The notes under the pieces: generated by a model
Seen by the model: the letters and a program-made list of their open reading frames with translations, nothing else
The model's database searches: none
What the model was told of the DNA's origin: nothing
Shown here: one piece after another, positions 1-64,000 of the stretch
Position numbering within the stretch: position 1 is the stretch's first letter
Layout of the letters: each line of letters begins with the position of its first letter
Program-made: the position numbers and the translations under genes
Assembly (NCBI GenBank): GCA_019745365.1
Contig: JAIETI010000018.1
Location: 4,811-68,810 of the forward strand
Length of the DNA stretch: 64,000 nucleotides
From: Gemmatimonadaceae bacterium
GTDB taxonomy: Bacteria; Gemmatimonadota; Gemmatimonadetes; Gemmatimonadales; Gemmatimonadaceae
Reading direction: 5' to 3'

Positions 1-73
1 GGAAGGAAAGACGGTGATGTTCGTCGCCTTCGGCGCGGGCTTCACCTGGGGCTCGATGATCCACCGGTTCTAG
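1..73 (+). CDS. fabH: 3-oxoacyl-ACP synthase III (KAS III), C-terminal fragment
   Basis: Frame 2 reads ...GKTVMFVAFGAGFTWGSMIHRF*, the conserved GAGFTWG C-terminus of FabH. It lies directly upstream of fabD. Confidence 0.6.
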   Translation, partial: EGKTVMFVAFGAGFTWGSMIHRF

Positions 74-76
74 CCG

Positions 77-1009
77 ATGCGCTTTCTCCTCCTGTTCCCC
101 GGGCAGGGATCGCAGCGGCCGGGGATGGCCAAGGATCTCGCGGAGGCGTTCCCGGAGGCGGCGGACGTCTTTGCGCGCGCCGACGCCGCGCTGGGCACTG
201 CGCTTTCGACGCTCTGCTTCGAGGGGCCGGCGGACGAGCTCACGCTGACGCATAACGCGCAGCCGGCGCTCCTCGCGCATGGCGCGGCGGTGTGGGCGAC
301 CGTGGGGCCCGCGATGGCGGGGCGGGTCGCGGCAGCGGCAGGACATTCGCTCGGGGAGTTCACGGCGTGGCACGCGGCCGGCGGGCTCGCGCTCGAGGAT
401 GCGCTGCGGCTGGTGCGCCGCCGTGGCGAGCTCATGCTCCAGACGGGGACCGAACGTTCGGGCGCGATGGCCGCGATCCTCGGTGAACTGCAACGCCCGA
501 TCACGGAGATCTGTGCAGAGGCGAGCACGAGCGGACTCGTCGTCCTGGCGAACTACAACGCGGTGGAGCAGATCGTGATCTCTGGCGAGGTCGCCGGGGT
601 GGAGGCGGGGATGGCGCTCGCGAAGGCGGCCGGCGCCAAGCGCGCGGTGCGCCTCCCGGTGTCGGGCGCGTTCCATTCGCCGCTGATGGCGCCTGCGGCC
701 GAGGGATTGCGCGCGGCGCTCGCCGGCACGACCTGGGGGGCGCCGCAGTTCCCGGTCTTCTCGAACGTGACCACCGATGCCGTGTCGGACACCGCCGTCG
801 CCGCGGGGCTGCTCCTTGAGCAGCTGACGTCGCCGGTGCGCTGGGTCGAACAGGTGCGTGCGATGGCGGCTGCGCATCCGGGGGCCACCTTCGTCGAGAT
901 GGGGCCGGGGAACGTGCTCACGGGGCTCGTGAAGCGCCTCGCGCCGGATCATGCGACGATGACCTGCGGGACCGCCGACGACGTGCGCGCGCTCCTCGCT
1001 CTCCTCTGA
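77..1009 (+). CDS. fabD: malonyl-CoA:ACP transacylase
   Basis: 310 aa with FPGQGSQ near the N-terminus, the GHSLGE active-site serine motif and the VSGAFHS motif. Sits in the fab operon. Confidence 0.95.
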   Translation: MRFLLLFPGQGSQRPGMAKDLAEAFPEAADVFARADAALGTALSTLCFEGPADELTLTHNAQPALLAHGAAVWATVGPAMAGRVAAAAGHSLGEFTAWHAAGGLALEDALRLVRRRGELMLQTGTERSGAMAAILGELQRPITEICAEASTSGLVVLANYNAVEQIVISGEVAGVEAGMALAKAAGAKRAVRLPVSGAFHSPLMAPAAEGLRAALAGTTWGAPQFPVFSNVTTDAVSDTAVAAGLLLEQLTSPVRWVEQVRAMAAAHPGATFVEMGPGNVLTGLVKRLAPDHATMTCGTADDVRALLALL

Positions 1010-1028
1010 CCTCCACGCTCTCGCTCTG

Positions 1029-1766
<738 letters not shown>

Positions 1767-1838
1767 CAGGGGCGCGCCAGCGCGCCAGCCAACTATATTT
1801 GGACAGCCGTTTTCCACCCCCCTCTGAGGACGACCGCA

Positions 1839-2078
1839 ATGGCCGGACACGCCGATAAGGTGAAGGACATCATCGAGAAGGAGCTCGGAGTCGAGCGCGA
1901 CAAGATGACCGATGGCGCGAGCTTCATCGACGACCTGGGCGCGGACTCGCTCGACATCGTCGAGCTCGTGATGGAGTTCGAGAAGGAGTTCAACATCGAC
2001 ATCCCCGATGAGGATGCCGAGAAGCTCCGCACGGTCGGCGACGCGATCGCGTATCTGAACAGCAAGCTCGGCGGCTGA
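1839..2078 (+). CDS. acpP: acyl carrier protein
   Basis: 79 aa with the [16 protein letters not shown] phosphopantetheine attachment motif. Confidence 0.97.
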
Positions 2079-2080
2079 GC

Positions 2081-3322
2081 GTGCGTCGTCGGGTCGTCAT
2101 CACGGGGCTCGGCGCCGTCACCCCCATCGGCAACGATGTGGGGTCGGCGTGGGAGGCGCTGCTCGCCGGTACGTCGGGCGGGGCGCCGATCACGCACTTC
2201 GACGCCACCAACTTCAAGGTGAAGTTCGCCTGTGAGTTGAAGGGCTTCGATGTGACGCAGTACATGGATCGCAAGGAGGCGAAGCGGTCGGATCTGTACA
2301 CCCAGTACGCGATGGCGGCCTCGGTACAGGCGATGGCCGACGCCGGGTTGGCCTCGGGCGGCTACGACCCGAACGCGACCGGCGTGGTGATCGGGAGCGG
2401 GATCGGGGGGATCAACACCTTCGAGGAGCAGCACTCCAACCTCGTGAGCGTGGGTCCGAACCGGATCTCGCCCTTCTTCGTCCCGATGTTCATCGGCGAC
2501 ATCGCCGCGGGGGTCGTCTCGATGCGCTTCGGCGCGAAGGGGCCGAACTACGCCACGCAGTCGGCCTGCGCGACGAGCGGCCATGCGATCGGCGATGCCT
2601 TCCGCATGATCCAGTACGGCGACGCCGACGTCATGATCGCGGGCGGTTCCGAGGCAGCGGTGTGCCAGATGGCGATCGGTGGCTTCGCGAACATGCAGGC
2701 GCTCTCGGAGCGGAATGACTCGCCGGAGACCGCGTCGCGTCCGTTCGATGCGACCCGCGATGGCTTCGTGCTGGGCGAGGGCGCCGGTGTTGTGGTGCTG
2801 GAGACGCTGGAGCATGCGCAGGCACGCGGGGCTCGGATCTACGCCGAGCTCGTGGGCTACGGCGCCACCGGCGATGCGTATCACCTGACCGGGCAACCCG
2901 CCGATCATGAAGGACTGCAGCGCGCCATGCGGCGTGCGCTCCAGGATGGCGGGCTCGCGCCGAGCGACATCCAGTACGTCAATGCGCACGGCACGTCGAC
3001 GCCGCTCAACGATCCGAACGAGATTCATGCGATCAAGACGGTGTTCGGCAAGGATGCCACCGCCCTGAACGTGAGCTCCACCAAGAGCGCCACGGGGCAC
3101 ATGCTGGGCGCGGCGGGCGGCGTGGAGTTGATCTTCACGACGCTCGCGATGCAGCATTCGATCATCCCGCCGACGATCAACCTGCACTCGCCGGACCCGG
3201 AGTGCGATCTCGACTGCACCGCGCTGACGCCGGTGAAGCGAGAGGTGCGGGCGGCGATCTCGAACTCCTCCGGATTCGGCGGGCACAACGTCAGCATCGC
3301 CGTCACGCGCTTCAGCGCGTAG
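2081..3322 (+). CDS. fabF: 3-oxoacyl-ACP synthase II
   Basis: 413 aa with the ACATS active-site Cys, NAHGTSTP, and the GHNVS C-terminal motif. GTG start 2 nt after the acpP stop. Confidence 0.95.
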   Translation: MRRRVVITGLGAVTPIGNDVGSAWEALLAGTSGGAPITHFDATNFKVKFACELKGFDVTQYMDRKEAKRSDLYTQYAMAASVQAMADAGLASGGYDPNATGVVIGSGIGGINTFEEQHSNLVSVGPNRISPFFVPMFIGDIAAGVVSMRFGAKGPNYATQSACATSGHAIGDAFRMIQYGDADVMIAGGSEAAVCQMAIGGFANMQALSERNDSPETASRPFDATRDGFVLGEGAGVVVLETLEHAQARGARIYAELVGYGATGDAYHLTGQPADHEGLQRAMRRALQDGGLAPSDIQYVNAHGTSTPLNDPNEIHAIKTVFGKDATALNVSSTKSATGHMLGAAGGVELIFTTLAMQHSIIPPTINLHSPDPECDLDCTALTPVKREVRAAISNSSGFGGHNVSIAVTRFSA

Positions 3323-3334
3323 CGGGCAGCCGGC

Positions 3335-4510
3335 GTGGCACCGCAGCTCGATGTAGATCGAACCCGGATCGCCGATCCGGTGGTGCGGGCGATCGCGGAC
3401 AAAGTGGTGGCCGGGGTGCGGCTCGACCGCGCCGACGGACTCGCGCTCTTCCGTTCGAACGATCTCACGGGGATCGGCCTGCTCGCCGACGCGGTGAACC
3501 GCGCGCGCCACGGGCGCGTCGTCACCTTCGCGGCGAACCAGCACATCAATCCGACGAACGTCTGCGTGCTCCGGAAGACCTGCGTCTTCTGTGGATATGC
3601 GCGACTCCCAAAGGAAGCCGGCGCGTATCGGTATACGCTCGATCAGGTGCTCGCCGAGGCGGCGCACGCGGCGGACGGCCTCACGAAGGAGTTCCACATC
3701 GTGGGCGGCCTCGATATGCAGGCGGGGCTCGAGTACTACACGACGATGTTCCGCGCGCTCAAGGCGAACTTCCCGCACGTGCACATCAAGGCGCTGACCG
3801 CCGTCGAGATCGCGCATCTCGCGCGGATCGAGAAGATGAGCTGGCGCGACGTGCTGATCGCGCTCCGCGAGGCCGGGCTCGATACGATGCCGGGCGGCGG
3901 CGCGGAGACCTTCAGCGCCGCCGTGCGCGAGACCATCGCCAACAAGAAGCTCGCGGGCGCGGACTACATCGGCGTCCATCGGACCGCGCACGAGCTGGGG
4001 ATCCGCTCGAACTGCACGATGCTCTACGGGCATGTGGAGACGCTCGAGGATCGGATGGAGCACTTCGAGATGCTTCGCACGCTGCAGGACGAGACCGGAG
4101 GATTCCTCGCGTTCATCCCCCTCGCGTACCATCCCGACGACAACGCGCTGGGTGAGACGCTCGGTCGACAGGGGACCGCCACGAGCGGGGTGGATGACCT
4201 GAAGATGCTCGCGGTGGGGCGTCTCTTCCTCCACAACTTCGCGCATATCAAGACCCACTGGATCATGGTCACCACCGCGCTCTCGCAGATCGCGTTGAGC
4301 TACGGCGTGAATGACCTGGAAGGGACGGTGGTCCGCGAGAAGATCTACCATGCGGTCGGGGCGCACACGGCGCAGGCGATGTCGCTCGACGAGATCCTCA
4401 AGTTGATCCGCGGCGCAGGACGCGTTCCCGCCGAGCGTGATTCGTTCTATCAGGTGCTGCGGCGGTTCGATGACGCCCCTGTGCCCACCCCGGAGCCGGT
4501 GGGCGCGTGA
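3335..4510 (+). CDS. MqnE/MqnC-family radical SAM enzyme (futalosine menaquinone pathway); E versus C not resolved
   Basis: 391 aa with CofH/MqnE/MqnC-like layout (HINPTNVC...C..C, GGLD, PGGGAE, NCTMLYGH). Adjacent to an mqnA-like gene. The Cys triad is CX5CX2C, not canonical. Confidence 0.72.
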   Translation: MAPQLDVDRTRIADPVVRAIADKVVAGVRLDRADGLALFRSNDLTGIGLLADAVNRARHGRVVTFAANQHINPTNVCVLRKTCVFCGYARLPKEAGAYRYTLDQVLAEAAHAADGLTKEFHIVGGLDMQAGLEYYTTMFRALKANFPHVHIKALTAVEIAHLARIEKMSWRDVLIALREAGLDTMPGGGAETFSAAVRETIANKKLAGADYIGVHRTAHELGIRSNCTMLYGHVETLEDRMEHFEMLRTLQDETGGFLAFIPLAYHPDDNALGETLGRQGTATSGVDDLKMLAVGRLFLHNFAHIKTHWIMVTTALSQIALSYGVNDLEGTVVREKIYHAVGAHTAQAMSLDEILKLIRGAGRVPAERDSFYQVLRRFDDAPVPTPEPVGA

Positions 4511-5355
4511 TGCGCGTCGGTCGCATCCCGTATGTGAACTGCGCGCCGGTGTACGGCGCCATCGATCGGGGTGTGGTACCGCTGGCGGGGACCTTGGTGG
4601 ATGGCGTGCCGAGCGCGTTGAATCAGGCCATCGCCGGCGGGACGCTCGACGTCAGTGTGGTGAGCGCGGTGGAGTACGCGCGCGACCACGCGCGATACCT
4701 CCTCCTCCCCGACCTCGCGATCAGCTGCGACGGGGCGGTGAAGAGCGTGATGCTCTTCAGCACGCGTCCCGCGGAGTCGCTCGATGGGGAGCGCGTCCTG
4801 GTGAGTCGCTCGTCGATGACGAGCGTGGCGCTCCTCGAGCTGCTCTTCGAGCACGTGTGGCGCGCGCGGCCGGTGTTCGTCCCGGGCGACGCCGAGGCCG
4901 CGGATCTCGCGCAGGATGCCGAGCCCTGTGCGGCGCGGCTGGTGATCGGTGATGCGGCATTGATGCTCCGGCACCCGACGCACCCCGTTGCCGTCGCGCA
5001 TGGGCGGGCGTATCCGCATGTGTACGATCTCGGGAGCGAGTGGAAGGCGTGGACCGGACTGCCGTTCGTCTTCGCGGTCTGGGTCGCGCGGCGGGACATC
5101 CCGGTCGCCGATGCGCTCCGCGTGCACGGTGCCCTGATCGAGAGTCGTGACTGGGGACTGGCGCACATCGACACGCTCGCCGCTGACGCCGCGACGTCGT
5201 GCGGACTCCCCGCCAGGGTGCTCGCTGACTATCTCTCAGGTCTCGACTATCGGCTCGGCCTCCCGTACCTCGAGGGGCTGACCACCTTCTTTCGTCGTTT
5301 GGAGCTCGCCGGGCGAGTGCCGGCCGGGCGCCTCGAGTTCCTCCCCGCGGCCTGA
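4507..5355 (+). CDS. mqnA: MqnA-like chorismate dehydratase (menaquinone via futalosine)
   Basis: 282 aa. The N-terminus (M)RVGRIPYVNCAPVY is typical of the MqnA periplasmic-binding-protein-like fold. It is sandwiched between two Mqn radical SAM genes with a 4-nt stop/start overlap. Confidence 0.7.
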   Translation: MMRVGRIPYVNCAPVYGAIDRGVVPLAGTLVDGVPSALNQAIAGGTLDVSVVSAVEYARDHARYLLLPDLAISCDGAVKSVMLFSTRPAESLDGERVLVSRSSMTSVALLELLFEHVWRARPVFVPGDAEAADLAQDAEPCAARLVIGDAALMLRHPTHPVAVAHGRAYPHVYDLGSEWKAWTGLPFVFAVWVARRDIPVADALRVHGALIESRDWGLAHIDTLAADAATSCGLPARVLADYLSGLDYRLGLPYLEGLTTFFRRLELAGRVPAGRLEFLPAA

Positions 5356-5384
5356 GTGCCGCGACACCCTTCTCTCGTCTGCCG

Positions 5385-6440
5385 ATGTCTGCGTACACCA
5401 GCACTGCCGAAGCCAAGGAACTCCTCCACTGGTATCAGCATGCGCCGCTCCTCGAGTTGGGTAGCGCCGCGGACGCGATCCGACGTCAGCTGCATCCCGA
5501 GGGGATCGTCACCTATATCGTCGATCGGAACATCAACTACACGAACGTCTGCGTCGCGGATTGTGGGTTCTGCGCGTTCTATCGCCGCCCCAAAGACGGC
5601 GAGGGCTACACCCTGAGCTATGAGCAGATCGGGGCGAAGATCGACGAGGTGAAGGCGCTCGGGGGGGTGCAGATCCTGATCCAGGGTGGGCACAACCCGT
5701 ACATCCCGTTCGAGTGGTATCTCGAGCTGATCCGCTACATCAAGCGGCATCATCCGATCCACATCCACGGCTTCTCGCCGAGTGAAGTGGACTTCTGGTC
5801 CACGCTCTATCGGATGGAAGCACGTGAGGTGATCCAGGCGCTCGTCTCGGCGGGGCTCGATTCGATCCCCGGCGGTGGCGGTGAGATCCTCGTGCAGCGT
5901 GTGCGCGACATCGCGGCGAAGAAGAAGGCGAGTGCGGACCGGTGGCTCGAGGTGATGGAGATCGCGCACCAAGAGGGGCTCAAGACGTCGTGCACGATGA
6001 TGTATGGGCTCGGGGAGACGTTGGAAGAACGCCTTGAGCATCTGCTCCGGTTGCGCGAAGTGCAGGCCCGCACCGGCGGATTCACGGCGTTCATCTGCTG
6101 GCCGCTGCAGCCGGAGAACACGCCGGAGTTCTCGCACTTGCCCAAGACGGATGCGGTCGAGTACCTACGCACGACCGCGTTCGCGCGCACCGTGCTCGAC
6201 AACATCCCGAACATCCAGGCGAGCTGGGTGACGATGGGGATGAAGGTCGGGCAGACGGCGCTGCACTATGGCTGCAACGACTTCGGCTCGCTGATGCTCG
6301 AGGAGAACGTCGTGAGCGCGGCGAACACCACCTATCGCACCACGACGGACGAGATGGAACGACTGATCCGCGAAGCGGGGTTCACGCCGCATCGCCGCCG
6401 CCAGAATTACGAGTTGATCGCCGCGACCGCCGCGGCCTGA
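5385..6440 (+). CDS. MqnC/MqnE-family radical SAM enzyme
   Basis: 351 aa with the canonical NINYTNVCVADCGFCAFY (CX3CX2C) motif, plus PGGGGE and SCTMMYG. Confidence 0.78.
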   Translation: MSAYTSTAEAKELLHWYQHAPLLELGSAADAIRRQLHPEGIVTYIVDRNINYTNVCVADCGFCAFYRRPKDGEGYTLSYEQIGAKIDEVKALGGVQILIQGGHNPYIPFEWYLELIRYIKRHHPIHIHGFSPSEVDFWSTLYRMEAREVIQALVSAGLDSIPGGGGEILVQRVRDIAAKKKASADRWLEVMEIAHQEGLKTSCTMMYGLGETLEERLEHLLRLREVQARTGGFTAFICWPLQPENTPEFSHLPKTDAVEYLRTTAFARTVLDNIPNIQASWVTMGMKVGQTALHYGCNDFGSLMLEENVVSAANTTYRTTTDEMERLIREAGFTPHRRRQNYELIAATAAA

Positions 6441-6442
6441 CC

Positions 6443-6931
6443 GTGAGTATCCGCGTCGGCATCGGCTACGACTCCCATCGCTTCGTTCCCGGCGATGGGG
6501 TGCTGTTGGGTGGCGTGACGATCCCGGCCCCTGTGCGGTGCACCGGTCACAGCGATGCGGACGCGGTCGCGCACGCCGTGACCGATGCGATCCTGGGTGG
6601 CGCCGGCCTCGGAGATATCGGCGAGATGTTCCCCGATACAGCGGCCGAGAACAAGGGACGCGACTCGATGGCGATGCTCGCGCTCGCGGTGGCCCGCTGC
6701 GCGGCGGCAGGATGGTACCCACAGCAGGTCGATGTCACCGTCATCTGTGAATCGCCGAAGATCGGCCCGCATCGCAGCGCGATCCGTCAGCGCCTCGCGG
6801 AGGTGCTCCGTGTGAATGCGGATGCGACGATGGTGAAGGGAAAGACCAACGAGGGGATGGGGTGGATCGGCCGCGGTGAGGGGGTGGCGGTGATCGCCGT
6901 CGCGACGCTCGCTGAGGGGCCGCGTTCGTGA
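6443..6931 (+). CDS. ispF: 2-C-methyl-D-erythritol 2,4-cyclodiphosphate synthase
   Basis: 162 aa with IGYDSHRF, GHSDADAVAHAVTDAILG and the DIGEMFPDT motifs. Confidence 0.95.
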   Translation: MSIRVGIGYDSHRFVPGDGVLLGGVTIPAPVRCTGHSDADAVAHAVTDAILGGAGLGDIGEMFPDTAAENKGRDSMAMLALAVARCAAAGWYPQQVDVTVICESPKIGPHRSAIRQRLAEVLRVNADATMVKGKTNEGMGWIGRGEGVAVIAVATLAEGPRS

Positions 6932-7545
6932 TGGATGCCGTCGCCACCTGGCTGGCATCGATCCCCATCGAAGCGCTGTACCTCGTCCTCGGCGTCGCGT
7001 CGGTCATCGAAAACATCTTCCCGCCGGTGCCGGCGGACGTGTTCGTGGCCCTCGGCTCGTTCTTGGCCGCGCAGCGCGGGGCGGCGCTGCTGCCGACGGT
7101 GGCGTCGATCGTCATCGGGAGCACTATCGGGGCGCTCATCGTGTACTTCATCGCGCGACGCCTCGGCGCAGAGTGGCTGCATGCGCGGCTGAAGAAGGCC
7201 GGGATGGCGGGGTACGAGGAGAAGCTCACCGTCGCGTACGGGAACTACGGGACGCTCGCGCTCTTCGTGAGTCGCTTCGTGCCGGGGATCCGTGCGCTGG
7301 TGACGCCGGTCGCCGGCGCATTGCGCGTCCCGGTCGGACGATTCTTCGTCGTGATCCTTGTCGCGTCGTCGGTGTGGTACGGCGTCATCGGTGGGCTCGC
7401 CTACAAGGTGGGCACGGATTGGGAGGATGTGCGGACGCGCATCACGCACCTCGGACGCACCGTCAGCTTGGTCGCGGCGCTCGTCGCGGTGCTGCTCGCG
7501 CTCGGGTTCGTGATGCTCCGCCGTCGTCGCCGTGGACGCGACTGA
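6928..7545 (+). CDS. DedA/SNARE-associated family inner-membrane protein
   Basis: 205 aa, polytopic. Contains the IENIFPPVPADV and SRFVPGIRALV motifs typical of DedA. Confidence 0.85.
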   Translation: MMDAVATWLASIPIEALYLVLGVASVIENIFPPVPADVFVALGSFLAAQRGAALLPTVASIVIGSTIGALIVYFIARRLGAEWLHARLKKAGMAGYEEKLTVAYGNYGTLALFVSRFVPGIRALVTPVAGALRVPVGRFFVVILVASSVWYGVIGGLAYKVGTDWEDVRTRITHLGRTVSLVAALVAVLLALGFVMLRRRRRGRD

Positions 7546-8443
7546 GCGCGCGCCGCGCGCCTTCCTGATCGAGCGATTCGGCGAGTTCCTCGCGCTGGAG
7601 CAGGGGAGCAGTCCTCGCACGCTTGAGGCATATGGGTCGGACGTACGCCGTTTGGCTGAATGGGCGGCGTTGCACAGCATCGGGGCGCCGGAAGGACTCA
7701 CCTCGCGGCAGCTGCGTGATTTTCTGTATCACCTCAGTGACCTCGGCCTCGCGCCCGCGAGCATCGCGCGGTCGCTCTCCGCACTGCGGACCTACTGGCG
7801 CTTCCTGCTCGCCGAAGGGGTGAGTCGTGCCGATCCGACGGAGAAGCTCGAGGCACCGAAGCGCGGGCGGACGCTTCCCGAGGTGCTCACCGTCGACGAG
7901 GTAGGGCGGATCCTCGGCGCGATCACGCTCGACGAGCCCTTGGTCCTCCGCGATCGCGCGATGTTGGAGCTCGCGTACGGCTGTGGGTTGCGCGTGAGCG
8001 AGTGGATCGGCGTGGGGGTGCAGGACCTCGCGCTCGACGAGGGCGTCGTGCGCATCTTCGGGAAAGGGGGGAGGGAGCGGTTGGTGCCGGTCGGGCGTAC
8101 GGCGATCGGTGCGCTCGCGATGTACCTGCGCGAACTCCGGCCTCGGCTGGAGCACGGTGCAGGGGCTGGCCGCCTGTTCCTGAACGCGCGCGGGCGCCCG
8201 CTCTCGCGGATGGGTGCGTGGCTCCTGCTGCGGAAGTACGTTGAAGCGTCCGGGGTCACGAAGCACGTGACCCCGCACACGCTCCGTCACAGCTTCGCCA
8301 CCCACCTGCTCGAAGGGGGCGCCGATCTGCGGGCGGTGCAGGAGATGCTCGGACATGCCGATATCTCTACCACACAGATCTACACTCACGTCGACCGCGA
8401 GTACCTGCGCAGCGTGCATCGACAGTTCCACCCCCGCGGATGA
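7532..8443 (+). CDS. xerD: tyrosine site-specific recombinase, XerD-like (XerC versus XerD uncertain)
   Basis: 303 aa with LRDRAMLELAYGCGLRVSE, GKGGRERLVP, HTLRHSFATHLLEGGADLRAVQEMLGHADISTTQIYTHV and the C-terminal FHPRG. Collinear with E. coli XerD as I recall it. Confidence 0.82.
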   Translation: MDATERAPRAFLIERFGEFLALEQGSSPRTLEAYGSDVRRLAEWAALHSIGAPEGLTSRQLRDFLYHLSDLGLAPASIARSLSALRTYWRFLLAEGVSRADPTEKLEAPKRGRTLPEVLTVDEVGRILGAITLDEPLVLRDRAMLELAYGCGLRVSEWIGVGVQDLALDEGVVRIFGKGGRERLVPVGRTAIGALAMYLRELRPRLEHGAGAGRLFLNARGRPLSRMGAWLLLRKYVEASGVTKHVTPHTLRHSFATHLLEGGADLRAVQEMLGHADISTTQIYTHVDREYLRSVHRQFHPRG

Positions 8444-10202
8444 GTCGCGGCGCGGCGACCGACGCCGAGCGCCGGCTGCTGACGCGCGTCGCGATCGGCG
8501 CGGCGATCGCGTCGGTGGCAGCGGCATTGGCGACGGTGGTGGAGCGCGGGGCCGGCGAGGGTTCGCTCCCACCGACGGTCCTCGCGATCCTGTCGCTCGG
8601 TTCGCCGCTCTCGCCACCGCTCGTCGCCATCGCGGCGTTCGCCGCGTCGCGCGGTGCGCGCTCCCTCGCGGGTCGCCGATTCTGGCGGCGAACGACGCGC
8701 GCGTTCCTGATGTTCGTGGTCAGTTGGGCGGCAGGGTGGGTGGGCGGGCGCGACGCGAGCGATTCGTGGCGCGTCGTGGCGGCTGATGCGGCGGGCCTCG
8801 CGTACTATCCGCTCGCGATGCTCGCCCTGCTCGGGATCCAACACGACCTGCGGGGAGCCGCCAAGTGGCGTGCGCTCACGGATGGGCTGCTCGTCTCGCT
8901 CTCGTTCGCGGCGAGTGCGTGGATCCTCCTTGCGGCGGAGAAGGCCTCGGCGCACTTCCACGTGCTGTCGAGCTACTACGACGTTCTCCTCCCACTCGCG
9001 ATCGCGCCGACCGTCTACGCCGGGGCGACGCTCGTGATCGTCCGGCCGCGGCCGGTCCTGTCAATGGGGACGTGGATCGGGGCCATCGCGATCACGTTCG
9101 CCGCACTCGAAGGACCGCTCGAGGGGCTCTTCGACGCGATCGGATCGGTCGGGATGTGGCAACTCGTCACGGTGACGACGGCGTGGGCGGCCGTGCTGGA
9201 GTTGATCGGGTGGCGAGAGGCGGGTGCGCCGAACGGTGCCGACGCTTCCCCCCGGCGCGGCTATTCGATCCTCCCGCTCTTCACGATCGGTGTCGCGACG
9301 ATCGCGGTGGCGTATTTCACGTTCATCCATGGGGCCAAGGACGAGGAGCTTCGCTTCGTGGTCGGCGTCTCCGTCGTCATCACGCTGCTCCTGATCACCC
9401 GCCAACTGCTCGCGCAGGAGGAGACGCTCGCTGCCGCGGCGCAGAGCGCGCGTCTTGCCGACAGACTGAGCGCGTCGGAGCGACTGGAGGGGCTCGGCCG
9501 TCTCGCGGGCGGGATCGCGCACGATTTCAACAACGTGTTGCAGGTGGTCATCAGCACCGCCGATGCGGCCGCGAGCGAGCCCGGCACCCCCGAGTTGGCA
9601 AAGCGCGATCTCGAGGAGATCCGGCAGCACGCGACCTTCGGTGCGGGGCTCGCCCGCAAACTGTTGATGTTCGCGCGCGGCTCACAGACGCCGGCGCAGA
9701 CGATGGACATCGGGAAGCAGGTCGAACTGGCGATCCCGCTGGTGCGCCGTCTCGTCGATGCCGTGGAGTTGAGCGTGGACCTGCCGCCGACGCCACTCGC
9801 CGTGCACGGGGATCCCACGACCGTGGAGCAGGTCCTTGTGAACTTGGTGGCGAATGCCCGTGACGCCACGGGCCCCGCCGGCCGCATCCGGATCGCGCTC
9901 ACCGAGGAGATCGGACGGCCACACATCCCCCTCCGCCCTGACGAATCCGTGGTCGGTGAGGTTCGCGATCTCCGCTATGCGGTCCTGAGCGTCACCGATT
10001 CGGGACCGGGGATCGCGAGCGATGTCCGCGAACGAATCTTCGAACCGTTCTTCACGACAAAAGGGAAGCAGAGTGGGACCGGGCTCGGGTTGGCGACCGT
10101 CTTCGGTCTGGCCAAGAGTGGTGGCGGATTCGTCCGCCTGAAGAGCGCACCGGGACAGGGTGCCACGTTCGCCGTCGCGCTGCCCCTCACCGACGGCTCC
10201 CG

Positions 10203-10206
<4 letters not shown>
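8440..10206 (+). CDS. membrane-bound sensor histidine kinase
   Basis: 588 aa. About 300 aa of multiple TM helices are followed by a coiled linker, an H-box (GGIAHDFNNVL), and N and G boxes (DSGPGI, GTGLGLA). No response regulator gene is adjacent. Confidence 0.85.
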
Positions 10207-10802
<596 letters not shown>

Positions 10803-10825
10803 TTCCTGCCTCTGGGAGGGCGGTT

Positions 10826-10854
10826 TTGCCTTCCGCTGCGTCGGGGCCTATACT
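10826..10854 (+). promoter_or_regulatory. sigma-70-like promoter upstream of kdsB (TTGCCT-17 nt-TATACT)
   Basis: TTGCCT at 10826-10831, an exact 17-nt spacer, then TATACT at 10849-10854. It sits in the only real intergenic gap (about 100 nt) ahead of the long kds-lpt-rpoN gene string. Confidence 0.45.
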
Positions 10855-10908
10855 TCGTGGCGTGGATTTTGCATACCGCGCCGCCCCCCTTTGCCGAGTT
10901 CGCCTGAC

Positions 10909-13348
<2,440 letters not shown>

Positions 13349-13349
<1 letters not shown>

Positions 13350-14149
13350 TGACGCGCTTTCCTACCGACCGGCTCTTTCTGATTGCAGGGCCCTGCGTCA
13401 TCGAACGGGACGCGTTGCTGCTGCAGGTGGGGGAGCATCTCGCGCGTCTGGCCGAGCGCGTCCCCGGTGGCGTGATCTTCAAGGCGAGCTTCGACAAGGC
13501 GAATCGCAGTAACGCGGGCGCCTATCGGGGGCCGGGGATCGACGAGGGGCTCGCGGCGCTCGATCGCGTGCGCACGGCGACGGGCCTTCCGATTCTCACT
13601 GATGTGCATCTCCCCGAGCACTGCGAGGCGGCGGCGCAGGTGGCCGATGTGCTGCAGATCCCCGCCTTCCTCTGCCGGCAGACCGACCTCCTCGAAGCGG
13701 CCGGGCGGACCGGGAAACCGGTGAACGTGAAGAAGGGGCAGTTCCTCCACCCCGAGGGGATGCGTGGCGCGGTTGCGAAGGTGCGGGCGGCGGGGCCGAG
13801 TGAGGTGGCGGTCACGGAACGCGGCACCTTCTTCGGGTATGGGGACCTCGTGGTGGACATGCGTGGTATCCCGCGGATGCGCGCGGCCTGTGATGCCCCG
13901 GTGATCTTCGACGCGACCCACTCGGTGCAGCAGCCGGGGCTGGGAAGCGGTGGTGCCTCTGGGGGCGTGCGTGAGATGATCCCGACGCTCACCATGGCGG
14001 CGCTCGCGGCGGGCGTGGATGGCCTCTTTCTCGAGACCCATCCCGACCCCGCGACCGCGCCGAGCGATGGGCCGAACATGATCCCGCTCGCCGAGTTGGA
14101 TGCGCTGATCGATCGCGCACTCGCCATCTGGAGCGCGGCGCGCCGATGA
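13349..14149 (+). CDS. kdsA: 3-deoxy-8-phosphooctulonate synthase (KDO8P synthase)
   Basis: [30 protein letters not shown] and [10 protein letters not shown] motifs. The ATG overlaps the pyrG TGA (TGATG). The 5' part of track ORF 13205.. is an out-of-gene extension. Confidence 0.95.
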
Positions 14150-14745
14150 CCCAACGGATCGACCCCGCCGTCGCCGCCCGCATCCGACTCGTCGTGTTCG
14201 ACGTGGACGGGGTGATGACCGATGGTGGGATCTACCTCGGCGCGACCGGCGTCGCGGGCAGCGCCCCGATCGAACTCAAGCGGTATGACATCCAGGACGG
14301 CCTCGGCGTGCTGTTGTTGCGGCAGGCCGGGCTGCTCGTGGCGATCATCACCGGGCGGGTCTCGGAGAGCGTGCGGCTGCGCGCCCAAGAGCTGAAGGTC
14401 GATGAGTTGGTGCAGGACAAGCATGCGCGGAAGCTCGCGGCGCTTACGCGCCTGCTCGATGCGCGCGGCCTCACGCCCGAGGAAGTCGCCTTCGTCGGTG
14501 ACGACTTTCCCGACGCGGGCCCGATGCGGATGGTGGGGCTCCCCGTCGCGGTCGGCAACGCGGTCCCGGAGATCAAGGCGATGGCGCAGGTGACACTCAC
14601 GCGCACCGGAGGGCACGGCGCGGTGCGTGAGTTCGCCGAGCTCCTCCTGAGCGCCCGGGGCGAGTGGGTCACCCAGTGGGAGCGCTACGTCGCGGACCGC
14701 TCGGCGCTCGATGGCGCGGAGCCGCGCACGGCGGGGCGCGCATGA
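14146..14745 (+). CDS. kdsC: KDO 8-phosphate phosphatase (HAD-IIIA)
   Basis: 199 aa with the [15 protein letters not shown] motif I and [10 protein letters not shown] motif. Follows kdsA with an ATGA overlap. Confidence 0.85.
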
Positions 14746-15707
14746 CGGACGAGCGGATCATCGCGCGCGGGCAGCGCGTGCTCACCATGGAGCGCGACGC
14801 CCTCGACGCGACGGTGGTGCGCCTCGATGCGCGCTTCGCGGCGGCGGTGCGCCTCATCGCGAGCGCCAAGGGGCGCGTGATCATCGCGGGCGTGGGGAAG
14901 AGTGGGCTCATCGGCCGCAAGATCGCGGCGACACTCACCTCGACGGGAACACCGGCGAGCTTTCTGCATCCGACCGAGAGTGTGCATGGCGACCTCGGCA
15001 TCGTCTCGCAGGATGACGTGGCGATCCTCATCTCGAAGAGCGGTGAGACCGAGGAGCTGCTCCCCCTGCTGGGACAGTTGCAGCGCTTGGGCGTGCATGT
15101 GATCGCGCTGACGGGTGAGATGGATTCGACGCTGGCGCGGCAGTCCGAGGTCGCGCTCGACGCGTCCGTGACAGAGGAAGCGTGCCCGCACGATCTCGCG
15201 CCGACCACGAGCACGACGGTCACGTTGGCCATCGGTGACGCGCTCGCGGTGGCACTGCTCGAGGAGAAGGAGTTCACGCGCGAGGACTTCGCGCGCTTCC
15301 ATCCTGGCGGCGCCCTTGGGCGGCGCCTGACGCTCCGCGTCGCCGACTGCATGGTGACCGATCCTCTCCCCGTGTTGCCGGCGACCGCGACGATGCGAGA
15401 TGCCGTGGTGGTCCTCTCCCGCCAGCGAGGGCTCGCGCTCGTCACTGGAGCGGATGCGGCGCTCCTCGGTGTGATCACCACGGGCGACCTGAGCCGGTTG
15501 CTGGAACGCGGTGGCGATATCGGTGCGGTGGTGGTGACCGAGGTCATGTCGCGTACGCCGAAGCACGCTGCGCCGGACGAGCTGGCGAGCGCGGTCGTGT
15601 ACCGGATGGAGCAGCACGGGATCGTGGCGGTCCCGGTCCTCGACGACGCGCGACGTGTGGTCGGCGTGGTGCACTTGCACGATCTGATGCGGGCCGGGGC
15701 TGCGTGA
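14742..15707 (+). CDS. kdsD: arabinose-5-phosphate isomerase (KdsD/KpsF; SIS plus tandem CBS domains)
   Basis: SIS motif GVGKSGLIGRKIAATL, then two CBS-like repeats at the C-terminus. ATG 14742 overlaps the kdsC stop. Confidence 0.9.
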   Translation: MTDERIIARGQRVLTMERDALDATVVRLDARFAAAVRLIASAKGRVIIAGVGKSGLIGRKIAATLTSTGTPASFLHPTESVHGDLGIVSQDDVAILISKSGETEELLPLLGQLQRLGVHVIALTGEMDSTLARQSEVALDASVTEEACPHDLAPTTSTTVTLAIGDALAVALLEEKEFTREDFARFHPGGALGRRLTLRVADCMVTDPLPVLPATATMRDAVVVLSRQRGLALVTGADAALLGVITTGDLSRLLERGGDIGAVVVTEVMSRTPKHAAPDELASAVVYRMEQHGIVAVPVLDDARRVVGVVHLHDLMRAGAA

Positions 15708-16249
15708 CGCGCCGCATCATCCTGTTCCTGGCACTCCTAGGCGGCGCCTGCGCGGACCTCGGCGGGGCGAAACCGGCGCGGAAGATCACCACCGAGGCGG
15801 ACACCGCCGACCAGATCGCGTTCAAGTCGCGGACGATCATCACCGATCGCGGCGTGATGCGCGCGGAGGTGCTCAGCGACACGGCGCTCTTCTTCAACGA
15901 GAGCACGCGCGTGCACCTCCGCCGCCTGAACGGGGTGTTCTACAACAGCACCGGTGCGAAGGACGCGGTGATGACGAGTCGGTGGGGGATCTACGACACC
16001 CGGCTCGGCGTCCTCGAGGCGCACGGCGATGTCGAGGTGATCTCCGTCGATGGGCGACGCCTGCGCTCGCCGGAGGTGCGCTTCGACCAGCGCACGAATC
16101 AGATCACGAGCGACAGTGCCTTCGTCCTGACGGAACCCGACCGTGAGGTGCGGGGGATCGGGTTCGTGTCGGATCCCGACATGAACAACATCCGGGTGCT
16201 GAAAGCGGCGAAGGGGAAGGCCGGGACCTTCACGATCCCGGGCACGTGA
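15704..16249 (+). CDS. lptC: LptC-like LPS export protein (N-terminal anchor plus beta-jellyroll)
   Basis: 181 aa. Has a hydrophobic N-terminus with a Cys (LLGGACADL). Size and position between kdsD and lptA match the conserved kdsD-kdsC-lptC-lptA-lptB order. Confidence 0.65.
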   Translation: MTRRIILFLALLGGACADLGGAKPARKITTEADTADQIAFKSRTIITDRGVMRAEVLSDTALFFNESTRVHLRRLNGVFYNSTGAKDAVMTSRWGIYDTRLGVLEAHGDVEVISVDGRRLRSPEVRFDQRTNQITSDSAFVLTEPDREVRGIGFVSDPDMNNIRVLKAAKGKAGTFTIPGT

Positions 16250-17625
16250 TGCGAGCGCTCCGGGTCGGGCTGCTCGTGACCGGGGCGGCGCTGTCGGCGC
16301 AGGGCACCCCGCGGGCCGCCGTGCGGACCTGTGTGTTGGAGTTCGACAACACGGACACGTCGCGGGTGAATCTCACCAAGCTGCCGAGCGGTCAGTATCG
16401 CTCGTACTTCGGCGCGGGGGTGAAGGGGCGCTGCAAGGGGAGCGATCAGCGACTCGTGAGTGATAGTGCCGAGCATGACGGCGAGAGCAAGGTCCTGCTG
16501 CTGATCGGCAACGTGCACTATACCGAGGCGCGGGTGAAGGTCGATGCCGCGCGGATGACGTACTACACCGCCGAGGAGCGGTTGTACGCGGAAGGAGATG
16601 TCGTGGCGGTCACGCCCGCAGGCACGCGCTTGATGGGGCCGTCAGCGGAGTACCTGCGTGCCGTGCCCGGGATGCGTACGATCCCGGTGCTGAGTTCGGA
16701 CAAGCGCCCACGCGTGCGGCTGAGCCCGGCCGATGCGAAGAACGCGACCGATGATGCGCCGGTGGACCTCGTCGCAACGCGGCTCCGCGCGGAAGGCGAC
16801 TCCCTGATGTACGCGAGCGGTGATGTGGTCATGGCGCGTCCGGATATCGAGGCGACCGCCGACTCCGCCTTCCTCGACAACGGGCGCGAGATCGCACGGC
16901 TCATGCGGACGCCGGTCGTGCGCGGGATCGGTGCGCGGAAGTTCGAACTGGAAGGGGGCGTGATCGACCTGTACTCGCGGCAGCGCGCTCTGCAGCGCGT
17001 CGTCGCGCGGGGGACGGCGCGGGCGAAGAACGATGATCTCGACCTCACGGCGGACACCATCGACCTGCGCGTGACGGGCGACAAACTCTCCCGCGCGATC
17101 GCATGGGGGGCCACGCCCGCGCGCGCGCACTCCCCCGCGCGCGACATCACCGCCGATTCGATCGACATCGACATGCCTGGGCAGCGGCTGCGCGAACTGC
17201 ACGCGGTGCGGCACGCGGCCGCGGAGACGGATGCGGACTCGATGAAGCTCAAAACCACCGAGCGCGACTGGCTGCGCGGCGACACGATCGTCGCCCGCTT
17301 CGATACGACGGCCGCGCCAAGCGACAGCGCCGGACAACCCGCGCTCCGCGAGATCGTCGCCTCCGGTGCCGCGCGCTCGTTCTATCAGGTCGCGAGCCGA
17401 GTGAGCCGGACCGCGTTACCGAACATCAACTACGTGACGGGGAAGGGGATCACCGTGCGCTTCGATTCCGGTGAGGTGCGGCACGTGGCGGTGCGCGAGC
17501 AGGCGAACGGGGTCTACCTCGAGGCGACACCGGACTCCGTGCGCGCGGACAGTGCGGCGGCAAAGCCCGCGGCCAGGCGCGCCGGGAACAAGCGCGCCGT
17601 CCCCAAGCCGGGAGCACGCCCATGA
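16246..17625 (+). CDS. lptA: OstA/LptA-family periplasmic LPS transport protein, unusually long
   Basis: 459 aa with a signal peptide (LLVTGAALSAQG). Has repeated OstA-like strands (ADSA...G.V, A D.I.....) and a basic Ala/Pro/Lys tail. Sits between lptC and lptB. Confidence 0.62.
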   Translation: MMRALRVGLLVTGAALSAQGTPRAAVRTCVLEFDNTDTSRVNLTKLPSGQYRSYFGAGVKGRCKGSDQRLVSDSAEHDGESKVLLLIGNVHYTEARVKVDAARMTYYTAEERLYAEGDVVAVTPAGTRLMGPSAEYLRAVPGMRTIPVLSSDKRPRVRLSPADAKNATDDAPVDLVATRLRAEGDSLMYASGDVVMARPDIEATADSAFLDNGREIARLMRTPVVRGIGARKFELEGGVIDLYSRQRALQRVVARGTARAKNDDLDLTADTIDLRVTGDKLSRAIAWGATPARAHSPARDITADSIDIDMPGQRLRELHAVRHAAAETDADSMKLKTTERDWLRGDTIVARFDTTAAPSDSAGQPALREIVASGAARSFYQVASRVSRTALPNINYVTGKGITVRFDSGEVRHVAVREQANGVYLEATPDSVRADSAAAKPAARRAGNKRAVPKPGARP

Positions 17626-18815
17626 GCACGCTCGTCGATCGGTACGCGGGCGGGGATCGCTCCGCCGCGCTGGCATTACTCGCGCTGCTCGAGTCTGCAG
17701 ACGCGACCGGTGCGGCCGCGCTCGGCGCGCTCGCGGTCGCGTATCGCGATGACCACCTCAAGGCACTCCGTGCCGAAGGGCGGGATGTGGAACGCGAGGC
17801 CGGCCGCCTGTCGCTCGACGAGGTACGGAGTCATCTGATCGAGGTGGTGCTCCCGCGTCTTGCTGCGAATGGCGCGATCGCGCCGGTGGCAGCGCGCGCC
17901 GATGAGCCCGATACGATCATCCGGCTTGCGGACGCGTTCCGTGCCGAGGTGGCCGTCGATGACGCGGGGGCGCGCGCCGCACTGCGCCACACCGGCGAGC
18001 ACGGCGCCGTCGTCCGAGCCGCCGCGGCCGCCGTCGAGGCAGGGACGGGGAGCGTCCTCCGTGCGGAAGGACTCGTGAAGGTGTATCGCCGCCGGCACGT
18101 CGTGAATGACGTCGCGCTCGAGTTGCGGCAGGGGGAGATCGTCGGCCTCCTCGGCCCGAACGGCGCGGGGAAGACCACGACCTTCTACATGATCACGGGG
18201 TTGATCCCGCCGGCCGCCGGTCGGATCCTGCTCGATGACCAGGACATCACCACGATGCCGATGTTCCAGCGGGCGCGTCGTGGGATCGGGTACCTGTCGC
18301 AAGAGCCGTCGATCTTCCGCAAGCTGAGCGTCGAGGAGAACATCCTCGCGATCCTCGAGACGCTTGGCCTGCCGCGTGCCGAACAGGAGGCGCGCCTCGA
18401 GGCGCTTCTCGATGATCTCAAGATCAAACACCTGCGTACCTCGAAGGCGTACGCGCTCTCCGGCGGCGAGCGACGGCGTTTGGAGATCACGCGGGCGCTG
18501 GTCACACGCCCGAAGTTCATGATGCTCGATGAACCGTTCGCTGGGGTGGACCCCATCGCGGTGCATGACATCCAGGGGATCGTCGCGTCGCTCAAGCATC
18601 GGGGGATCGGCGTGCTCATCTCCGACCACAATGTGGAACAGACGCTCGACATCGTCGACCGGGCCTATATCCTGTTCGATGGACAGGTGAAGGTGTCCGG
18701 CGCGGTGCGCGACCTCGTCTTCGATGACACGGTCGCCGATCTCTATCTCGGTCCGACGCTCACGGCGCGTCTGCGTGAACGCTTCGCGAACGAACCGACC
18801 GCGCCTGCGGGATGA
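17622..18815 (+). CDS. lptB: LPS export ABC ATPase LptB with a ~144-aa N-terminal extension
   Basis: The C-terminal ~250 aa is canonical LptB (LRAEGLVKVYRRRHVV, GLLGPNGAGKTTTFYM, LSGGERRRLEITRAL, MLDEPFAGVDP). The ORF continues in frame upstream to an ATG that overlaps the lptA stop. Confidence 0.9.
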   Translation: MSTLVDRYAGGDRSAALALLALLESADATGAAALGALAVAYRDDHLKALRAEGRDVEREAGRLSLDEVRSHLIEVVLPRLAANGAIAPVAARADEPDTIIRLADAFRAEVAVDDAGARAALRHTGEHGAVVRAAAAAVEAGTGSVLRAEGLVKVYRRRHVVNDVALELRQGEIVGLLGPNGAGKTTTFYMITGLIPPAAGRILLDDQDITTMPMFQRARRGIGYLSQEPSIFRKLSVEENILAILETLGLPRAEQEARLEALLDDLKIKHLRTSKAYALSGGERRRLEITRALVTRPKFMMLDEPFAGVDPIAVHDIQGIVASLKHRGIGVLISDHNVEQTLDIVDRAYILFDGQVKVSGAVRDLVFDDTVADLYLGPTLTARLRERFANEPTAPAG

Positions 18816-20320
18816 CCGCCTTCAAGCAGGGGCTCTCCCAGTCCGTCCGACTGGGGCAGGAGATGAAGATCAATCCACGCCTATATCAGGCGATGGATAT
18901 GCTCTATATGCCCCTGCTCGACCTGCAGCAGCACCTGAAGCAGGAGCTGGAGATCAATCCGTTCCTCGAGATGAACGAGGAGAGCGAGGAAGGGGAGACG
19001 GAGGAGGACGGTGCCGAGGGCGAGGACGACACGGCCCTCGCGGTCGAAGACGTGCCCCTGACCACCGTCGAGGATCCGCGCAAGGACGACGGGACCGACT
19101 GGGAGGAGATCCTCCTCAATGGGTTCGACGTCGGCAATGGGGTGCGCGAAGAGCACGAGGAGAGCGAGGGCTGGACGCCCACCTCGGTCGCGGCACACGA
19201 CCTCGCCGACCATCTGCGGGAACAGATCGCCCATCTCGACCTGACCGAGCGCGAGAAGCTCATCGCCGATGAGGTCATCGGCAACATCGGCGACGACGGT
19301 TATCTGCAAGGCGATCTGGCGGGGGTGCGGGATGGCATCAACGCCGAGATCCGGCGGAGCGCGGCGGTGCTCGACCGCGACGAGGACGACCTGCCGTTGA
19401 TCACCGACGCCGAGGTCGAGGCGATGCTCGCGCGAATCCAACGACTCGATCCGTCGGGAGTCGGTGCCCGCGATCTCCGCGAGTGCCTGCTCATCCAGCT
19501 CCGCGAGGCGGGAGAGACCGAGACGATGCCGGTGCGTCTCGTGCGCGACTTCTTCGACGAGTTGGTCGCGCACAAGTGGTCCGACATCGCGCGCCGAACG
19601 GGTGTGGTCCCCGCCGATGTGCAGCGCGCCGCGGACCGGATCGCCCTGCTCAATCCCAAGCCAGGCCGCCTCGCCGGGAATGCCCAGGAGCAGTACGTCA
19701 TCCCCGACCTGATCGTGGAGAAGGTCGATGGGCAGTACCTCGTCTTCCTCAATGACGGGAACCTGCCGCGACTCAAACTGAGTCGCGTGTATCAGGACAT
19801 CGCCCGCGACCGGAAGAAGTTCGACGGTGAGAGCCGCGACTTCATCAACAGCAAGCTCAACGCGGCGCAGTGGTTGATCCAAGCGATCGAGCAGCGGCGC
19901 AACACGATGCTGAAGGTCATGCACTTCATCGTGGACCGGCAGCGGGACTTCTTCGAGAAGGGCGTGAAGGCGCTCAAGCCGCTCACCCTGCGCGAGGTCG
20001 CGGATGTCATCGGGATGCACGAATCCACGGTGAGCCGTGTGACCAACGAGAAGTACGCCCAGACGCCACGTGGGGTGCTCCCGTTGAAGTTCTTCTTTTC
20101 CAGCGCGCTCGCCACCACGGGCGGTGAGGACGCGAGTGCGCGTGCCATCCGGGCGACGATCGAGTCGCTCGTCCAAGCCGAGGATCCCAAAGCCCCGCTC
20201 ACCGACCAAGCGATCGTGGAGCGGTTGGAAGCTGATGGGATCCAGATCGCTCGCCGCACCGTGGCGAAGTATCGCGACCAACTCGGGGTGCTCCCCGCTC
20301 GTATGAGGAAACGTCTGTGA
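18812..20320 (+). CDS. rpoN: RNA polymerase sigma-54 factor
   Basis: 502 aa with region I (LSQSVRLGQEMKINPRLYQAMDMLYMP), an acidic region II, an HTH, and the RpoN box ARRTVAKYR. Confidence 0.95.
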   Translation: MTAFKQGLSQSVRLGQEMKINPRLYQAMDMLYMPLLDLQQHLKQELEINPFLEMNEESEEGETEEDGAEGEDDTALAVEDVPLTTVEDPRKDDGTDWEEILLNGFDVGNGVREEHEESEGWTPTSVAAHDLADHLREQIAHLDLTEREKLIADEVIGNIGDDGYLQGDLAGVRDGINAEIRRSAAVLDRDEDDLPLITDAEVEAMLARIQRLDPSGVGARDLRECLLIQLREAGETETMPVRLVRDFFDELVAHKWSDIARRTGVVPADVQRAADRIALLNPKPGRLAGNAQEQYVIPDLIVEKVDGQYLVFLNDGNLPRLKLSRVYQDIARDRKKFDGESRDFINSKLNAAQWLIQAIEQRRNTMLKVMHFIVDRQRDFFEKGVKALKPLTLREVADVIGMHESTVSRVTNEKYAQTPRGVLPLKFFFSSALATTGGEDASARAIRATIESLVQAEDPKAPLTDQAIVERLEADGIQIARRTVAKYRDQLGVLPARMRKRL

Positions 20321-21273
20321 GTACTCTCCGCGCCGAGATCGACGTCTCTGTGCTCGTCCCAGCCAAAGATGAGGCGGAGAATCTCCCGCTCTTCCTCCGC
20401 GACTGTGCCGCGACTTTCGCCGCGCGCCCGGAGCGGTATGAGGTGATCGTCATCGACGACGGCTCGCGAGACGGGACGCCGATCGTGCTGGAGGAGCTTC
20501 GGGCGCAGTACCCGTGGCTTCGTATCGTCCGGCACCGCAGTCAGCGGGGGATCGCCGATGCCCTCCGCTCCGGCTATCTCGCGGCGCGGGGCGACGTGCT
20601 CGTGTTCTATCCCGCCGACAATCAGTTCAAGCCCGAGGACATCCCGCGCCTCGTCGCGCCGGTGCTCGCCGGCGAGTCGGACATGGTGACGGGATACAAG
20701 CAGGGGGTGTACGAGAAGGCGTTCGTCTCGCGCATCTACAATGGGTTGAGCCGCGCGCTCTTCGAGATCCCGGTGCGCGACCTCAACAACGTGAAGGCGT
20801 ACCGACGCGAGATCATGGCGGCCCAACCGGTGCGGCCGGACTGGCATCGCTACATGATCGTGCTCGCGCACGCGCAGGGGTACAGCGTGAGCGAGATCCC
20901 GGTGCCGCTCTACCCGCGGCACGCTGGGCGCTCGAAGTTCGGTCTGGGGCGCATCCCGATCGGCGTGATCGACATGCTCGCGGTCTGGTTCGAACTCCGC
21001 TTCGGCCAGAAGCCGCTGCTCCTCTTCGGGATGCTCGGCGCGGCGCTCTTCGCGCTCGGCCTCGCGGCAGGGCTCGGTGCGCTCGTGGTCCTGGGCACGA
21101 TGGGGATCGGGCTGCGGTGGGTGTGGACGCTGATCCAGACCTGCCTCCTGCTCGGATCGGTTTTCTTCGCCACGGGGCTATTGGGCGAGCAGGTTGCGGT
21201 ACTGCGCGCGGAGCAACGCGAGCTCCGTCGCCGCATGGAAGAGATCGACGCGCGCGAGCGTGGAGCGGCGTGA
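20317..21273 (+). CDS. GT2 polyprenyl-phosphate glycosyltransferase (GtrB/ArnC/CsbB-like) with C-terminal TM helices
   Basis: 318 aa with VLVPAKDEAENL and VIVIDDGSRDGT (GT-A DxD region), then two predicted C-terminal TM helices, as in GtrB-type enzymes. Confidence 0.82.
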   Translation: MSTLRAEIDVSVLVPAKDEAENLPLFLRDCAATFAARPERYEVIVIDDGSRDGTPIVLEELRAQYPWLRIVRHRSQRGIADALRSGYLAARGDVLVFYPADNQFKPEDIPRLVAPVLAGESDMVTGYKQGVYEKAFVSRIYNGLSRALFEIPVRDLNNVKAYRREIMAAQPVRPDWHRYMIVLAHAQGYSVSEIPVPLYPRHAGRSKFGLGRIPIGVIDMLAVWFELRFGQKPLLLFGMLGAALFALGLAAGLGALVVLGTMGIGLRWVWTLIQTCLLLGSVFFATGLLGEQVAVLRAEQRELRRRMEEIDARERGAA

Positions 21274-22427
21274 AGGTTCTCTACCTCACGCACAACTTCC
21301 CGAGCACGCCGGAGGATCCGGCGGGCTCGTTCGTGCTGCGATTGGCGAGCGCCGTGCGCAGCGCGGGTGCCGAGGTCGCGGTGCTGGCCCCGGCATCGCG
21401 CCGCGCCGCGGGGCGCGATGCAGTCGCGGGGATCGCGGTCGAGCGCTACCGCTACGCACCGCGCGCGTGGGAGACGCTCGCGTCGGACGGAACAATGGCG
21501 GAGCAGGTGGGGAGCAGTTGGCGCGCACGCGCCGCCTTTCTCGGGATGTTGCTCGCGGGGCGCGGCGCACTCGCGCGTGCGGTCCGTCGAGAACGCCCCG
21601 ACGTGATCCACGCGCATTGGTGGGTGCCGGCGGGGATGATCGCCGCGCTCCCCACGAGTCCGCGGCCGTTGGTGATCACCTCGCATGGCTCGGATATCCG
21701 ACTGGCGCGCGGCAGTCGTGCGGCGACGACGCTCTTTCGCCGCGTCGTGGGACGGGCGAGTGCGGTGACGACCGTCTCGCGCTGGCTCGCGGACGAGGCC
21801 GCGCGTTTGGCACCACATTGCGCACCGATCGTGGCGCCGATGCCCGTGGCCACGGAGCGGTTCGCGCCGGTCGCGGACCGCACGAGCGATCGGGTGCTGT
21901 TCGTGGGGCGCTTGAACGCGCAGAAGGGAGTGGCGCCGCTGCTTGAGGCGCTGGCGACCGTCACGGTCCCGTGGCAACTCGATGTCGTCGGCGAGGGGCC
22001 GGACCGTGCGGCACTCGAGGCGTTGGCGCACGCGCGCGGTCTGGCCGGACGCGTCCACTGGCACGGATCGGTGCCGAATGAGAAACTCGCGCCGTACTAC
22101 GCCCGCGCCGCGTGCACGGTCGTGCCGTCGGCGGACGAAGGGCTCGGCCTCGTCGCGGTCGAAGCGCTCCTCTGCGGCGCGCCGGTCGTGGCGTACGATT
22201 CCGGTGGGCTCCGCGACGTGATCACCTCAGGGGTCACGGGGTCGCTGGTCCCGATGAATGTGCTTGCGCTCGCGCGCGGGATCACGCGGGTGCTCGCGAA
22301 TCCCGATGGCGCCCGCGCCGAAGCGATGGTCGGACGGACGCAGATGCTCGGGCGGTTCAGTGCGTCAGCGGTGGCGCGCCGCTACCTCGATCTCTATCGC
22401 GCGGTGCGCGATGGAAGCCCCGCATGA
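21270..22427 (+). CDS. GT4 (GT-B fold) glycosyltransferase
   Basis: Starts (V)KVLYLTHNFPSTPEDPAGSF. The C-terminal EGLGLVAVEALLCGAPVVA motif matches the EX7E family. GTG 21270 overlaps the upstream stop (GTGA). The upstream 252 codons of track ORF 20514.. are a shadow frame. Confidence 0.85.
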   Translation: MKVLYLTHNFPSTPEDPAGSFVLRLASAVRSAGAEVAVLAPASRRAAGRDAVAGIAVERYRYAPRAWETLASDGTMAEQVGSSWRARAAFLGMLLAGRGALARAVRRERPDVIHAHWWVPAGMIAALPTSPRPLVITSHGSDIRLARGSRAATTLFRRVVGRASAVTTVSRWLADEAARLAPHCAPIVAPMPVATERFAPVADRTSDRVLFVGRLNAQKGVAPLLEALATVTVPWQLDVVGEGPDRAALEALAHARGLAGRVHWHGSVPNEKLAPYYARAACTVVPSADEGLGLVAVEALLCGAPVVAYDSGGLRDVITSGVTGSLVPMNVLALARGITRVLANPDGARAEAMVGRTQMLGRFSASAVARRYLDLYRAVRDGSPA

Positions 22428-23362
22428 GGGACCGCGTGTGGCGGGTCGCCCAGTTCGCGGTGGTGGCACTCCTCCTCTGGTTCGTCGCGCAGGTATTGCG
22501 GCGCCAGTGGGGCGAGCTCGCGCCCATGCTGCAGGCGGTCACCGTCGACCGCGCCTCGCTCGCGTTGTCGGGTCTGCTCGTGCTCGCGAGCTACCTCGTC
22601 CTGATCGAGACCTGGCGTGACACGGTCTCGCGTTGGGGGGCGCAGCTCTCGTTCGGCGACGCGATGCGGATCTGGTTCGTCTCGAACCTCGGGCGCTATC
22701 TCCCGGGGAAGGTATGGCAGATCGGGGCGATGGGGGCGCTCGCCCAACGCGTCGGAGTGCCCGCCACCGCGGCGGTCGGTTCGTCGATCGTGATCGCGCT
22801 CGTGAACATCGTCGTCGGGGTCGCGGTCACGGTCGCGGCATCCCCGCAGATGCTCGCACTCGACACCCTCGGATGGAGCGTGATCGGCATGCTCACCGCC
22901 GGCGTGATCGCCCTGCCGTGGCTGCTTCCGGTCGGGATCGGCGTGGTGCGACGTCTCACAGGGCGCGAGGTCGCGCTCCCGGCACTTCCACCGCAGGTCA
23001 TCTGGCGCACCGCGGCCGGCTGCGCGTTGGCGTGGCTGCTCTACGGCGCTGCCTTTCGCGCGCTCGCCGTCGCTGTACTCCCCGCCGTGGGTGGCACCGC
23101 GCGCGACGCCACGGCAGTTTTCACCGGTTCGTATCTGGCCGGTTTCTTGGCACTTTTCGCTCCCGGTGGGGTGGGAGTCCGAGAAGTCGCGATGTACGCC
23201 GCACTCGAGCGCACCGGGATGGCGACGGGCGCGTCGGCGACGCTGCTCGTCGCCGCCTCGCGGGCGTGGCTCACGCTGGCAGAACTTCTTCCCGGCCTCC
23301 TCTTCCTCGGGTGGGCGCGTCGACAGACCCGAACGGCGTCTCCCTCTTCCATCGTCTCGTGA
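22424..23362 (+). CDS. UPF0104/LPG-synthase-TM-like ('flippase-like') integral membrane protein
   Basis: About 312 aa and polytopic. Contains the SNLGRYLPGKVWQIGAM motif characteristic of this family. ATGA overlap with the GT4 gene. Confidence 0.68.
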   Translation: MRDRVWRVAQFAVVALLLWFVAQVLRRQWGELAPMLQAVTVDRASLALSGLLVLASYLVLIETWRDTVSRWGAQLSFGDAMRIWFVSNLGRYLPGKVWQIGAMGALAQRVGVPATAAVGSSIVIALVNIVVGVAVTVAASPQMLALDTLGWSVIGMLTAGVIALPWLLPVGIGVVRRLTGREVALPALPPQVIWRTAAGCALAWLLYGAAFRALAVAVLPAVGGTARDATAVFTGSYLAGFLALFAPGGVGVREVAMYAALERTGMATGASATLLVAASRAWLTLAELLPGLLFLGWARRQTRTASPSSIVS

Positions 23363-25731
23363 CCGACTCTCCTCCTCCCGCGCGCGACGTCCGCTCGTTC
23401 TGGGCGTACCTCCTTCAGATCGTCGGCGCGCTGACGCTCGCCGCACCGGCGCTCGCTGGCCGCTTCCTGGTCAACCCGTGGAGCGACCAGTACATCGCGG
23501 GCTATGCCTTTCGCGAGTACGCGGCGGCGACACTCAAGGCCGCCGGCAGCTTCCCGCAGTGGAATCCGTATCTGTTCGGTGGGATGCCATACATCGCGGC
23601 GATGCATGGCGACATCTTCTATCCGACCTTCCTGCTGCGCATGATCCTCCCGACCGACGTCGCGATGACATGGGGGATGATCCTGCACCTGATGCTCGCT
23701 GGGATCTGCACGGTCGCGTTCCTCCGCGCCCAGGGGCTCGGCATGGCCGCCGCTGCGGTCGGCGGCATCGCGTACATGATGAGCGGGCAGGTCGCGTCGC
23801 TCGTCTCCCCAGGACACGATGGCAAGCTGTTCATCTCCGCGCTCCTCCCGCTGACCCTCCTCGTACTCACGTATGGGATGCGCGACGGAAAGCGCTGGGC
23901 GTGGGGCGTGCTCTCGCTCGTGATCGGACTCGGTGTGCTCACGCCACACCCGCAGCTCTTCCAGTATCTCTTGCTCGCGAGCGGTGGCTGGGCGCTCGTG
24001 CTCGCGTTCGCGCCGCTCGACGGCACGCCGCTCCCGCGCACCGTGGCGGTCCAACGGTTGGGATGGGCCCTGGGCGCTGTGCTCCTCGGCGGCTTGATCG
24101 GGGCGGTGCAGTTCGCTCCGGTGCGCGAATACGTGGCATGGTCGCCGCGCGCCGGTGGACGCGACTACGAGTACGCGACCTCCTTCTCGATGCCACCGGA
24201 GGAACTCATCTCCGCGTGGATCCCACAGTTCAGCGGGATCCTCGAGGCCTATTGGGGCCGCAACCCGCTCAAGTTGCACAGCGAGTACCTCGGCGTCGTC
24301 ACGCTCTTACTCGCGGGACTCGCGTTCGGTAGCACGACCGAGGTGCGTCAGCGCGGGCTTCGCCGTTTTGCGATCGGTGTCGGCGTCATCTCGCTGTTCT
24401 GGGCTCTCGGCGGGTACACGCCGTTCTACCAGTTGGTCTACGCGATCGTCCCTGGCGCGAAGTTCTTCCGTGCGCCGAGCACGATCTACTTCGTCACCAC
24501 CTTCGCGGTGGCGCTCCTCGCGGCCCTGGGCGTGCAGCGCGTGGCGGATGGCCGCGTGTCGATGCGTGCGGTGATGGTGTGGGGCGGGGTAGGGACGCTC
24601 TCGGCGGTCCTGGCGCTCACGGGGGCGCTGGGCAACCTCGCGGCATCGGTCGCGATCCCGCAGCGTCTCGATGCGGTCGATGCGAACCGCGCCGCGCTCG
24701 CGTTCGGCGGGTGGCGGGTGCTCGCCTTCGCCGCGCTCGCGACGTTCACGCTCTGGCAGACGGTGACGGCGCGGCTTCCACGCCACGCGGTGGTGTGGGC
24801 GTTCGCGCTCTTCATGATCGGCGATTCGTGGACGGTCGAGCGGCGGTACTGGCAGTTCTCCGAGCCCGCCGCGCGCATCTACGGCGATGACGACATCACT
24901 CGATACCTCGCCAAGCAGGACGCGCCAGGGCGGGTCATCGCCGCGCCGATCGCCGGGACGGGGGTGCCGCACGATCCGTTCTTGAGTGGCGATGCATTCA
25001 TGAGCCATCGTGTGCGCACGGTGCTCGGCTATCACGGCAATGAGATCGGCCGCTACCAGCGCCTCGGCAACAAGGACGCGGGATGGTCGCAGATCGCGAA
25101 CCCCGCGTTCTGGCAACTCGCGAACGCGCGATGGTTCTACACCGACAGCGATTCGCTCCCGATCCCGGGTGCGACGCGCGTGGTGGGGCCGATCCAGAAC
25201 GCGGCTGGCTCGCGCGTCTCGCTCTTCCAGCTGCCGGGCGCGAACCCGCTCGCGTGGGTGGCGCCGCAGATGGCGCGCTACCCCGACGACGCCGTGGCCC
25301 AAGCGGTGATGGCACCGAACTTCCCGACGTATTCGCTCGCGCTGTTCGATACGAGCGCGAAGATCGATGCTGGGCCCGCGGCGGCGATCCCCGCGCCGCT
25401 GGCGCTGCAGGTCACGACGACGGCGTACGCACCGGGCGCGATCTCGCTCGCGCTCAGCGCCCCCGCGCCGGCGGGCTCCGCGCTCGTCGTCTCCGAGAAC
25501 TACTTCCCGGGGTGGACGGCGACGGTTGATGGCAAGGTGACCGCGATCGATCGGGTGAATCTCTCGCTCATTGGGGTGCCGCTCCCGGCTGGCGCGCAGC
25601 GCGTGGAGCTGCGCTTCGCGGATCCGGCGTACGCGACGGGGAAGGTGATCACGCTGGTCGCACTCGCCGCGGCGATGCTGTTGGCGATCGCGGGTGTCGT
25701 GACCGAGCGGCGTCGAGGTGCCCATGCCTGA
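23359..25731 (+). CDS. large polytopic membrane protein, YfhO-like/GT-C-like putative periplasmic glycosyltransferase
   Basis: About 790 aa. An N-terminal multi-TM block (WNPYLFGGMPYIAAMHGDIFYPTFLL) is followed by a large soluble domain and a single C-terminal TM, which is the YfhO-type topology. GTG 23359 overlaps the upstream stop. Confidence 0.55.
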   Translation: MTDSPPPARDVRSFWAYLLQIVGALTLAAPALAGRFLVNPWSDQYIAGYAFREYAAATLKAAGSFPQWNPYLFGGMPYIAAMHGDIFYPTFLLRMILPTDVAMTWGMILHLMLAGICTVAFLRAQGLGMAAAAVGGIAYMMSGQVASLVSPGHDGKLFISALLPLTLLVLTYGMRDGKRWAWGVLSLVIGLGVLTPHPQLFQYLLLASGGWALVLAFAPLDGTPLPRTVAVQRLGWALGAVLLGGLIGAVQFAPVREYVAWSPRAGGRDYEYATSFSMPPEELISAWIPQFSGILEAYWGRNPLKLHSEYLGVVTLLLAGLAFGSTTEVRQRGLRRFAIGVGVISLFWALGGYTPFYQLVYAIVPGAKFFRAPSTIYFVTTFAVALLAALGVQRVADGRVSMRAVMVWGGVGTLSAVLALTGALGNLAASVAIPQRLDAVDANRAALAFGGWRVLAFAALATFTLWQTVTARLPRHAVVWAFALFMIGDSWTVERRYWQFSEPAARIYGDDDITRYLAKQDAPGRVIAAPIAGTGVPHDPFLSGDAFMSHRVRTVLGYHGNEIGRYQRLGNKDAGWSQIANPAFWQLANARWFYTDSDSLPIPGATRVVGPIQNAAGSRVSLFQLPGANPLAWVAPQMARYPDDAVAQAVMAPNFPTYSLALFDTSAKIDAGPAAAIPAPLALQVTTTAYAPGAISLALSAPAPAGSALVVSENYFPGWTATVDGKVTAIDRVNLSLIGVPLPAGAQRVELRFADPAYATGKVITLVALAAAMLLAIAGVVTERRRGAHA

Positions 25732-26449
25732 ACGCGCCCTGGTGATCGTCCCCACGTACAATGAAAAGGACAATATCCGGAACCTGATCTCTCAGGTGCT
25801 CGCGCAGGACGCACGCCTGGAGATCCTGGTCGTCGATGACAACTCGCCGGATGGGACCGGGGCGATCGTGCAGGAGCTCGCTGCGAGCGAGCCACGCGTC
25901 CATCTGCTTGCGCGCCCCGGGAAGAACGGGCTCGGGACGGCGTATCGCGATGGCTTTCGGTGGGCGCTCGCGCGCCCGGAGTACGAGCTGATCTTCGAGA
26001 TGGATGCGGATTTCAGCCACGATCCGGCGCATCTCCCCGAGTTCATCGCGGCGTCGCGCGAGGCGGACTTCGTGTTGGGATCGCGCTACCGTGATGGCAA
26101 GGTGACGGTGGTGAACTGGCCGATCAGTCGCCTTATACTCAGTTATACCGCGAACATCTACGCCCGCTGGGTGACGGGCGTCCGGCTCTGGGACGCGACG
26201 GGCGGCTTCAAGTGTTTCCACCGACGCGTGCTCGCGGCGATCGATCTCGACAAGGTCCGTTCGAACGGCTACGCCTTCCAGATCGAGATGAGCTTTCGCG
26301 CCATCCAGAAGGGGTTCACGGCCAAGGAGATCACGATCACCTTCACCGACCGCACGGAAGGCGAATCGAAGATGGCCAAGGGGATCGTCGGCGAGGCGAT
26401 CCTGATGGTCTGGTGGCTCCGCTGGTGGCAGCTGACCGGGCAACTCTAG
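25724..26449 (+). CDS. polyprenol/dolichol-phosphate mannose synthase-like GT2
   Basis: Contains LVIVPTYNEKDNI, VVDDNSPDGTG and the GGFKCF motifs of the Ppm1/DPM1 family. Start is ATG 25724 or GTG 25718, both overlapping the upstream gene. Confidence 0.85.
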   Translation: MPERALVIVPTYNEKDNIRNLISQVLAQDARLEILVVDDNSPDGTGAIVQELAASEPRVHLLARPGKNGLGTAYRDGFRWALARPEYELIFEMDADFSHDPAHLPEFIAASREADFVLGSRYRDGKVTVVNWPISRLILSYTANIYARWVTGVRLWDATGGFKCFHRRVLAAIDLDKVRSNGYAFQIEMSFRAIQKGFTAKEITITFTDRTEGESKMAKGIVGEAILMVWWLRWWQLTGQL

Positions 26450-26450
26450 G

Positions 26451-27281
26451 GTGATCGCCGCCGGTGCGCCGTTCTGGAAGATGTCGGGGTCGGGAAACGA
26501 CTTCGTCTTTTTTGACGCCCGGAACGGACTCGATCTCACCGCGTGGCCACCGGAGCGGATCCAAGCCATCTGCGCCGCCCACACCGGGGTCGGCGCCGAC
26601 GGGATCGTGCTGCTCACGACCGACGCGTCACTCCCGCTGCGGATCATCTACTTCAATCGGGATGGCAGTCGGGGCGAGCTCTGCGGGAACGCCTCGCTCT
26701 GTACGGTTCGCCTCGCCGCCGAACTCGGCATCCCCTTCGATGGCGGGGAGCTCCGCTTCGGTACCGATTCGGGGACGGTGACCGGCCGACTCCGGCCCGA
26801 CGATGGCCGTCCCGAGATCGATCTGGGGAGCATCTCGGGGGTCGACTTGACCTCGCCGGCAATCACTCGGCATCCGGAAGAGGCGCAGCTGGGGTTCGCG
26901 TCGGTTGGGGTTCCGCACCTGGTCGTCGTGGTCCCGGACGCCGAAACGGCAGAGCTCCCGGTCCGGGGCCCCGAACTTCGATACCATCTGTCGTTGACCG
27001 CCGGTGCCAACGTGAACTTCGTGAGCCGACGGCCTGAGGGCTGGAGGATCAGAACCTGGGAGCGCGGCGTCGAGGCCGAGACTTTGGCGTGCGGGACCGG
27101 CTGCTGCGCTTCCGCCGCCCTCCTCGCCGCCTGGGGGCTCGCCCCCGGGGAAGGGACCATCCTTCAGGTCGAATCAGGCCGAACGGTACGCGTCCGTCTC
27201 AGATCGACCCCCGACGGCATCGCGCCATCACTGTCAGGGGAGGGCCGTGTGGTTTACACCGGCCAACTAGCCGAACTCTAA
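26451..27281 (+). CDS. dapF: diaminopimelate epimerase
   Basis: 276 aa with FWKMSGSGNDFVFFD, the first catalytic Cys in CGNASLC and the second in ACGTGCCA. Confidence 0.94.
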   Translation: MIAAGAPFWKMSGSGNDFVFFDARNGLDLTAWPPERIQAICAAHTGVGADGIVLLTTDASLPLRIIYFNRDGSRGELCGNASLCTVRLAAELGIPFDGGELRFGTDSGTVTGRLRPDDGRPEIDLGSISGVDLTSPAITRHPEEAQLGFASVGVPHLVVVVPDAETAELPVRGPELRYHLSLTAGANVNFVSRRPEGWRIRTWERGVEAETLACGTGCCASAALLAAWGLAPGEGTILQVESGRTVRVRLRSTPDGIAPSLSGEGRVVYTGQLAEL

Positions 27282-27302
27282 GTCGGCGCCTCACCAGGGT
27301 AG

Positions 27303-27336
27303 TTCCTGTTTTTCCTGTCGTTCCTGTCTCTCCTGT
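27303..27336 (+). repeat. four tandem 9-bp units (T/C)TCCTGTnn, left of the dif-like site
   Basis: TTCCTGT begins at 27303, 27312 and 27321, and CTCCTGT at 27330, an exact 9-bp period. The stretch 27315-27336 is complementary to 27392-27413 at 20 of 22 positions. Confidence 0.9.
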
Positions 27337-27363
27337 GCACAACCCCCCCCTTTCCACATCCCG

Positions 27364-27391
27364 CCTTTACATAATACATATTATAGGCACT
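27364..27391 (-). other. dif: candidate chromosomal dif site (XerC/XerD recombination target)
   Basis: The minus strand reads AGTGCCTATAA-TATGTA-TTATGTAAAGG. From memory this is 20/28 identical to E. coli dif and 22/28 to B. subtilis dif, with the inner ATAA/TTATGT positions fully conserved. It is the only AT-rich patch in the window and lies in the convergent gap where gene orientation flips. Confidence 0.72.
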
Positions 27392-27420
27392 ACAGGAGGG
27401 ACAGGAAAGACAGAGGAGGT
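27392..27420 (-). repeat. three tandem 9-bp units ACAGGAnnn on + (TCCTGT on -), directly abutting the dif-like site
   Basis: ACAGGAGGG starts at 27392, ACAGGAAAG at 27401 and the degenerate ACAGAGGAG at 27410. Same 9-bp period as the left array, in inverted orientation. Confidence 0.85.
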
Positions 27421-27480
27421 GTGGCGGCACTATGGCGCCACACCCCCTATCGTTCTTGTGTGCTCTCGCGATCTCTAGTG

Positions 27481-27513
27481 AGATCTGAAGGGGTGGCGTA
27501 CCCCTTCAGATCT
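27481..27513 (-). terminator. perfect 13-bp stem / 7-nt loop hairpin, likely terminator of the TPR gene (possibly bidirectional)
   Basis: AGATCTGAAGGGG-tggcgta-CCCCTTCAGATCT lies 8 nt beyond the stop of the - strand gene that ends at 27522. There is no clear U-tract on either strand. Confidence 0.5.
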
Positions 27514-27521
27514 GGTGAGCG

Positions 27522-28151
27522 CTAGTTGGACTTTGCGGTGAGTTCGCCGAGGCGGACTCTCGCCTCGGCGGCCACCGACGACTCTTCGTTCGCGGCGAGG
27601 GCCGCCCAGATCTTCTCGGCTTCCGCCTTCTTGCCGGCGGCGACCAGCGCGCGGGCCTGCTCGGCCTTCATGTAGTCCCGGTCGCCCGAGAGCTCCGCCG
27701 CTTCGGCAGCCATGCCGTAGTGCTTCGCGGCCTCTTCGTGCTTCCCCTGATCCTGGTGCGCGGCGGCGATGAGGGCGTGAACGCCGGACTGGAAGTGCTT
27801 CGGGACCTTCGTCCCCTCAAGCGCCTTCAGGCCGTCGGCGTACTTCCCCTGATCGAAGAGCACCTGCGCGAGGAGCATCGACGCCTCGGCACCCCCAGAG
27901 GTGCCCGCGTAGCGGAGCGCGACCTTTCCAAGCTCCTTTTCGGCGAGCGCTGCGTTCCCCGCATCGAACGCCCGAGCGGCCTCGGCGAACGCCGCGTCGG
28001 CGCGATCGGCCTTGATCTGCGCCGAGCGATTCCAGAGGTAGCCCGCCCCGCCGCCCGCCACGAGCACGATGGCAGCGATGCTGAGGTTCCGGCTGTTCTG
28101 GCGGAAGAAGTCGACCCAGCGGTCGGTGTCGAGCGAGCTATCCTGAGACAT
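27522..28151 (-). CDS. membrane-anchored TPR protein (YfgM-like)
   Basis: 209 aa. One N-terminal TM (LSIAAIVLVAGGGAGYLW) is followed by Ala-rich TPR-like helices. Size and layout resemble YfgM. Confidence 0.6.
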   Translation of the reverse strand: MSQDSSLDTDRWVDFFRQNSRNLSIAAIVLVAGGGAGYLWNRSAQIKADRADAAFAEAARAFDAGNAALAEKELGKVALRYAGTSGGAEASMLLAQVLFDQGKYADGLKALEGTKVPKHFQSGVHALIAAAHQDQGKHEEAAKHYGMAAEAAELSGDRDYMKAEQARALVAAGKKAEAEKIWAALAANEESSVAAEARVRLGELTAKSN

Positions 28152-28229
28152 TGAACGATTCGGATTTCGAGGAGAACTGGATGAGACCTCGAAAGCTAAA
28201 CACCGGAATGCCGCGGGTGTAGCGCCCCA

Positions 28230-28556
28230 TTACCGGAGGCGGCCGTACATCAGGTCGAGGAGCTCGTCGTGCATCCGGCTTGCCTCTGCCGGCCCCGAGC
28301 TGATCGCCTGATGGGCACAGTGCCGCAGGTGGTTCCGCATCAGTTCGCGTCCGACGGCGCGGAGCGCCTGTTGGATGGAGGCGATCTGGGTGATCACGTC
28401 GGCGCAGTAGCGCTCTTCCTCGACCATACGATGGACCCCCCGCACCTGCCCTTCGATGCGCTTGAGCCGAGCGAGCGCCTTGGACTTGGTCGCGGGCTCG
28501 ACATGCGCGGCGTGCCGAACAGCCGAGGCACGCTTCGGGTGGCGGGCGCTGGTCAT
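28230..28556 (-). CDS. csoR: CsoR/RcnR-family metal-sensing transcriptional repressor
   Basis: 108 aa with [36 protein letters not shown] and a later HC pair, which together give the Cys/His/Cys copper ligand pattern. Overlaps the copA stop. Confidence 0.9.
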
Positions 28557-30739
28557 CGGAGTCTCAGGCGTTGGAGGCGGAGGGAGTTCACCACGACGCT
28601 CACCGAACTGAGCGCCATCGCCGCGCTCGCAACGCTGGGCGAGAGCGCGAGTCCGGTGCTTGGGAGGAGCACCCCTGCGGCGAGCGGGATCCCGACGACG
28701 TTGTAGCCGAAGGCCCAGCCGAGGTTCTGTCGCATCACACGCATCGCCGCCCGGGCGATCTGGAGCGCGTGCACGGCGCGCACGGGATCGCTCCGCAGGA
28801 GGGCGATGTCGGCGGCGTCGATGGCGATGTCACTCCCACTCCCCATCGCGATCCCGACATCGGCCGCGGCGAGCGCAGGCGCATCATTGATCCCATCGCC
28901 GACCATCGCCACGCGGTGCCCCTCCGCTTGCCAGGCCCGGAGTGCCGCCACCTTCCCTTCTGGGCGGAGATCGGCTTCGACTCGGCGGATTCCGACACGC
29001 GCCGCGAGCGCCTCAGCGACCACGCGGCGGTCCCCGCTCAGGAGCACGACGTCGACCGCCATCGCGCGCGCCGCGCGCACGGCTTCAGTGCTCTCAGCGC
29101 GCACGGTGTCTTCGAGGACGAACGTGCCGGCATGTGCGCCCGCGACGGCCACATGAACGACCGTGTCCGGCGTCGCCGCATCGTCGGGGATGACCACGCC
29201 TCGGCCGGTGAGGAACGCGGACGAACCGAGTGCGATGGCCACGCCGTCCACCATCCCACTCACCCCCTGCCCCGGTCGTGCCCGCACGAGCGAGGCCTCG
29301 CGCGTCTCGGCATTCTCCTCTGCCCCATACGCGGCGATGGCTTTCGCGAGCGGATGCTCGGAGCGACGTGCCAGCGCGGTCGCCTGCGCGAGCACCACCG
29401 CTCGTTCGTGCGCGGCCGCCGCGGTGAACCCGTTGACCGTCGGCGCGCCCATCGTGAGGGTGCCGGTCTTGTCGAACGCGATCAGGTCGATCGTGGCCGC
29501 CCGCTGCAGGGGGATGGCTCCGCGGAAGAGGATCCCCGCCTGTGCTGCACGACCCGTGGCGACCATCACGGCGGCAGGAACCGCCAGCCCCATGGCACAC
29601 GGACAGGCGATGATCAGCACGGCGATCATCGACCGCAGCCCCGTGGCCCAGTCGTGTGCGATGCCCCCCCAGGCCACGAGCGTGAGCAGCGCGATCGCTG
29701 CCACCGCAGGGACGAATGACGCCGAGACGCGGTCCGCGAGTTCCTGGATCGGTGCCCGTGCACCTTGGGCATCACGGACCGCAGCGATGATGCGCGAGAG
29801 GACCGTCGCCTCGCCGACGCGCACCACGCGCAGGCGCAGCGCGCCGTCGACCGCGACGCTCCCACCGACCACCGCGTCGCCGGGCCGCTTCAGTACGGGG
29901 ATCGGTTCGCCGGTCAGCATCGCCTCGTCCACCCCGGACTCGCCCTCGAGAACGACGGCGTCAACCGGGATGCTCTCGCCGGGCACGACGCGGACGACAT
30001 CGTCGATGCGAATCTGCGAGAGCGCGACACGCTGCTCGACCCCGTCGCGCTCCACGAGCGCCTCGGACGGACGCAACGCGCCCAAGCGCGCGATGGCCGA
30101 GGTCGCCGCGCCGCGCGCCCGCGCGTCGAGCGCGCGCCCGAGCTGCACGAATCCAAGGATAAAGAGGATCGCCTCGGCGTAGTTGCTGTCCATCGCCATC
30201 ATCCCGCGGCGATCCACCGCGAGCGAGAACGCGGACGCGAGCCACGCCGCGCTGGTCCCCAACGCGATGAGCACGTTCATGTCGGCGCCGCCGTGCCGCA
30301 GCGCATTCCACGCCCGACGGTAGAATCCGCGCCCCGAGGTCAGCATCGCGGCGCTCGCGAGGGCGAGCAGGATCCAGGGCGTGCTGGGCGCGTGCATCGC
30401 AGTCATCGCGAGCCCCATCGCCACCGCGCCAGCGCTGAGCAGGACGATCGCGTCACGTCGCGCCGTGCGGAACTCCGAGGTGCCGTCATCCACGGACGCG
30501 TCGTCAGGGATGAGCGCCGACGCGCCGTATCCTGCGGCTTCTACTGCGGCCACCAGCGTCGCGACCGCAGGCGGCTGGGCCGTGGGATGCACCCGCGCTT
30601 CGTGCATCAGCAGGTTGACCTCTGCACTCGCGACCCCCGAAACGCGTCGCAACGCCTGCGTGACGTGCGACTGACAGGCCGCGCAGGTCATCCCGGAGAT
30701 CTGGAGCACGATCGGACGTTCCGCCGGTACCGTTGTCAT
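28553..30739 (-). CDS. copA: copper-translocating P1B-type ATPase
   Basis: 728 aa with an N-terminal HMA domain ([11 protein letters not shown]), the CPC motif (CPCAMGLA), DKTGTLT, and the [10 protein letters not shown] hinge. Confidence 0.95.
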
Positions 30740-30748
30740 GCGGGTAAT

Positions 30749-30765
30749 ATACCCCTAGGGGGTAT
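30749..30765. promoter_or_regulatory. CsoR-type operator palindrome ATACCCC-TAG-GGGGTAT overlapping a -10-like TATATT
   Basis: Perfect 7-bp inverted repeat 10 nt upstream of the copA ATG. GC-rich TACCCC/GGGGTA palindromes are the known CsoR operator type. On the - strand TATATT (30751-30746) lies 6 nt before the ATG. Confidence 0.62.
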
Positions 30766-31111
30766 TCTCAGGAAGGCCGGTTCACGAGCGTTCCCGGCCA
30801 CGCGTGCCCGAGCGCTCGTGCAGGCGTGGACCGTCTCGCTCCTCTCACCGCTCTCTGCGAGCGGCCGCTCCAGCGCGCCGGTATCCTCGGGAGAGTACCC
30901 AGTCCCCTGCCTGTGCGCCGTGAGACCCGTGCCGTTGCCCGCGTAGGCACGCATGCCCGGCCATGGGCTGAGGCCTCGCGCCGCTCCGGCGGTGTTGCCG
31001 TTCCTGCCGCTCGGATTCCCCGCTTGTCCCGATCGCTCCTCGGCGCGGAGCTCGTGCGCGCCCTCCACGCATTCTTCGCGTGGCAACGCCTCACACCATA
31101 GCTTCCACCTG

Positions 31112-31960
31112 ATGAACCGCCCACTCGACGCCGCGCAGTCCGCCATCACGGAGAACCGCCGTGTGCACGACCGTGCGGCGGCGCGGTATGATGCGGGGCA
31201 CCCCGAGATCTTCAACGACGTCGAGCAAGCGCGCTTAGCCGCGACGATCCCGCGCGTGCTGGCGGAGGTGCGCGATGCCCAAGGCCCGCCTCGCGTCCTC
31301 GACGTCGGCGCGGGCACGGGGAATCTCACGCGTCACTTCCTCGCGGCGGGGGCGCACGTCACGGCGGCGGACCTGTCCGAAGGGATGCTCGCAATCGTCC
31401 GGGGTCGGTTCGCACACACCGGACGGTTGGAGACGCTGCCGCTCGACGGCGTCGACCTCCGGGGCATCCCCGATGCGACGTTCGACGTCGTCGCGGCCTA
31501 CAGCGTGCTCCATCATGTCCCGGATTACCTCGCGCTGGTGCGCGACATGGTCCGCGTGACCCGCCCCGGTGGCGTGGTGTATCTCGACCACGAACGGGAT
31601 GACAGCGCGTGGAGCCCGTCGAGCGCGTACCTAGCGTTTCTTGTCGACGCGGTAGTCTTTCCACCACGCCGGTGGACGCGCTATCTGAACCCGAAGAAGT
31701 ACTGGAACCGCGTGCGCCCGCTCTTGGTCTGGCAACGCTGGCGGAATCCGCGCTGGATGCCGGAGGGGGACCTCCACATCTGGCCCGACGACCACATCGA
31801 GTGGGCGAAGATCCGCGACGTGTTGGCTGCGTCCGGGGCGGCACCCATCATCGATGAGGCGTATCTCCTCTTCGAACGCCGCTATCAGCGCGACGCGTGG
31901 GAGCAGCACCGTACTCGCACCGCCGACACGCGGATGCTCGTCGCGCGCCGCACCACCTGA
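31112..31960 (+). CDS. class I SAM-dependent methyltransferase
   Basis: The VLDVGAGTGNLTRHF motif I is followed by an acidic loop (AADLSEGML). The ATG at 31112 removes the Arg/Pro-rich 5' extension of the track ORF. This is the only + strand gene right of 27.5 kb. Confidence 0.8.
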   Translation: MNRPLDAAQSAITENRRVHDRAAARYDAGHPEIFNDVEQARLAATIPRVLAEVRDAQGPPRVLDVGAGTGNLTRHFLAAGAHVTAADLSEGMLAIVRGRFAHTGRLETLPLDGVDLRGIPDATFDVVAAYSVLHHVPDYLALVRDMVRVTRPGGVVYLDHERDDSAWSPSSAYLAFLVDAVVFPPRRWTRYLNPKKYWNRVRPLLVWQRWRNPRWMPEGDLHIWPDDHIEWAKIRDVLAASGAAPIIDEAYLLFERRYQRDAWEQHRTRTADTRMLVARRTT

Positions 31961-31963
31961 CAG

Positions 31964-32037
<74 letters not shown>

Positions 32038-32067
32038 GATGGGCAGAAACTAATCGACTCGCGCGGG

Positions 32068-32598
32068 TCACGCGATCAGGACCGAATGCACCGCGGTGTC
32101 GCTGAGCACTCGGCGCCCGCCAAGTGCCGGAAGCTCCAGCAGCACCGACACGCCGAGCACCGTTGCCCCGCTCTGCCGGACGAGCCGCGCGGCGGCGGCC
32201 GCCGTCCCGCCGGTCGCGAGGACGTCGTCAACGATGACGACGCGATCGCCGACCGACAACGCATCGCGATGAAGTTCGAGCGCATCCTCGCCGTATTCGA
32301 GTGCGTAGCGCTCGCGATACACCGCGGCGGGCAGCTTGCCGGGTTTGCGCAGCGGGACGAATCCCGCGCCGGTCTCCGCCGCGATCGGTGCGCCGAAGAT
32401 GAAGCCTCGACTCTCGATACCCACGATGGCAGTCGGCGCGGCCTCGCGGAACGGTTGGATCATTGCCGCACACACGCCCGCCAGTGCTTCGCCATCGCGG
32501 AGGAGCGGCGTGATGTCCTGGAAGAGGATGCCGGGCTTCGGGAAATCCGGCACCGGCCGCAACATCGCGCGCCAACGGTCGCGCCGGTCGGCGGTCAT
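32068..32598 (-). CDS. apt: adenine phosphoribosyltransferase
   Basis: Contains PDFPKPGILFQDITPLL and the PRPP motif VVIVDDVLATGGTA. ATG 32598 overlaps the acyP stop. The 59 upstream codons of the track ORF are rejected. Confidence 0.92.
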   Translation of the reverse strand: MTADRRDRWRAMLRPVPDFPKPGILFQDITPLLRDGEALAGVCAAMIQPFREAAPTAIVGIESRGFIFGAPIAAETGAGFVPLRKPGKLPAAVYRERYALEYGEDALELHRDALSVGDRVVIVDDVLATGGTAAAAARLVRQSGATVLGVSVLLELPALGGRRVLSDTAVHSVLIA

Positions 32599-32873
32599 CG
32601 GCGCACCTCGAACGGCGTCGGGAGTATCTCGTCGCGCACCACTGGCGCTCGCGCTACCTCGCGGACCTGGGACGCCGGCGGCCCCTGTTGCAGTCGCGAC
32701 GCGAGCGCGACGAGCGCGCCATCCGACCCATCGGCCAGCACCTCGACCGACCCGTCGGGGAGGTTGCGCACCCACCCACTGAGGCCGAGTGCCGTCGCCT
32801 CACGGCGCACGAAGTACCGAAAGCCGACCCCCTGGACCACGCCATGCACCACGAACCGGCTCGCTGACATCAC
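32595..32873 (-). CDS. acyP: acylphosphatase
   Basis: 92 aa with VHGVVQGVGFRYFV and GWVRNLPDGSVEV signature motifs. Confidence 0.9.
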   Translation of the reverse strand: MMSASRFVVHGVVQGVGFRYFVRREATALGLSGWVRNLPDGSVEVLADGSDGALVALASRLQQGPPASQVREVARAPVVRDEILPTPFEVRR

Positions 32874-33529
32874 GCGTCCCAGCCGTGTTCACCGACCAAC
32901 GGCACGAATCGGACGTCCGCGATCGTCCGCTCCGTCGTGCCCGTGGCGGTGCGCGTCACTTCGAGGAGGCTCTGCCCCTCTCGGCCGCCGACGGGGATCA
33001 ACAAGCGGCCGCCGATCGCGAGTTGCGCCACCAGTGGTGCCGGGACGTCGGGCGATGCGGCCCCGACGAGGATCGCATCGAATGGCGCGTACGCGCGCCA
33101 GCCAAGCGTCCCGTCGCCATGCATCAGCGAGATGTTCGGATAGGCGAGTGCCCCGAGAATCTGCCGTGCGTTGTCGAGCAACGGGGCGACGCGTTCGATG
33201 GAGAACACCTGACCGGCGAGCTGTGCGAGCAGCGCAGTCTGGAACCCCGAGCCCGTGCCGATCTCCAACACGCGCTCTGAGCCAGTGAGCGCCAAGAGTT
33301 CGAGGTACCGCGCATGCACCCAGGGCTGACTGATCGTTTGCCCGTTGCCGATCGGAAGCGCGGCATCATCGTAGGCGCGATGCTGTACCCCCGTCGGCAC
33401 GAAACGATGACGCGGCACGACGTCGAACGCGTGCAACACGTTCAGATCACGGATGCCTTTCGCGCGCAGCGCCTCGATGAGTCGTCGGCGGGCGCCGCCG
33501 AACTGCTGCCCTACAGCGGACGCCACCAC
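32870..33529 (-). CDS. pcm: protein-L-isoaspartate O-methyltransferase
   Basis: Contains VPRHRFVP, GQTISQP, VLEIGTGSGFQTALLA and the LVGEHGW C-terminus. The GTG at 33529 or 33526 gives about 220 aa. The track ORF over-extends into surE. Confidence 0.88.
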   Translation of the reverse strand: MVASAVGQQFGGARRRLIEALRAKGIRDLNVLHAFDVVPRHRFVPTGVQHRAYDDAALPIGNGQTISQPWVHARYLELLALTGSERVLEIGTGSGFQTALLAQLAGQVFSIERVAPLLDNARQILGALAYPNISLMHGDGTLGWRAYAPFDAILVGAASPDVPAPLVAQLAIGGRLLIPVGGREGQSLLEVTRTATGTTERTIADVRFVPLVGEHGWDA

Positions 33530-34269
33530 TTCGCCGCATCGTCGAGTCGATCGCGGTCCGTGAGGTCGAGGTGGAGAGGCGTGACCGAGACGTACCCGTC
33601 GTGCACCGCGCGGAAATCGGAGTCCTCGGAACCGCTCCACGCGACCGAGCCCCCACCGATCCAATAGATCTGCCGACCCCACGGGTCCTTCATCGGCGTC
33701 AACGAGTCGGAGAACACGCGCCGACCCAGGCGCGTCAGCTTCACGCCCTTGATGCGGTCCGCCGGGACGGCGGGGAGATTCACGTTGAGCAACGTCCCTT
33801 CGGGGAAATCCGGGAGCGCGAGGACATGCCGCAACAGATTTGAGAGATGCGGGATCTGATCATCGAGCAGCGCATCCGCGCGCAACACACTGCCCGCGAA
33901 CGAGACCGCGATCGAGCGGATCCCGAGCGCGAGTCCTTCCATCGCCGCCGCGACTGTCCCCGAGTAGAGGACATCCTCCCCCATGTTCGGACCATGATTC
34001 ACGCCGCTGATCACGACATCAGGCTTGTCGGCGAGGAGCGCCGAGACTGCCAGCAGCACACAATCCGTCGGCGTACCATCTACCTGCCACCGCCGCTCCC
34101 CCAGCCGGACGGGGCGCAGCGGGTGGTGCATCGTGAGCGAATGTGAGGTCGCACTCTGCTCCCGGTCGGGTGCGACGACCGAGACCTCACCGATACCGTC
34201 GCAGGCGCGTTCGAGCGCCTGCAGGCCGCGGGCGAGGACACCATCGTCGTTGCTCAGGAGGATGCGCAT
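33511..34269 (-). CDS. surE: 5'/3'-nucleotidase SurE
   Basis: 252 aa with MRILLSNDDGV, GINHGPN-like (GVNHGPNMG) and YSGTVAAA motifs. Forms the classic surE-pcm pair. Confidence 0.95.
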   Translation of the reverse strand: MRILLSNDDGVLARGLQALERACDGIGEVSVVAPDREQSATSHSLTMHHPLRPVRLGERRWQVDGTPTDCVLLAVSALLADKPDVVISGVNHGPNMGEDVLYSGTVAAAMEGLALGIRSIAVSFAGSVLRADALLDDQIPHLSNLLRHVLALPDFPEGTLLNVNLPAVPADRIKGVKLTRLGRRVFSDSLTPMKDPWGRQIYWIGGGSVAWSGSEDSDFRAVHDGYVSVTPLHLDLTDRDRLDDAAKWWRPL

Positions 34270-34628
34270 CAGGGGCGTGGCGGTGGGGTGAGGAGCGCGA
34301 GGAGCTGCTGCAACTCCTCCTCGAGGGAGCGGATGGTCTGGACATCGAGACCGTGGCGCGCAGCCGGGCGTACCCCGCCCGCGCGGCGATACTCATCGAC
34401 CTTCTGCTTGGCGCCTTCGATCGTGTACTTCTCGGTGTACAGCAGGTGCTTCACGAGCTGCACGAGCTCGATCTCGCGTCGGGAATAGACGCGATTGCCG
34501 GAACGGTTCTTCGCCGGGCTTAGGATGCGGAACTGACTCTCCCAGTAGCGCAGCACATGCGGCTTCAGATCCGTGAGTTCGCACACATCCCCGATGGAGA
34601 AGAACTCCTGCACCGGTTCCGACGCCAT
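34269..34628 (-). CDS. MerR-family transcriptional regulator
   Basis: FSIGDVCELTDLKPHVLRYWESQF...NRSGNRVYSRREIELV is a MerR-type winged HTH. ATG 34628 sits 1 nt after the gpsA stop. The alternative start at 34655 would overlap gpsA. Confidence 0.8.
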   Translation of the reverse strand: MASEPVQEFFSIGDVCELTDLKPHVLRYWESQFRILSPAKNRSGNRVYSRREIELVQLVKHLLYTEKYTIEGAKQKVDEYRRAGGVRPAARHGLDVQTIRSLEEELQQLLALLTPPPRP

Positions 34629-34629
34629 C

Positions 34630-35625
34630 TCAGTCCTGCTCCCGGCGGAGCCCACGCCCCATCAGTTCGACGAGCGCCCACCGTGCGGGTTGCCGCTCGA
34701 AGAGGATCCGATGCACGGCATTCACGATCGGCATCTCCACCCCTTCGCGCGCAGCGAGCGCGAAGGTGCTCTCCGTGGTGACCACGCCCTCGGCGACCGT
34801 TTCGCGGCCAGCGAGGACTTCCGCGAGCGTCGCCCCGCGCCCGATCTCCAGTCCGACGGTGCGATTGCGGCTCAGCGATCCCGTGCACGTGAGCACGAGA
34901 TCCCCGACGCCCGCGAGCCCCGCAAAGGTCAGGGGGTTCGCCCCGAGCTTCGCGCCGAGGCGCGCCATCTCCGCCAGCCCGCGCGTGATCAACGCGGCGC
35001 GAGCATTGAATCCCAACTGTAAGCCATCGCAGATCCCAGTCGCGATCGCCATCACGTTCTTGAGTGCCCCGCCGAGTTCGACGCCGACGACGTCATCCGT
35101 GGTGTAGACCCGGAAGTGCGGCGCGGAGAAGAGCTGCTGCGTGAGCTCGGCGGCGCTGGCATCTGTGCTCGCCGCGACCACCGCCGTGGGAAGGCGCTGC
35201 CCGACTTCCGCTGCGAAACTCGGCCCCGAGAGCGCAACGACGGGGCGACCGCCGAGTTCCTGATGAATCACGTCAGTCATGAGCGCGAACGACACGCGCT
35301 CGATCCCCTTCGTCGCGACGACGAGCGTGGCGGTGGGATCGATCCACGCGCGCGCATGCGACGCGACCTCGCGCAGCACATGCGACGGTGCCGCGAACAC
35401 CACCACACTCGCGCCCGCGAGCGCAGCCGCTTTGTCGGTGGTCGCCCGCAGGCTCTCGTGCAGCACGACCCCGGGGAGGAAACGCGGATTCGTATGCGCG
35501 GCCATGATGCTCTCCGCCACGTCGGGCTCGAGCGCCCAGAGTGTCGTCGCATGACCATTCTCCGCGAGCAGATTGGCCAGCGCCGTGCCCCAGGCGCCCG
35601 CCCCGAGTACGGCGCAACGCATCAC
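34630..35625 (-). CDS. gpsA: NAD(P)H-dependent glycerol-3-phosphate dehydrogenase
   Basis: 331 aa with the VLGAGAWGTALA Rossmann motif, GALKNV, and the NRTVG motif. Confidence 0.95.
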   Translation of the reverse strand: MMRCAVLGAGAWGTALANLLAENGHATTLWALEPDVAESIMAAHTNPRFLPGVVLHESLRATTDKAAALAGASVVVFAAPSHVLREVASHARAWIDPTATLVVATKGIERVSFALMTDVIHQELGGRPVVALSGPSFAAEVGQRLPTAVVAASTDASAAELTQQLFSAPHFRVYTTDDVVGVELGGALKNVMAIATGICDGLQLGFNARAALITRGLAEMARLGAKLGANPLTFAGLAGVGDLVLTCTGSLSRNRTVGLEIGRGATLAEVLAGRETVAEGVVTTESTFALAAREGVEMPIVNAVHRILFERQPARWALVELMGRGLRREQD

Positions 35626-36251
35626 GCCGTCGCCCCCGGACGACCGATGCGCGGCTCCTCACCGCGCCGCAGCCGACCGATGTTCGCCCGGTGGGTCCAG
35701 CACACGAAGATGGCGATGAGCAACGCCACCTCGAACGTCACCACCCGCACGCCGTCGCGCCACGCGATGGCGAAGGGGAGCGCGATCGCGGCGAGCATGG
35801 AGCCGAGCGAGACGAAACGTGTGATCGCCACGACTGCCGCGAAGACGACCAGCACGATCGCCAACGGGATCGGTGCGATGGCGGCGAACACGCCAGCGGC
35901 CGTCGCGACCCCCTTCCCGCCCCCCTTCCCCCAGAGGAAGATCGGCTTCGCATGCCCGATGATCGCGAGAGTCCCGTACATCACGCCGAGCGCGAGGTAT
36001 TGATCCGGGTACTCTGGCGTCGTGAGCACGAGCCGCGGAAGGAGCAACGCCGGGAGCGCCCCCTTCGTCGCATCAAGAAGGAGCACCGCCACCGCGGGCC
36101 AGGCGCCGAGCGTCCGATAGACGTTCGTGGCGCCCAAGTTCCCGGATCCAACCGTCCGCAGATCGATCCCCTTCAGCAGGCGCCCCGCGAGATACGCGAA
36201 CGGGACGGAGCCCGCGAGGTACGAGAGTACCATCGCGATGACGGGACTCAC
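35622..36251 (-). CDS. plsY: glycerol-3-phosphate acyltransferase PlsY
   Basis: 209 aa, polytopic, with GSGNLGATNVYR and GGKGVAT motifs. Confidence 0.93.
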   Translation of the reverse strand: MSPVIAMVLSYLAGSVPFAYLAGRLLKGIDLRTVGSGNLGATNVYRTLGAWPAVAVLLLDATKGALPALLLPRLVLTTPEYPDQYLALGVMYGTLAIIGHAKPIFLWGKGGGKGVATAAGVFAAIAPIPLAIVLVVFAAVVAITRFVSLGSMLAAIALPFAIAWRDGVRVVTFEVALLIAIFVCWTHRANIGRLRRGEEPRIGRPGATA

Positions 36252-37558
36252 GCGGACTTCCGCCGGAGGATGATGCGCAGCGGATTCCCGAGGAACGGCC
36301 AGCGCTCCCGGAACCCGTTGTGCAGATAGCGGATGTAGTGCTCCTGCACGAGCTCGGGGTGATTGCCGAACACCGCGATGGTCGGTGGGGCGGTCTCAAC
36401 CTGGGTGGCGTACTTGAGTCGTACTTCACGCCCCGCCGCCTGCGGCGGCTGCCGCCGCGCGAGCAACTCTTCCAACGCCTGATTGACCTGCGACGTCGGG
36501 ATGCGCAGCGCACGTTCGGCCTCGACCTGCAGGATCACGTCGAGCACCTTGGTCACCCGCTGCCCGGTGACGGCCGAGGTGAAGAGGAAGGGGACGAAGC
36601 CGAGGAACGGTGCCTTCTCCACACACTCCTTCTGGAAGTGCGCGGCCGTCTTGTCGCTCTTCTCCTTCAGGTCCCACTTGTTGACGATGATGATCAGGGC
36701 GCGCCCGGCCTCCCAGGCCATGTGCGCGATCTTGAGATCCTGATTGTGTAAGCCTTCGACCGCATCGATCATCAACAGGCAGATGTCGGCGCGATCGATC
36801 GCCCGTCGCGTCCGCAGCGACGAGTAGAACTCCACGCCATCGTCGATCTTCGACTGACGCCGCAGCCCAGCGGTATCGACGAAGATCAACTGCCGCTCGT
36901 GATAGGTGAACGGGGTATCGATCGAGTCGCGCGTCGTGCCCGCGACGGACGACACCACGAGCCGTTCCTCGCCGAGCAGTCGGTTCACGAAGGAGGACTT
37001 GCCAACGTTCGGGCGCCCGACGACCGCGACGCGCAGCACGTCCGGCGCTTCCGCGACCGGAGCGTCGGGAATCGCGGCCACGAGCGCGTCGAGAAGGTCG
37101 CCGGACCCTTTTCCGTTCGTCGCCGATACGGGAATCGGCTCACCGGCGCCGAGGCGGTAGAACTCGTAGTAGTTGGTGTCGCGCGGGTCATCGACCTTGT
37201 TGGCGAGCACGAGCCAAGGCTTCCGCGACTCGCGGAGGATCTCCATCACGCGCGCATCGCTGGGATGCAGGCCGATCTGCGCATCGACGACAAGGCAGAG
37301 CAGATCCGCCTCGGCGATCGCCTCGCGCACCTGACGCCGGATCGCGACATCCATCGGGAGGTTCGAGTCTTCAACGAGGCCGCCCGTATCGACGAGCCAG
37401 AATGCGCGCCCGTTCCACTCCGCCATCGCGAAGTGACGATCACGGGTCGTGCCCGCTTCCTCGGAGACGATCGCCTGATCGTCGCCGATGAGGCGGTTGA
37501 AGATGGAGGACTTCCCCACATTTGGGCGTCCGACGAGTGCGACCACCGGGATGTTCAC
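36248..37558 (-). CDS. der: ribosome-associated GTPase Der (EngA), tandem G domains
   Basis: 436 aa with two P-loops (GRPNVGKSS twice), two DTGG/DTAG motifs, two NKxD motifs, and a KH-like C-terminus. Confidence 0.95.
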   Translation of the reverse strand: MNIPVVALVGRPNVGKSSIFNRLIGDDQAIVSEEAGTTRDRHFAMAEWNGRAFWLVDTGGLVEDSNLPMDVAIRRQVREAIAEADLLCLVVDAQIGLHPSDARVMEILRESRKPWLVLANKVDDPRDTNYYEFYRLGAGEPIPVSATNGKGSGDLLDALVAAIPDAPVAEAPDVLRVAVVGRPNVGKSSFVNRLLGEERLVVSSVAGTTRDSIDTPFTYHERQLIFVDTAGLRRQSKIDDGVEFYSSLRTRRAIDRADICLLMIDAVEGLHNQDLKIAHMAWEAGRALIIIVNKWDLKEKSDKTAAHFQKECVEKAPFLGFVPFLFTSAVTGQRVTKVLDVILQVEAERALRIPTSQVNQALEELLARRQPPQAAGREVRLKYATQVETAPPTIAVFGNHPELVQEHYIRYLHNGFRERWPFLGNPLRIILRRKSA

Positions 37559-38844
37559 GCGACCTCCACGGTAGCGCCTTCGAGTTCGAGTACGTCGATG
37601 AAATCGTACGAGGGATACACAGGCATCGGGAACGCTTCTCGGACATCGACGAACCGTTCATCGTCGAGGAAGAGCCCCTGATCGTTGATCGTCTCGGCGG
37701 GGATGAGGGCCAGGTCGAGATCGACCCGGCCTTGCAGCGCGGTGCGGATATCGGCCCCGACGAGCAGTCCCGCCGTCGTCGTGGTCGGGCCGAACAGTGA
37801 GTTCTCGACCGGGAGGAGCTCGAAGTGCGCGCCGGTCACGGCGGTGAGTTGCGAGAGCAGATCGGGCATCAGCGGCGCCATCGAGGTGCCCGTGACCACG
37901 CCGATCCGCTTGCCGTCGAGCCGCGGGAGACGCGAGAGCCCCTCGCCCACGCGTTGACGGAGCGAGGCCACGGCCCCGACCCCGTTCTCGATCTGCGGGA
38001 ACTCGCCGTAGTAGTCCGCGGTGGGCAGAGTTCTCCCGGCGAGCAGCCAGAGCTCGTCGGAGCCGAACACCCACTTCTCGCTACGCTCTGCCACTGCACG
38101 CGCCTGCCAGCGATCGACCACCTGCAAGAGCCCTTCGGCCGACACGGCGTCCATCGACTTGCCGGTGTAGAGATGCGAGAACTGCGTCAGCCCGACCGGG
38201 ATGATCGCGACGGAGAGACAGTTCGCACCGAACGAGTACAGATCGGTCAGTGACTGCTCGAGGACGTCGCCGTCGTTGAGTCCCGGGACGATGACCATCT
38301 GCCCGTGGAAGTCGATCCCACCTTCCGTCAACCGCGTCAGCTGCTCGACGATGTTCGGCACGCGTGGGTTGTTGAGCAACACCTTGCGTGCCTCCCACGG
38401 CGTCGCGTGCACGGAGACGTAGAGCGGCGACAAGCGATACTCGAGGATGCGCGCGATATCGCGCTCCTTCACGTTCGAGAGCGTCGCGAAGTTCCCGTAG
38501 GCGAACGACAAACGATAGTCGTCGTCACGGATGTAGAGCGGCTTCCGCAGCCCCTTCGGCAGTCCTTCGATGAAGCAGAACTCGCATCGGTTCGCGCAGC
38601 GACGCACCGTCGGCGGTTCGAGCTCGACGCCGAGCGGCTCACCGTCCTCGCGTTCGATGTCATACACGACGCGCTCACCGCCGGGGAGTTCCGCTTCGAC
38701 TTCGAAGGCATCACTCGCGGTGAGGAACTCCCAGTCGAGAAAGTCGGCGAGCTCGCGCCCGTCCACGGTCAACAACGCCGTGCCGGGGATGATCCCCAGC
38801 TGGTCGGCGATGCTGCCGGGAGCGATGCGGAGGGCGCGGACCAT
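37555..38844 (-). CDS. DUF512-family protein with N-terminal PDZ-like domain and a Cys-rich radical-SAM-like motif
   Basis: Starts MVRALRIAPGSIADQLGI (PDZ-like), then CANRCEFCFIEGLP and DDDYRLSFAYGNFATLSN, which are typical of DUF512. ATG 38844 removes the Arg-rich extension of the track ORF. Confidence 0.72.
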   Translation of the reverse strand: MVRALRIAPGSIADQLGIIPGTALLTVDGRELADFLDWEFLTASDAFEVEAELPGGERVVYDIEREDGEPLGVELEPPTVRRCANRCEFCFIEGLPKGLRKPLYIRDDDYRLSFAYGNFATLSNVKERDIARILEYRLSPLYVSVHATPWEARKVLLNNPRVPNIVEQLTRLTEGGIDFHGQMVIVPGLNDGDVLEQSLTDLYSFGANCLSVAIIPVGLTQFSHLYTGKSMDAVSAEGLLQVVDRWQARAVAERSEKWVFGSDELWLLAGRTLPTADYYGEFPQIENGVGAVASLRQRVGEGLSRLPRLDGKRIGVVTGTSMAPLMPDLLSQLTAVTGAHFELLPVENSLFGPTTTTAGLLVGADIRTALQGRVDLDLALIPAETINDQGLFLDDERFVDVREAFPMPVYPSYDFIDVLELEGATVEVA

Positions 38845-38849
38845 GGTGC

Positions 38850-40358
38850 CTACTTGAGGGTGTAGCGCCAGCCGATGATACCGGCGCCGGTGCCGACCAG
38901 GGCGACCGGCTTCGCGCCCTTCGCGGCGAGCGCGTCGACTTTGTCGGTGGCGGTGGCCACGACCTTCCCATCCTTCGCGAGGAACTCGACGGTGAGCGTC
39001 CACGACGCCGGCGCGGCCCCGAGGTTTGTGACAGTCCCGTTCCACGACCATGCTTCGGTGCGGCCGCGACGTTGGAAGTCCTGCACCTCGACGCGCACGG
39101 GCGCCTTCTGCTCCAACCCGACCATCGCAATGATCGAATCAGTAAGCGCCGCCGCCTTCTTGGCATCCTTCTCGAACTTCTTGCGCTCCTGCACGACCAT
39201 GCGGCGCAGCTTCCAGGAATCCGCGGAGAGTGGATCGATCGCGGCGAGCCGCTCCACGATCGGGGCCATCTTGTCAGGCTGGTCCGACGCGAAGTACACG
39301 TTGCTCAGGTTGTAGAGCGCGTCGCGGTTGTACGGGCTCTGCACCAGCCCGGCCTCGAAAAGCGTCGCGGCATCTTTCCACTGCTTGCTGGCGGCACTCG
39401 CGCCGCCCGCCTCGAAGAGCTGACCCGCAGGGTATTTCGCGGGATTCTCCAGCATCTCCTTGAAGAGGCTCGCCACCGCGCCGGTCTCGCCCGCATCCTG
39501 CAGCGCCCGCGCGTACGCGGCGCGCGCATTCACGATATCGGCGCCCTCGGGGAAGTCGCGGATATACTTCTCGAAGATCGTCGACGCGGCTTTCACGGCC
39601 GCCTTCTTCTCGTCACCCGCGAGCGCATTCGCGCGCTGCATCGAGAGCACCCCGAGGTTGAACGTCAGCTGGGCCCGGACCTTCGGATCGATCCGCGGGT
39701 TCGCCAAGGTGCGCTCGTACGTGCTGATCGCGGCGGGCAGATCGTTCTTCGCTTGGTAGGACTGCGCGAGCACCTGCAACGCGGAGGACGACCGCGGATC
39801 CGACCCCATGATCCGCAGCGAGCGCTGTGCATCCGCGATCGCCGCGTCATACTGTTGCTTCCCGAAGGCGGTGATCGCCGCGTTCATCGCCGGCAATCCG
39901 ACCTGCCCCCGATACAGGTTTGTCGAGTCCGAACACATCGGCATCTTCTGCTCGACGACGCTGAAGACCGAATCGATCATGTGCAACAGGTCGACCTTCT
40001 CCTCCGTTCGGTCCTCGAATCCGAGGCGGCCGCGCGTGGTCAGGTCGGTCATGCCGATGATGCGCGCGCGGAAGAAGATCAAAGTCTTGCCGAGCAGATA
40101 GGCGCGCCCGACCGGGTTCGACGCATCGATGCGCTCGGCGCTCTTGGTGAGCACGCCGACGGAGGAGCGAAGGTGCTTCTCTTTCTCGTCATCCCTCGAG
40201 GACTTGAGGAACTGGTCGATGTAGATCCATGACCCGTTCACTTGGAACGGCTTCCGTTGTTCGATCGCGCACGCCGCACCCGAGGGCTGCTGCGCTTCGA
40301 GCAGCCCCGCGCCGACCAACATCGCCACGACGATTCTCCGTCCCTGCATCGTTCCCAT
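38850..40358 (-). CDS. secreted TPR-like repeat protein with C-terminal beta domain (function unknown)
   Basis: ATG 40358 is preceded by GGAGAGG. Has a signal peptide (RRIVVAMLVGAGLLEAQQ), Ala-rich helical repeats, and a ~100-aa C-terminal domain. Confidence 0.6.
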   Translation of the reverse strand: MGTMQGRRIVVAMLVGAGLLEAQQPSGAACAIEQRKPFQVNGSWIYIDQFLKSSRDDEKEKHLRSSVGVLTKSAERIDASNPVGRAYLLGKTLIFFRARIIGMTDLTTRGRLGFEDRTEEKVDLLHMIDSVFSVVEQKMPMCSDSTNLYRGQVGLPAMNAAITAFGKQQYDAAIADAQRSLRIMGSDPRSSSALQVLAQSYQAKNDLPAAISTYERTLANPRIDPKVRAQLTFNLGVLSMQRANALAGDEKKAAVKAASTIFEKYIRDFPEGADIVNARAAYARALQDAGETGAVASLFKEMLENPAKYPAGQLFEAGGASAASKQWKDAATLFEAGLVQSPYNRDALYNLSNVYFASDQPDKMAPIVERLAAIDPLSADSWKLRRMVVQERKKFEKDAKKAAALTDSIIAMVGLEQKAPVRVEVQDFQRRGRTEAWSWNGTVTNLGAAPASWTLTVEFLAKDGKVVATATDKVDALAAKGAKPVALVGTGAGIIGWRYTLK

Positions 40359-40419
40359 CCTCTCCGAGTTGAACGCGCCTCCCGCTGACCGAGGCGCACG
40401 GTGAATCCGACCCAACATC

Positions 40420-41610
40420 CTACCCCGCGCTGGGGACGCCCGGTCCGCCAGCGACCGCTGCGGCATGCCGAACCGCCGCCACACTCTCGCCGAGCCGGGT
40501 TGCCGCCTCACGCACGCTGTCATCCTCCGGCTTGGCGCGACGCGCCCCGTCCGGCAGCGTGACGACCTTGCGCTGCACCGACTCCCCGTGCACCGAGACG
40601 GCATCCATCGCTCGTGCGAGTGCCCGGCGCGTCACCGGATAGCGTCGAACGCCGATCGTGGTCGTCTCCCGGAAGAGCGCTTCCTCGCATGCGTCCGCTT
40701 CCGTGGGACGGGCCAACACCTCGACCCGAAATCCCGGGCGTCCTTTCTTCATGAGCGACGCGAGCACGGTCACGTCGAGTGCGCCCGCGCCGCGGACCGT
40801 TTCCACCGCGCTCGCCAACTGTTCGCCGGTGATGTCGTCGAGATCACACGCGAGCACGATCAGCGACTCCCGCGTACCCTGCTCGAGGCTCGCATCGACC
40901 TCCGCGATCGTGATGCGCAGCGCGTTCGCTCGCCCGACGGGATCTTTCGTCCCCGCACCATACCCGCTCTGTAGCGGACGGAACTCTGCCGGTGGCGCAC
41001 CACGCGACAGCACGCGGAGCAGGACCGCGCCGGTCGGTGTCGTCAGCTCGCCGCTCTCCGGCGGCCCCGAGCGAACGGCGATCCCCTCGAGCAGCCGCAA
41101 CGTCGCGGGCGTCGGCACTGCCATGCGACCATGCGCCGCGTCGACGAAGCCATCGCCGAGCGCGACGGTCGTGTTGTAGACCGCATCGATCCCGAGGCGC
41201 TCAAGCCCCCAGATCGTACCGACCACGTCGAGAATCGCATCGACCGCGCCCACCTCGTGCAGGTGCACCCGTTCGAGCGTGGTCCCGTGGATATTCGCCT
41301 CCACCTGCGTGAGCTGGGTGAACGCATCCATCGCCCGCGCCTGAACCTGCGCCGGCGCGCTCGACGCCTCGACGATCGCCTTGATGTGCTTCAGGTGCCG
41401 GCCGTGCGGTTGCGGTGGGATCGTGAAGTCCACCTTCCAGCTCGCAATCTCGCCGCGCTTCACGCGCGTGCACTGCACCCCGACGCCCTCCAGCCCAAGC
41501 GCCGCCGGCAACGCCTCAAGCCACGCCGGCTCCAAACCGAGGTCGAGAAGGGCGCCGAGGAACATATCTCCGGAGATCCCGGAGAACGGTTCGAGGATGG
41601 CGATACGCAT
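40420..41610 (-). CDS. larC: LarC-family nickel insertion protein (DUF111)
   Basis: 396 aa. The N-terminus MRIAILEPFSGISGDMFLGALLDLG and the HLHEVGAVDAI motif are hallmarks of the family. Confidence 0.85.
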   Translation of the reverse strand: MRIAILEPFSGISGDMFLGALLDLGLEPAWLEALPAALGLEGVGVQCTRVKRGEIASWKVDFTIPPQPHGRHLKHIKAIVEASSAPAQVQARAMDAFTQLTQVEANIHGTTLERVHLHEVGAVDAILDVVGTIWGLERLGIDAVYNTTVALGDGFVDAAHGRMAVPTPATLRLLEGIAVRSGPPESGELTTPTGAVLLRVLSRGAPPAEFRPLQSGYGAGTKDPVGRANALRITIAEVDASLEQGTRESLIVLACDLDDITGEQLASAVETVRGAGALDVTVLASLMKKGRPGFRVEVLARPTEADACEEALFRETTTIGVRRYPVTRRALARAMDAVSVHGESVQRKVVTLPDGARRAKPEDDSVREAATRLGESVAAVRHAAAVAGGPGVPSAG

Positions 41611-41688
41611 ACCGGAAAGCTAATCAATCCGGGGTCAGCTAACACCTTGTCCTGACGGGATTTCCCTCCCCTTCCCTCACCCCGGTTG

Positions 41689-42828
41689 TCACCAGCGATA
41701 GCTGGCGCCGCTCCCCGTGTTGAACACCACGACTTCGGCATCCGCCGGGATCAGGCCGGCCGCGCGCTGCTGCCGGAGCGCCGCGAGCGCTGCGCCCCCC
41801 TCTGGGGCGGCGTCGATCCCCGTGCGCGAGGCGAGGTGGAAGGTGTCCCCTCGGATCCCCTCCTCGGAGATCGCGACGGCGTCGCCGCCGCTCTCACGGA
41901 TCGTCCGGAGTACCCACCGGTCTCCGAGCGGGCCCGGAACGCGGAGACCGCTCGCATGCGTCGTCGGGTCGGGCCAAGGGGTGGCGCGATCCGCACCGGA
42001 CTGCAGCGCCTGCACGAGTGGGGCGCATCCCGCTGCTTGGGCGATCACCATGCGGGGACGTGCCGTTCCCGCCGGGAGCCAGCCCCACTGGAGCATCTCG
42101 TCGATCGCCTTCCAGATCCCGATCGTCCCCTCACCCCCGCCGGTGGGGTAGATGATCGTGTGCGGAAGCCGCCAGTCGAGCTGCTCCGCGACCTCATACC
42201 CCATCGTCTTCATCCCCTCCACGCGGTACGGTTCGCGTACGGTGGCGACGTTGAAATATCGAGACGCGGTGGCGAAGGCGAGCGTCGCCTTCCCGGCGTC
42301 ACCGATGTGTCCCTCGACGAGTTCGAGCTCGGCACCGAAGGCACGGATGGTGTTCAGGATCGGTGGCGGCGTGGTGACCGGTGCGTAGATGCGACAACGC
42401 ATCCCGGCCGCGGCGGCATACGCCGCGAGCGCCGCGCCGGCGTTCCCCGCCGTCGGCACACATACTCCGGGCAACCCGAGCGCCTTGGCGCGAGTGACGG
42501 CCATCATCAGCCCACGCGCTTTGAAGCTCGCGGTCGGATTGATCCCTTCGTCCTTGATCCAGAGACGCCGCACGCCGATCTCGGCCGCGAGCGCCGGTGC
42601 TTCGAGCAAGGGCGTCATCCCCTCGCCGAGGGAGACCCGCGCCTCACCCGCGGCGAGCGGGAGTGCCGCCTCGTAGCGCCAGAGCGACCGCTCGGCGGTG
42701 ATCGCGCTGCGAGGCACCGCGGTGCGGTACTCCACGCGCAGCGGCTGCGCGCAATCAGGGCAGAGCGAGGCCAGCCGGTCGCCCGGCGCGCCATACGCAC
42801 ACGAGGTGCAATGGAGGGTCCACATCAT
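41689..42828 (-). CDS. thrC: threonine synthase (PLP-dependent, short form with N-terminal Cys4 motif)
   Basis: 379 aa with the PLP-lysine motif NPTASFKARG, a Gly-rich loop, and N-terminal CTSC...CPDC. Confidence 0.82.
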   Translation of the reverse strand: MMWTLHCTSCAYGAPGDRLASLCPDCAQPLRVEYRTAVPRSAITAERSLWRYEAALPLAAGEARVSLGEGMTPLLEAPALAAEIGVRRLWIKDEGINPTASFKARGLMMAVTRAKALGLPGVCVPTAGNAGAALAAYAAAAGMRCRIYAPVTTPPPILNTIRAFGAELELVEGHIGDAGKATLAFATASRYFNVATVREPYRVEGMKTMGYEVAEQLDWRLPHTIIYPTGGGEGTIGIWKAIDEMLQWGWLPAGTARPRMVIAQAAGCAPLVQALQSGADRATPWPDPTTHASGLRVPGPLGDRWVLRTIRESGGDAVAISEEGIRGDTFHLASRTGIDAAPEGGAALAALRQQRAAGLIPADAEVVVFNTGSGASYRW

Positions 42829-44648
42829 GCGGTTGATTCGGGTGAGAGGGTGCTCAACAATCGCTTCGCGCTCGCCTCAGAGAAGCCGTCGAGCGCGGCG
42901 ATCTGTTCCACAGTGGCCTCGCGGATCCCCTGCAAGGAACCGAAGGTGCGAAGCAGTACCGTCCGCTTCTTCGGACCCACGCCGGGGATCTGCAGGAGTT
43001 CACTGGTGATCGTTCGCATCGTGCGCCGTTTGCGATTGTACCCGACGGCGGTGCGATGCGCTTCGTCGCGGGACTGTTGCAGGAGTCGAAGCGCGGACGA
43101 ACGCCGCGACAGGCGCAGACTCTCGCTCCGGCCTCGGACGAAGACCTCCTCCTCACGCTTCGCGAGCGAGACCAGCGGGAGTTGCGTGAGTCCGAGCGCC
43201 GCGAGCGCCTCGTCCGCCGAGCTCAACTGTCCCTTGCCACCGTCGACGACGACGAGGTCGGGGAGCGGCTTCGCCTCATCGACGCGCCGACGGAAATAGC
43301 GCGTCACGACCTCGCGCATCGACGCGAAGTCATCCGGTCCATGTTCGGGATCGACGCTCTTCACGCGCATCGTGCGATACTCGGCGCGTCGCGGACGACC
43401 GTTCTCGAACCAGACGATCGAGCCGACGCTGTCGCGCCCCTGCGCGGTGGACATGTCGAAGCAGACAAGCGATCGCGGCAACTTCTCCAACCCGAGCACA
43501 CGCCCGAGCTCGTATACAGGATCGGCCGCGCGCTCGTCGGTCTCCTCCTCAGCGAGCAGGAACTCCTCGAGGAGATGCCGTGCATTCTGCTCCGCGAGAT
43601 CGAGCAACTCCCGGCGTGGCCCACGTTGCGGCAGCCGGAGTTGACTGTCATCGAGCACCGTCGGGAGCATCGCGAAGTCCTCCGGTTCGAACGGGAGGAG
43701 CACCTCGCGGACGCGCTCCTCCGCCGGGCGATAGACGCCCACCAGCCAGGCGCGCAGCACCGCCGCATCCTCTTCACCGTCGACGTGCTCGAGCAATCGA
43801 TGCTCGCGCGCGAGGAGCTTGCCGCCGCGGATGCGCAGCCAGGCCACGCACGCATCGTCGCCATCGCGGGCATAGCCGATCACGTCGCGATCGCCTCCCT
43901 CGACCGAGAGGACCACGCTCGGTTCCTCCATCCGTTGCAGATGGACGAACGCATCGCGGAGCTCGGCGGCTCGCTCGAAGTCGAGCGCGTCGCTCGCCGC
44001 CGCCATCCGCGCGCGGACGCGGCGCAGCACCTCGTCCACGCGTCCATCGAGGAAGGCGAGCACCTCTTCGATCATCGCGCCATAGTCGCTCTCGCTCTGG
44101 TAACCCACGCAGGGCGCCTTGCAGCGATGGATGTAGTAGTCGAGACACGGGCGTTCGGGCTGCTCCTTGGGCAGCGCCCATCGACACGACCGCACGGTGA
44201 AGATGCGCTTCACCACGTCCAGGGAGCGGCGCATGGTACCGACGTCGGTGTACGGCCCGAAATAGCGTCCGCCATCCTCCAGCACCCGGCGCGTGACGAA
44301 CACGCGCGGGAACGGCTCCTGCACCGTGACCTTGATGTAGGGATACGACTTGTCATCGCGGAGCATGATGTTGAAGCGCGGGCGATGCTCCTTGATGAGG
44401 TTCGACTCCAGGATCAGCGCCTGCTCTTCCGTCGGCACCACGATCGTCTCGAAGTCCGCGACCCGCTGCATGAGGATGCGCGTCTTGGGGTCCGGATGGT
44501 CAGTCGCGATGTAGTTGCGGACGCGCGAGCGCAGCCGTTTCGCCTTGCCGACGTACAACACTTCCCCGGCGCTCCCTTTCCAGAGATACACGCCAGGCGT
44601 TTCGGGGAGATGGGCGAGGCGAGCGCTGAGCGCCACGCGGTCGAGCAT
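42825..44648 (-). CDS. uvrC: excinuclease ABC subunit C
   Basis: GIY-YIG domain (PGVYLWKGSAGEVLYVGKAKRLRSRV), UVR domain, Endo V-like domain, and a C-terminal (HhH)2 (LLQIPGVGPKK). ATG 44648 shares 1 nt with the murJ stop. The upstream 114 codons are rejected. Confidence 0.95.
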   Translation of the reverse strand: MLDRVALSARLAHLPETPGVYLWKGSAGEVLYVGKAKRLRSRVRNYIATDHPDPKTRILMQRVADFETIVVPTEEQALILESNLIKEHRPRFNIMLRDDKSYPYIKVTVQEPFPRVFVTRRVLEDGGRYFGPYTDVGTMRRSLDVVKRIFTVRSCRWALPKEQPERPCLDYYIHRCKAPCVGYQSESDYGAMIEEVLAFLDGRVDEVLRRVRARMAAASDALDFERAAELRDAFVHLQRMEEPSVVLSVEGGDRDVIGYARDGDDACVAWLRIRGGKLLAREHRLLEHVDGEEDAAVLRAWLVGVYRPAEERVREVLLPFEPEDFAMLPTVLDDSQLRLPQRGPRRELLDLAEQNARHLLEEFLLAEEETDERAADPVYELGRVLGLEKLPRSLVCFDMSTAQGRDSVGSIVWFENGRPRRAEYRTMRVKSVDPEHGPDDFASMREVVTRYFRRRVDEAKPLPDLVVVDGGKGQLSSADEALAALGLTQLPLVSLAKREEEVFVRGRSESLRLSRRSSALRLLQQSRDEAHRTAVGYNRKRRTMRTITSELLQIPGVGPKKRTVLLRTFGSLQGIREATVEQIAALDGFSEASAKRLLSTLSPESTA

Positions 44649-46231
44649 CACCGTACTCCGGGGCGCCGCCGCAGCCGGTGCGTCAGCTCGGTGGCCGCCG
44701 GCACCCCCGCGCGCCACGCCCCTGCGACGTACGTCACCGCGAAGACCGGGAGCACCACCGCCGCGAGCACCCACGCCGGCATCGCACCGAGCATCACCTT
44801 CGCCCCGAATGCGAGTCCGGCGGCGCCGAGCGCCAGCGCCCAGAGCAATGCCACCTCCCCTCGCACGCGCGCGACCGCGCCGATGCGGGCCGCGAGGGCG
44901 CGCCGCAGGAGCGCGAACTCCACCCATGCCGCGAGACCGGCGCTCGCGGTGAGCCCGGCAACGCCCCATTTCGCATCGATCCCGAGCCACCGGGGGAGCA
45001 CGATCGCCCCCAGCCAGCCGAGGATCAACGTCAGCGTGACGCGGATGAGCGCGAATCGCAGCGGCGTCCGGGTGTCGCGCAGTGCATAACAGGTCGAGGC
45101 GTAGAGCCGCCCCAGCGTACCGGCGACGAGACCGACCGCTGAACCCGCGAGCACAGTCCAGAGCCAGAGCACCTGCTCACTCCCGAAGCGCCCGGTGCGG
45201 TAGAGCGCCCCACCGACGACGTCGCCGAGCACGAGGAACGCCACCGCACTCGGGATCACGTAGAACGAGATCCGTCGCAACCCTGCCGCCAGTCGCTCAC
45301 GGAGCACCACCGCACCTTCCGCGTCGGCCGACACCGACGCCATCGCCGGGAGCTCCGCTGCGGAAACCGCCATCCCGAAGAGCGAGACGGGAAGCATCGT
45401 GATGGGCTGGGCATAGTTGAGCATCGCCACGGCACCCGTCCCCATCAGCGACGCGAGCGCGTTGTCGATATAACCACTCAACTGGACCACGCCGCGGCCG
45501 ACGAGGACCGGCGTGAAGCTCCGCAGCACGTCGCGCACCGGTGCCAGCGAGAGTCCGAGTTCGAACCGCAGCGCTCGATCGAGACGCAGCACTGCCGGCA
45601 ATTGGACGGCGAACTGCAGGAACGCACCCGCCACGGACGCGAGGGCGAAGGTCACCGCGAGCGGGGCCTCCTCCTGCCGCGGGCCCGCCACCACCAACGC
45701 GCCGATCAGCACGAGATTCCACGCGATCGGCGCCGCGTACGCGAGGAAGAAGCGTCGGTGGCTGTTGAGCACGCCGAGGCACCACGCGCTCCACACCAGC
45801 AGCCCGACCCCCGGGAACATCACGCGCACGAGCAACACCGTGAGGTCCCGTTTCTCACCGGTGAACCCCGGGGCGATGAACGCGATCAACCATGGCGCGA
45901 CGGCGATCCCCGCGAGCACCATCACCGCCGTCGCGAGGGCGAGCAGCGCACCGATCGCCCCCGCGACGCGTCCCGCTTCCTCCTTCCGCCCCTCCGCCAA
46001 CAAACGCGCGTACACGGGGATGAACGACGCGGAGAGTACCCCTTCCCCGAATAGGTTCTGGAGGAAGTTCGGGATCCGCATCGCGGCGTTCACCGCGTCA
46101 GCCGCCTCGCCGTCGCCGAACCAGTGCCCGAAGAGGCGCTGGCGCAACAGGCCGAGGATCCGGCTGAGGAGGATCCCGCTGAACACCCGCGAGGCCCCGC
46201 CGGAGCGCGGCGTGCTCGCGGGGGCGGTCAC
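44648..46231 (-). CDS. murJ: lipid II flippase MurJ (MviN)
   Basis: Contains SRILGLLRQRLFGHWFG and NFLQNLFGEGVLSASFIPV with about 14 TM segments. GTG 46231 overlaps the bshC stop (GTGA). The 160 upstream Arg/Ala/Pro-rich codons are rejected. Confidence 0.9.
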   Translation of the reverse strand: MTAPASTPRSGGASRVFSGILLSRILGLLRQRLFGHWFGDGEAADAVNAAMRIPNFLQNLFGEGVLSASFIPVYARLLAEGRKEEAGRVAGAIGALLALATAVMVLAGIAVAPWLIAFIAPGFTGEKRDLTVLLVRVMFPGVGLLVWSAWCLGVLNSHRRFFLAYAAPIAWNLVLIGALVVAGPRQEEAPLAVTFALASVAGAFLQFAVQLPAVLRLDRALRFELGLSLAPVRDVLRSFTPVLVGRGVVQLSGYIDNALASLMGTGAVAMLNYAQPITMLPVSLFGMAVSAAELPAMASVSADAEGAVVLRERLAAGLRRISFYVIPSAVAFLVLGDVVGGALYRTGRFGSEQVLWLWTVLAGSAVGLVAGTLGRLYASTCYALRDTRTPLRFALIRVTLTLILGWLGAIVLPRWLGIDAKWGVAGLTASAGLAAWVEFALLRRALAARIGAVARVRGEVALLWALALGAAGLAFGAKVMLGAMPAWVLAAVVLPVFAVTYVAGAWRAGVPAATELTHRLRRRPGVR

Positions 46232-47880
46232 TTCGGGCCGACCAACTGCCCCGCGTGCAACGCGGCCCCCGCGCGCATCGGCGCGAGCAACGCGTCGCCG
46301 TGTCGCGCGAGCATCGGCAGGAAGTTGAGTCGACGCTCCTGCCGCTCGCCCTCCGGGACGAGCGCGGCCCGCACCTCGGCGAGGTCGTGCATCGCGTCGG
46401 CCTCTCGTTGCGCCGCCGCGCGACGGAGGCGGCGCTCCAGCCGCTCCATCCGATGGAGCAGCTGATGGCGCGCGCCTTCGAGGACCGGGGCCGGCACGAG
46501 GGCGCGATCCGCATGCACGGCATCGCGCAGGCCGTCCATCTTCCCATGCACCTCGGCACGCAGCGCCGCGAGCGCGTCGCGCACCGCATTCGCGATCCCA
46601 CGGTCCCCGATGCGCTTCTCCGCGAGATGGGGTACGCGCACATCCTCGACGACCATGCCGAGCCGACCGAGCATACGGTCGATGTTCGGCTCGATCACGG
46701 TGGCGGACCACCGGGGGACGATCAGCGGCACCGGGACGCCGAGCGTGTCCGCCACGGCGCTCACCTGCGCGAAGTACGCGATCTCCCCCGGTCCACCCAC
46801 GTAGGCCACCGTCGGAAGGATCGCACGCTCCACCACGGGGCGGAGGAGCACGTTCGCCGAGAGCACCGCGTCACTCTGCGCCGCCACCTCGGCCGCTTGC
46901 AGAAGGGGGACGCGCTCCTTCACGCCGCCCTGACTCCGGAACACGAGCGAGAGCCGGGGCACGCGCTGCACCTGCGCCCGGAACCCCGTGCGTTCGATCG
47001 CGACGGTGCGGAGCGAGACCGCTTCGTCCACGGCGCTCGCGCGCCGAAGCGCATCGAGGAGTGTCGGGCGCGCTTGCTCGCGCACCGCGGGATGCCACGC
47101 GTCGAGCACGGGAATGCCCAGCGGTTCGAGCAAGGAGCGAAGGAGGCGCACATAGGCGCCCCCGATCGTCGCGCCACGCGCACCGTACGCGTCGCGTGCG
47201 GCGTCGAGCACATGCGGCGCCGACACGGAGCCCGCCGCAGTCGCGAGCGCTTCGAGGACGGCGCGGGTCTCCCCCAGCGGATACTCGGCCATGACCATAC
47301 CATCCGCCCCGCGACGATCCAACGCGAGGTGACGCGCGGTGCCGTCGATGGCGACCGTGGTCCAGCGTGCTTCCTCGAAATCGGCATCGTCGGTCGCCGC
47401 CCAGAACACCGGCGCGGCGGGGATCCCGGTGTCGGCCTCGATCCGGTCCGCGAGTGCGAGCGCGGAGAGCGCCTTGAGGATGGTATACCCCGGTCCGCCG
47501 AAGAGCCCCGGTTGCTGACCCGTGGTGACCACGACGCCGCCCGCGATCGCGACCCGTTCGAGGCGCTCCTTTGCCGCGCCCTTCGCGTCGAACGCGGGCC
47601 GCAGTGACTCCAACCACGCGCGCGCGCCGGAACGCGTCGCTTCGGCGCGCGTGCGCCACTGCTCGACGTTGAGCGGTCGCGGCGGGTACCACCCCTCGGG
47701 CGCGCGTTGGTCGAGCGCGGTCCGGGTGAGCGCACCCCCTTCGAGCGCCTCGGTGAGGAGTCGCGGACCGGTCACGAACAACGCTCGCGGAGGATTGGGC
47801 GTCGCACACGATCTCCGAAAAAGACGAGGGGGCCGACTCCCTCGAAGATAGCGCTCCGCGCGGGGACAATCACCCACCAC
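46228..47880 (-). CDS. bshC: bacillithiol biosynthesis cysteine-adding enzyme BshC-like
   Basis: TTGQQPGLFGGPGYTILKALSALALA and VFWAATDDADFEE match my recollection of BshC signatures. About 550 aa with a coiled-coil C-terminus. Start is uncertain (GTG 47880 or 47877, just after the rlmH stop). Confidence 0.78.
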   Translation of the reverse strand: MVGDCPRAERYLRGSRPPRLFRRSCATPNPPRALFVTGPRLLTEALEGGALTRTALDQRAPEGWYPPRPLNVEQWRTRAEATRSGARAWLESLRPAFDAKGAAKERLERVAIAGGVVVTTGQQPGLFGGPGYTILKALSALALADRIEADTGIPAAPVFWAATDDADFEEARWTTVAIDGTARHLALDRRGADGMVMAEYPLGETRAVLEALATAAGSVSAPHVLDAARDAYGARGATIGGAYVRLLRSLLEPLGIPVLDAWHPAVREQARPTLLDALRRASAVDEAVSLRTVAIERTGFRAQVQRVPRLSLVFRSQGGVKERVPLLQAAEVAAQSDAVLSANVLLRPVVERAILPTVAYVGGPGEIAYFAQVSAVADTLGVPVPLIVPRWSATVIEPNIDRMLGRLGMVVEDVRVPHLAEKRIGDRGIANAVRDALAALRAEVHGKMDGLRDAVHADRALVPAPVLEGARHQLLHRMERLERRLRRAAAQREADAMHDLAEVRAALVPEGERQERRLNFLPMLARHGDALLAPMRAGAALHAGQLVGPK

Positions 47881-47881
47881 G

Positions 47882-48340
47882 TCACTTGTGGTACGGCTCC
47901 CCGCGGACGAGCGTGCCGGCGCGATAGAGCTGTTCAAGGAGCACGAGTCGCGCGAGTTCGTGGGGCACGGTCCAGGGCGCGAGCGCCAGCCGCTGATGCG
48001 GGCGGTTCCGCAGCGGCGCGCCGATCCCGAAGGCGCCGCCGATCACGAACGTCACGTCGCGCGCCGCCTCACGCTCCCGCTGCATCCAGGCGGCGAACGC
48101 CTCACTCGTGTGTGCCACGCCGCCCGGGTCACAGAGCACCAGCGTGCCGCGCACCTTCTCGAGTAGCCGTTCCCCCTCCCGCTCGCGAACGAGGTCCGGG
48201 GACGCCCCACGTGCGGGCTCCTCCCGGACCTCGACCACCTCGAGCGGCCAGTACCGCGCCGCCCGCTTCGCAAACTCCTCGACGGCGTCGCCGATGCCGG
48301 GGCCGCGACAGCGGCCCACGGCCGCGAGCGTCACCCGCAC
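47882..48340 (-). CDS. rlmH: 23S rRNA (pseudouridine1915-N3)-methyltransferase RlmH
   Basis: 152 aa SPOUT protein with FVIGGAFG and the PHELARLVLLEQLYRA motifs. Confidence 0.92.
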   Translation of the reverse strand: MRVTLAAVGRCRGPGIGDAVEEFAKRAARYWPLEVVEVREEPARGASPDLVREREGERLLEKVRGTLVLCDPGGVAHTSEAFAAWMQREREAARDVTFVIGGAFGIGAPLRNRPHQRLALAPWTVPHELARLVLLEQLYRAGTLVRGEPYHK

Positions 48341-48358
48341 CGCTGCCTCGCCAGTCGT

Positions 48359-49663
48359 TTACGCGTAAATGCCGCGCAGCTTGTGCACCGTGGCCACGCG
48401 GTTGATCGACACCATGTAGGCCGCCGTGCGCATGTTCACCTTGTGCTGCAGGCTCAGATGCAACACCTCCTGGAAGGAGCGCACCATGATCTCCTCGAGC
48501 CGCTCGTTGACCGTCTTCTCCGACCAGTAGTAGCCACCGCGGTTCTGCACCCACTCGAAGTACGAGACCGTCACGCCACCCGCGTTCGCGAGGATGTCCG
48601 GGATCACGAAGATCCCCTTCTCGTCGAGGATCGTGTCCGCGCCGGCGGTCGTCGGTCCGTTGGCACCTTCGCAGATGATCTTCGCCTTGATGCTCGCAGC
48701 GTTCTTCGTCGTGATGACGTTCTCGAGCGCGGCCGGGAGGAGGACATCGACTCCCTGCGTGAGCAACTCCTCGTTGCTGATCACGTCGCCCTTGGTGTAC
48801 CCCTCGAGCGTCTTGTGCTTGCGGATATGCTCGATCGCGTCGTCGACGTCGATCCCCTTCGTATTGACGAGCCCGCCGGTGCGATCGCTGATCGCGGTGA
48901 TCTTGCACCCTTGCTGCCGGAGCAGCTGCGCCGCGATCGAGCCGACGTTACCGAAGCCCTGCACCGCGACGGTCGCACCCTTGATGTTCATGCCAAGGTG
49001 CGCGAGCGCTTCGCGCGCCACGAGCATGCACCCGCGCCCCGTCGCCTCACGACGCCCGAGCGAGCCGCCCATCTCCACCGGCTTGCCGGTGGTGATCGCA
49101 TTGACCGTGTGCCCGACGTGCATGGAGTAGGTGTCCATGAGCCACGCCATCACGCGCTCGTTCGTGTTGACGTCCGGCGCGGGGACGTCGCTGTCCGGGC
49201 CGAGGACCTTGATGATCCCCGCCGTGTAGCGCCGCGTCACGCGCTCGAGCTCACCCGCCGACATCTTGAGCGGATCGCAGATCACGCCGCCCTTCGCACC
49301 GCCGAACGGGATGTTCACCACGGCGCACTTCCAGGTCATCCACGCCGCGAGCGCCTTCACCTCGTCGAGGTTGACGGCCATGTCGAAGCGGATACCGCCC
49401 TTCGCCGGACCGCGCGCGGTGTTGTAGAGCACGCGGATGCCCGTGAAGACCTCGACCTCACCGCTGTCGAGCAACACCGGGATCGAGACGATGATCTGCT
49501 TCTCGGGGCTGCGCAGCACCTTGTAGATGCCGGGCTCAAGGTCGATCAACTCGGCGGCGCGGTCGAACCGCGACATCATCGCTTCGAAGGGGTTCTCCTC
49601 GGCGAGGAAGCGGTCCTTGTCGGGGCGGACGATCGGGGTGGTCGGGAGTCGCAGATCAGCCAT
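48359..49663 (-). CDS. gdhA: glutamate dehydrogenase (Glu/Leu/Phe/Val dehydrogenase family)
   Basis: 434 aa with the catalytic Lys motif PFGGAKGG and the GFGNVG dinucleotide fold. Confidence 0.92.
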
Positions 49664-49693
49664 CGGAGTCGGTCGTGAGCCGGATGCCGGCGG

Positions 49694-50698
49694 TCAGGGT
49701 CGAGTTGGACGTCCGAGGCGATGCAGCAGGAGGTCGAGCGCGTCGGCCCCCTCGGTCACCTCGAGAGACTGGGAAAGATACCACGCCTGCGGGGCGGAGG
49801 CAGGCCACCGGTGGACGAGCTTGACGGCGTCCTTCTCGGTGCATACCACCCGACGCCCCGCGGCCTCCTGCAGGATCGACGCGACGTCGGCATCGGTGTA
49901 TTCGTGGTGATCGCGGAAGGCGCGTGCCGAGACCACCGCTCCCGCGGCCCGCAGTTGCGCCGCGAACGCGTTGGGATCGCCGATCGCGCTCACCGCGTAC
50001 AGTGTCTCCCCCTGGATCGTCGACAGCGGGAGCGTCTCACTCCCGCCGACCGCGACCAACGCGCGCGGCGAGAGCATCGCCACGACGATGGGGAGGGTCG
50101 GGGCCACCCGTTGCACGGCGACGCGCACCTCGCGGAGTTGCCCGAAGGTCGCGGCTTTCCGGGTGATGACCACGAGGTGTGCTCGGCGCAGCGCACCGAG
50201 TCCCTCGCGCCAGGGGCCGACCGGGAGTGGCCAGCGCACTCGCTGCCACGCGTCGGCGCTGATGAGCACGATGTCTGCCTCGCGGTCGGCACGCCGATGC
50301 TGGAAACCATCATCGAGGATCGCGATCGTCGCCCCGGACGCTGCCGCGCGCTCAGCCGAAGCCACCCGGTCCGCTCCCGGCACCACGAGGATCCCCGCCC
50401 GCTGATAGAGCGCGACTTCATCCGTGCCGTAGCCGCGCAAGAGCACCGCCGGCGTCGCTCCCTGCGCACGCAGTCGCTCGGAGATCCAACGCGAGACGGG
50501 TGTCTTGCCTGTTCCACCCACCGAGAGATTCCCAACGCTCACGGAGGGGATCGCCAGCCGCAGCGAGCGCCGCCACTCGAGATCGTAGAGCGCGTTCCGT
50601 AGACCGCGCGCGGCGATGAAGAGCAGCGCGAAGGGGGAGAGCAGGATCCGCGCGAGCTGCGGCGCGGCACCCTTGCCGTACCAGAGCCACGCGATCAC
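49694..50698 (-). CDS. lpxK: tetraacyldisaccharide 4'-kinase
   Basis: 334 aa with the SVGNLSVGGTGKTP P-loop and LRGYG and DDGFQH motifs. Confidence 0.9.
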   Translation of the reverse strand: MIAWLWYGKGAAPQLARILLSPFALLFIAARGLRNALYDLEWRRSLRLAIPSVSVGNLSVGGTGKTPVSRWISERLRAQGATPAVLLRGYGTDEVALYQRAGILVVPGADRVASAERAAASGATIAILDDGFQHRRADREADIVLISADAWQRVRWPLPVGPWREGLGALRRAHLVVITRKAATFGQLREVRVAVQRVAPTLPIVVAMLSPRALVAVGGSETLPLSTIQGETLYAVSAIGDPNAFAAQLRAAGAVVSARAFRDHHEYTDADVASILQEAAGRRVVCTEKDAVKLVHRWPASAPQAWYLSQSLEVTEGADALDLLLHRLGRPTRP

Positions 50699-51357
50699 GC
50701 GAGCGCCGCCTCGGCCGTGCGCGTCGCGTCGTCGATCAGTGCGGCGAAGCGCTGTTGATCCGCCTCAGCGACGCGATCACCCGGGGACATTGCGGTGAGG
50801 GGGCCGTACGCGATGACGACGCGCGCGAACGGCTTTGGGAGTGTGAAGCGATCCCAGCTTCTGAAGATCCACGCGCGGTCGACCGCCACACCCACGGGGA
50901 GCACCGGGCGCCCGGTGCGTTGCGACGCGATGAGCGCACCGGGCTGAAAGGCGCGCGCGGGCCCGCGCGGGCCATCGGGGGTGAATCCCAGGACGCGATC
51001 CTGCTCGAGCGCTTCGATCATCGCGCGGAGCGCCGCCCCGCCGCCCCGCGACGATGACCCGCGCGCCCCATCGATCCCGAGCCGTTTCGCGATCCGCGCG
51101 ATGATCTCGCCGTCGCCGTGCTGGCTGATCATCCCCAGCATCCCGACGTCGCCGTGCGTGTAGACCACGGGGAGGAGGACGCCGTGCCAGGTGGCCAGCA
51201 CGCAGCCGTGCCCGGGGACGAAGCTTCGCGCACGCGCGCCATCCGGTACGAACCGCACGCGCCAGCTGCTGCCGAGCGCGCGGATCAGGAGGTACCCGAG
51301 CGCTGACGCGATCACGATCTTCAAGCGTTGGCGCCAACCACCACGTGGGGCACTCAT
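50695..51357 (-). CDS. DUF374/lysophospholipid-acyltransferase-like protein
   Basis: 220 aa with ATWHG, SQHGDGEIIA, RGSSSRGG and FTPDGPRGP motifs typical of DUF374 proteins found in lipid A/KDO clusters. Confidence 0.72.
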   Translation of the reverse strand: MSAPRGGWRQRLKIVIASALGYLLIRALGSSWRVRFVPDGARARSFVPGHGCVLATWHGVLLPVVYTHGDVGMLGMISQHGDGEIIARIAKRLGIDGARGSSSRGGGAALRAMIEALEQDRVLGFTPDGPRGPARAFQPGALIASQRTGRPVLPVGVAVDRAWIFRSWDRFTLPKPFARVVIAYGPLTAMSPGDRVAEADQQRFAALIDDATRTAEAALA

Positions 51358-52460
51358 CCGCGCCGCATCTCCATCGCCATCTGCGCGACGCGTCCTGACG
51401 CGCCCGGTGTCCCGAGCCGCGCCCGAACTTCGCCGAGGCCGAGGCGCAGCGCGTCTCGCGCCGGTCCCGCGTCGAACAGCGACGTCAGGTGAGCGGCGAC
51501 GGTCTCCGGAACGAACGCGTCCTGCACGAACTCACGAGCGACCTCCCGCCCCGCGACGATGTTGAGCAAGCCGATGTACGGGAGCGTGACTAGCCGCTTC
51601 GCGATCGCGAAGCTGATCGCGGAGGTGCGATATACGATCGCGCACGGACAGTCGGCCACGGCGGCTTCGAGTGTGGTGGTGCCACTCTTGCACAGCGCGA
51701 CGTCGGCGGCGCGGAGGACGTCGAACGATGCGCCTCGTACGAGCGGATACGGCACGCGCGTCGCATCGAGCGCGATCGTCGGGGCGACCGCGATCACCGG
51801 ACGCACGCCGGGTCGGCGCCGTTCGATCTCCCGGGCGACGGCGACGAAGTCTTCGAGGTGTCGCGTGATCTCCACCGCCCGGCTCCCAGGGAAGAGCGCC
51901 AGGATCTCCCCCTCCGTCGGCAGCCCCAAGCGCGCGCGCGCGGTCGCGCGATCGGGGAGATCCTGCGCGCGGTCGAGTAGCGGATGCCCAACGAAGGTCG
52001 CGTCGATCCCCGCCTCGCGGAGCATCGCCTCCTCGAAGGGGAGGATCACCGCGGCGCGCGTGATCACCCGCGCCATCTCCCGCAGACGACCGCGCTTCCA
52101 CGCCCACACCTGTGGCGTGATGTAGTACAGCACCGGGACGCCCGCCGCCTGCGCCACCGCGGCGAGGCGCAGATTGAAGCCCGGATAATCAATGAGCACG
52201 ATCGCGCCGACGGTGCCCGCCTGCAGCCTTCGTCTGAGCGCGCGCAGCAATCGCCAATGCTCCGGAATGTGGCGGATGACCTCGACGAATCCGACCACAC
52301 CATCGAGCTCATGGACCAGTTTCACGCCGACGGCACGCATCCGCCCCCCGCCAACCCCCACGATCGGCAGATCCGGCGCGAGCGCGCGGACCGCCTCGGC
52401 GAGCTTCGCCCCGTGCAGGTCGCCGGACGCCTCGCCGGCGACGATCAGGAGCTCACGCAC
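51354..52460 (-). CDS. lpxB: lipid-A-disaccharide synthase
   Basis: 368 aa with the VAGEASGDLHGAKL N-terminus, YYITPQVWAW and CKSGTTTLE motifs. Confidence 0.92.
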   Translation of the reverse strand: MRELLIVAGEASGDLHGAKLAEAVRALAPDLPIVGVGGGRMRAVGVKLVHELDGVVGFVEVIRHIPEHWRLLRALRRRLQAGTVGAIVLIDYPGFNLRLAAVAQAAGVPVLYYITPQVWAWKRGRLREMARVITRAAVILPFEEAMLREAGIDATFVGHPLLDRAQDLPDRATARARLGLPTEGEILALFPGSRAVEITRHLEDFVAVAREIERRRPGVRPVIAVAPTIALDATRVPYPLVRGASFDVLRAADVALCKSGTTTLEAAVADCPCAIVYRTSAISFAIAKRLVTLPYIGLLNIVAGREVAREFVQDAFVPETVAAHLTSLFDAGPARDALRLGLGEVRARLGTPGASGRVAQMAMEMRRG

Positions 52461-53457
52461 CGCGAGCGGCGCCTTGGGCCGTCAGCGCCGGAAGCGCCCT
52501 CTCGATGTCCCCCACGATCCGAAGCGCCACTGCCAACGCGTCACGGCCCGCTTCGCCCGACACCGCCACCGGTGCGTCACCGCGGAGCGCGGCCACGAAC
52601 GACTCCAACTCCAGTCGGAGCGGCTCACCCTCTGGCGCTTCGAGCGGGATCCGCTCGACGAACGCCTCGAGCGGTTGCGCCGAGCGCGCGAGAGCGGCGA
52701 GGTCCACGTCACCGCGCAGCCGGAACATCTCCCCCGTACCCGCACCGAGATCGAGTGAAAGATACCCGTTCTTCTGGAAGAGCCGGAGTTTGCGCGTGCG
52801 GTCGCGCGACACGCGACTCGCCGTGATCGTCGCGATCGCGCCGTTGTCGAACGTGATGCGCGCATTGGCGATGTCGATGCTCGGCGTGAGCACCGGGACG
52901 CCTGCGGCGGACACGTTCGTCACCTTCGCGCGCGTGAGCGTGAGGAGGAGATCGATGTCGTGGATCATGAGGTCGAGCACCACCGCCACATCGGAGCCCC
53001 GCGGATTGAACGGCGCGAGTCGATCAGAGTCGAGGAAGAGCGGCGTCTCCACGTACGAGAGGGCGGCGCGGATCGCGCGGTTGAAGCGCTCGATGTGGCC
53101 GATCTGCACGAGCACTCCCTTCGCCTTCGCGATCGCGAGGAGTTCGTCGGCTTGCTCGATCGTCGAGGTGATGGGCTTCTCGATGAGCACGTGCTTGCCG
53201 GCCTCGAGTGCCGCCTTCGCGACCGCGTAGTGCGCTGGCGTCGGCACCACGATCGAGACCGCATCCACCTCGGCGAGCATCGCGTCGAGCGTGGGAAAAG
53301 CCCGGATGCCGAGCTCGCGGCTCACCTGCCCCGCGCGCTCCGTGTTCGCTTCGAAGAACCCGCGGAAGACCACGCCCGGCACATCCCGCAGGATGCGCGC
53401 GTGATGGTAGCCCAGACTCCCGGTGCCAGCGACGCCGACCCGCAACGTGGCGCTCAT
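52453..53457 (-). CDS. Gfo/Idh/MocA-family NAD(P)-dependent oxidoreductase
   Basis: 334 aa with the VGVAGTGSLGYHHA Rossmann motif and the EKP motif (VLIEKP). Embedded between lpxA and lpxB. Confidence 0.85.
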   Translation of the reverse strand: MSATLRVGVAGTGSLGYHHARILRDVPGVVFRGFFEANTERAGQVSRELGIRAFPTLDAMLAEVDAVSIVVPTPAHYAVAKAALEAGKHVLIEKPITSTIEQADELLAIAKAKGVLVQIGHIERFNRAIRAALSYVETPLFLDSDRLAPFNPRGSDVAVVLDLMIHDIDLLLTLTRAKVTNVSAAGVPVLTPSIDIANARITFDNGAIATITASRVSRDRTRKLRLFQKNGYLSLDLGAGTGEMFRLRGDVDLAALARSAQPLEAFVERIPLEAPEGEPLRLELESFVAALRGDAPVAVSGEAGRDALAVALRIVGDIERALPALTAQGAARGA

Positions 53458-54230
53458 ACCACGACCCCCCGGCCACTCGCTTCGACGAAGGCGACGAAGG
53501 CGTCGACTTCCGGGAGCGGTTGCAGCTCACTCTTCGCCATCTCCATCGCTTGCGAGATGTTGACCTCGGAGCGGAAGAAGAGGCGATACGCCTTCTTCAA
53601 TTCCGCGAGCAACTCGGGACTGAAGCCCGCGCGTTGCAGGCCGACACTGTTCAGGCCGTAGAGCTTGATCGGGTTGCCGACCGCCTTCACGAACGGCGGG
53701 ACATCCTTCGCCACGCGCGAGCACCCGCCGATGAACGCATGCCGGCCGATGCGGGCGAACTGGTGCACTGCACAGAGCCCGGAGATGATCGCGCGGTCCT
53801 CGACCTTCACGTGTCCCGCGAGCTGCGTGCCGTTGGAGATGATCACACCGTTCCCGATGTGGCAGTCATGCGCGAGGTGCACATAGGACATCAGGAAGCA
53901 GTTCGCGCCGACCGTCGTCTTGAACGACTCCGACGTACCGCGGTTGATCGTCGCGTACTCGCGGATCGTCGTCCCCTCGCCGATCTCGACCCAGGTCTCC
54001 TCGCCCTTGAACTTGAGGTCCTGCGGCGCGCCGCCGAGCACCGAGCCGATCCCGACCTTCACCCGCGCGCCGAGCCGCACGTTCTCCTCGAGGGTGGCGC
54101 GCGCCGCGATCACGCTGCCGTCGCCGACCACGCAGCGCGGCCCGACGATCGCCCACGGCCCGACCTCGACGTCGGCGCCGATCGTGGCGCTCGCATCGAT
54201 CAGCGCACTCGGATGGATGCGCGTCGTCAT
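53454..54230 (-). CDS. lpxA: UDP-N-acetylglucosamine O-acyltransferase
   Basis: 258 aa with left-handed beta-helix hexapeptide repeats and the C-terminal helical domain GLNSVGLQRAGF. Confidence 0.95.
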   Translation of the reverse strand: MTTRIHPSALIDASATIGADVEVGPWAIVGPRCVVGDGSVIAARATLEENVRLGARVKVGIGSVLGGAPQDLKFKGEETWVEIGEGTTIREYATINRGTSESFKTTVGANCFLMSYVHLAHDCHIGNGVIISNGTQLAGHVKVEDRAIISGLCAVHQFARIGRHAFIGGCSRVAKDVPPFVKAVGNPIKLYGLNSVGLQRAGFSPELLAELKKAYRLFFRSEVNISQAMEMAKSELQPLPEVDAFVAFVEASGRGVVV

Positions 54231-55498
54231 CGGTCGCGCACCATCGCGGCCATCTCGGCCTCGCAGACCACCGCGCCGTCGACCTTCGCGACGCCGGCGA
54301 TCCGGCAGACCTTCCCGCGCAACTGGAGGATCTCCACCTCGAACCGCAACTGATCGCCGGGCTTGACCGGTTTGCGGAACTTGATGTTGTCGATCGACAT
54401 GAAGTACACAACCTTGCTCTCGGGATCTTCGACCGCCCCCATGAGGAGCATCCCGCCGACCTGCGCCATCGCTTCGACGATGAGCACGCCGGGCATGATC
54501 GGATGCCCCGGGAAGTGTCCCGCGAAGAACGGTTCGTTGATCGTGACGTTCTTGATCCCGACGATCCGCTTCCCCGCCTCGAGGTCGATGATCCGATCGA
54601 CGAGGAGGAACGGGTAGCGGTGCGGCAACACCTTCATGATCTCTTCGATACCGAGCACGTAGTCCTCCGAGAGAGCGTGCGCGAGCAGCGCACGCACGAG
54701 CGTCACCGTTCCCCGGTGACTCGGTTTGATGGCCGTGATCTTCGCCTGCACGCGACGCCCGGCCAAGGCGAGGTCGCCGACGCAGTCCATCGCTTTATGC
54801 CGAACGCACTCATCGGGCCAGCGGAGCGGCCCACTGCGGGAGCCAGCGGCGTCGAAGACCACCGCGTTCTCCACCGACGCCCCCTGGATGAGCCCCTTCG
54901 CCCGCAACGCGTCCACTTCATGCACGAACCCGAAGGTTCGCGCGGCCGCCAGTTCGGCAGCGAACGTCGGCTCGGTCACGTGATACACGCCGCGCTGGGC
55001 GCCGATCATCGGGTGCGGGAACTCGATCGCGACGTCGAGTACCAGCCGGTCACTGGGCTCCGCGACGTAGACGGACTCGCCGTCCTCCACGCGGAGCGGC
55101 ACACCGATCCGCAGCACGGCGGCGTTCCCACCATGAGCGCGCGGCGTCGCCGCCAGCAGCGCGTCGAGGAACGGCTTCGCACTCCCATCCGCGATCGGGG
55201 GCTCCGGGCCATCCATCTCGATCCGCACATCGTCGATCCCGGCACCGGCCACCGCAGCGAGCACATGCTCCACCGTGTGCAACGCGGCATCGCCCGCACC
55301 GAGTTGTGTCCGTCGCTCGGTCAGCACCGCGCGGTCCGCACGCGCGGGGATCATCGGCGCACACGCGATATCCGTGCGCTGGAAGACGATGCCTTGGCCC
55401 ACCGTTCCCGGATGGAACGACAAGCGGCAGGGTTGGCCGAGATGCAGCCCCACGCCCTCGACGGAGGTCGTCGTGGTGATCGTCCGTCGCGCCGTCAC
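54227..55498 (-). CDS. lpxC: bifunctional UDP-3-O-acyl-GlcNAc deacetylase / 3-hydroxyacyl-ACP dehydratase (LpxC-FabZ fusion)
   Basis: 423 aa. The N-terminal ~280 aa is LpxC ([39 protein letters not shown]). The C-terminal ~145 aa is FabZ ([29 protein letters not shown]). Confidence 0.93.
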
Positions 55499-56532
55499 TC
55501 GCCCTGCTGTGCGAGGAAGCGTTCGACGCGCTTCATGAACTCGGCGAGCTTCGCGGTCGCGGCTTGCCCGCGGAGCATCTCCCGGTGCGGACGCGCTGGC
55601 ATCCCCGACACCGTCTCTTTCGGCGCCACATCACTGATCACGCCCGCCTGCGCGGCGACGCGCGCTTGGGCGCCGATCGTGAGGTGACCCGCCACCCCGG
55701 ACTGTCCTGCGAGGATCACGCCGTCCTCGATGCGCGCACTTCCGGCCACACCCACCTGCGCCATCAGCAGACAGAGTCGTCCGATGCGCACGTTGTGTCC
55801 CACGTGCACGAGATTGTCGAGCTTCGTACCGGCGCCGATCACGGTGTCATCAATCGAACCGCGATCGATGGTGCAGTTCGCGCCGATCTCCACGTCGGAC
55901 TCGATGATCGCCCGGCCGACATGGGGGATCTTCTGATGCGCACCACCGCCGAACACATACCCGAAGCCGTCCGATCCCACGCGCACGCCGCTGTGCAACC
56001 GGACCCGATCACCAACGCGGGCACCGCCGTACAGCGTCACGTGCGGATACAGGTGGCAGCCCTCGCCGACCACGGCCCCGCTCGCGATCACGCAATGCGC
56101 ATCGAGGCGCGTCCGCGCCCCGACCCTCGCACCGGATTCGATGACGACGTAGGGACCGATCGCGACATCGGCTCCGATCACGGCATCCGGCGCGATGCGC
56201 GCCGTCGGATCGGTCCCAGGGGTCGCGACCGGCTCGGGGTAGAGCTGCGGGAGGAGCGCGAGCATCGCCTCCTGCGGTTTCGCGACGATCACACGCGCCG
56301 CGACCGTCCCCACTGATTCGGCCAACTCCGGCGAGAGCAACACCACACCCGCACACGTCGTCGCGAACGCGTCCGCGTACTTCGCCGCACCGAGGAACGA
56401 GACGTCGGCGCTCGTCGCGCGATCGAGGGGAGCGACGCCGCTCACCTCGACCGCGCCATCACCGCGCAACTCACCGCCGACCGCCGCTGCGAGCGCAGCG
56501 GCAGTCAGACGCGGGGCACTCGGCGTCGACAT
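55495..56532 (-). CDS. lpxD: UDP-3-O-acylglucosamine N-acyltransferase
   Basis: 345 aa with an N-terminal uridine-binding domain, long hexapeptide-repeat beta-helix, and a C-terminal helix. Confidence 0.93.
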   Translation of the reverse strand: MSTPSAPRLTAAALAAAVGGELRGDGAVEVSGVAPLDRATSADVSFLGAAKYADAFATTCAGVVLLSPELAESVGTVAARVIVAKPQEAMLALLPQLYPEPVATPGTDPTARIAPDAVIGADVAIGPYVVIESGARVGARTRLDAHCVIASGAVVGEGCHLYPHVTLYGGARVGDRVRLHSGVRVGSDGFGYVFGGGAHQKIPHVGRAIIESDVEIGANCTIDRGSIDDTVIGAGTKLDNLVHVGHNVRIGRLCLLMAQVGVAGSARIEDGVILAGQSGVAGHLTIGAQARVAAQAGVISDVAPKETVSGMPARPHREMLRGQAATAKLAEFMKRVERFLAQQGE

Positions 56533-56563
56533 CCGGTCGGGGGAAACCGGTGCGACGCGCGTC

Positions 56564-57217
56564 TTAGCGTTGCGGCGGCTTCGCCGCTGGCTTCACGCCA
56601 GCGGGCGTCGCCGCCGGCCCGGCCGCCGGCTTGGCCGGCGCCGCCGCCCCTGCACCCGCCACCACCGGCTTCGGCGCCGGCATCGTGCGCAGCCGCGCCA
56701 CCACGCGATCGGTGATGTTCAGGTTCTTGTCCGCGGCCACGAGCCCGCTCCCCTGCGCCGCCACGTCGAACAGGAAGGTGTAGCCCTCCGCCGTGCGCAC
56801 GTCCTCCAGGGCGATCTTGATCTGATCGTAGATCGGCTGCATGAGCTCACCCTGCCGCTGGTTCGCGGCCTGCTCGAGCTCGGTCGTGCGCTGCTGATAC
56901 TCGTTCTGCTTGTCCTGGATCCGCTTCTGACGCGTCTCCTTCGCGGCCGGGCTCAGTGTCGCCTCGTCCTTCTGGTACGCGGCGATCATCGCGCTGAGCG
57001 AATCGCTCATCCGCTTGATCTGCTCCTGGTACGCGTTGAGCTCCTTCTGCCACTGCGCTTCGGCTTCGGTGCGGCCCGGGGCCTGGCCGAAGATGTCGCG
57101 CGTGTCGACGAAGGCGATGCGCTGCGCGGGCGGCGTCGCTTGGGCCTGCGCGGCCACGGGGGCGGCGACGGCGAAGAGCACGAGGGCGGCCACGGCCGCG
57201 CGGGTCACGAGGGGCAT
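56564..57217 (-). CDS. skp: OmpH/Skp periplasmic chaperone with Ala/Pro/Lys-rich C-terminal tail
   Basis: Signal peptide MPLVTRAAVAALVLFAVAAPVAAQA, then a coiled-coil Skp-like core (QKELNAYQEQIKRM...). Sits between bamA and lpxD as in many diderms. ATG 57217 is preferred to 57262, which would overlap bamA. Confidence 0.8.
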   Translation of the reverse strand: MPLVTRAAVAALVLFAVAAPVAAQAQATPPAQRIAFVDTRDIFGQAPGRTEAEAQWQKELNAYQEQIKRMSDSLSAMIAAYQKDEATLSPAAKETRQKRIQDKQNEYQQRTTELEQAANQRQGELMQPIYDQIKIALEDVRTAEGYTFLFDVAAQGSGLVAADKNLNITDRVVARLRTMPAPKPVVAGAGAAAPAKPAAGPAATPAGVKPAAKPPQR

Positions 57218-57225
57218 CGCTTCTC

Positions 57226-59652
57226 CTAGAAGAGCTGTCCGAGACGGAAATGGAGCTGCCACTTCGGTGCCGGCCGCCCGAACGCGTCGGTGCGGTCGAA
57301 ACCATAGGCCCAGTCGAGTCCGAGCGGGCCCAGTGGCGTGACGGTGGAGACGCCGAACCCCGACCCGCGGAAGAGCCGCGTCGGGTTGAAGTCGCGCGCA
57401 CGCGACCAGAGGTTCCCGGCATCATAGAACGCACTGAGGTAGAACGACTGCGTGAACCGCAACCCGAGCTCCGCGGTCGACGCGAAGAACGCACTCCCGA
57501 AACTCTGCCGCTGCGCGTTGAATGTCCCGGTGCCGCCGTTGAATCCGGTCGGCGTGATCGAGAACTCCGGGTAGCCGCGCAGCATCTCGCCGAACTGCAC
57601 GCCGCCCAACGCGAACTGCTGGCTGAAGAAGAACGGCCCCGGATCACCGAACACGAATCCCGACCGCCCGGTGAGCCCGAAGGTGAGCTTGATCGGCTGC
57701 GACCCGGGCTTCTTCCCGCCGATGCGCCCGATCACGTTGTACGACCTGAGCTCGCTCGTATAGCGCTGGAAGGTCGCGGTCCCGCCGAGAGGCCCACCAT
57801 TGAACTGCGCCGAGATGGTCTGCAGCCCGCCGTCCGTCGCGAACGGCATGTCGATCCGGGTGTCATGGGTCAGATCGACGCCCATATTGGAGCGGAAGCA
57901 GCGGTCGCACTGCCTCTGCACCGTGCCGAGGAGTCCACCATTACCGAAGCGCACGCGTTCACCGGTGTAGCTCACGAACACGCGCGTGAAGCGCGAGTTC
58001 GGCAGCGGAAGCCCCACGCGCAGCGCGCCACCGATGCGGATGTTCTGCCCGAGGTCCGCGATCGTGAACCGCGCCTGTGAGCGATACACGTTCACCGTGC
58101 CGGACACCCGCGACCGCTTGATGTTCGGATCGGTGAAGCTGAGGTTGAAATCGTTGATGAAGCGCCCGAACTGCCATTGCAGTTGCGCGCGCTTGCACTG
58201 TCCGAAGAGGTTCGGTTGGTCGAGCCCGATGAAGCCACCGAGCCCCGTCCCCTGCCCCACGGACGCACCGAAATTGACGTTCCCCGTCCGCTTCTCCTTC
58301 ACGCGGAAGATCACGTCGACGTCCCCGTTGTCGTTGGCGGGCCGCGTATCGGGCGGCGGGATCGGCGTCTCGAAGAATCCGAGGTTGCCGAGACTCTGGT
58401 AGGAGCGGATCAACCGCTCTTGGTTGAACACATCGCCCGGGATGATGAGGAGCTGCTCCCGGATGCAGTTCTCGACGGTGTAGTCGTTGCCGAGGATCTC
58501 GATCCGGTTCACGATCGCCGGATTCCCTTCCTGGATGTCCCACCGGAGGTTCACGCGAGGCGGCGCGGTCGAATCGACCACCACGCGGTCCACCACCGGG
58601 CGGATACTCGCGTAGATGTACCCCTCGTTGCTGTACGCCGTCCGCACCGCCTGCGTCGCATCGTCCCACTTCTTGCGGTCGAACACATCGCTCGCCGGCG
58701 CCTTGCGGCGCAGCACGCTGCTCACGCGCTGCGTGACCGTCGGCGCGTCCTTCGTGAAGGGGTAGTAGCGCGCCAGCTCTTCCGCCGAGAAGCGTCGGTT
58801 CCCCCCCATCTCGAAGGCCCCGACCTTGTACTGCGGTCCTTCATCGACGGTGATCTCGAGCAGCCCTTTCCCGCGCGCGCGGTCCACGCGCATGGTGTCG
58901 CGCGCCACCTGAAAATCGACGAACCCCTGCTGTTGGAACAGGTCGGGGATGCGTTCGCCCAGGTCGGCAGCGTACTTCTCCTCGTCGAACTCCCCCTTCC
59001 GGAAGAACCAGAAGCCCTCCGGACGGGTCTTCATCGTGGCGACCACGTCCTTGGTCGGCACATGCCCGTTCCCGTTCAGACGGACACCCGAGATCGCGAG
59101 GCGACGCCCTTCCTCCACCCGGAACACGACCTTCACACGCCCCGGCGACACCACGGTGGTCTCCGGGCGAACCCGCGCGAGGTAGTACCCGTTCGCCTGA
59201 TAGACCGAGTCCATCCGCGTCACGGCCGTCGCGACGAGGTCAGGATCCACCGGGCGGTTGATCAACAGGTCGACCTTATCGCGCAGCGTCGACCGAGAGA
59301 TGCGCTGCGAGCCCTCGACGTCCACGTCCTCGAGCACGGGACGTTCCTTCACCTGGATCGAGAGCAGCACCTTGCCGCCCGGATCGTTTGGGCGGCAGGT
59401 GATCTCGACATCGTCGAACTGACCGAGCGCGAAGATCCCACGGATGGCGCGCTGGATCACCGGGAAGCTCAGCGCCTGCCCCTTCCCCAACTGCGACTCG
59501 GTGATGATCTGGGCATACGGGACGCGCACACTCCCCTCGACCACGATGGAATCGGGGGCGAGGCAGGCGCGGCCAGCGGCTTCCTGACCTTGGACACGAG
59601 CAGCTCCCCCCGCCCCAAGAAGGGCGAGGAGAACGGGTGCAAGTCGCTTCAT
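57226..59652 (-). CDS. bamA: outer membrane protein assembly factor BamA (POTRA repeats plus Omp85 barrel)
   Basis: About 808 aa with a signal peptide (MKRLAPVLLALLGAGGAARVQG), five POTRA-like repeats, and a C-terminal barrel ending ...WQLHFRLGQLF. Alternative GTG start at 59667. Confidence 0.92.
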   Translation of the reverse strand: MKRLAPVLLALLGAGGAARVQGQEAAGRACLAPDSIVVEGSVRVPYAQIITESQLGKGQALSFPVIQRAIRGIFALGQFDDVEITCRPNDPGGKVLLSIQVKERPVLEDVDVEGSQRISRSTLRDKVDLLINRPVDPDLVATAVTRMDSVYQANGYYLARVRPETTVVSPGRVKVVFRVEEGRRLAISGVRLNGNGHVPTKDVVATMKTRPEGFWFFRKGEFDEEKYAADLGERIPDLFQQQGFVDFQVARDTMRVDRARGKGLLEITVDEGPQYKVGAFEMGGNRRFSAEELARYYPFTKDAPTVTQRVSSVLRRKAPASDVFDRKKWDDATQAVRTAYSNEGYIYASIRPVVDRVVVDSTAPPRVNLRWDIQEGNPAIVNRIEILGNDYTVENCIREQLLIIPGDVFNQERLIRSYQSLGNLGFFETPIPPPDTRPANDNGDVDVIFRVKEKRTGNVNFGASVGQGTGLGGFIGLDQPNLFGQCKRAQLQWQFGRFINDFNLSFTDPNIKRSRVSGTVNVYRSQARFTIADLGQNIRIGGALRVGLPLPNSRFTRVFVSYTGERVRFGNGGLLGTVQRQCDRCFRSNMGVDLTHDTRIDMPFATDGGLQTISAQFNGGPLGGTATFQRYTSELRSYNVIGRIGGKKPGSQPIKLTFGLTGRSGFVFGDPGPFFFSQQFALGGVQFGEMLRGYPEFSITPTGFNGGTGTFNAQRQSFGSAFFASTAELGLRFTQSFYLSAFYDAGNLWSRARDFNPTRLFRGSGFGVSTVTPLGPLGLDWAYGFDRTDAFGRPAPKWQLHFRLGQLF

Positions 59653-59670
59653 AGAAGGAATATACACGCA

Positions 59671-59711
59671 CGCGGGGGTTCAGGTCCGGAACTCGGACCG
59701 GAACCCCCGCG
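59671..59711 (-). terminator. long GC-rich hairpin between clpC and bamA (terminator or attenuator)
   Basis: CGCGGGGGTTC-a-GGTCCG-gaact-CGGACC-g-GAACCCCCGCG, about 17 bp of stem, lying 6 nt downstream of the clpC stop. Confidence 0.5.
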
Positions 59712-59717
59712 GCACCC

Positions 59718-62219
59718 TCAGACTTTAGGGGCGGCCGCCAGGGTCTTGAACTCGAGCTTCGTCCCGTCCGCCGCCACATCCACCTCGATCTCGTCGCCGC
59801 GGCTGAACTCGGCCATGAGAATCTTCTCCGAGAGCGAGTCCTCGATGTAGCGCTGGATTGCGCGCTTCAGCGGACGTGCACCATACGCTTGGTCGTACCC
59901 GTGCTTCACCAGGAAGTCGAGCGCAGCATCCGAGAGCTTCAGCGTCAACTCCTCTTCGGCCAGACGCTTCTCGACGTCCTTCAGCAGGATCGAGACGATC
60001 TGCGCGATGTGCTCCTTCTCCAGCGGATGGAACACGATCGTGTCGTCGAGGCGGTTCAGGAACTCGGGGTTGAACGCGTGCTGCAGCTCCTCACGCACCT
60101 TCTCCGCCAGCCGCTCGAAGTTGGTCCGCCCCTCCCCCGCCGAGAACCCAAGCGTGCGGTTCTTGGTGATGTCCTTGGCACCGACGTTCGAGGTCATGAT
60201 GACGACGGTGTTCTTGAAGTCGATCACGCGACCGTAGTTGTCGGTCAGATGTCCCTCATCGAGCACCTGAAGTAGGATGTTGAACACATCCGGGTGCGCC
60301 TTCTCGATCTCGTCGAGGAGGATCACGCTGTACGGCTTGCGTCGGACGGCCTTGGTGAGCGCCCCGGAGTCCTCGTAGCCGACGTAGCCCGGTGGCGCAC
60401 CGATCAAGCGACTCACGGAGAACTTCTCCATGTACTCGCTCATATCGACGCGGATCAGCGCCGAGGTGTCGGCGAAGAGGAACTTCGCGAGCGCGCGCGC
60501 CAACTCCGTCTTCCCGACCCCGGTGGGGCCGCAGAAGATGAAGCTGCCGATCGGCCGGCGTGGATCCTTCAAACCGGCACGGCTGCGCCGGATCGACCGT
60601 GCGATCGCGCGGATCGCCTCTTCCTGCGCGACCACCGACTGATGCAGTTCCTCTTCCATGCGCAGCAGGCGGGCCGTCTCGGCCTCCTGAAGGCGCGTCA
60701 CGGGGATCCCGGTCCATCGGCTCACGATGAAGGCGATCTCCTCCTCGCCGAGGACGGGGCGATGCGACTGCCGCCGCTGCTCCCACTCCTCCTGTCGGTT
60801 CCGGATCGCGCCCTGCAACTCGCGCTCGGTGTCACGCAGCGCCGCGGCGCGCTCGAAGTTCTGGTCGCGCACCGCCGCGTCCTTCTCGGCATTGACGCTC
60901 TCGAGTCGCACCTTCAACTCGGCGACTTCCGACGGAGGCACCTGCGCCGCCAGCCGCGCGCGCGCGCCCGCTTCGTCGATCACGTCGATCGCCTTGTCGG
61001 GGAGGAACCGGTCGGTGATGTAGCGCTCCGAGAGCTTCGCGGCGATCGCGAGCGTCTCGTCGGGGATGGTCACATGGTGATGGTCCTCATAGCGCTTGCG
61101 TAGCCCCTTGAGGATCTCCACGGTCTCATCGATGGAAGGCGGCTCGACCACCACGGTCTGGAAACGCCGCTCAAGGGCGCCGTCCTTCTCGATGTACTTG
61201 CGATACTCGTTGAGCGTCGACGCGCCGACGCATTGCAGCTCCCCGCGCGCGAGCGCAGGCTTCAGCATGTTCGAGGCATCGATCGCGCCTTCGGCCGCGC
61301 CGGCACCGACGAGCGTATGCAGTTCGTCGATGAAGAGGATCACGAGTTTGTTCTGCGCGATCTCGTTCATCACCGCCTTCAGCCGCTCTTCGAACTGGCC
61401 GCGGTACTTCGTCCCCGCGATGACGGCGGCCATATCGAGCGAGAGCACCCGATGGTCGCGCAGCGAGTCGGGGCACTCGTTGGTCGCGATCATCTGCGCC
61501 AAGCCTTCGACGATCGCCGTCTTGCCGACCCCAGGCTCACCGATGAGCACCGGGTTGTTCTTCTTCCGACGCGACAGGACCTCCATCACGCGCTCGATCT
61601 CTTTGAAGCGGCCGATCGTCGGATCGAGCTGTCCTTCGAGGGCAAGCGCAGTGAGATCGCGGCAGAAATGATCGAGCGCGGGGGTCTTCGACTTCTTCTC
61701 CCCCTTGGTCCCGGTCTGTCCCGTCGGCGGCGCGTTCGGGGATCCGGTCGCGCTCGCGCTCCCACCCTGCGGCATCTCGGTGCCGAGCAAGCGGAGCGTC
61801 TCGGCGCGCGCGGCCTCCAGGTTCACGCCAGCGTCCGCGAGCACCTGCGCGGCGATCCCCTTCTCCTCGCGCAACAGACCGAGCAGGAGATGCTCGGTGC
61901 CGACGTAGGAGTGGTTCAGCTCACGCGCCTCCCCCATCGCGAGTTCGAGCACCTTCTTGGCGCGGCTCGTGTATGGGAGATCGGGGCCCGTGGACTGCGC
62001 GGCTTTCCCCTTCTTGACCGTCTCCTCGATCTTCTGCTGCACTTCCTCGAGGTCCACGCCGAGGTTCGCGAGCACCGCCGCCGCGACGCCCTCCCCCTCG
62101 CGGATCAGGCCGAGCAGGATATGCTCGGTCCCGACGTACTCGTGGTGCAGCCGCGCGGCTTCTTCACGCGCCATCTGCAGGACTTTCCGCACCCGTTCGG
62201 TGAAGTTGTACCCGTTCAT
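59718..62219 (-). CDS. clpC: ATP-dependent Clp protease ATP-binding subunit ClpC
   Basis: 833 aa with two N-terminal Clp repeats (both with GTEH), Walker A GEPGVGKT and GPTGVGKT, a UVR-like middle domain, and the ClpP-docking region. Confidence 0.95.
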
Positions 62220-63331
62220 CCGTTCCCCGTGTCCGTGGGCCCCGCCGGAGTGGCAGGCCCGGCCTCGTTCGCAAGGGTATTTCGCACGAACCGTGCCCGC
62301 GCGACGTTCGCCTCGCTCTCGGTCAATGTGCGTCCTGCAGCGTACGCCACGTGTGCCGCCTGACTGAACACCAGCAACTTGTTCAACGTGTACACACTCA
62401 ATCCGGCCACCAGCTTCAACCCGACCGCGAGCCGGACCCCACTCAAGAGACTCATCGCTTCGTCCACCGCAAGGCTCCGCGCGTAGCGGAGCGTGCCGTA
62501 GGCGCGCCAGAGCTTGTCCTCGATAATATACCCCGCGTCACGCACCAAGACCCGCCGCGCTTCCTGCTCGCGTTCGACCACGTGCGCCACCACGCGGGCG
62601 AGGTGTTCGAGGAGTTCCGCCTCACTCCGTCCCAGCGTGGTCTGGTTCGACACCTGAAAGAAGTTGCCGACGACCTCGCTCCCTTCCCCATACAGGCCGC
62701 GATAGGTCAACCCCATCTGCTGCAGTCCCTGCAGCACCTTCCCGATCTCCTGCGTGAGCACGAGTCCGGGAAGATGGACGAGCACGGAGGCGCGCATCCC
62801 CGTCCCGGTGTTCGTCGGGCACGCCGTGAGGTACCCGAACTCGTCGTGCGTCGCATACGCGATGCGCTGGCCGATCCCATCGTCGAGGGCGAGCACGGCC
62901 TCGAACGCCCCGGCGAGATCGAGACCACTCCGAAACGCCTGCAGCCGGAGGTGGTCCTCTTCGTTCACCATCGCCCCGACACCGTCGCCGACAAACACCG
63001 CTGCGCCCGCCCGCACCGTGTGCGGCGCTTCGAGCGCCGCGAGCTCACGACTCACGAGATGCCGCTCGTGCAGCAGTTGCCGGTCCTCGAGCCCGAGCTC
63101 CTCCAATCGCAGGAAGGACGCTCCTCGCAACGCGCTCGTCTGGCTCGCCACCTCACGCACCGCCGTGAGCACGCGCAGCCGCTCGCCATCGCGCGCCCGC
63201 GGGCCGAAGGCGTACCCCGCGAGATTCCGCGCGAGCCGCACGCGTGCCGACAGCACGATCTCCGCGCTCGGCCCGCTCGCGGCGAGCCACGGAACCCCGC
63301 CGTCGGGGAGCAGCGAAAGGTCGAGCGTCAT
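62216..63331 (-). CDS. mcsB: protein arginine kinase McsB (ATP:guanido phosphotransferase)
   Basis: Contains EEDHLRLQ and the guanidino-kinase signature CPTNTGTGMRASV. ATG 63331 overlaps the mcsA stop (ATGA). The upstream 75 codons of the track ORF are rejected. Confidence 0.9.
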   Translation of the reverse strand: MTLDLSLLPDGGVPWLAASGPSAEIVLSARVRLARNLAGYAFGPRARDGERLRVLTAVREVASQTSALRGASFLRLEELGLEDRQLLHERHLVSRELAALEAPHTVRAGAAVFVGDGVGAMVNEEDHLRLQAFRSGLDLAGAFEAVLALDDGIGQRIAYATHDEFGYLTACPTNTGTGMRASVLVHLPGLVLTQEIGKVLQGLQQMGLTYRGLYGEGSEVVGNFFQVSNQTTLGRSEAELLEHLARVVAHVVEREQEARRVLVRDAGYIIEDKLWRAYGTLRYARSLAVDEAMSLLSGVRLAVGLKLVAGLSVYTLNKLLVFSQAAHVAYAAGRTLTESEANVARARFVRNTLANEAGPATPAGPTDTGNG

Positions 63332-63816
63332 CCCTCCATCCCGCGGATCTTGTCCCGCAGCGTGGCCGCGACCTCGAACTCCTCGTGCGCCACGGCGGCG
63401 CGGAGCTCCGCCTTCAGCCCTTCCAGCGTCGCGTCCCGCGTCCGGTCGAGTAGCACGGGCGCGGTGTAGCTCCGCCCGACATGCGTCGCACTCCCGTGCA
63501 CGCGGCGCAGCAGTTCGCGCAGACTCTTGTCGAACGCCTGATAGCAGTGCGCACATCCTAAGCGGCCGCTCGCGCGAAAGTCCTTGATCGTCGTGCCGCA
63601 GAACTCGCAGCGGGCCAGATCGCCCGCGGGCTCCGGGGCCTGGGACTGTACCGCCTGGAGGAACTCACCGAGTGGCGACGCGGGCATGGTGATCGTGGTC
63701 TCGATCCCCTTCTCCGCCGCGCACTTCTCGCAGAGATGGAGCTGCGTGACCGCGTTCTCCACGATCTGCGTGAGATGCACCATCGCGTCGCGTTCACCGC
63801 ATTGGCCGCAGAGCAT
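63328..63816 (-). CDS. mcsA: McsA-like protein (two Cys4 zinc-finger-like motifs plus UVR motif), McsB activator
   Basis: 162 aa with CGQC...CEKC and CEFC...CAHC pairs, and a C-terminal UvrB/C motif (AAVAHEEFEVAATLRDKI). Confidence 0.85.
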   Translation of the reverse strand: MLCGQCGERDAMVHLTQIVENAVTQLHLCEKCAAEKGIETTITMPASPLGEFLQAVQSQAPEPAGDLARCEFCGTTIKDFRASGRLGCAHCYQAFDKSLRELLRRVHGSATHVGRSYTAPVLLDRTRDATLEGLKAELRAAVAHEEFEVAATLRDKIRGMEG

Positions 63817-64000
63817 CTAGACGACTCCTCCGAGCGCGCTGGAGGCGCGCAGCTGCCCGTCCTCCAAGAGTAATACCCGCTGTGCGCGCGCTGCCAAGCT
63901 CCGATTGTGCGTCACCACCACCGCCGCGAGGCCGAACTCCGCAGTCAGCTCCGTGAGGAGGTCGTGCAGCCGCTCCGCATTGTTGTGGTCAAGGTTCCCC
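63817..64000 (-). CDS. ABC transporter ATP-binding protein, LolD/MacB-like, C-terminal fragment
   Basis: The reverse translation reads ...GNLDHNNAERLHDLLTELTAEFGLAAVVVTHNRSLAARAQRVLLLEDGQLRASSALGGVV*, covering the D-loop and H-loop region. Its TAG stop abuts the mcsA ATG with zero spacing. Confidence 0.75.
   Translation of the reverse strand, partial: GNLDHNNAERLHDLLTELTAEFGLAAVVVTHNRSLAARAQRVLLLEDGQLRASSALGGVV

Follow-up and report, generated by a model that had tools for sequence, protein, structure and literature searches.

We found that the 28-bp core at positions 27364-27391 of the DNA analyzed here (hereafter the window, a stretch of 64,000 nucleotides) is a true chromosomal dif that lies where replication of a Gemmatimonadaceae chromosome terminates, and we confirmed that the two 9-bp repeat arrays that bracket it are real, convergent and non-random. 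A mutational by-product is the likeliest identity of the arrays, with a real though minority chance that they form a lineage-specific binding array. To judge from related loci, the conserved accessory-like element of this dif is not the arrays but a DnaA-box-like 9-mer of the type TTNTCCACA on the XerD side. The site lies in the spacer between two converging genes:

26451-27281, + strand: dapF (diaminopimelate epimerase), an open reading frame with a Pfam DAP_epimerase match (9e-33) and a product 100% identical to a protein of a Gemmatimonadaceae metagenome-assembled genome, converging on dif from the left
27364-27391, + strand: dif, 28 bp, made up of the XerD-side arm CCTTTACATAA (27364-27374), the center TACATA (27375-27380) and the XerC-side arm TTATAGGCACT (27381-27391)
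27522-28151, − strand: TPR_21 (YfgM-like) gene with a Pfam TPR_21 match (2e-11), converging on dif from the right

The arms were assigned by our own alignment to E. coli dif, the reference being its reverse complement, ATTTAACATAA-TATACA-TTATGCGCACC. The site has the 11-6-11 form of a chromosomal dif, and its 25-nt core occurs once in the window, which holds no second dif-like site. GC skew stays positive as far as ~26 kb and is negative from there on, with the switch at 26-28 kb, and almost all genes lie on the + strand to the left of dif and on the − strand to its right. The E. coli KOPS octamer GGGNAGGG converges on the same point: 17 copies in the window are directed toward dif and one away from it, and the polarity flips at dif, between the last + strand copy at 27237 and the first − strand copy at 29265. 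Across related loci (515 kb, among the matches listed), 95 copies of the octamer are directed toward dif and 8 away. The same core is found in the same dapF/TPR_21 spacer of relatives whose DapF proteins are 54-59% identical to that of the window. The skew flip, the 17:1 bias of GGGNAGGG, the convergent genes and the presence of the core in relatives thus support what had been described in a preliminary description as a dif-like core. An assembly chimera at dif was rejected because the order dapF, dif, TPR_21 is conserved in relatives.

Related dif loci were collected both through DapF and through the core itself. Contigs encoding the DapF homologues (54-59% identical) are ordered glycosyltransferase, dapF, spacer, TPR_21, with the core in the spacer, and the TPR_21 gene is syntenic in loci L001, L004, L006 and L262. 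A one-genome-per-species scan for TACATAATACATATTATAGG gave 13 loci, 10 of them GC-rich, and all 10 GC-rich loci were labelled Gemmatimonadota; a degenerate scan of metagenome contigs gave at least 120 stretches. After removal of duplicates, at least 90 GC-rich loci (GC of 0.55 or more) and ~40 low-GC loci were present among the matches listed. Ten (10) Gemmatimonadota genomes and at least about 80 GC-rich metagenome contigs yielded this core; all loci were chosen by the exact core pattern, and for the metagenome loci, which carry no taxonomy, 'Gemmatimonadota-type' means GC-rich.

The arrays on either side of dif, and the inverted repeat that they form, are placed as follows:

27303-27336, + strand: left array, four units in 9-bp phase, TTCCTGT at 27303, 27312 and 27321 and CTCCTGT at 27330
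27392-27418, − strand: right array, three units directed toward dif, reading on the + strand ACAGGAGGG at 27392, ACAGGAAAG at 27401 and ACAGAGGAG at 27410
27315-27413: 22-nt inverted repeat, with arms at 27315-27336 and 27392-27413 that are 20/22 (91%) complementary and stand 55 nt apart

All units belong to one family, (T/C)TCCTGT, with four copies on the + strand and three on the − strand, and Tandem Repeats Finder gave a period of 9 on both flanks of dif. The right array directly adjoins the XerC-side arm, and the inverted repeat encloses a C8 tract, a DnaA-box-like 9-mer and dif. The preliminary description had reported four left units, three right units, the orientation of both arrays toward the core with the right array abutting the XerC arm, and a 22-bp inverted repeat around the core and the C8 tract. 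The sequence agrees with this account of the left array, the fourth unit being CTCCTGT, and of the orientation and abutment, and the inverted repeat was recovered by a repeat finder. On the right, the units at 27392 and 27401 are of the ACAGGA type as described, but the third, at 27410, is degenerate, with ACAGAG in place of ACAGGA. Allowing up to one mismatch, YCCTGTN3YCCTGT has five matches in the 64 kb, always within the locus of the dif-flanking arrays, against an expectation of 0.44 in the window, and none of 100 shuffles reached five occurrences; the TCCTGT array pattern was found nowhere else in the 64-kb window. The bracketing inverted repeat was scored as the best ungapped repeat between the 100 nt to the left and the 100 nt to the right of the core. 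The window scored 16, whereas a null of 400 mismatched left/right flank pairs from related loci had a mean of 6.7 and a maximum of 11.

We found that this arrangement is not shared by related loci. Among the matches listed, the arrays are absent from about 90 related dif loci, and in none of the 77 other GC-rich loci does an inverted repeat around dif exceed the null (mean score 6.6, as against 6.7 for the null). The six closest dapF-linked loci (L006, L015, L260, L262, L265 and L004) have dif and lack the arrays, and the first five of these combine dif with the box in the same array-free state. Tandem arrays that Tandem Repeats Finder scored at 40 or more are about as dense close to dif as farther away: the related loci among the matches listed have 0.28 per kb up to 200 nt from dif and 0.21 per kb in their remaining sequence. 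The array units show no relation from one locus to another (CACAGAGA, GGTGACCTGAGC, GGAGGAGT and CTTCCGG are examples), and the flanks of the other dif loci among the matches listed show no enrichment of ACAGGA/TCCTGT. Three or more phased ACAG units were seen only in the window, L001 and L007 among the matches listed, at different positions and with periods of 9, 8 and 10 bp: in L007, three ACAG-type units spaced 10 bp apart adjoin the XerC arm, and in L001 the dapF/TPR_21 spacer holds ACAGAGA-type arrays, with (CACAGAGA)x4 and an inverted 3-unit copy noted there. We regard the idea of ACAG-type arrays as a common theme around dif as weak. A search of the literature returned no description of iterons beside dif.

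These comparisons show the arrays to be a private and, as the relatives read, derived feature of the lineage of the window, a structure outside the conserved Xer/FtsK/KOPS apparatus and probably incidental. A look at the flanks of relatives had been proposed in the preliminary description; the relatives have the core without arrays, and the functional readings proposed there found no support. The nearest DapF proteins are 57-60% identical, which leaves the window without a close relative, and the absence of the arrays from relatives is therefore compatible with recent lineage-specific selection.

The preliminary description had put first a binding array for a polar factor, either one that orients or loads FtsK or one that traps replication forks. 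Both arrays do point at dif, and systems of these kinds are generally known to sit inverted around termini. However, TTCCTGT is neither frequent nor unusually skewed. It occurs once outside the arrays in 64 kb, and its bias toward dif in 515 kb from at least 90 loci is 31:10, which ranks 1096 of 5179 7-mers; the count and strand skew requested in that description thus show that TTCCTGT is not a polar genome-wide motif. A strong polarity that flips at dif is already supplied by GGGNAGGG (17:1 and 95:8, as above), and we set aside the assignment of the arrays to a KOPS-type family. Because the arrays are private and TTCCTGT is non-polar, the FtsK-orienting reading is refuted. The fork-trap reading found no support either: the motif is confined to the flanks of dif, the arrays are not conserved, and Ter fork traps consist of several dispersed 20-23-bp polar sites in opposed groups, bound by a Tus/RTP-type protein, unlike 9-bp tandem units. 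We regard a polar array of either kind as highly improbable. Of three outcomes that had been named beforehand as speaking against the preliminary description, two were observed, namely relatives without arrays and a motif without polar distribution.

The explanation that we tentatively prefer, at somewhat less than an even chance, is that the arrays are an in-situ slippage product that was copied in inverted orientation. A short tandem repeat would have grown by replication slippage from an ancestral XerC-side flank, which reads ...CAGGAAGAC... in the closest relatives, and the resulting array would then have been copied, inverted, to the far side of the segment containing the box and dif. The likely route would be strand or template switching where two forks meet; template switching is known to create quasipalindromes, and to 'perfect' or homogenize them. 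A few bases past the XerC arm, the flank of the relatives (GCCAGGAAGACGGAC or similar) aligns with ACAGGAAAGACAGAG of the window, so the right array plausibly grew in place from the ancestral flank, and GCCAGGAAGAC, at the position of the right array in the closest relatives, is a possible ancestral seed. Compared with the same relatives, the left array is inserted sequence, lying past the dapF stop codon and before the box region. The variants follow the same order in both arrays (TTCCTGT, then CTCCTGT nearest dif), and one array is therefore better read as an inverted copy of the other than as an independent expansion. The sole certain physical effect of the arrays is that their arms can form a stem of 22 bp, either in single-stranded DNA or in RNA read through from the convergent genes dapF and TPR_21, and a dedicated role in dimer resolution is unlikely.

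Several features of the locus sit less easily with a by-product. Invariant hexamers with near-saturated spacers resemble selected binding sites rather than a young minisatellite; the edge of the right array falls exactly at the XerC arm and the repeat encloses exactly the box and dif, which gives the locus a designed look; and an inverted duplication over 55 bp is a rare mutational event. In favor of the by-product reading, idiosyncratic slippage arrays have a precedent in the dapF/TPR_21 spacer, in the arrays of L001 and in those of L034, the latter a tandem array of the form (GGAGGAGT)x3.

The distribution of differences among the units is suggestive of function. Written as 9-mers with the spacer first, the left units are AGT-TCCTGT, TTT-TCCTGT, CGT-TCCTGT and CTC-TCCTGT, and the right units, on the − strand, are CCC-TCCTGT, CTT-TCCTGT and CTC-CTCTGT. 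The hexamer TCCTGT is invariant in the left array, where the 3-nt spacers vary (0.67 differences per site in spacers and 0.00 in hexamers), and it is perfect in 6/7 units overall. Across the seven units, 8/10 departures from the column consensus fall in spacer columns (p = 0.0125 in any register and 0.0015 in a fixed register, with related units treated as independent), and both mismatches between the arms of the inverted repeat lie in spacers as well.

Because the hexamers are constant and the spacers variable, we kept a protein-binding array as the main rival to the by-product reading. Here, an oligomerizing DNA-binding protein, for example of the ribbon-helix-helix or winged-helix type that coats contiguous 7-9-bp repeats, would bind TCCTGT hexamers at 9-bp spacing and build two short, opposed filaments bracketing the box and dif. 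Such filaments might serve as a roadblock or insulator that stops transcription or translocases, or might provide the Xer complex with an accessory platform. The constant hexamer amid scrambled spacers (p about 0.01), the strict 9-bp phase of the 4 + 3 units and their symmetric convergence ending at the XerC arm all favor this reading, as do the ACAG-type units at the XerC arm of L007 and the ACAGAGA-type arrays in the spacer of L001. However, the hexamer statistic counts related units as independent, the periods of 8, 9 and 10 bp differ among the three loci with ACAG-type repeats, and no candidate gene for an array-binding protein was seen among the flanking genes scanned. The absence of the arrays from about 90 related dif loci (among the matches listed) and of the TCCTGT pattern from the rest of the 64 kb also tells against it. 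We therefore consider a lineage-specific iteron array possible, though unlikely. A fuller version, in which a Gemmatimonadota dif with an XerD-side accessory module, made of one or two DnaA-box-like 9-mers helically phased to the arm, has been elaborated in this lineage by 4 + 3 convergent TCCTGT iterons, strikes us as improbable; in it, the iterons would bind a lineage-specific oligomerizing factor with a role in positioning, insulating or licensing the reaction of Xer and FtsK. If functional, the arrays would make this the first chromosomal dif with flanking iterons, and the module, if true, would be an undescribed arrangement in which a chromosomal dif has protein-binding accessory arrays on both flanks.

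The arms of the inverted repeat might instead act at the level of RNA. In this case, transcripts of dapF (+ strand) and TPR_21 (− strand) would enter the spacer, where the arrays would pair as a 22-bp stem, and this stem, together with two adjacent hairpins, would stabilize 3' ends or block convergent transcription across dif. The two hairpins are:

27414-27448: GC-rich hairpin with 16-nt arms and a 3-nt loop, a candidate 3' end structure for dapF read-through
27481-27513: perfect 14-bp hairpin directly past the TPR_21 stop codon, a candidate terminator of the − strand gene

A predicted fold of 27282-27521 does pair the arrays (z = −7.6 for the + strand and −5.8 for the − strand), one of the two arm mismatches becomes a G-U pair on the + strand, and hairpins directly follow dapF in L001 and L004; folded as single-stranded DNA, the spacer pairs the same arms with z = −3.4. 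However, a 55-nt loop is far from terminator geometry, and the bracketing stem is found in 0/77 relatives among the matches listed. The consensus scan gave no terminator-like site above chance at the locus (a weak one at 27295-27308 is at chance level) and no promoter-like site. Rfam offered no family: the gathering-threshold scan of the window had a single match, a tRNA at 31964-32037, and a permissive scan of 27200-27600 gave microRNA-hairpin noise below threshold and nothing else. The two arm mismatches both lie in spacers rather than at random, which argues for a constraint on the motif rather than on pairing. We judge an RNA element of this kind to be quite improbable, and the hairpins at 27414-27448 and 27481-27513 would suit the role of 3' end structures better than the array stem. 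Two antisense open reading frames over the arrays, 27199-27357 and 27278-27430, overlap dapF or dif and were rejected as genes.

Two further proposals of the preliminary description, a cruciform that presents dif and divergent small RNAs that titrate CsrA through their ACAGGA motifs, have only the slimmest chance in our view. The inverted repeat is present, ACAGGA contains AGGA, and a perfect TATAAT does lie on the − strand at 27385-27380. But the cruciform has nothing else in its favor: a spacer of 55 nt makes extrusion unlikely, and XerCD acts on duplex dif. As for small RNAs, the TATAAT is part of the AT-rich dif core and belongs to all cores of the same type among the matches listed. With no promoter-like site in the consensus scan and only sub-threshold noise in Rfam, we set aside a sponge RNA of the CsrB/RsmZ type, a class with a promoter, a terminator and many GGA motifs in hairpin loops.

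An origin of the arrays as the ends or remnant of a mobile element, either a MITE with subterminal repeats or the scar of an element that exploits Xer, was likewise given very little weight. In its favor, the inverted arrays of short repeats have a likeness to multi-site transposon ends. Against this origin, the structure is single-copy in the window, where no second dif-like site occurs; dif and the box are ancestral in a syntenic spacer; and no integrase, transposase or recombinase gene was found among the open reading frames scanned from ~16 kb to the left to 21 kb to the right of dif. Neighbors on the left are housekeeping genes (kdsB, pyrG, lptCAB, rpoN, glycosyltransferases and YfhO), as are those on the right (csoR, copA, surE, gpsA, plsY and der). 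In comparison with MITE or REP elements, the array unit is single-copy in 64 kb and absent from relatives. A search of viral contigs for three consecutive TCCTGTN3 units gave more than 120 matches, with many copies in several contigs; these were read, untranslated, as collagen-like (Gly-X-Thr) coding repeats with a 9-bp period, and a viral origin was set aside.

In contrast to the arrays, the 9-mer on the XerD side recurs across related loci. Three features of the window bear on it:

27334-27342, − strand: reverse DnaA-box-like 9-mer TTGTGCACA, with the palindrome TGTGCACA inside it and an overlap with the final left-array unit
27343-27350, + strand: C8 homopolymer, at the position held by box A in most relatives
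27350-27358, + strand: DnaA-box-like 9-mer CTTTCCACA at the proximal or 'box B' position, its end 9 nt ahead of the TACATAA in the XerD arm

Among the matches listed, 80/89 GC-rich loci and 0/38 low-GC loci have a same-strand 9-mer on the XerD side that departs from TTNTCCACA at no more than one position. These boxes are oriented toward the dif core and are phased: 33 of them end 9-10 nt, and 66 end 19-20 nt, short of TACATAA; by locus, again among the matches listed, 47 have the distal box only, 19 have both and 12 have the proximal box only. In the window, the C8 tract occupies the place where the distal box usually sits. A reverse box lies 30-50 nt upstream in 13 loci among the matches listed, and L100, L126 and L132 have instead a reverse box on the XerC side that points at the core. 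Elsewhere the motif is at chance: exact TTNTCCACA occurs 0 times toward dif and 3 times away from it (515 kb, at least 90 loci), and one-mismatch matches number 14 in the whole window against 13 expected. The motif of the family as a whole is TT(T/C/A)(T/C)CCACA, and CTTTCCACA differs from the DnaA box TTWTNCACA at one position, a resemblance on which the name DnaA-box-like is based. The box lies inside the interval reported in the preliminary description, where it went unnoticed. That description had also suggested accessory sequences like those of cer/psi; this reading found no support, as no related dif locus among the matches listed has the arrays, and the conserved neighbor of the core would rather be TTNTCCACA, on the XerD side.

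In our literature search, which included the dif-prediction paper PMC3025954, no such motif was described beside dif. The arrays alone are of modest interest; more promising is the box that sits in phase next to dif throughout the phylum, and such a box could link DnaA and the terminus. To our knowledge, phased boxes of the TTNTCCACA type have not been described for dif.

The locus can be compared with several known systems. Quasipalindromes made by template switching share with it an imperfect repeat whose arms (20/22) are closer to each other than the tandem units within an arm are; in the window, however, the arms are tandem arrays and the spacer carries an essential site. The operators and centromeres bound by ribbon-helix-helix proteins (omega heptads, ParG 8-bp repeats and MetJ metboxes) are made of contiguous short repeats with a conserved core and a free spacer, and the arrays are alike in their contiguous 7-9-bp units in both orientations, but here there are only seven units, at a terminus, with no such protein found nearby. 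The accessory DNA of cer/psi, about 180 bp on the XerC side only of plasmid sites and bound by PepA with ArgR or ArcA, is similar in being extra DNA that adjoins an Xer core and could bind accessory proteins, whereas the arrays of the window lie on both sides of a chromosomal dif, measure 27-34 bp each and are not conserved. The arm sites of a lambda-like attP resemble the arrays in architecture only, as direct tandem repeats, inverted, on either side of a tyrosine-recombinase core. Arm sites of the lambda type depend on an integrase whose N-terminal domain binds the arms, a domain absent from XerC and XerD; no integrase gene was found among the open reading frames scanned around dif, the spacing is 9 bp rather than 10-11 bp, and membership in this class was set aside, all flanking genes scanned being housekeeping. 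With DnaA boxes (TTWTNCACA) and DnaA-box clusters outside origins, the dif-side 9-mer shares 7-9/9 consensus positions and the occurrence of one or two direct copies ~10 bp apart; it differs in its place at the terminus, where its distance from the XerD arm is fixed.

The closest match is the E. coli-type XerCD-FtsK-KOPS system, with which the window shares a single-copy 28-bp site of the 11-6-11 form, a GC-skew switch, convergent genes and inward-pointing GGGNAGGG. It departs from that system in the private 9-bp arrays on the flanks of its dif and in the phased TTNTCCACA boxes on the XerD side, the latter being common to nearly all Gemmatimonadota-type loci. The usual view is that a chromosomal dif requires XerCD, FtsK and KOPS only, and an accessory motif would therefore be a new component; a phylum-wide, helically phased motif next to XerD would add such a component to dimer resolution in testable form.

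Of the 89 GC-rich (Gemmatimonadota-type) loci among the matches listed, 80 carry a DnaA-box-like 9-mer, TTNTCCACA, beside dif on the XerD side; none of the 38 low-GC loci among those matches does. At this position the 9-mer always points toward the core, and it is present as one copy or as two copies separated by about 10 bp. Away from dif, its frequency is that expected by chance. We found no published account of a DnaA-box-like 9-mer beside dif in the literature searched. The boxes and related elements in the window and in the related dif loci compared with it (L numbers) are as follows.

Window 27350-27358: DnaA-box-like 9-mer, XerD side of dif
L001-L139 and L260-L265, 9-10 and 19-20 nt to the left of TACATAA: DnaA-box-like 9-mer
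Window 27343-27350: C8 homopolymer, with the reverse box-like motif on one side and the forward one on the other
L034, ~1797-1821, locus - strand: three tandem copies of GGAGGAGT, immediately upstream of the distal box
L100, L126 and L132, on the XerC side, ~15 nt to the right of that arm: reverse box TGTGGAAAA

Three GC-rich loci, L100, L126 and L132, have no left-hand box and may represent a lineage separate from the other GC-rich loci. Their TGTGGAAAA on the XerC side is again directed at the core, and is located within the loop of a CCTGGGG...CCCCAGG hairpin. As the reverse complement of the L034 unit, CTCCTCCAC, is box-like, the triplicated unit appears to be a reverse box multiplied by slippage. 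Homopolymers such as the C8 tract are prone to slippage, which in the window would alter the distance from the left array to the segment containing the box and dif.

Two related loci carry repeats comparable to the convergent arrays of the window.

L001, 6849-6921, between dapF and dif: (CACAGAGA)x4, then ~14 nt, then an inverted three-unit copy
L007 (one contig with L037), ~2459-2487, adjoining the XerC arm: three ACAG-type units, ACAGGTGACG ACAGAGAATG ACAGAAAGCG, at 10-bp spacing

The 4 + 3 inverted tandem-repeat architecture is common to L001 and the window; the repeat of L001, however, has a period of 8 bp and both of its arms to the left of dif. The units in L007 occupy the position of the right array of the window, but their left-hand counterpart is absent.

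Gene orientation across the window (1-64000; 48 called ORFs) is almost perfectly co-directional with replication, with all ORFs on the + strand left of dif except one (13522-14616), and all on the - strand right of dif except one (30953-31960). Among window octamers, GGTGCTCG has the highest skew, with 25 copies toward dif and none away over the whole window, and a toward:away ratio of 98:25 across related loci among the matches listed. Codon bias, strand bias or a signal akin to Chi or KOPS may account for this skew. In Gemmatimonadota, the KOPS octamer of E. coli, GGGNAGGG, has a strong polarity toward dif over all GC-rich loci taken together: the toward:away ratio is 17:1 in the window, where it occupies the + strand at 101-27237 and the - strand at 29265-62681, flipping polarity exactly at dif, and 95:8 in 515 kb of related loci among the matches listed. 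In many of the compared genomes (window 26451-28151; L001, L004, L006, L015 and L262), dif directly follows dapF, and a TPR_21 gene comes next. The dapF gene of E. coli shares a transcript with xerC, and the association of dapF with the Xer system is a curious, recurrent one.

Follow-up and report, generated by a model that had tools for sequence, protein, structure and literature searches.

Does the short AT-rich palindrome between two converging genes of this Gemmatimonadaceae bacterium represent its chromosomal dif site, and is the DNA around it part of the system? The window, by which we mean the whole 64-kb stretch of DNA that was analysed, has a G+C content of ~68%, and its most AT-rich 28-mers fall within the dif candidate, in line with the AT-rich setting described in the initial annotation. 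The minus-strand 28-mer that the annotation placed here was recovered letter for letter, and is built as follows.

27364..27391, minus strand: dif core of 28 bp, AGTGCCTATAA-TATGTA-TTATGTAAAGG (whole, AGTGCCTATAATATGTATTATGTAAAGG)
27381..27391, minus strand: presumed XerC-binding arm AGTGCCTATAA, from position-by-position alignment with the dif sites of E. coli, B. subtilis and G. aurantiaca
27375..27380, minus strand: 6-bp central region TATGTA, the presumed place of strand exchange, from the same three-site alignment
27364..27374, minus strand: presumed XerD-binding arm TTATGTAAAGG, facing dapF, from alignment with the reference dif sites

The candidate shares with established dif sites the 11-6-11 build, the conserved inner bases ATAA ... 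TTATG and a clear overall similarity. The perfect inverted repeat ATAATA-CA-TATTAT that had been reported is present at 27371-27384. Recomputed identities agreed with those claimed, at 20/28 for E. coli dif (8/11 in each arm, 4/6 in the centre) and 22/28 for B. subtilis dif (arms 8/11 and 9/11, centre 5/6). The dif predicted for G. aurantiaca T-27 matched at 21/28, with 9/11 in each arm. For all three references 27364-27391 was the top-scoring position of the window on either strand. In 300 Markov-1 random windows the best identities reached 19 for E. coli and 18 each for B. subtilis and G. aurantiaca, all below those of the site.

The initial annotation had suggested searching for further copies and with a dif profile. 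Within the window the 28-mer is single-copy even at 3 mismatches, with none expected from 100 shuffles. We trained a profile HMM on 31 dif sites from other Gemmatimonadota, leaving out that of the window, and it gave one significant match, at 27366-27390 on the minus strand (E=1.5e-6, 24.7 bits); the next had E=28. The XerC arm is the less conserved of the two, and reads mostly TATGCGTATAA in relatives among the matches listed. The outer arm bases of the window depart from the phylum majority (AGTGCC vs TATGCG; AAAGG vs AAACT). In the XerD arm, TTATGTAAA is fixed by the search pattern in the listed relatives; it is also identical in the dif sites of B. subtilis and G. aurantiaca, independent of that pattern.

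The position of the candidate was considered next, together with the genes around it and the recombinase encoded in the window.

26451..27281, plus strand: dapF, conserved XerD-side neighbour, transcribed toward dif
27522..28151, minus strand: TPR_21 (YfgM-like) gene, conserved XerC-side neighbour, transcribed toward dif
7532..8443, plus strand: xerD, tyrosine recombinase of 303 aa with Pfam Phage_integrase and SAM-like N-terminal domains

In the 64-kb window the G-C skew changes from +0.046 on the left of dif to -0.054 on its right. Co-localization of the skew maximum with the site had been proposed as a check; within the window the cumulative G-C curve peaks at 27095, 270 bp from dif and on a plateau from 26009 to 28920. 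Genes of the window are mostly on the plus strand left of dif and mostly on the minus strand right of it, and dapF (plus) and the TPR_21 gene (minus) converge on dif, so that the convergent gap at a polarity flip is as had been described. A plus-to-minus skew switch with converging genes indicates a terminus, not an origin, and within the 64-kb window the candidate is thus located at the replication terminus. Housekeeping genes lie on both sides, with CTP synthase, KdsD-like, LptA/LptB-like, RpoN, glycosyltransferases and DapF to the left, and CsoR, CopA, GpsA, Der, UvrC, MurJ, BshC, LpxK, BamA and a Clp ATPase to the right.

The XerD-like recombinase noted ~20 kb away proved to be an XerD equivalog. 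The product of 7532-8443 scored 345.3 bits against TIGR02225, above the curated cut-off of 329.6, and 311.3 bits against the XerC model, below its cut-off of 335.15. It is encoded 19 kb from dif by the only Xer-like gene of the 64-kb window; no xerC, second Xer gene or ftsK was found among the genes of that window.

A dif had been predicted for this phylum already in 2011 (Kono et al., PMC3025954). We scanned one genome per species with TGCNTATAANNNNNNTTATGTAAA, which returned at least 119 loci. About 30 of the matches listed were labelled Gemmatimonadota; two more were labelled otherwise and had a like gene order. Among these matches L084 and L094, which carry labels of other taxa, have the Gemmatimonadota gene order and the box pair described below. 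The typical order, seen in most loci among the matches listed, is YfhO-like -> GT2 -> dapF -> dif <- TPR_21. The proposed test of conservation at syntenic positions gave a uniform answer among the matches listed: the 28-mer is kept, every dapF found (26/26 loci) is an XerD-side gene with transcription running toward dif, and every TPR_21 found (16/16) is an XerC-side gene. Each Gemmatimonadota locus gave one dif match, and no Gemmatimonadota isolate occurred twice among the matches listed. Sites near-identical to G. aurantiaca dif were present in the Gemmatimonas-type loci L119, L051 and L068 of the same matches.

The nearest other homologues of the window's DapF are 56-60% identical. With the next best homologue only 57% identical, the lineage is a sparsely sampled one. 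The window locus also occurs in two Logan assemblies, both contigs being one sequence. In the closest DapF relatives, L135, L136 and L138, which were fetched separately, dif again lies just downstream of dapF, so that conservation at the orthologous position extends to them; the central hexamer TATGTA is common to the window, L135 and L136. Across the phylum, with DapF only ~45-58% identical among the matches listed, the 28-mer is conserved and its surroundings are not.

The polarity of FtsK-orienting words provided an independent test beyond those named in the initial annotation. The KOPS consensus is GGGNAGGG (PMC3130261), and its occurrences nearest to the candidate, found by word count, are listed here.

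27148..27155, plus strand: GGGNAGGG, second-last word of the left side, pointing at dif
27237..27244, plus strand: GGGNAGGG, last word of the left side, 120 bp from dif
29265..29272, minus strand: GGGNAGGG, first word of the right side, pointing back at dif

Across the candidate dif the polarity of GGGNAGGG flips, from 6:0 (plus:minus) on the left to 1:11 on the right of the window, the single exception being at 50090. The word points at dif in 17/18 cases in the window and in 60/68 cases in 31 related loci among the matches listed. With dif oriented from XerC arm to XerD arm, those 31 other loci held 27:0 words (top:bottom) on the XerC side and 8:33 on the XerD side. A de novo search for skewed 8-mers in the same 31 loci among the matches listed returned GCGGGGAA (29:0, leading:lagging) and GGGAAGGG (27:1), the latter being one instance of the E. 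coli FtsK-orienting GGGNAGGG. Control words of the same composition had mixed polarity (GGGAGGAG, for example, 2:10 leading:lagging), and because of this inconsistency the KOPS skew is more than G richness. The skew is confounded with gene-strand bias, since nearly all genes are co-oriented with replication, and the same-composition control removes this confounding only partly. FtsK-orienting words thus converge on the candidate, partly confounded with gene strand.

In all likelihood, this Gemmatimonadaceae bacterium has its chromosomal dif site at 27364-27391. The identity first proposed for it is supported by the reference matches, the profile, the skew, the synteny and the KOPS polarity. 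Such a dif would place the terminus of replication on this MAG contig and show how both replichores are oriented.

Related loci carry a further element beside dif. One or two DnaA-box-like 9-mers (TGTGGAGAA, reverse complement TTCTCCACA), counted at a score of at least 9 bits within 100 bp of dif, were present in 30/32 related loci among the matches listed. They lie on the XerD side in 29/30 of the box-bearing loci listed; exceptions among these matches are L071, with boxes on the XerC side, and L047, without boxes. Gap-free, dif-anchored alignment of 29 Gemmatimonadota loci among the matches listed gave GTGGAAAA at +36 to +43 and TGTGGAGAA at +45 to +53 on the XerD side, counted from the first base of the 28-mer. 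The XerC-side flank of these 29 loci held no conserved column. Local realignment of 50 boxes among the matches listed gave the consensus TGTGG(A/G)DAA, with G2 and G4 invariant in 50/50. In the 29 loci with XerD-side boxes, these lie 5-6 and/or 15-16 bp past the end of the XerD arm, point away from dif and keep a spacing to it that is fixed within 1 bp.

The element is largely confined to the phylum. An XerD-side match with at most one mismatch was found in 22/31 Gemmatimonadota-labelled loci among the matches listed, the window included (29 of the 31 had a scorable XerD flank), and in 1/89 of the listed loci labelled as other phyla. In Longimicrobium L091 (class Longimicrobiia) the boxes are at the usual offsets; no dapF was found at this locus, where a HEAT-repeat gene is the XerD-side neighbour and Ku-LigD lies opposite. 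L008 likewise has boxes with no dapF found, and a GT2 cluster on the XerC side. The boxes travel with the XerD arm and not with dapF, and are kept despite differing neighbour genes. We also considered the flanking 9-mers as KOPS of the phylum and rejected them: 271 kb of flanks hold just two copies of TGTGGANAA on both strands together, beside dif the 9-mers read away from the site, and the word that is both frequent and skewed is GGGNAGGG, unlike the flanking 9-mers. As judged from the sequence pattern, dif in this phylum very probably has a protein-binding module next to its XerD arm, made up of tandem DnaA-box-like 9-mers.

The window's own copy is a degenerate one.

27350..27358, minus strand: degenerate box TGTGGAAAG (reverse complement CTTTCCACA), 9.0 bits, at offset +5 from the XerD arm

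Other loci provided the 50 boxes behind the weight matrix used for this score. Relatives among the matches listed have box 1 at offset +5/+6 and box 2 at +15/+16. No box 2 was found at +15/+16 in the window, where a C8 run (27343-27350) takes its place; the palindrome TGTGCACA lies beyond this run, at 27334-27341.

Alternatively, though we consider this unlikely, the relatives' boxes could be no protein sites but belong to a conserved intrinsic terminator of dapF, forming its 3' arm and U-tract and shielding dif from transcription. Some of the folding is as this would have it. At least five of the nine box-2 bases pair upstream in the minimum-energy fold of the dapF-sense RNA at 17/29 loci among the matches listed, a U-rich stretch from box 1 then follows, and L005 has a 9-bp stem followed by CUUUUUCC. 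However, it is the sequence that is conserved and not the pairing: G2 and G4 are the invariant positions, and box 1 repeats the motif of box 2. The distance to dif, too, varies by no more than 1 bp. Fold z-scores against shuffled upstream arms were mostly weak (-3.7 to +2.0). Moreover, L091 and L008 have the boxes in the settings given above, in which no dapF was found, at the same offsets in L091. We therefore favor binding sites for a protein.

As to which protein might bind the module, TTCTCCACA as reverse complement of the dominant TGTGGAGAA is 1 mismatch from the E. coli DnaA box TTATCCACA. Written in the DnaA-box sense, the 50 instances among the matches listed give TTH(T/C)CCACA, with conservation lowest at the places equivalent to 3 and 9 of the DnaA box. 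A 9-mer within two mismatches of TTATCCACA is classed as a DnaA box (PMC4285127); the relatives' dominant word lies within this distance, and so, at 2 mismatches, does the window's CTTTCCACA. The relatives' TTCTCCACA furthermore equals TT(G/C)TCCACA, the 'perfect' high-GC DnaA box of actinomycetes (PMC4285127). The arrangement resembles the grammar of the origin basal unwinding system (BUS; PMC8287927): the distal box is the better one, 1 bp separates it from a weaker proximal box, and a spacer of 6-7 bp leads to AT-rich DNA. It differs from oriC in that the relatives' boxes sit at the terminus and the Xer core stands where oriC has its unwinding element. The boxes are oriented to this AT-rich DNA as box R1 is to the unwinding element in E. 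coli oriC. DnaA would be the best sequence-based lead for the box binder, and is put forward as a lead only. At psi, the response regulator ArcA binds direct repeats, and an ArcA/OmpR-type regulator of 10-bp-period direct repeats is an alternative candidate. No account of DnaA boxes beside dif turned up in our literature search.

Outside the degenerate box, the flanks of the window's dif carry two repeat arrays.

27303..27336, plus strand: four direct (T)TCCTGT copies with a 9-bp period on the XerD side (TTCCTGT at 27303, 27312 and 27321; TCCTGT at 27331)
27392..27419, minus strand: three inverted copies of the TCCTGT 9-bp unit, abutting the XerC arm (plus strand ACAGGAGGG ACAGGAAAG ACAGAGGAGG)

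Together the arrays make up an inverted repeat, imperfect and ~30 bp long, whose loop holds the box remnant and dif; on the XerC side, inverted repeat I1 of 22 nt is 91% complementary to 27315-27336. The plus strand of 27282-27425 folds with a dG of -55.6 kcal/mol (z -4.6), pairing ~27286-27338 with 27390-27421, and the minus strand of 27282-27521 gave a z of -5.8. An Rfam scan of 26900-27900 returned only sub-threshold microRNA-hairpin noise, which arises from the inverted repeat. No sigma-70-like promoter was found by a promoter scan at the site, and one weak terminator-like hairpin with a T-run lies at 27295-27318.

The TCCTGT arrays occur nowhere else in the window and at no other dif locus compared (the matches listed; L135, L136 and L138; metagenome sites). 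The nearest DapF relatives have ordinary boxes in their dif flanks and no arrays, and a window-type pattern run against metagenomes matched 13 unrelated sites, none with arrays. When flank-to-flank duplex energies were compared across loci, only a short CCTGGT/ACCAGG pair in L011 stood out; this test is weak because its shuffle control preserves the purine/pyrimidine asymmetry. The arrays of the window may serve a further accessory protein as sites, may form a hairpin in RNA or DNA, or may stem from an inverted duplication of recent date. CsrA-type (CAGGA), MraZ-type (GTGGG-N5) and response-regulator readings of the repeats were considered as candidates, for which a literature search yielded nothing usable.

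These flanks bear on a further explanation, to which we give very little credence, namely that the site is a secondary dif-like site of a mobile element (a Xer-integration junction or a plasmid-type Xer site) and the primary dif lies elsewhere. The ~30-bp inverted repeat of 9-bp arrays superficially resembles terminal repeats, and the conserved flanking motifs of the relatives recall the accessory sequences at cer and psi, which are plasmid Xer core sites with conserved accessory DNA of ~180 bp on the XerC side. Integrated elements, however, leave two sites, and a second dif-like site is absent from the 64 kb. The arrays, too, are solitary in the window, the housekeeping neighbours stand in an order conserved phylum-wide, and the site coincides with both the skew switch and the KOPS switch. 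In the relatives among the matches listed, the conserved flank spans ~20 bp and is on the XerD side in 29/30, not ~180 bp on the XerC side. With an XerC side unconserved in 29 loci among the matches listed and a chromosomal housekeeping context, assignment to the plasmid-type Xer sites was rejected. That a chance AT-rich palindrome acts here as intergenic punctuation (a bidirectional terminator or promoter-like patch) and is like dif by coincidence is scarcely credible: the gap between convergent genes is AT-rich, contains TATAAT and has the weak hairpin with T-run at 27295-27318, but identity to three dif references exceeds that in all 300 random windows, the phylum profile matches at E=1.5e-6, promoter and Rfam scans gave nothing above noise, the 28-mer is conserved across the phylum where its surroundings are not, and KOPS polarity flips at the site.

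We retain the chromosomal dif reading, and suggest tentatively, as a possibility that we hold at well below even, that Gemmatimonadota dif is a composite site. A DnaA box pair of the high-affinity type would sit 5-7 bp from the XerD arm, laid out as in an origin unwinding module but with the AT-rich dif core substituting for the unwinding element, and the initiator or another repeat-binding protein would there act directly on Xer recombination or mark the terminus for the replication cycle. Decay would have left the module of the window with one weak box, and the inverted 9-bp TCCTGT arrays bracketing dif would stand in for it or add to it, possibly for a different accessory protein. It is in this window that the module is at its weakest.

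The recombination itself would proceed as in the established model. XerC would bind AGTGCCTATAA and XerD TTATGTAAAGG, flanking the 6-bp centre TATGTA. With a chromosome dimer trapped at the division septum, FtsK would load on the GGGNAGGG-type polar words of both replichores and pump DNA until reaching XerCD-dif. It would then activate XerD for the first pair of strand exchanges across TATGTA, and XerC would resolve the Holliday junction to yield two monomers. We infer the assignment of the arms to XerC and XerD, the dependence on FtsK and the order of strand exchange from the E. coli/B. subtilis model.

Among known systems, the B. subtilis dif (CodV/RipX) is the best single reference at 22/28, and has the TTATGTAAA of the XerD arm in identical form. 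Where B. subtilis relies on SpoIIIE/SftA with another polar word, the skewed word of the window is of the E. coli type. Firmicutes-type dif profiles work best in this phylum (Kono et al., PMC3025954). The predicted dif of G. aurantiaca T-27, AATGCGTATAATACATGTTATGTAAACT (Kono et al. 2011, PMC3025954, suppl. 2), is from the same phylum and alike in 21/28 positions, 9/11 per arm. It differs in 3/6 positions of the centre, and the window has C for G at 6 and GG for CT at 27-28. Only the 28-mer was reported for G. aurantiaca (Kono et al., PMC3025954).

E. coli XerCD-dif with FtsK-KOPS shares the 28-bp 11-6-11 build, the inner ATAA and TTATG, the position at the skew switch and, in the encoded recombinase, the XerD equivalog; the polar word converging on dif is identical, GGGNAGGG (PMC3130261). 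Differences lie in the outer bases of the arms and at two positions of the centre. The logic of XerCD-dif-FtsK/KOPS, including the E. coli word GGGNAGGG, appears to hold in a deep-branching, poorly studied phylum. As such the dif of the window is ordinary; the XerD-side motif of the phylum is apparently undescribed. To our knowledge, no conserved flanking motif has been described for E. coli dif, from which the relatives of the window differ in carrying one, almost always on the XerD side (among the matches listed). Chromosomal dif sites are also, as far as we know, generally regarded as needing no accessory DNA. A DnaA-box-type motif at fixed spacing beside dif would, if functional, be a new layer of control, through which proteins of initiation might be tied to termination and to the resolution of dimers.

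The nearest parallel to such a layer is found at cer and psi, whose accessory DNA binds PepA with ArgR or ArcA. The likeness lies in a Xer core with a conserved flank that resembles the binding sites of another protein. The Gemmatimonadota sites differ in that this flank is short, at ~20 bp, is fixed at 5-7 bp from the XerD arm, and is chromosomal, at the terminus.

DnaA-box-like 9-mers adjoin dif, the XerC/XerD chromosome dimer-resolution site, in 30/32 related Gemmatimonadota loci among the matches listed. The 9-mers read TGTGG(A/G)DAA, their reverse complement being of the TTCTCCACA type, and occur singly or as two in tandem per dif across the Gemmatimonadota dif loci (L005–L138). In 29 loci they lie on the XerD side at fixed offsets, 5–25 bp past the XerD arm. 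Their presence in the related loci was independent of which genes neighbour dif. The window carries a degenerate form of this module, together with further elements around dif:

27286–27338 and 27390–27421: (T)TCCTGT arrays with a 9-bp period, forming an inverted repeat of ~30 bp with dif inside
27350–27358: degenerate DnaA-box-like module
27414–27448: second hairpin, 16-bp, between the 14-bp hairpin and dif
27481–27513: perfect 14-bp hairpin, directly downstream of the TPR_21 (YfgM-like) gene

One flank of dif has four copies of (T)TCCTGT; the opposite flank has three, in inverted orientation. Among all loci examined, such arrays flank dif in this genome only. Both hairpins lack a T-run.

The order YfhO-like → GT2 → dapF → dif ← TPR_21 (22633–28151 in the window) is conserved at related loci across Gemmatimonadaceae and Gemmatimonadales, despite DapF identity of just ~45–58%. 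Such stability is unusual in the region of a terminus. In the Longimicrobium sp. contig L091 (1370–5184), the XerC arm of dif directly adjoins the start of Ku and LigD end-joining genes. The box pair and a dapF-dif gene order of Gemmatimonadota type also occur in two contigs bearing other labels, L084 (Steroidobacteraceae) and L094 (unidentified bacterium). These contigs are probably misbinned or mislabelled.

Peribacillus huizhouensis has two dif-pattern matches in one genome, on two contigs (L042 and L101) with near-identical flanks, which may reflect an additional dif-like site or the duplication of an element. The 28-mer TATGCGTATAATATATATTATGTAAAGT is common to L043, L046, L056 and L081, contigs assigned to unrelated taxa, where its local flanks are mostly AT-rich; L092 holds a one-base variant ending AAAAT. 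L046 and L081 additionally have flanking sequence in common. Misbinning or a mobile element could account for TATGCGTATAATATATATTATGTAAAGT in unrelated taxa.

Two words were strand-skewed over the whole window, with leading:lagging counts of 25:0 for GGTGCTCG and 47:2 for GGTGCTC; the corresponding counts in related loci, among the matches listed, were 44:10 and 74:18. Codon use or gene-strand bias, instead of a signal, may underlie this skew. The E. coli KOPS (FtsK-orienting) word GGGNAGGG points at dif in 17/18 copies across the window and in 60 of the 68 copies at 31 related loci among the matches listed. In the distant phylum Gemmatimonadota, this E. coli word shows a strong polarity toward dif.
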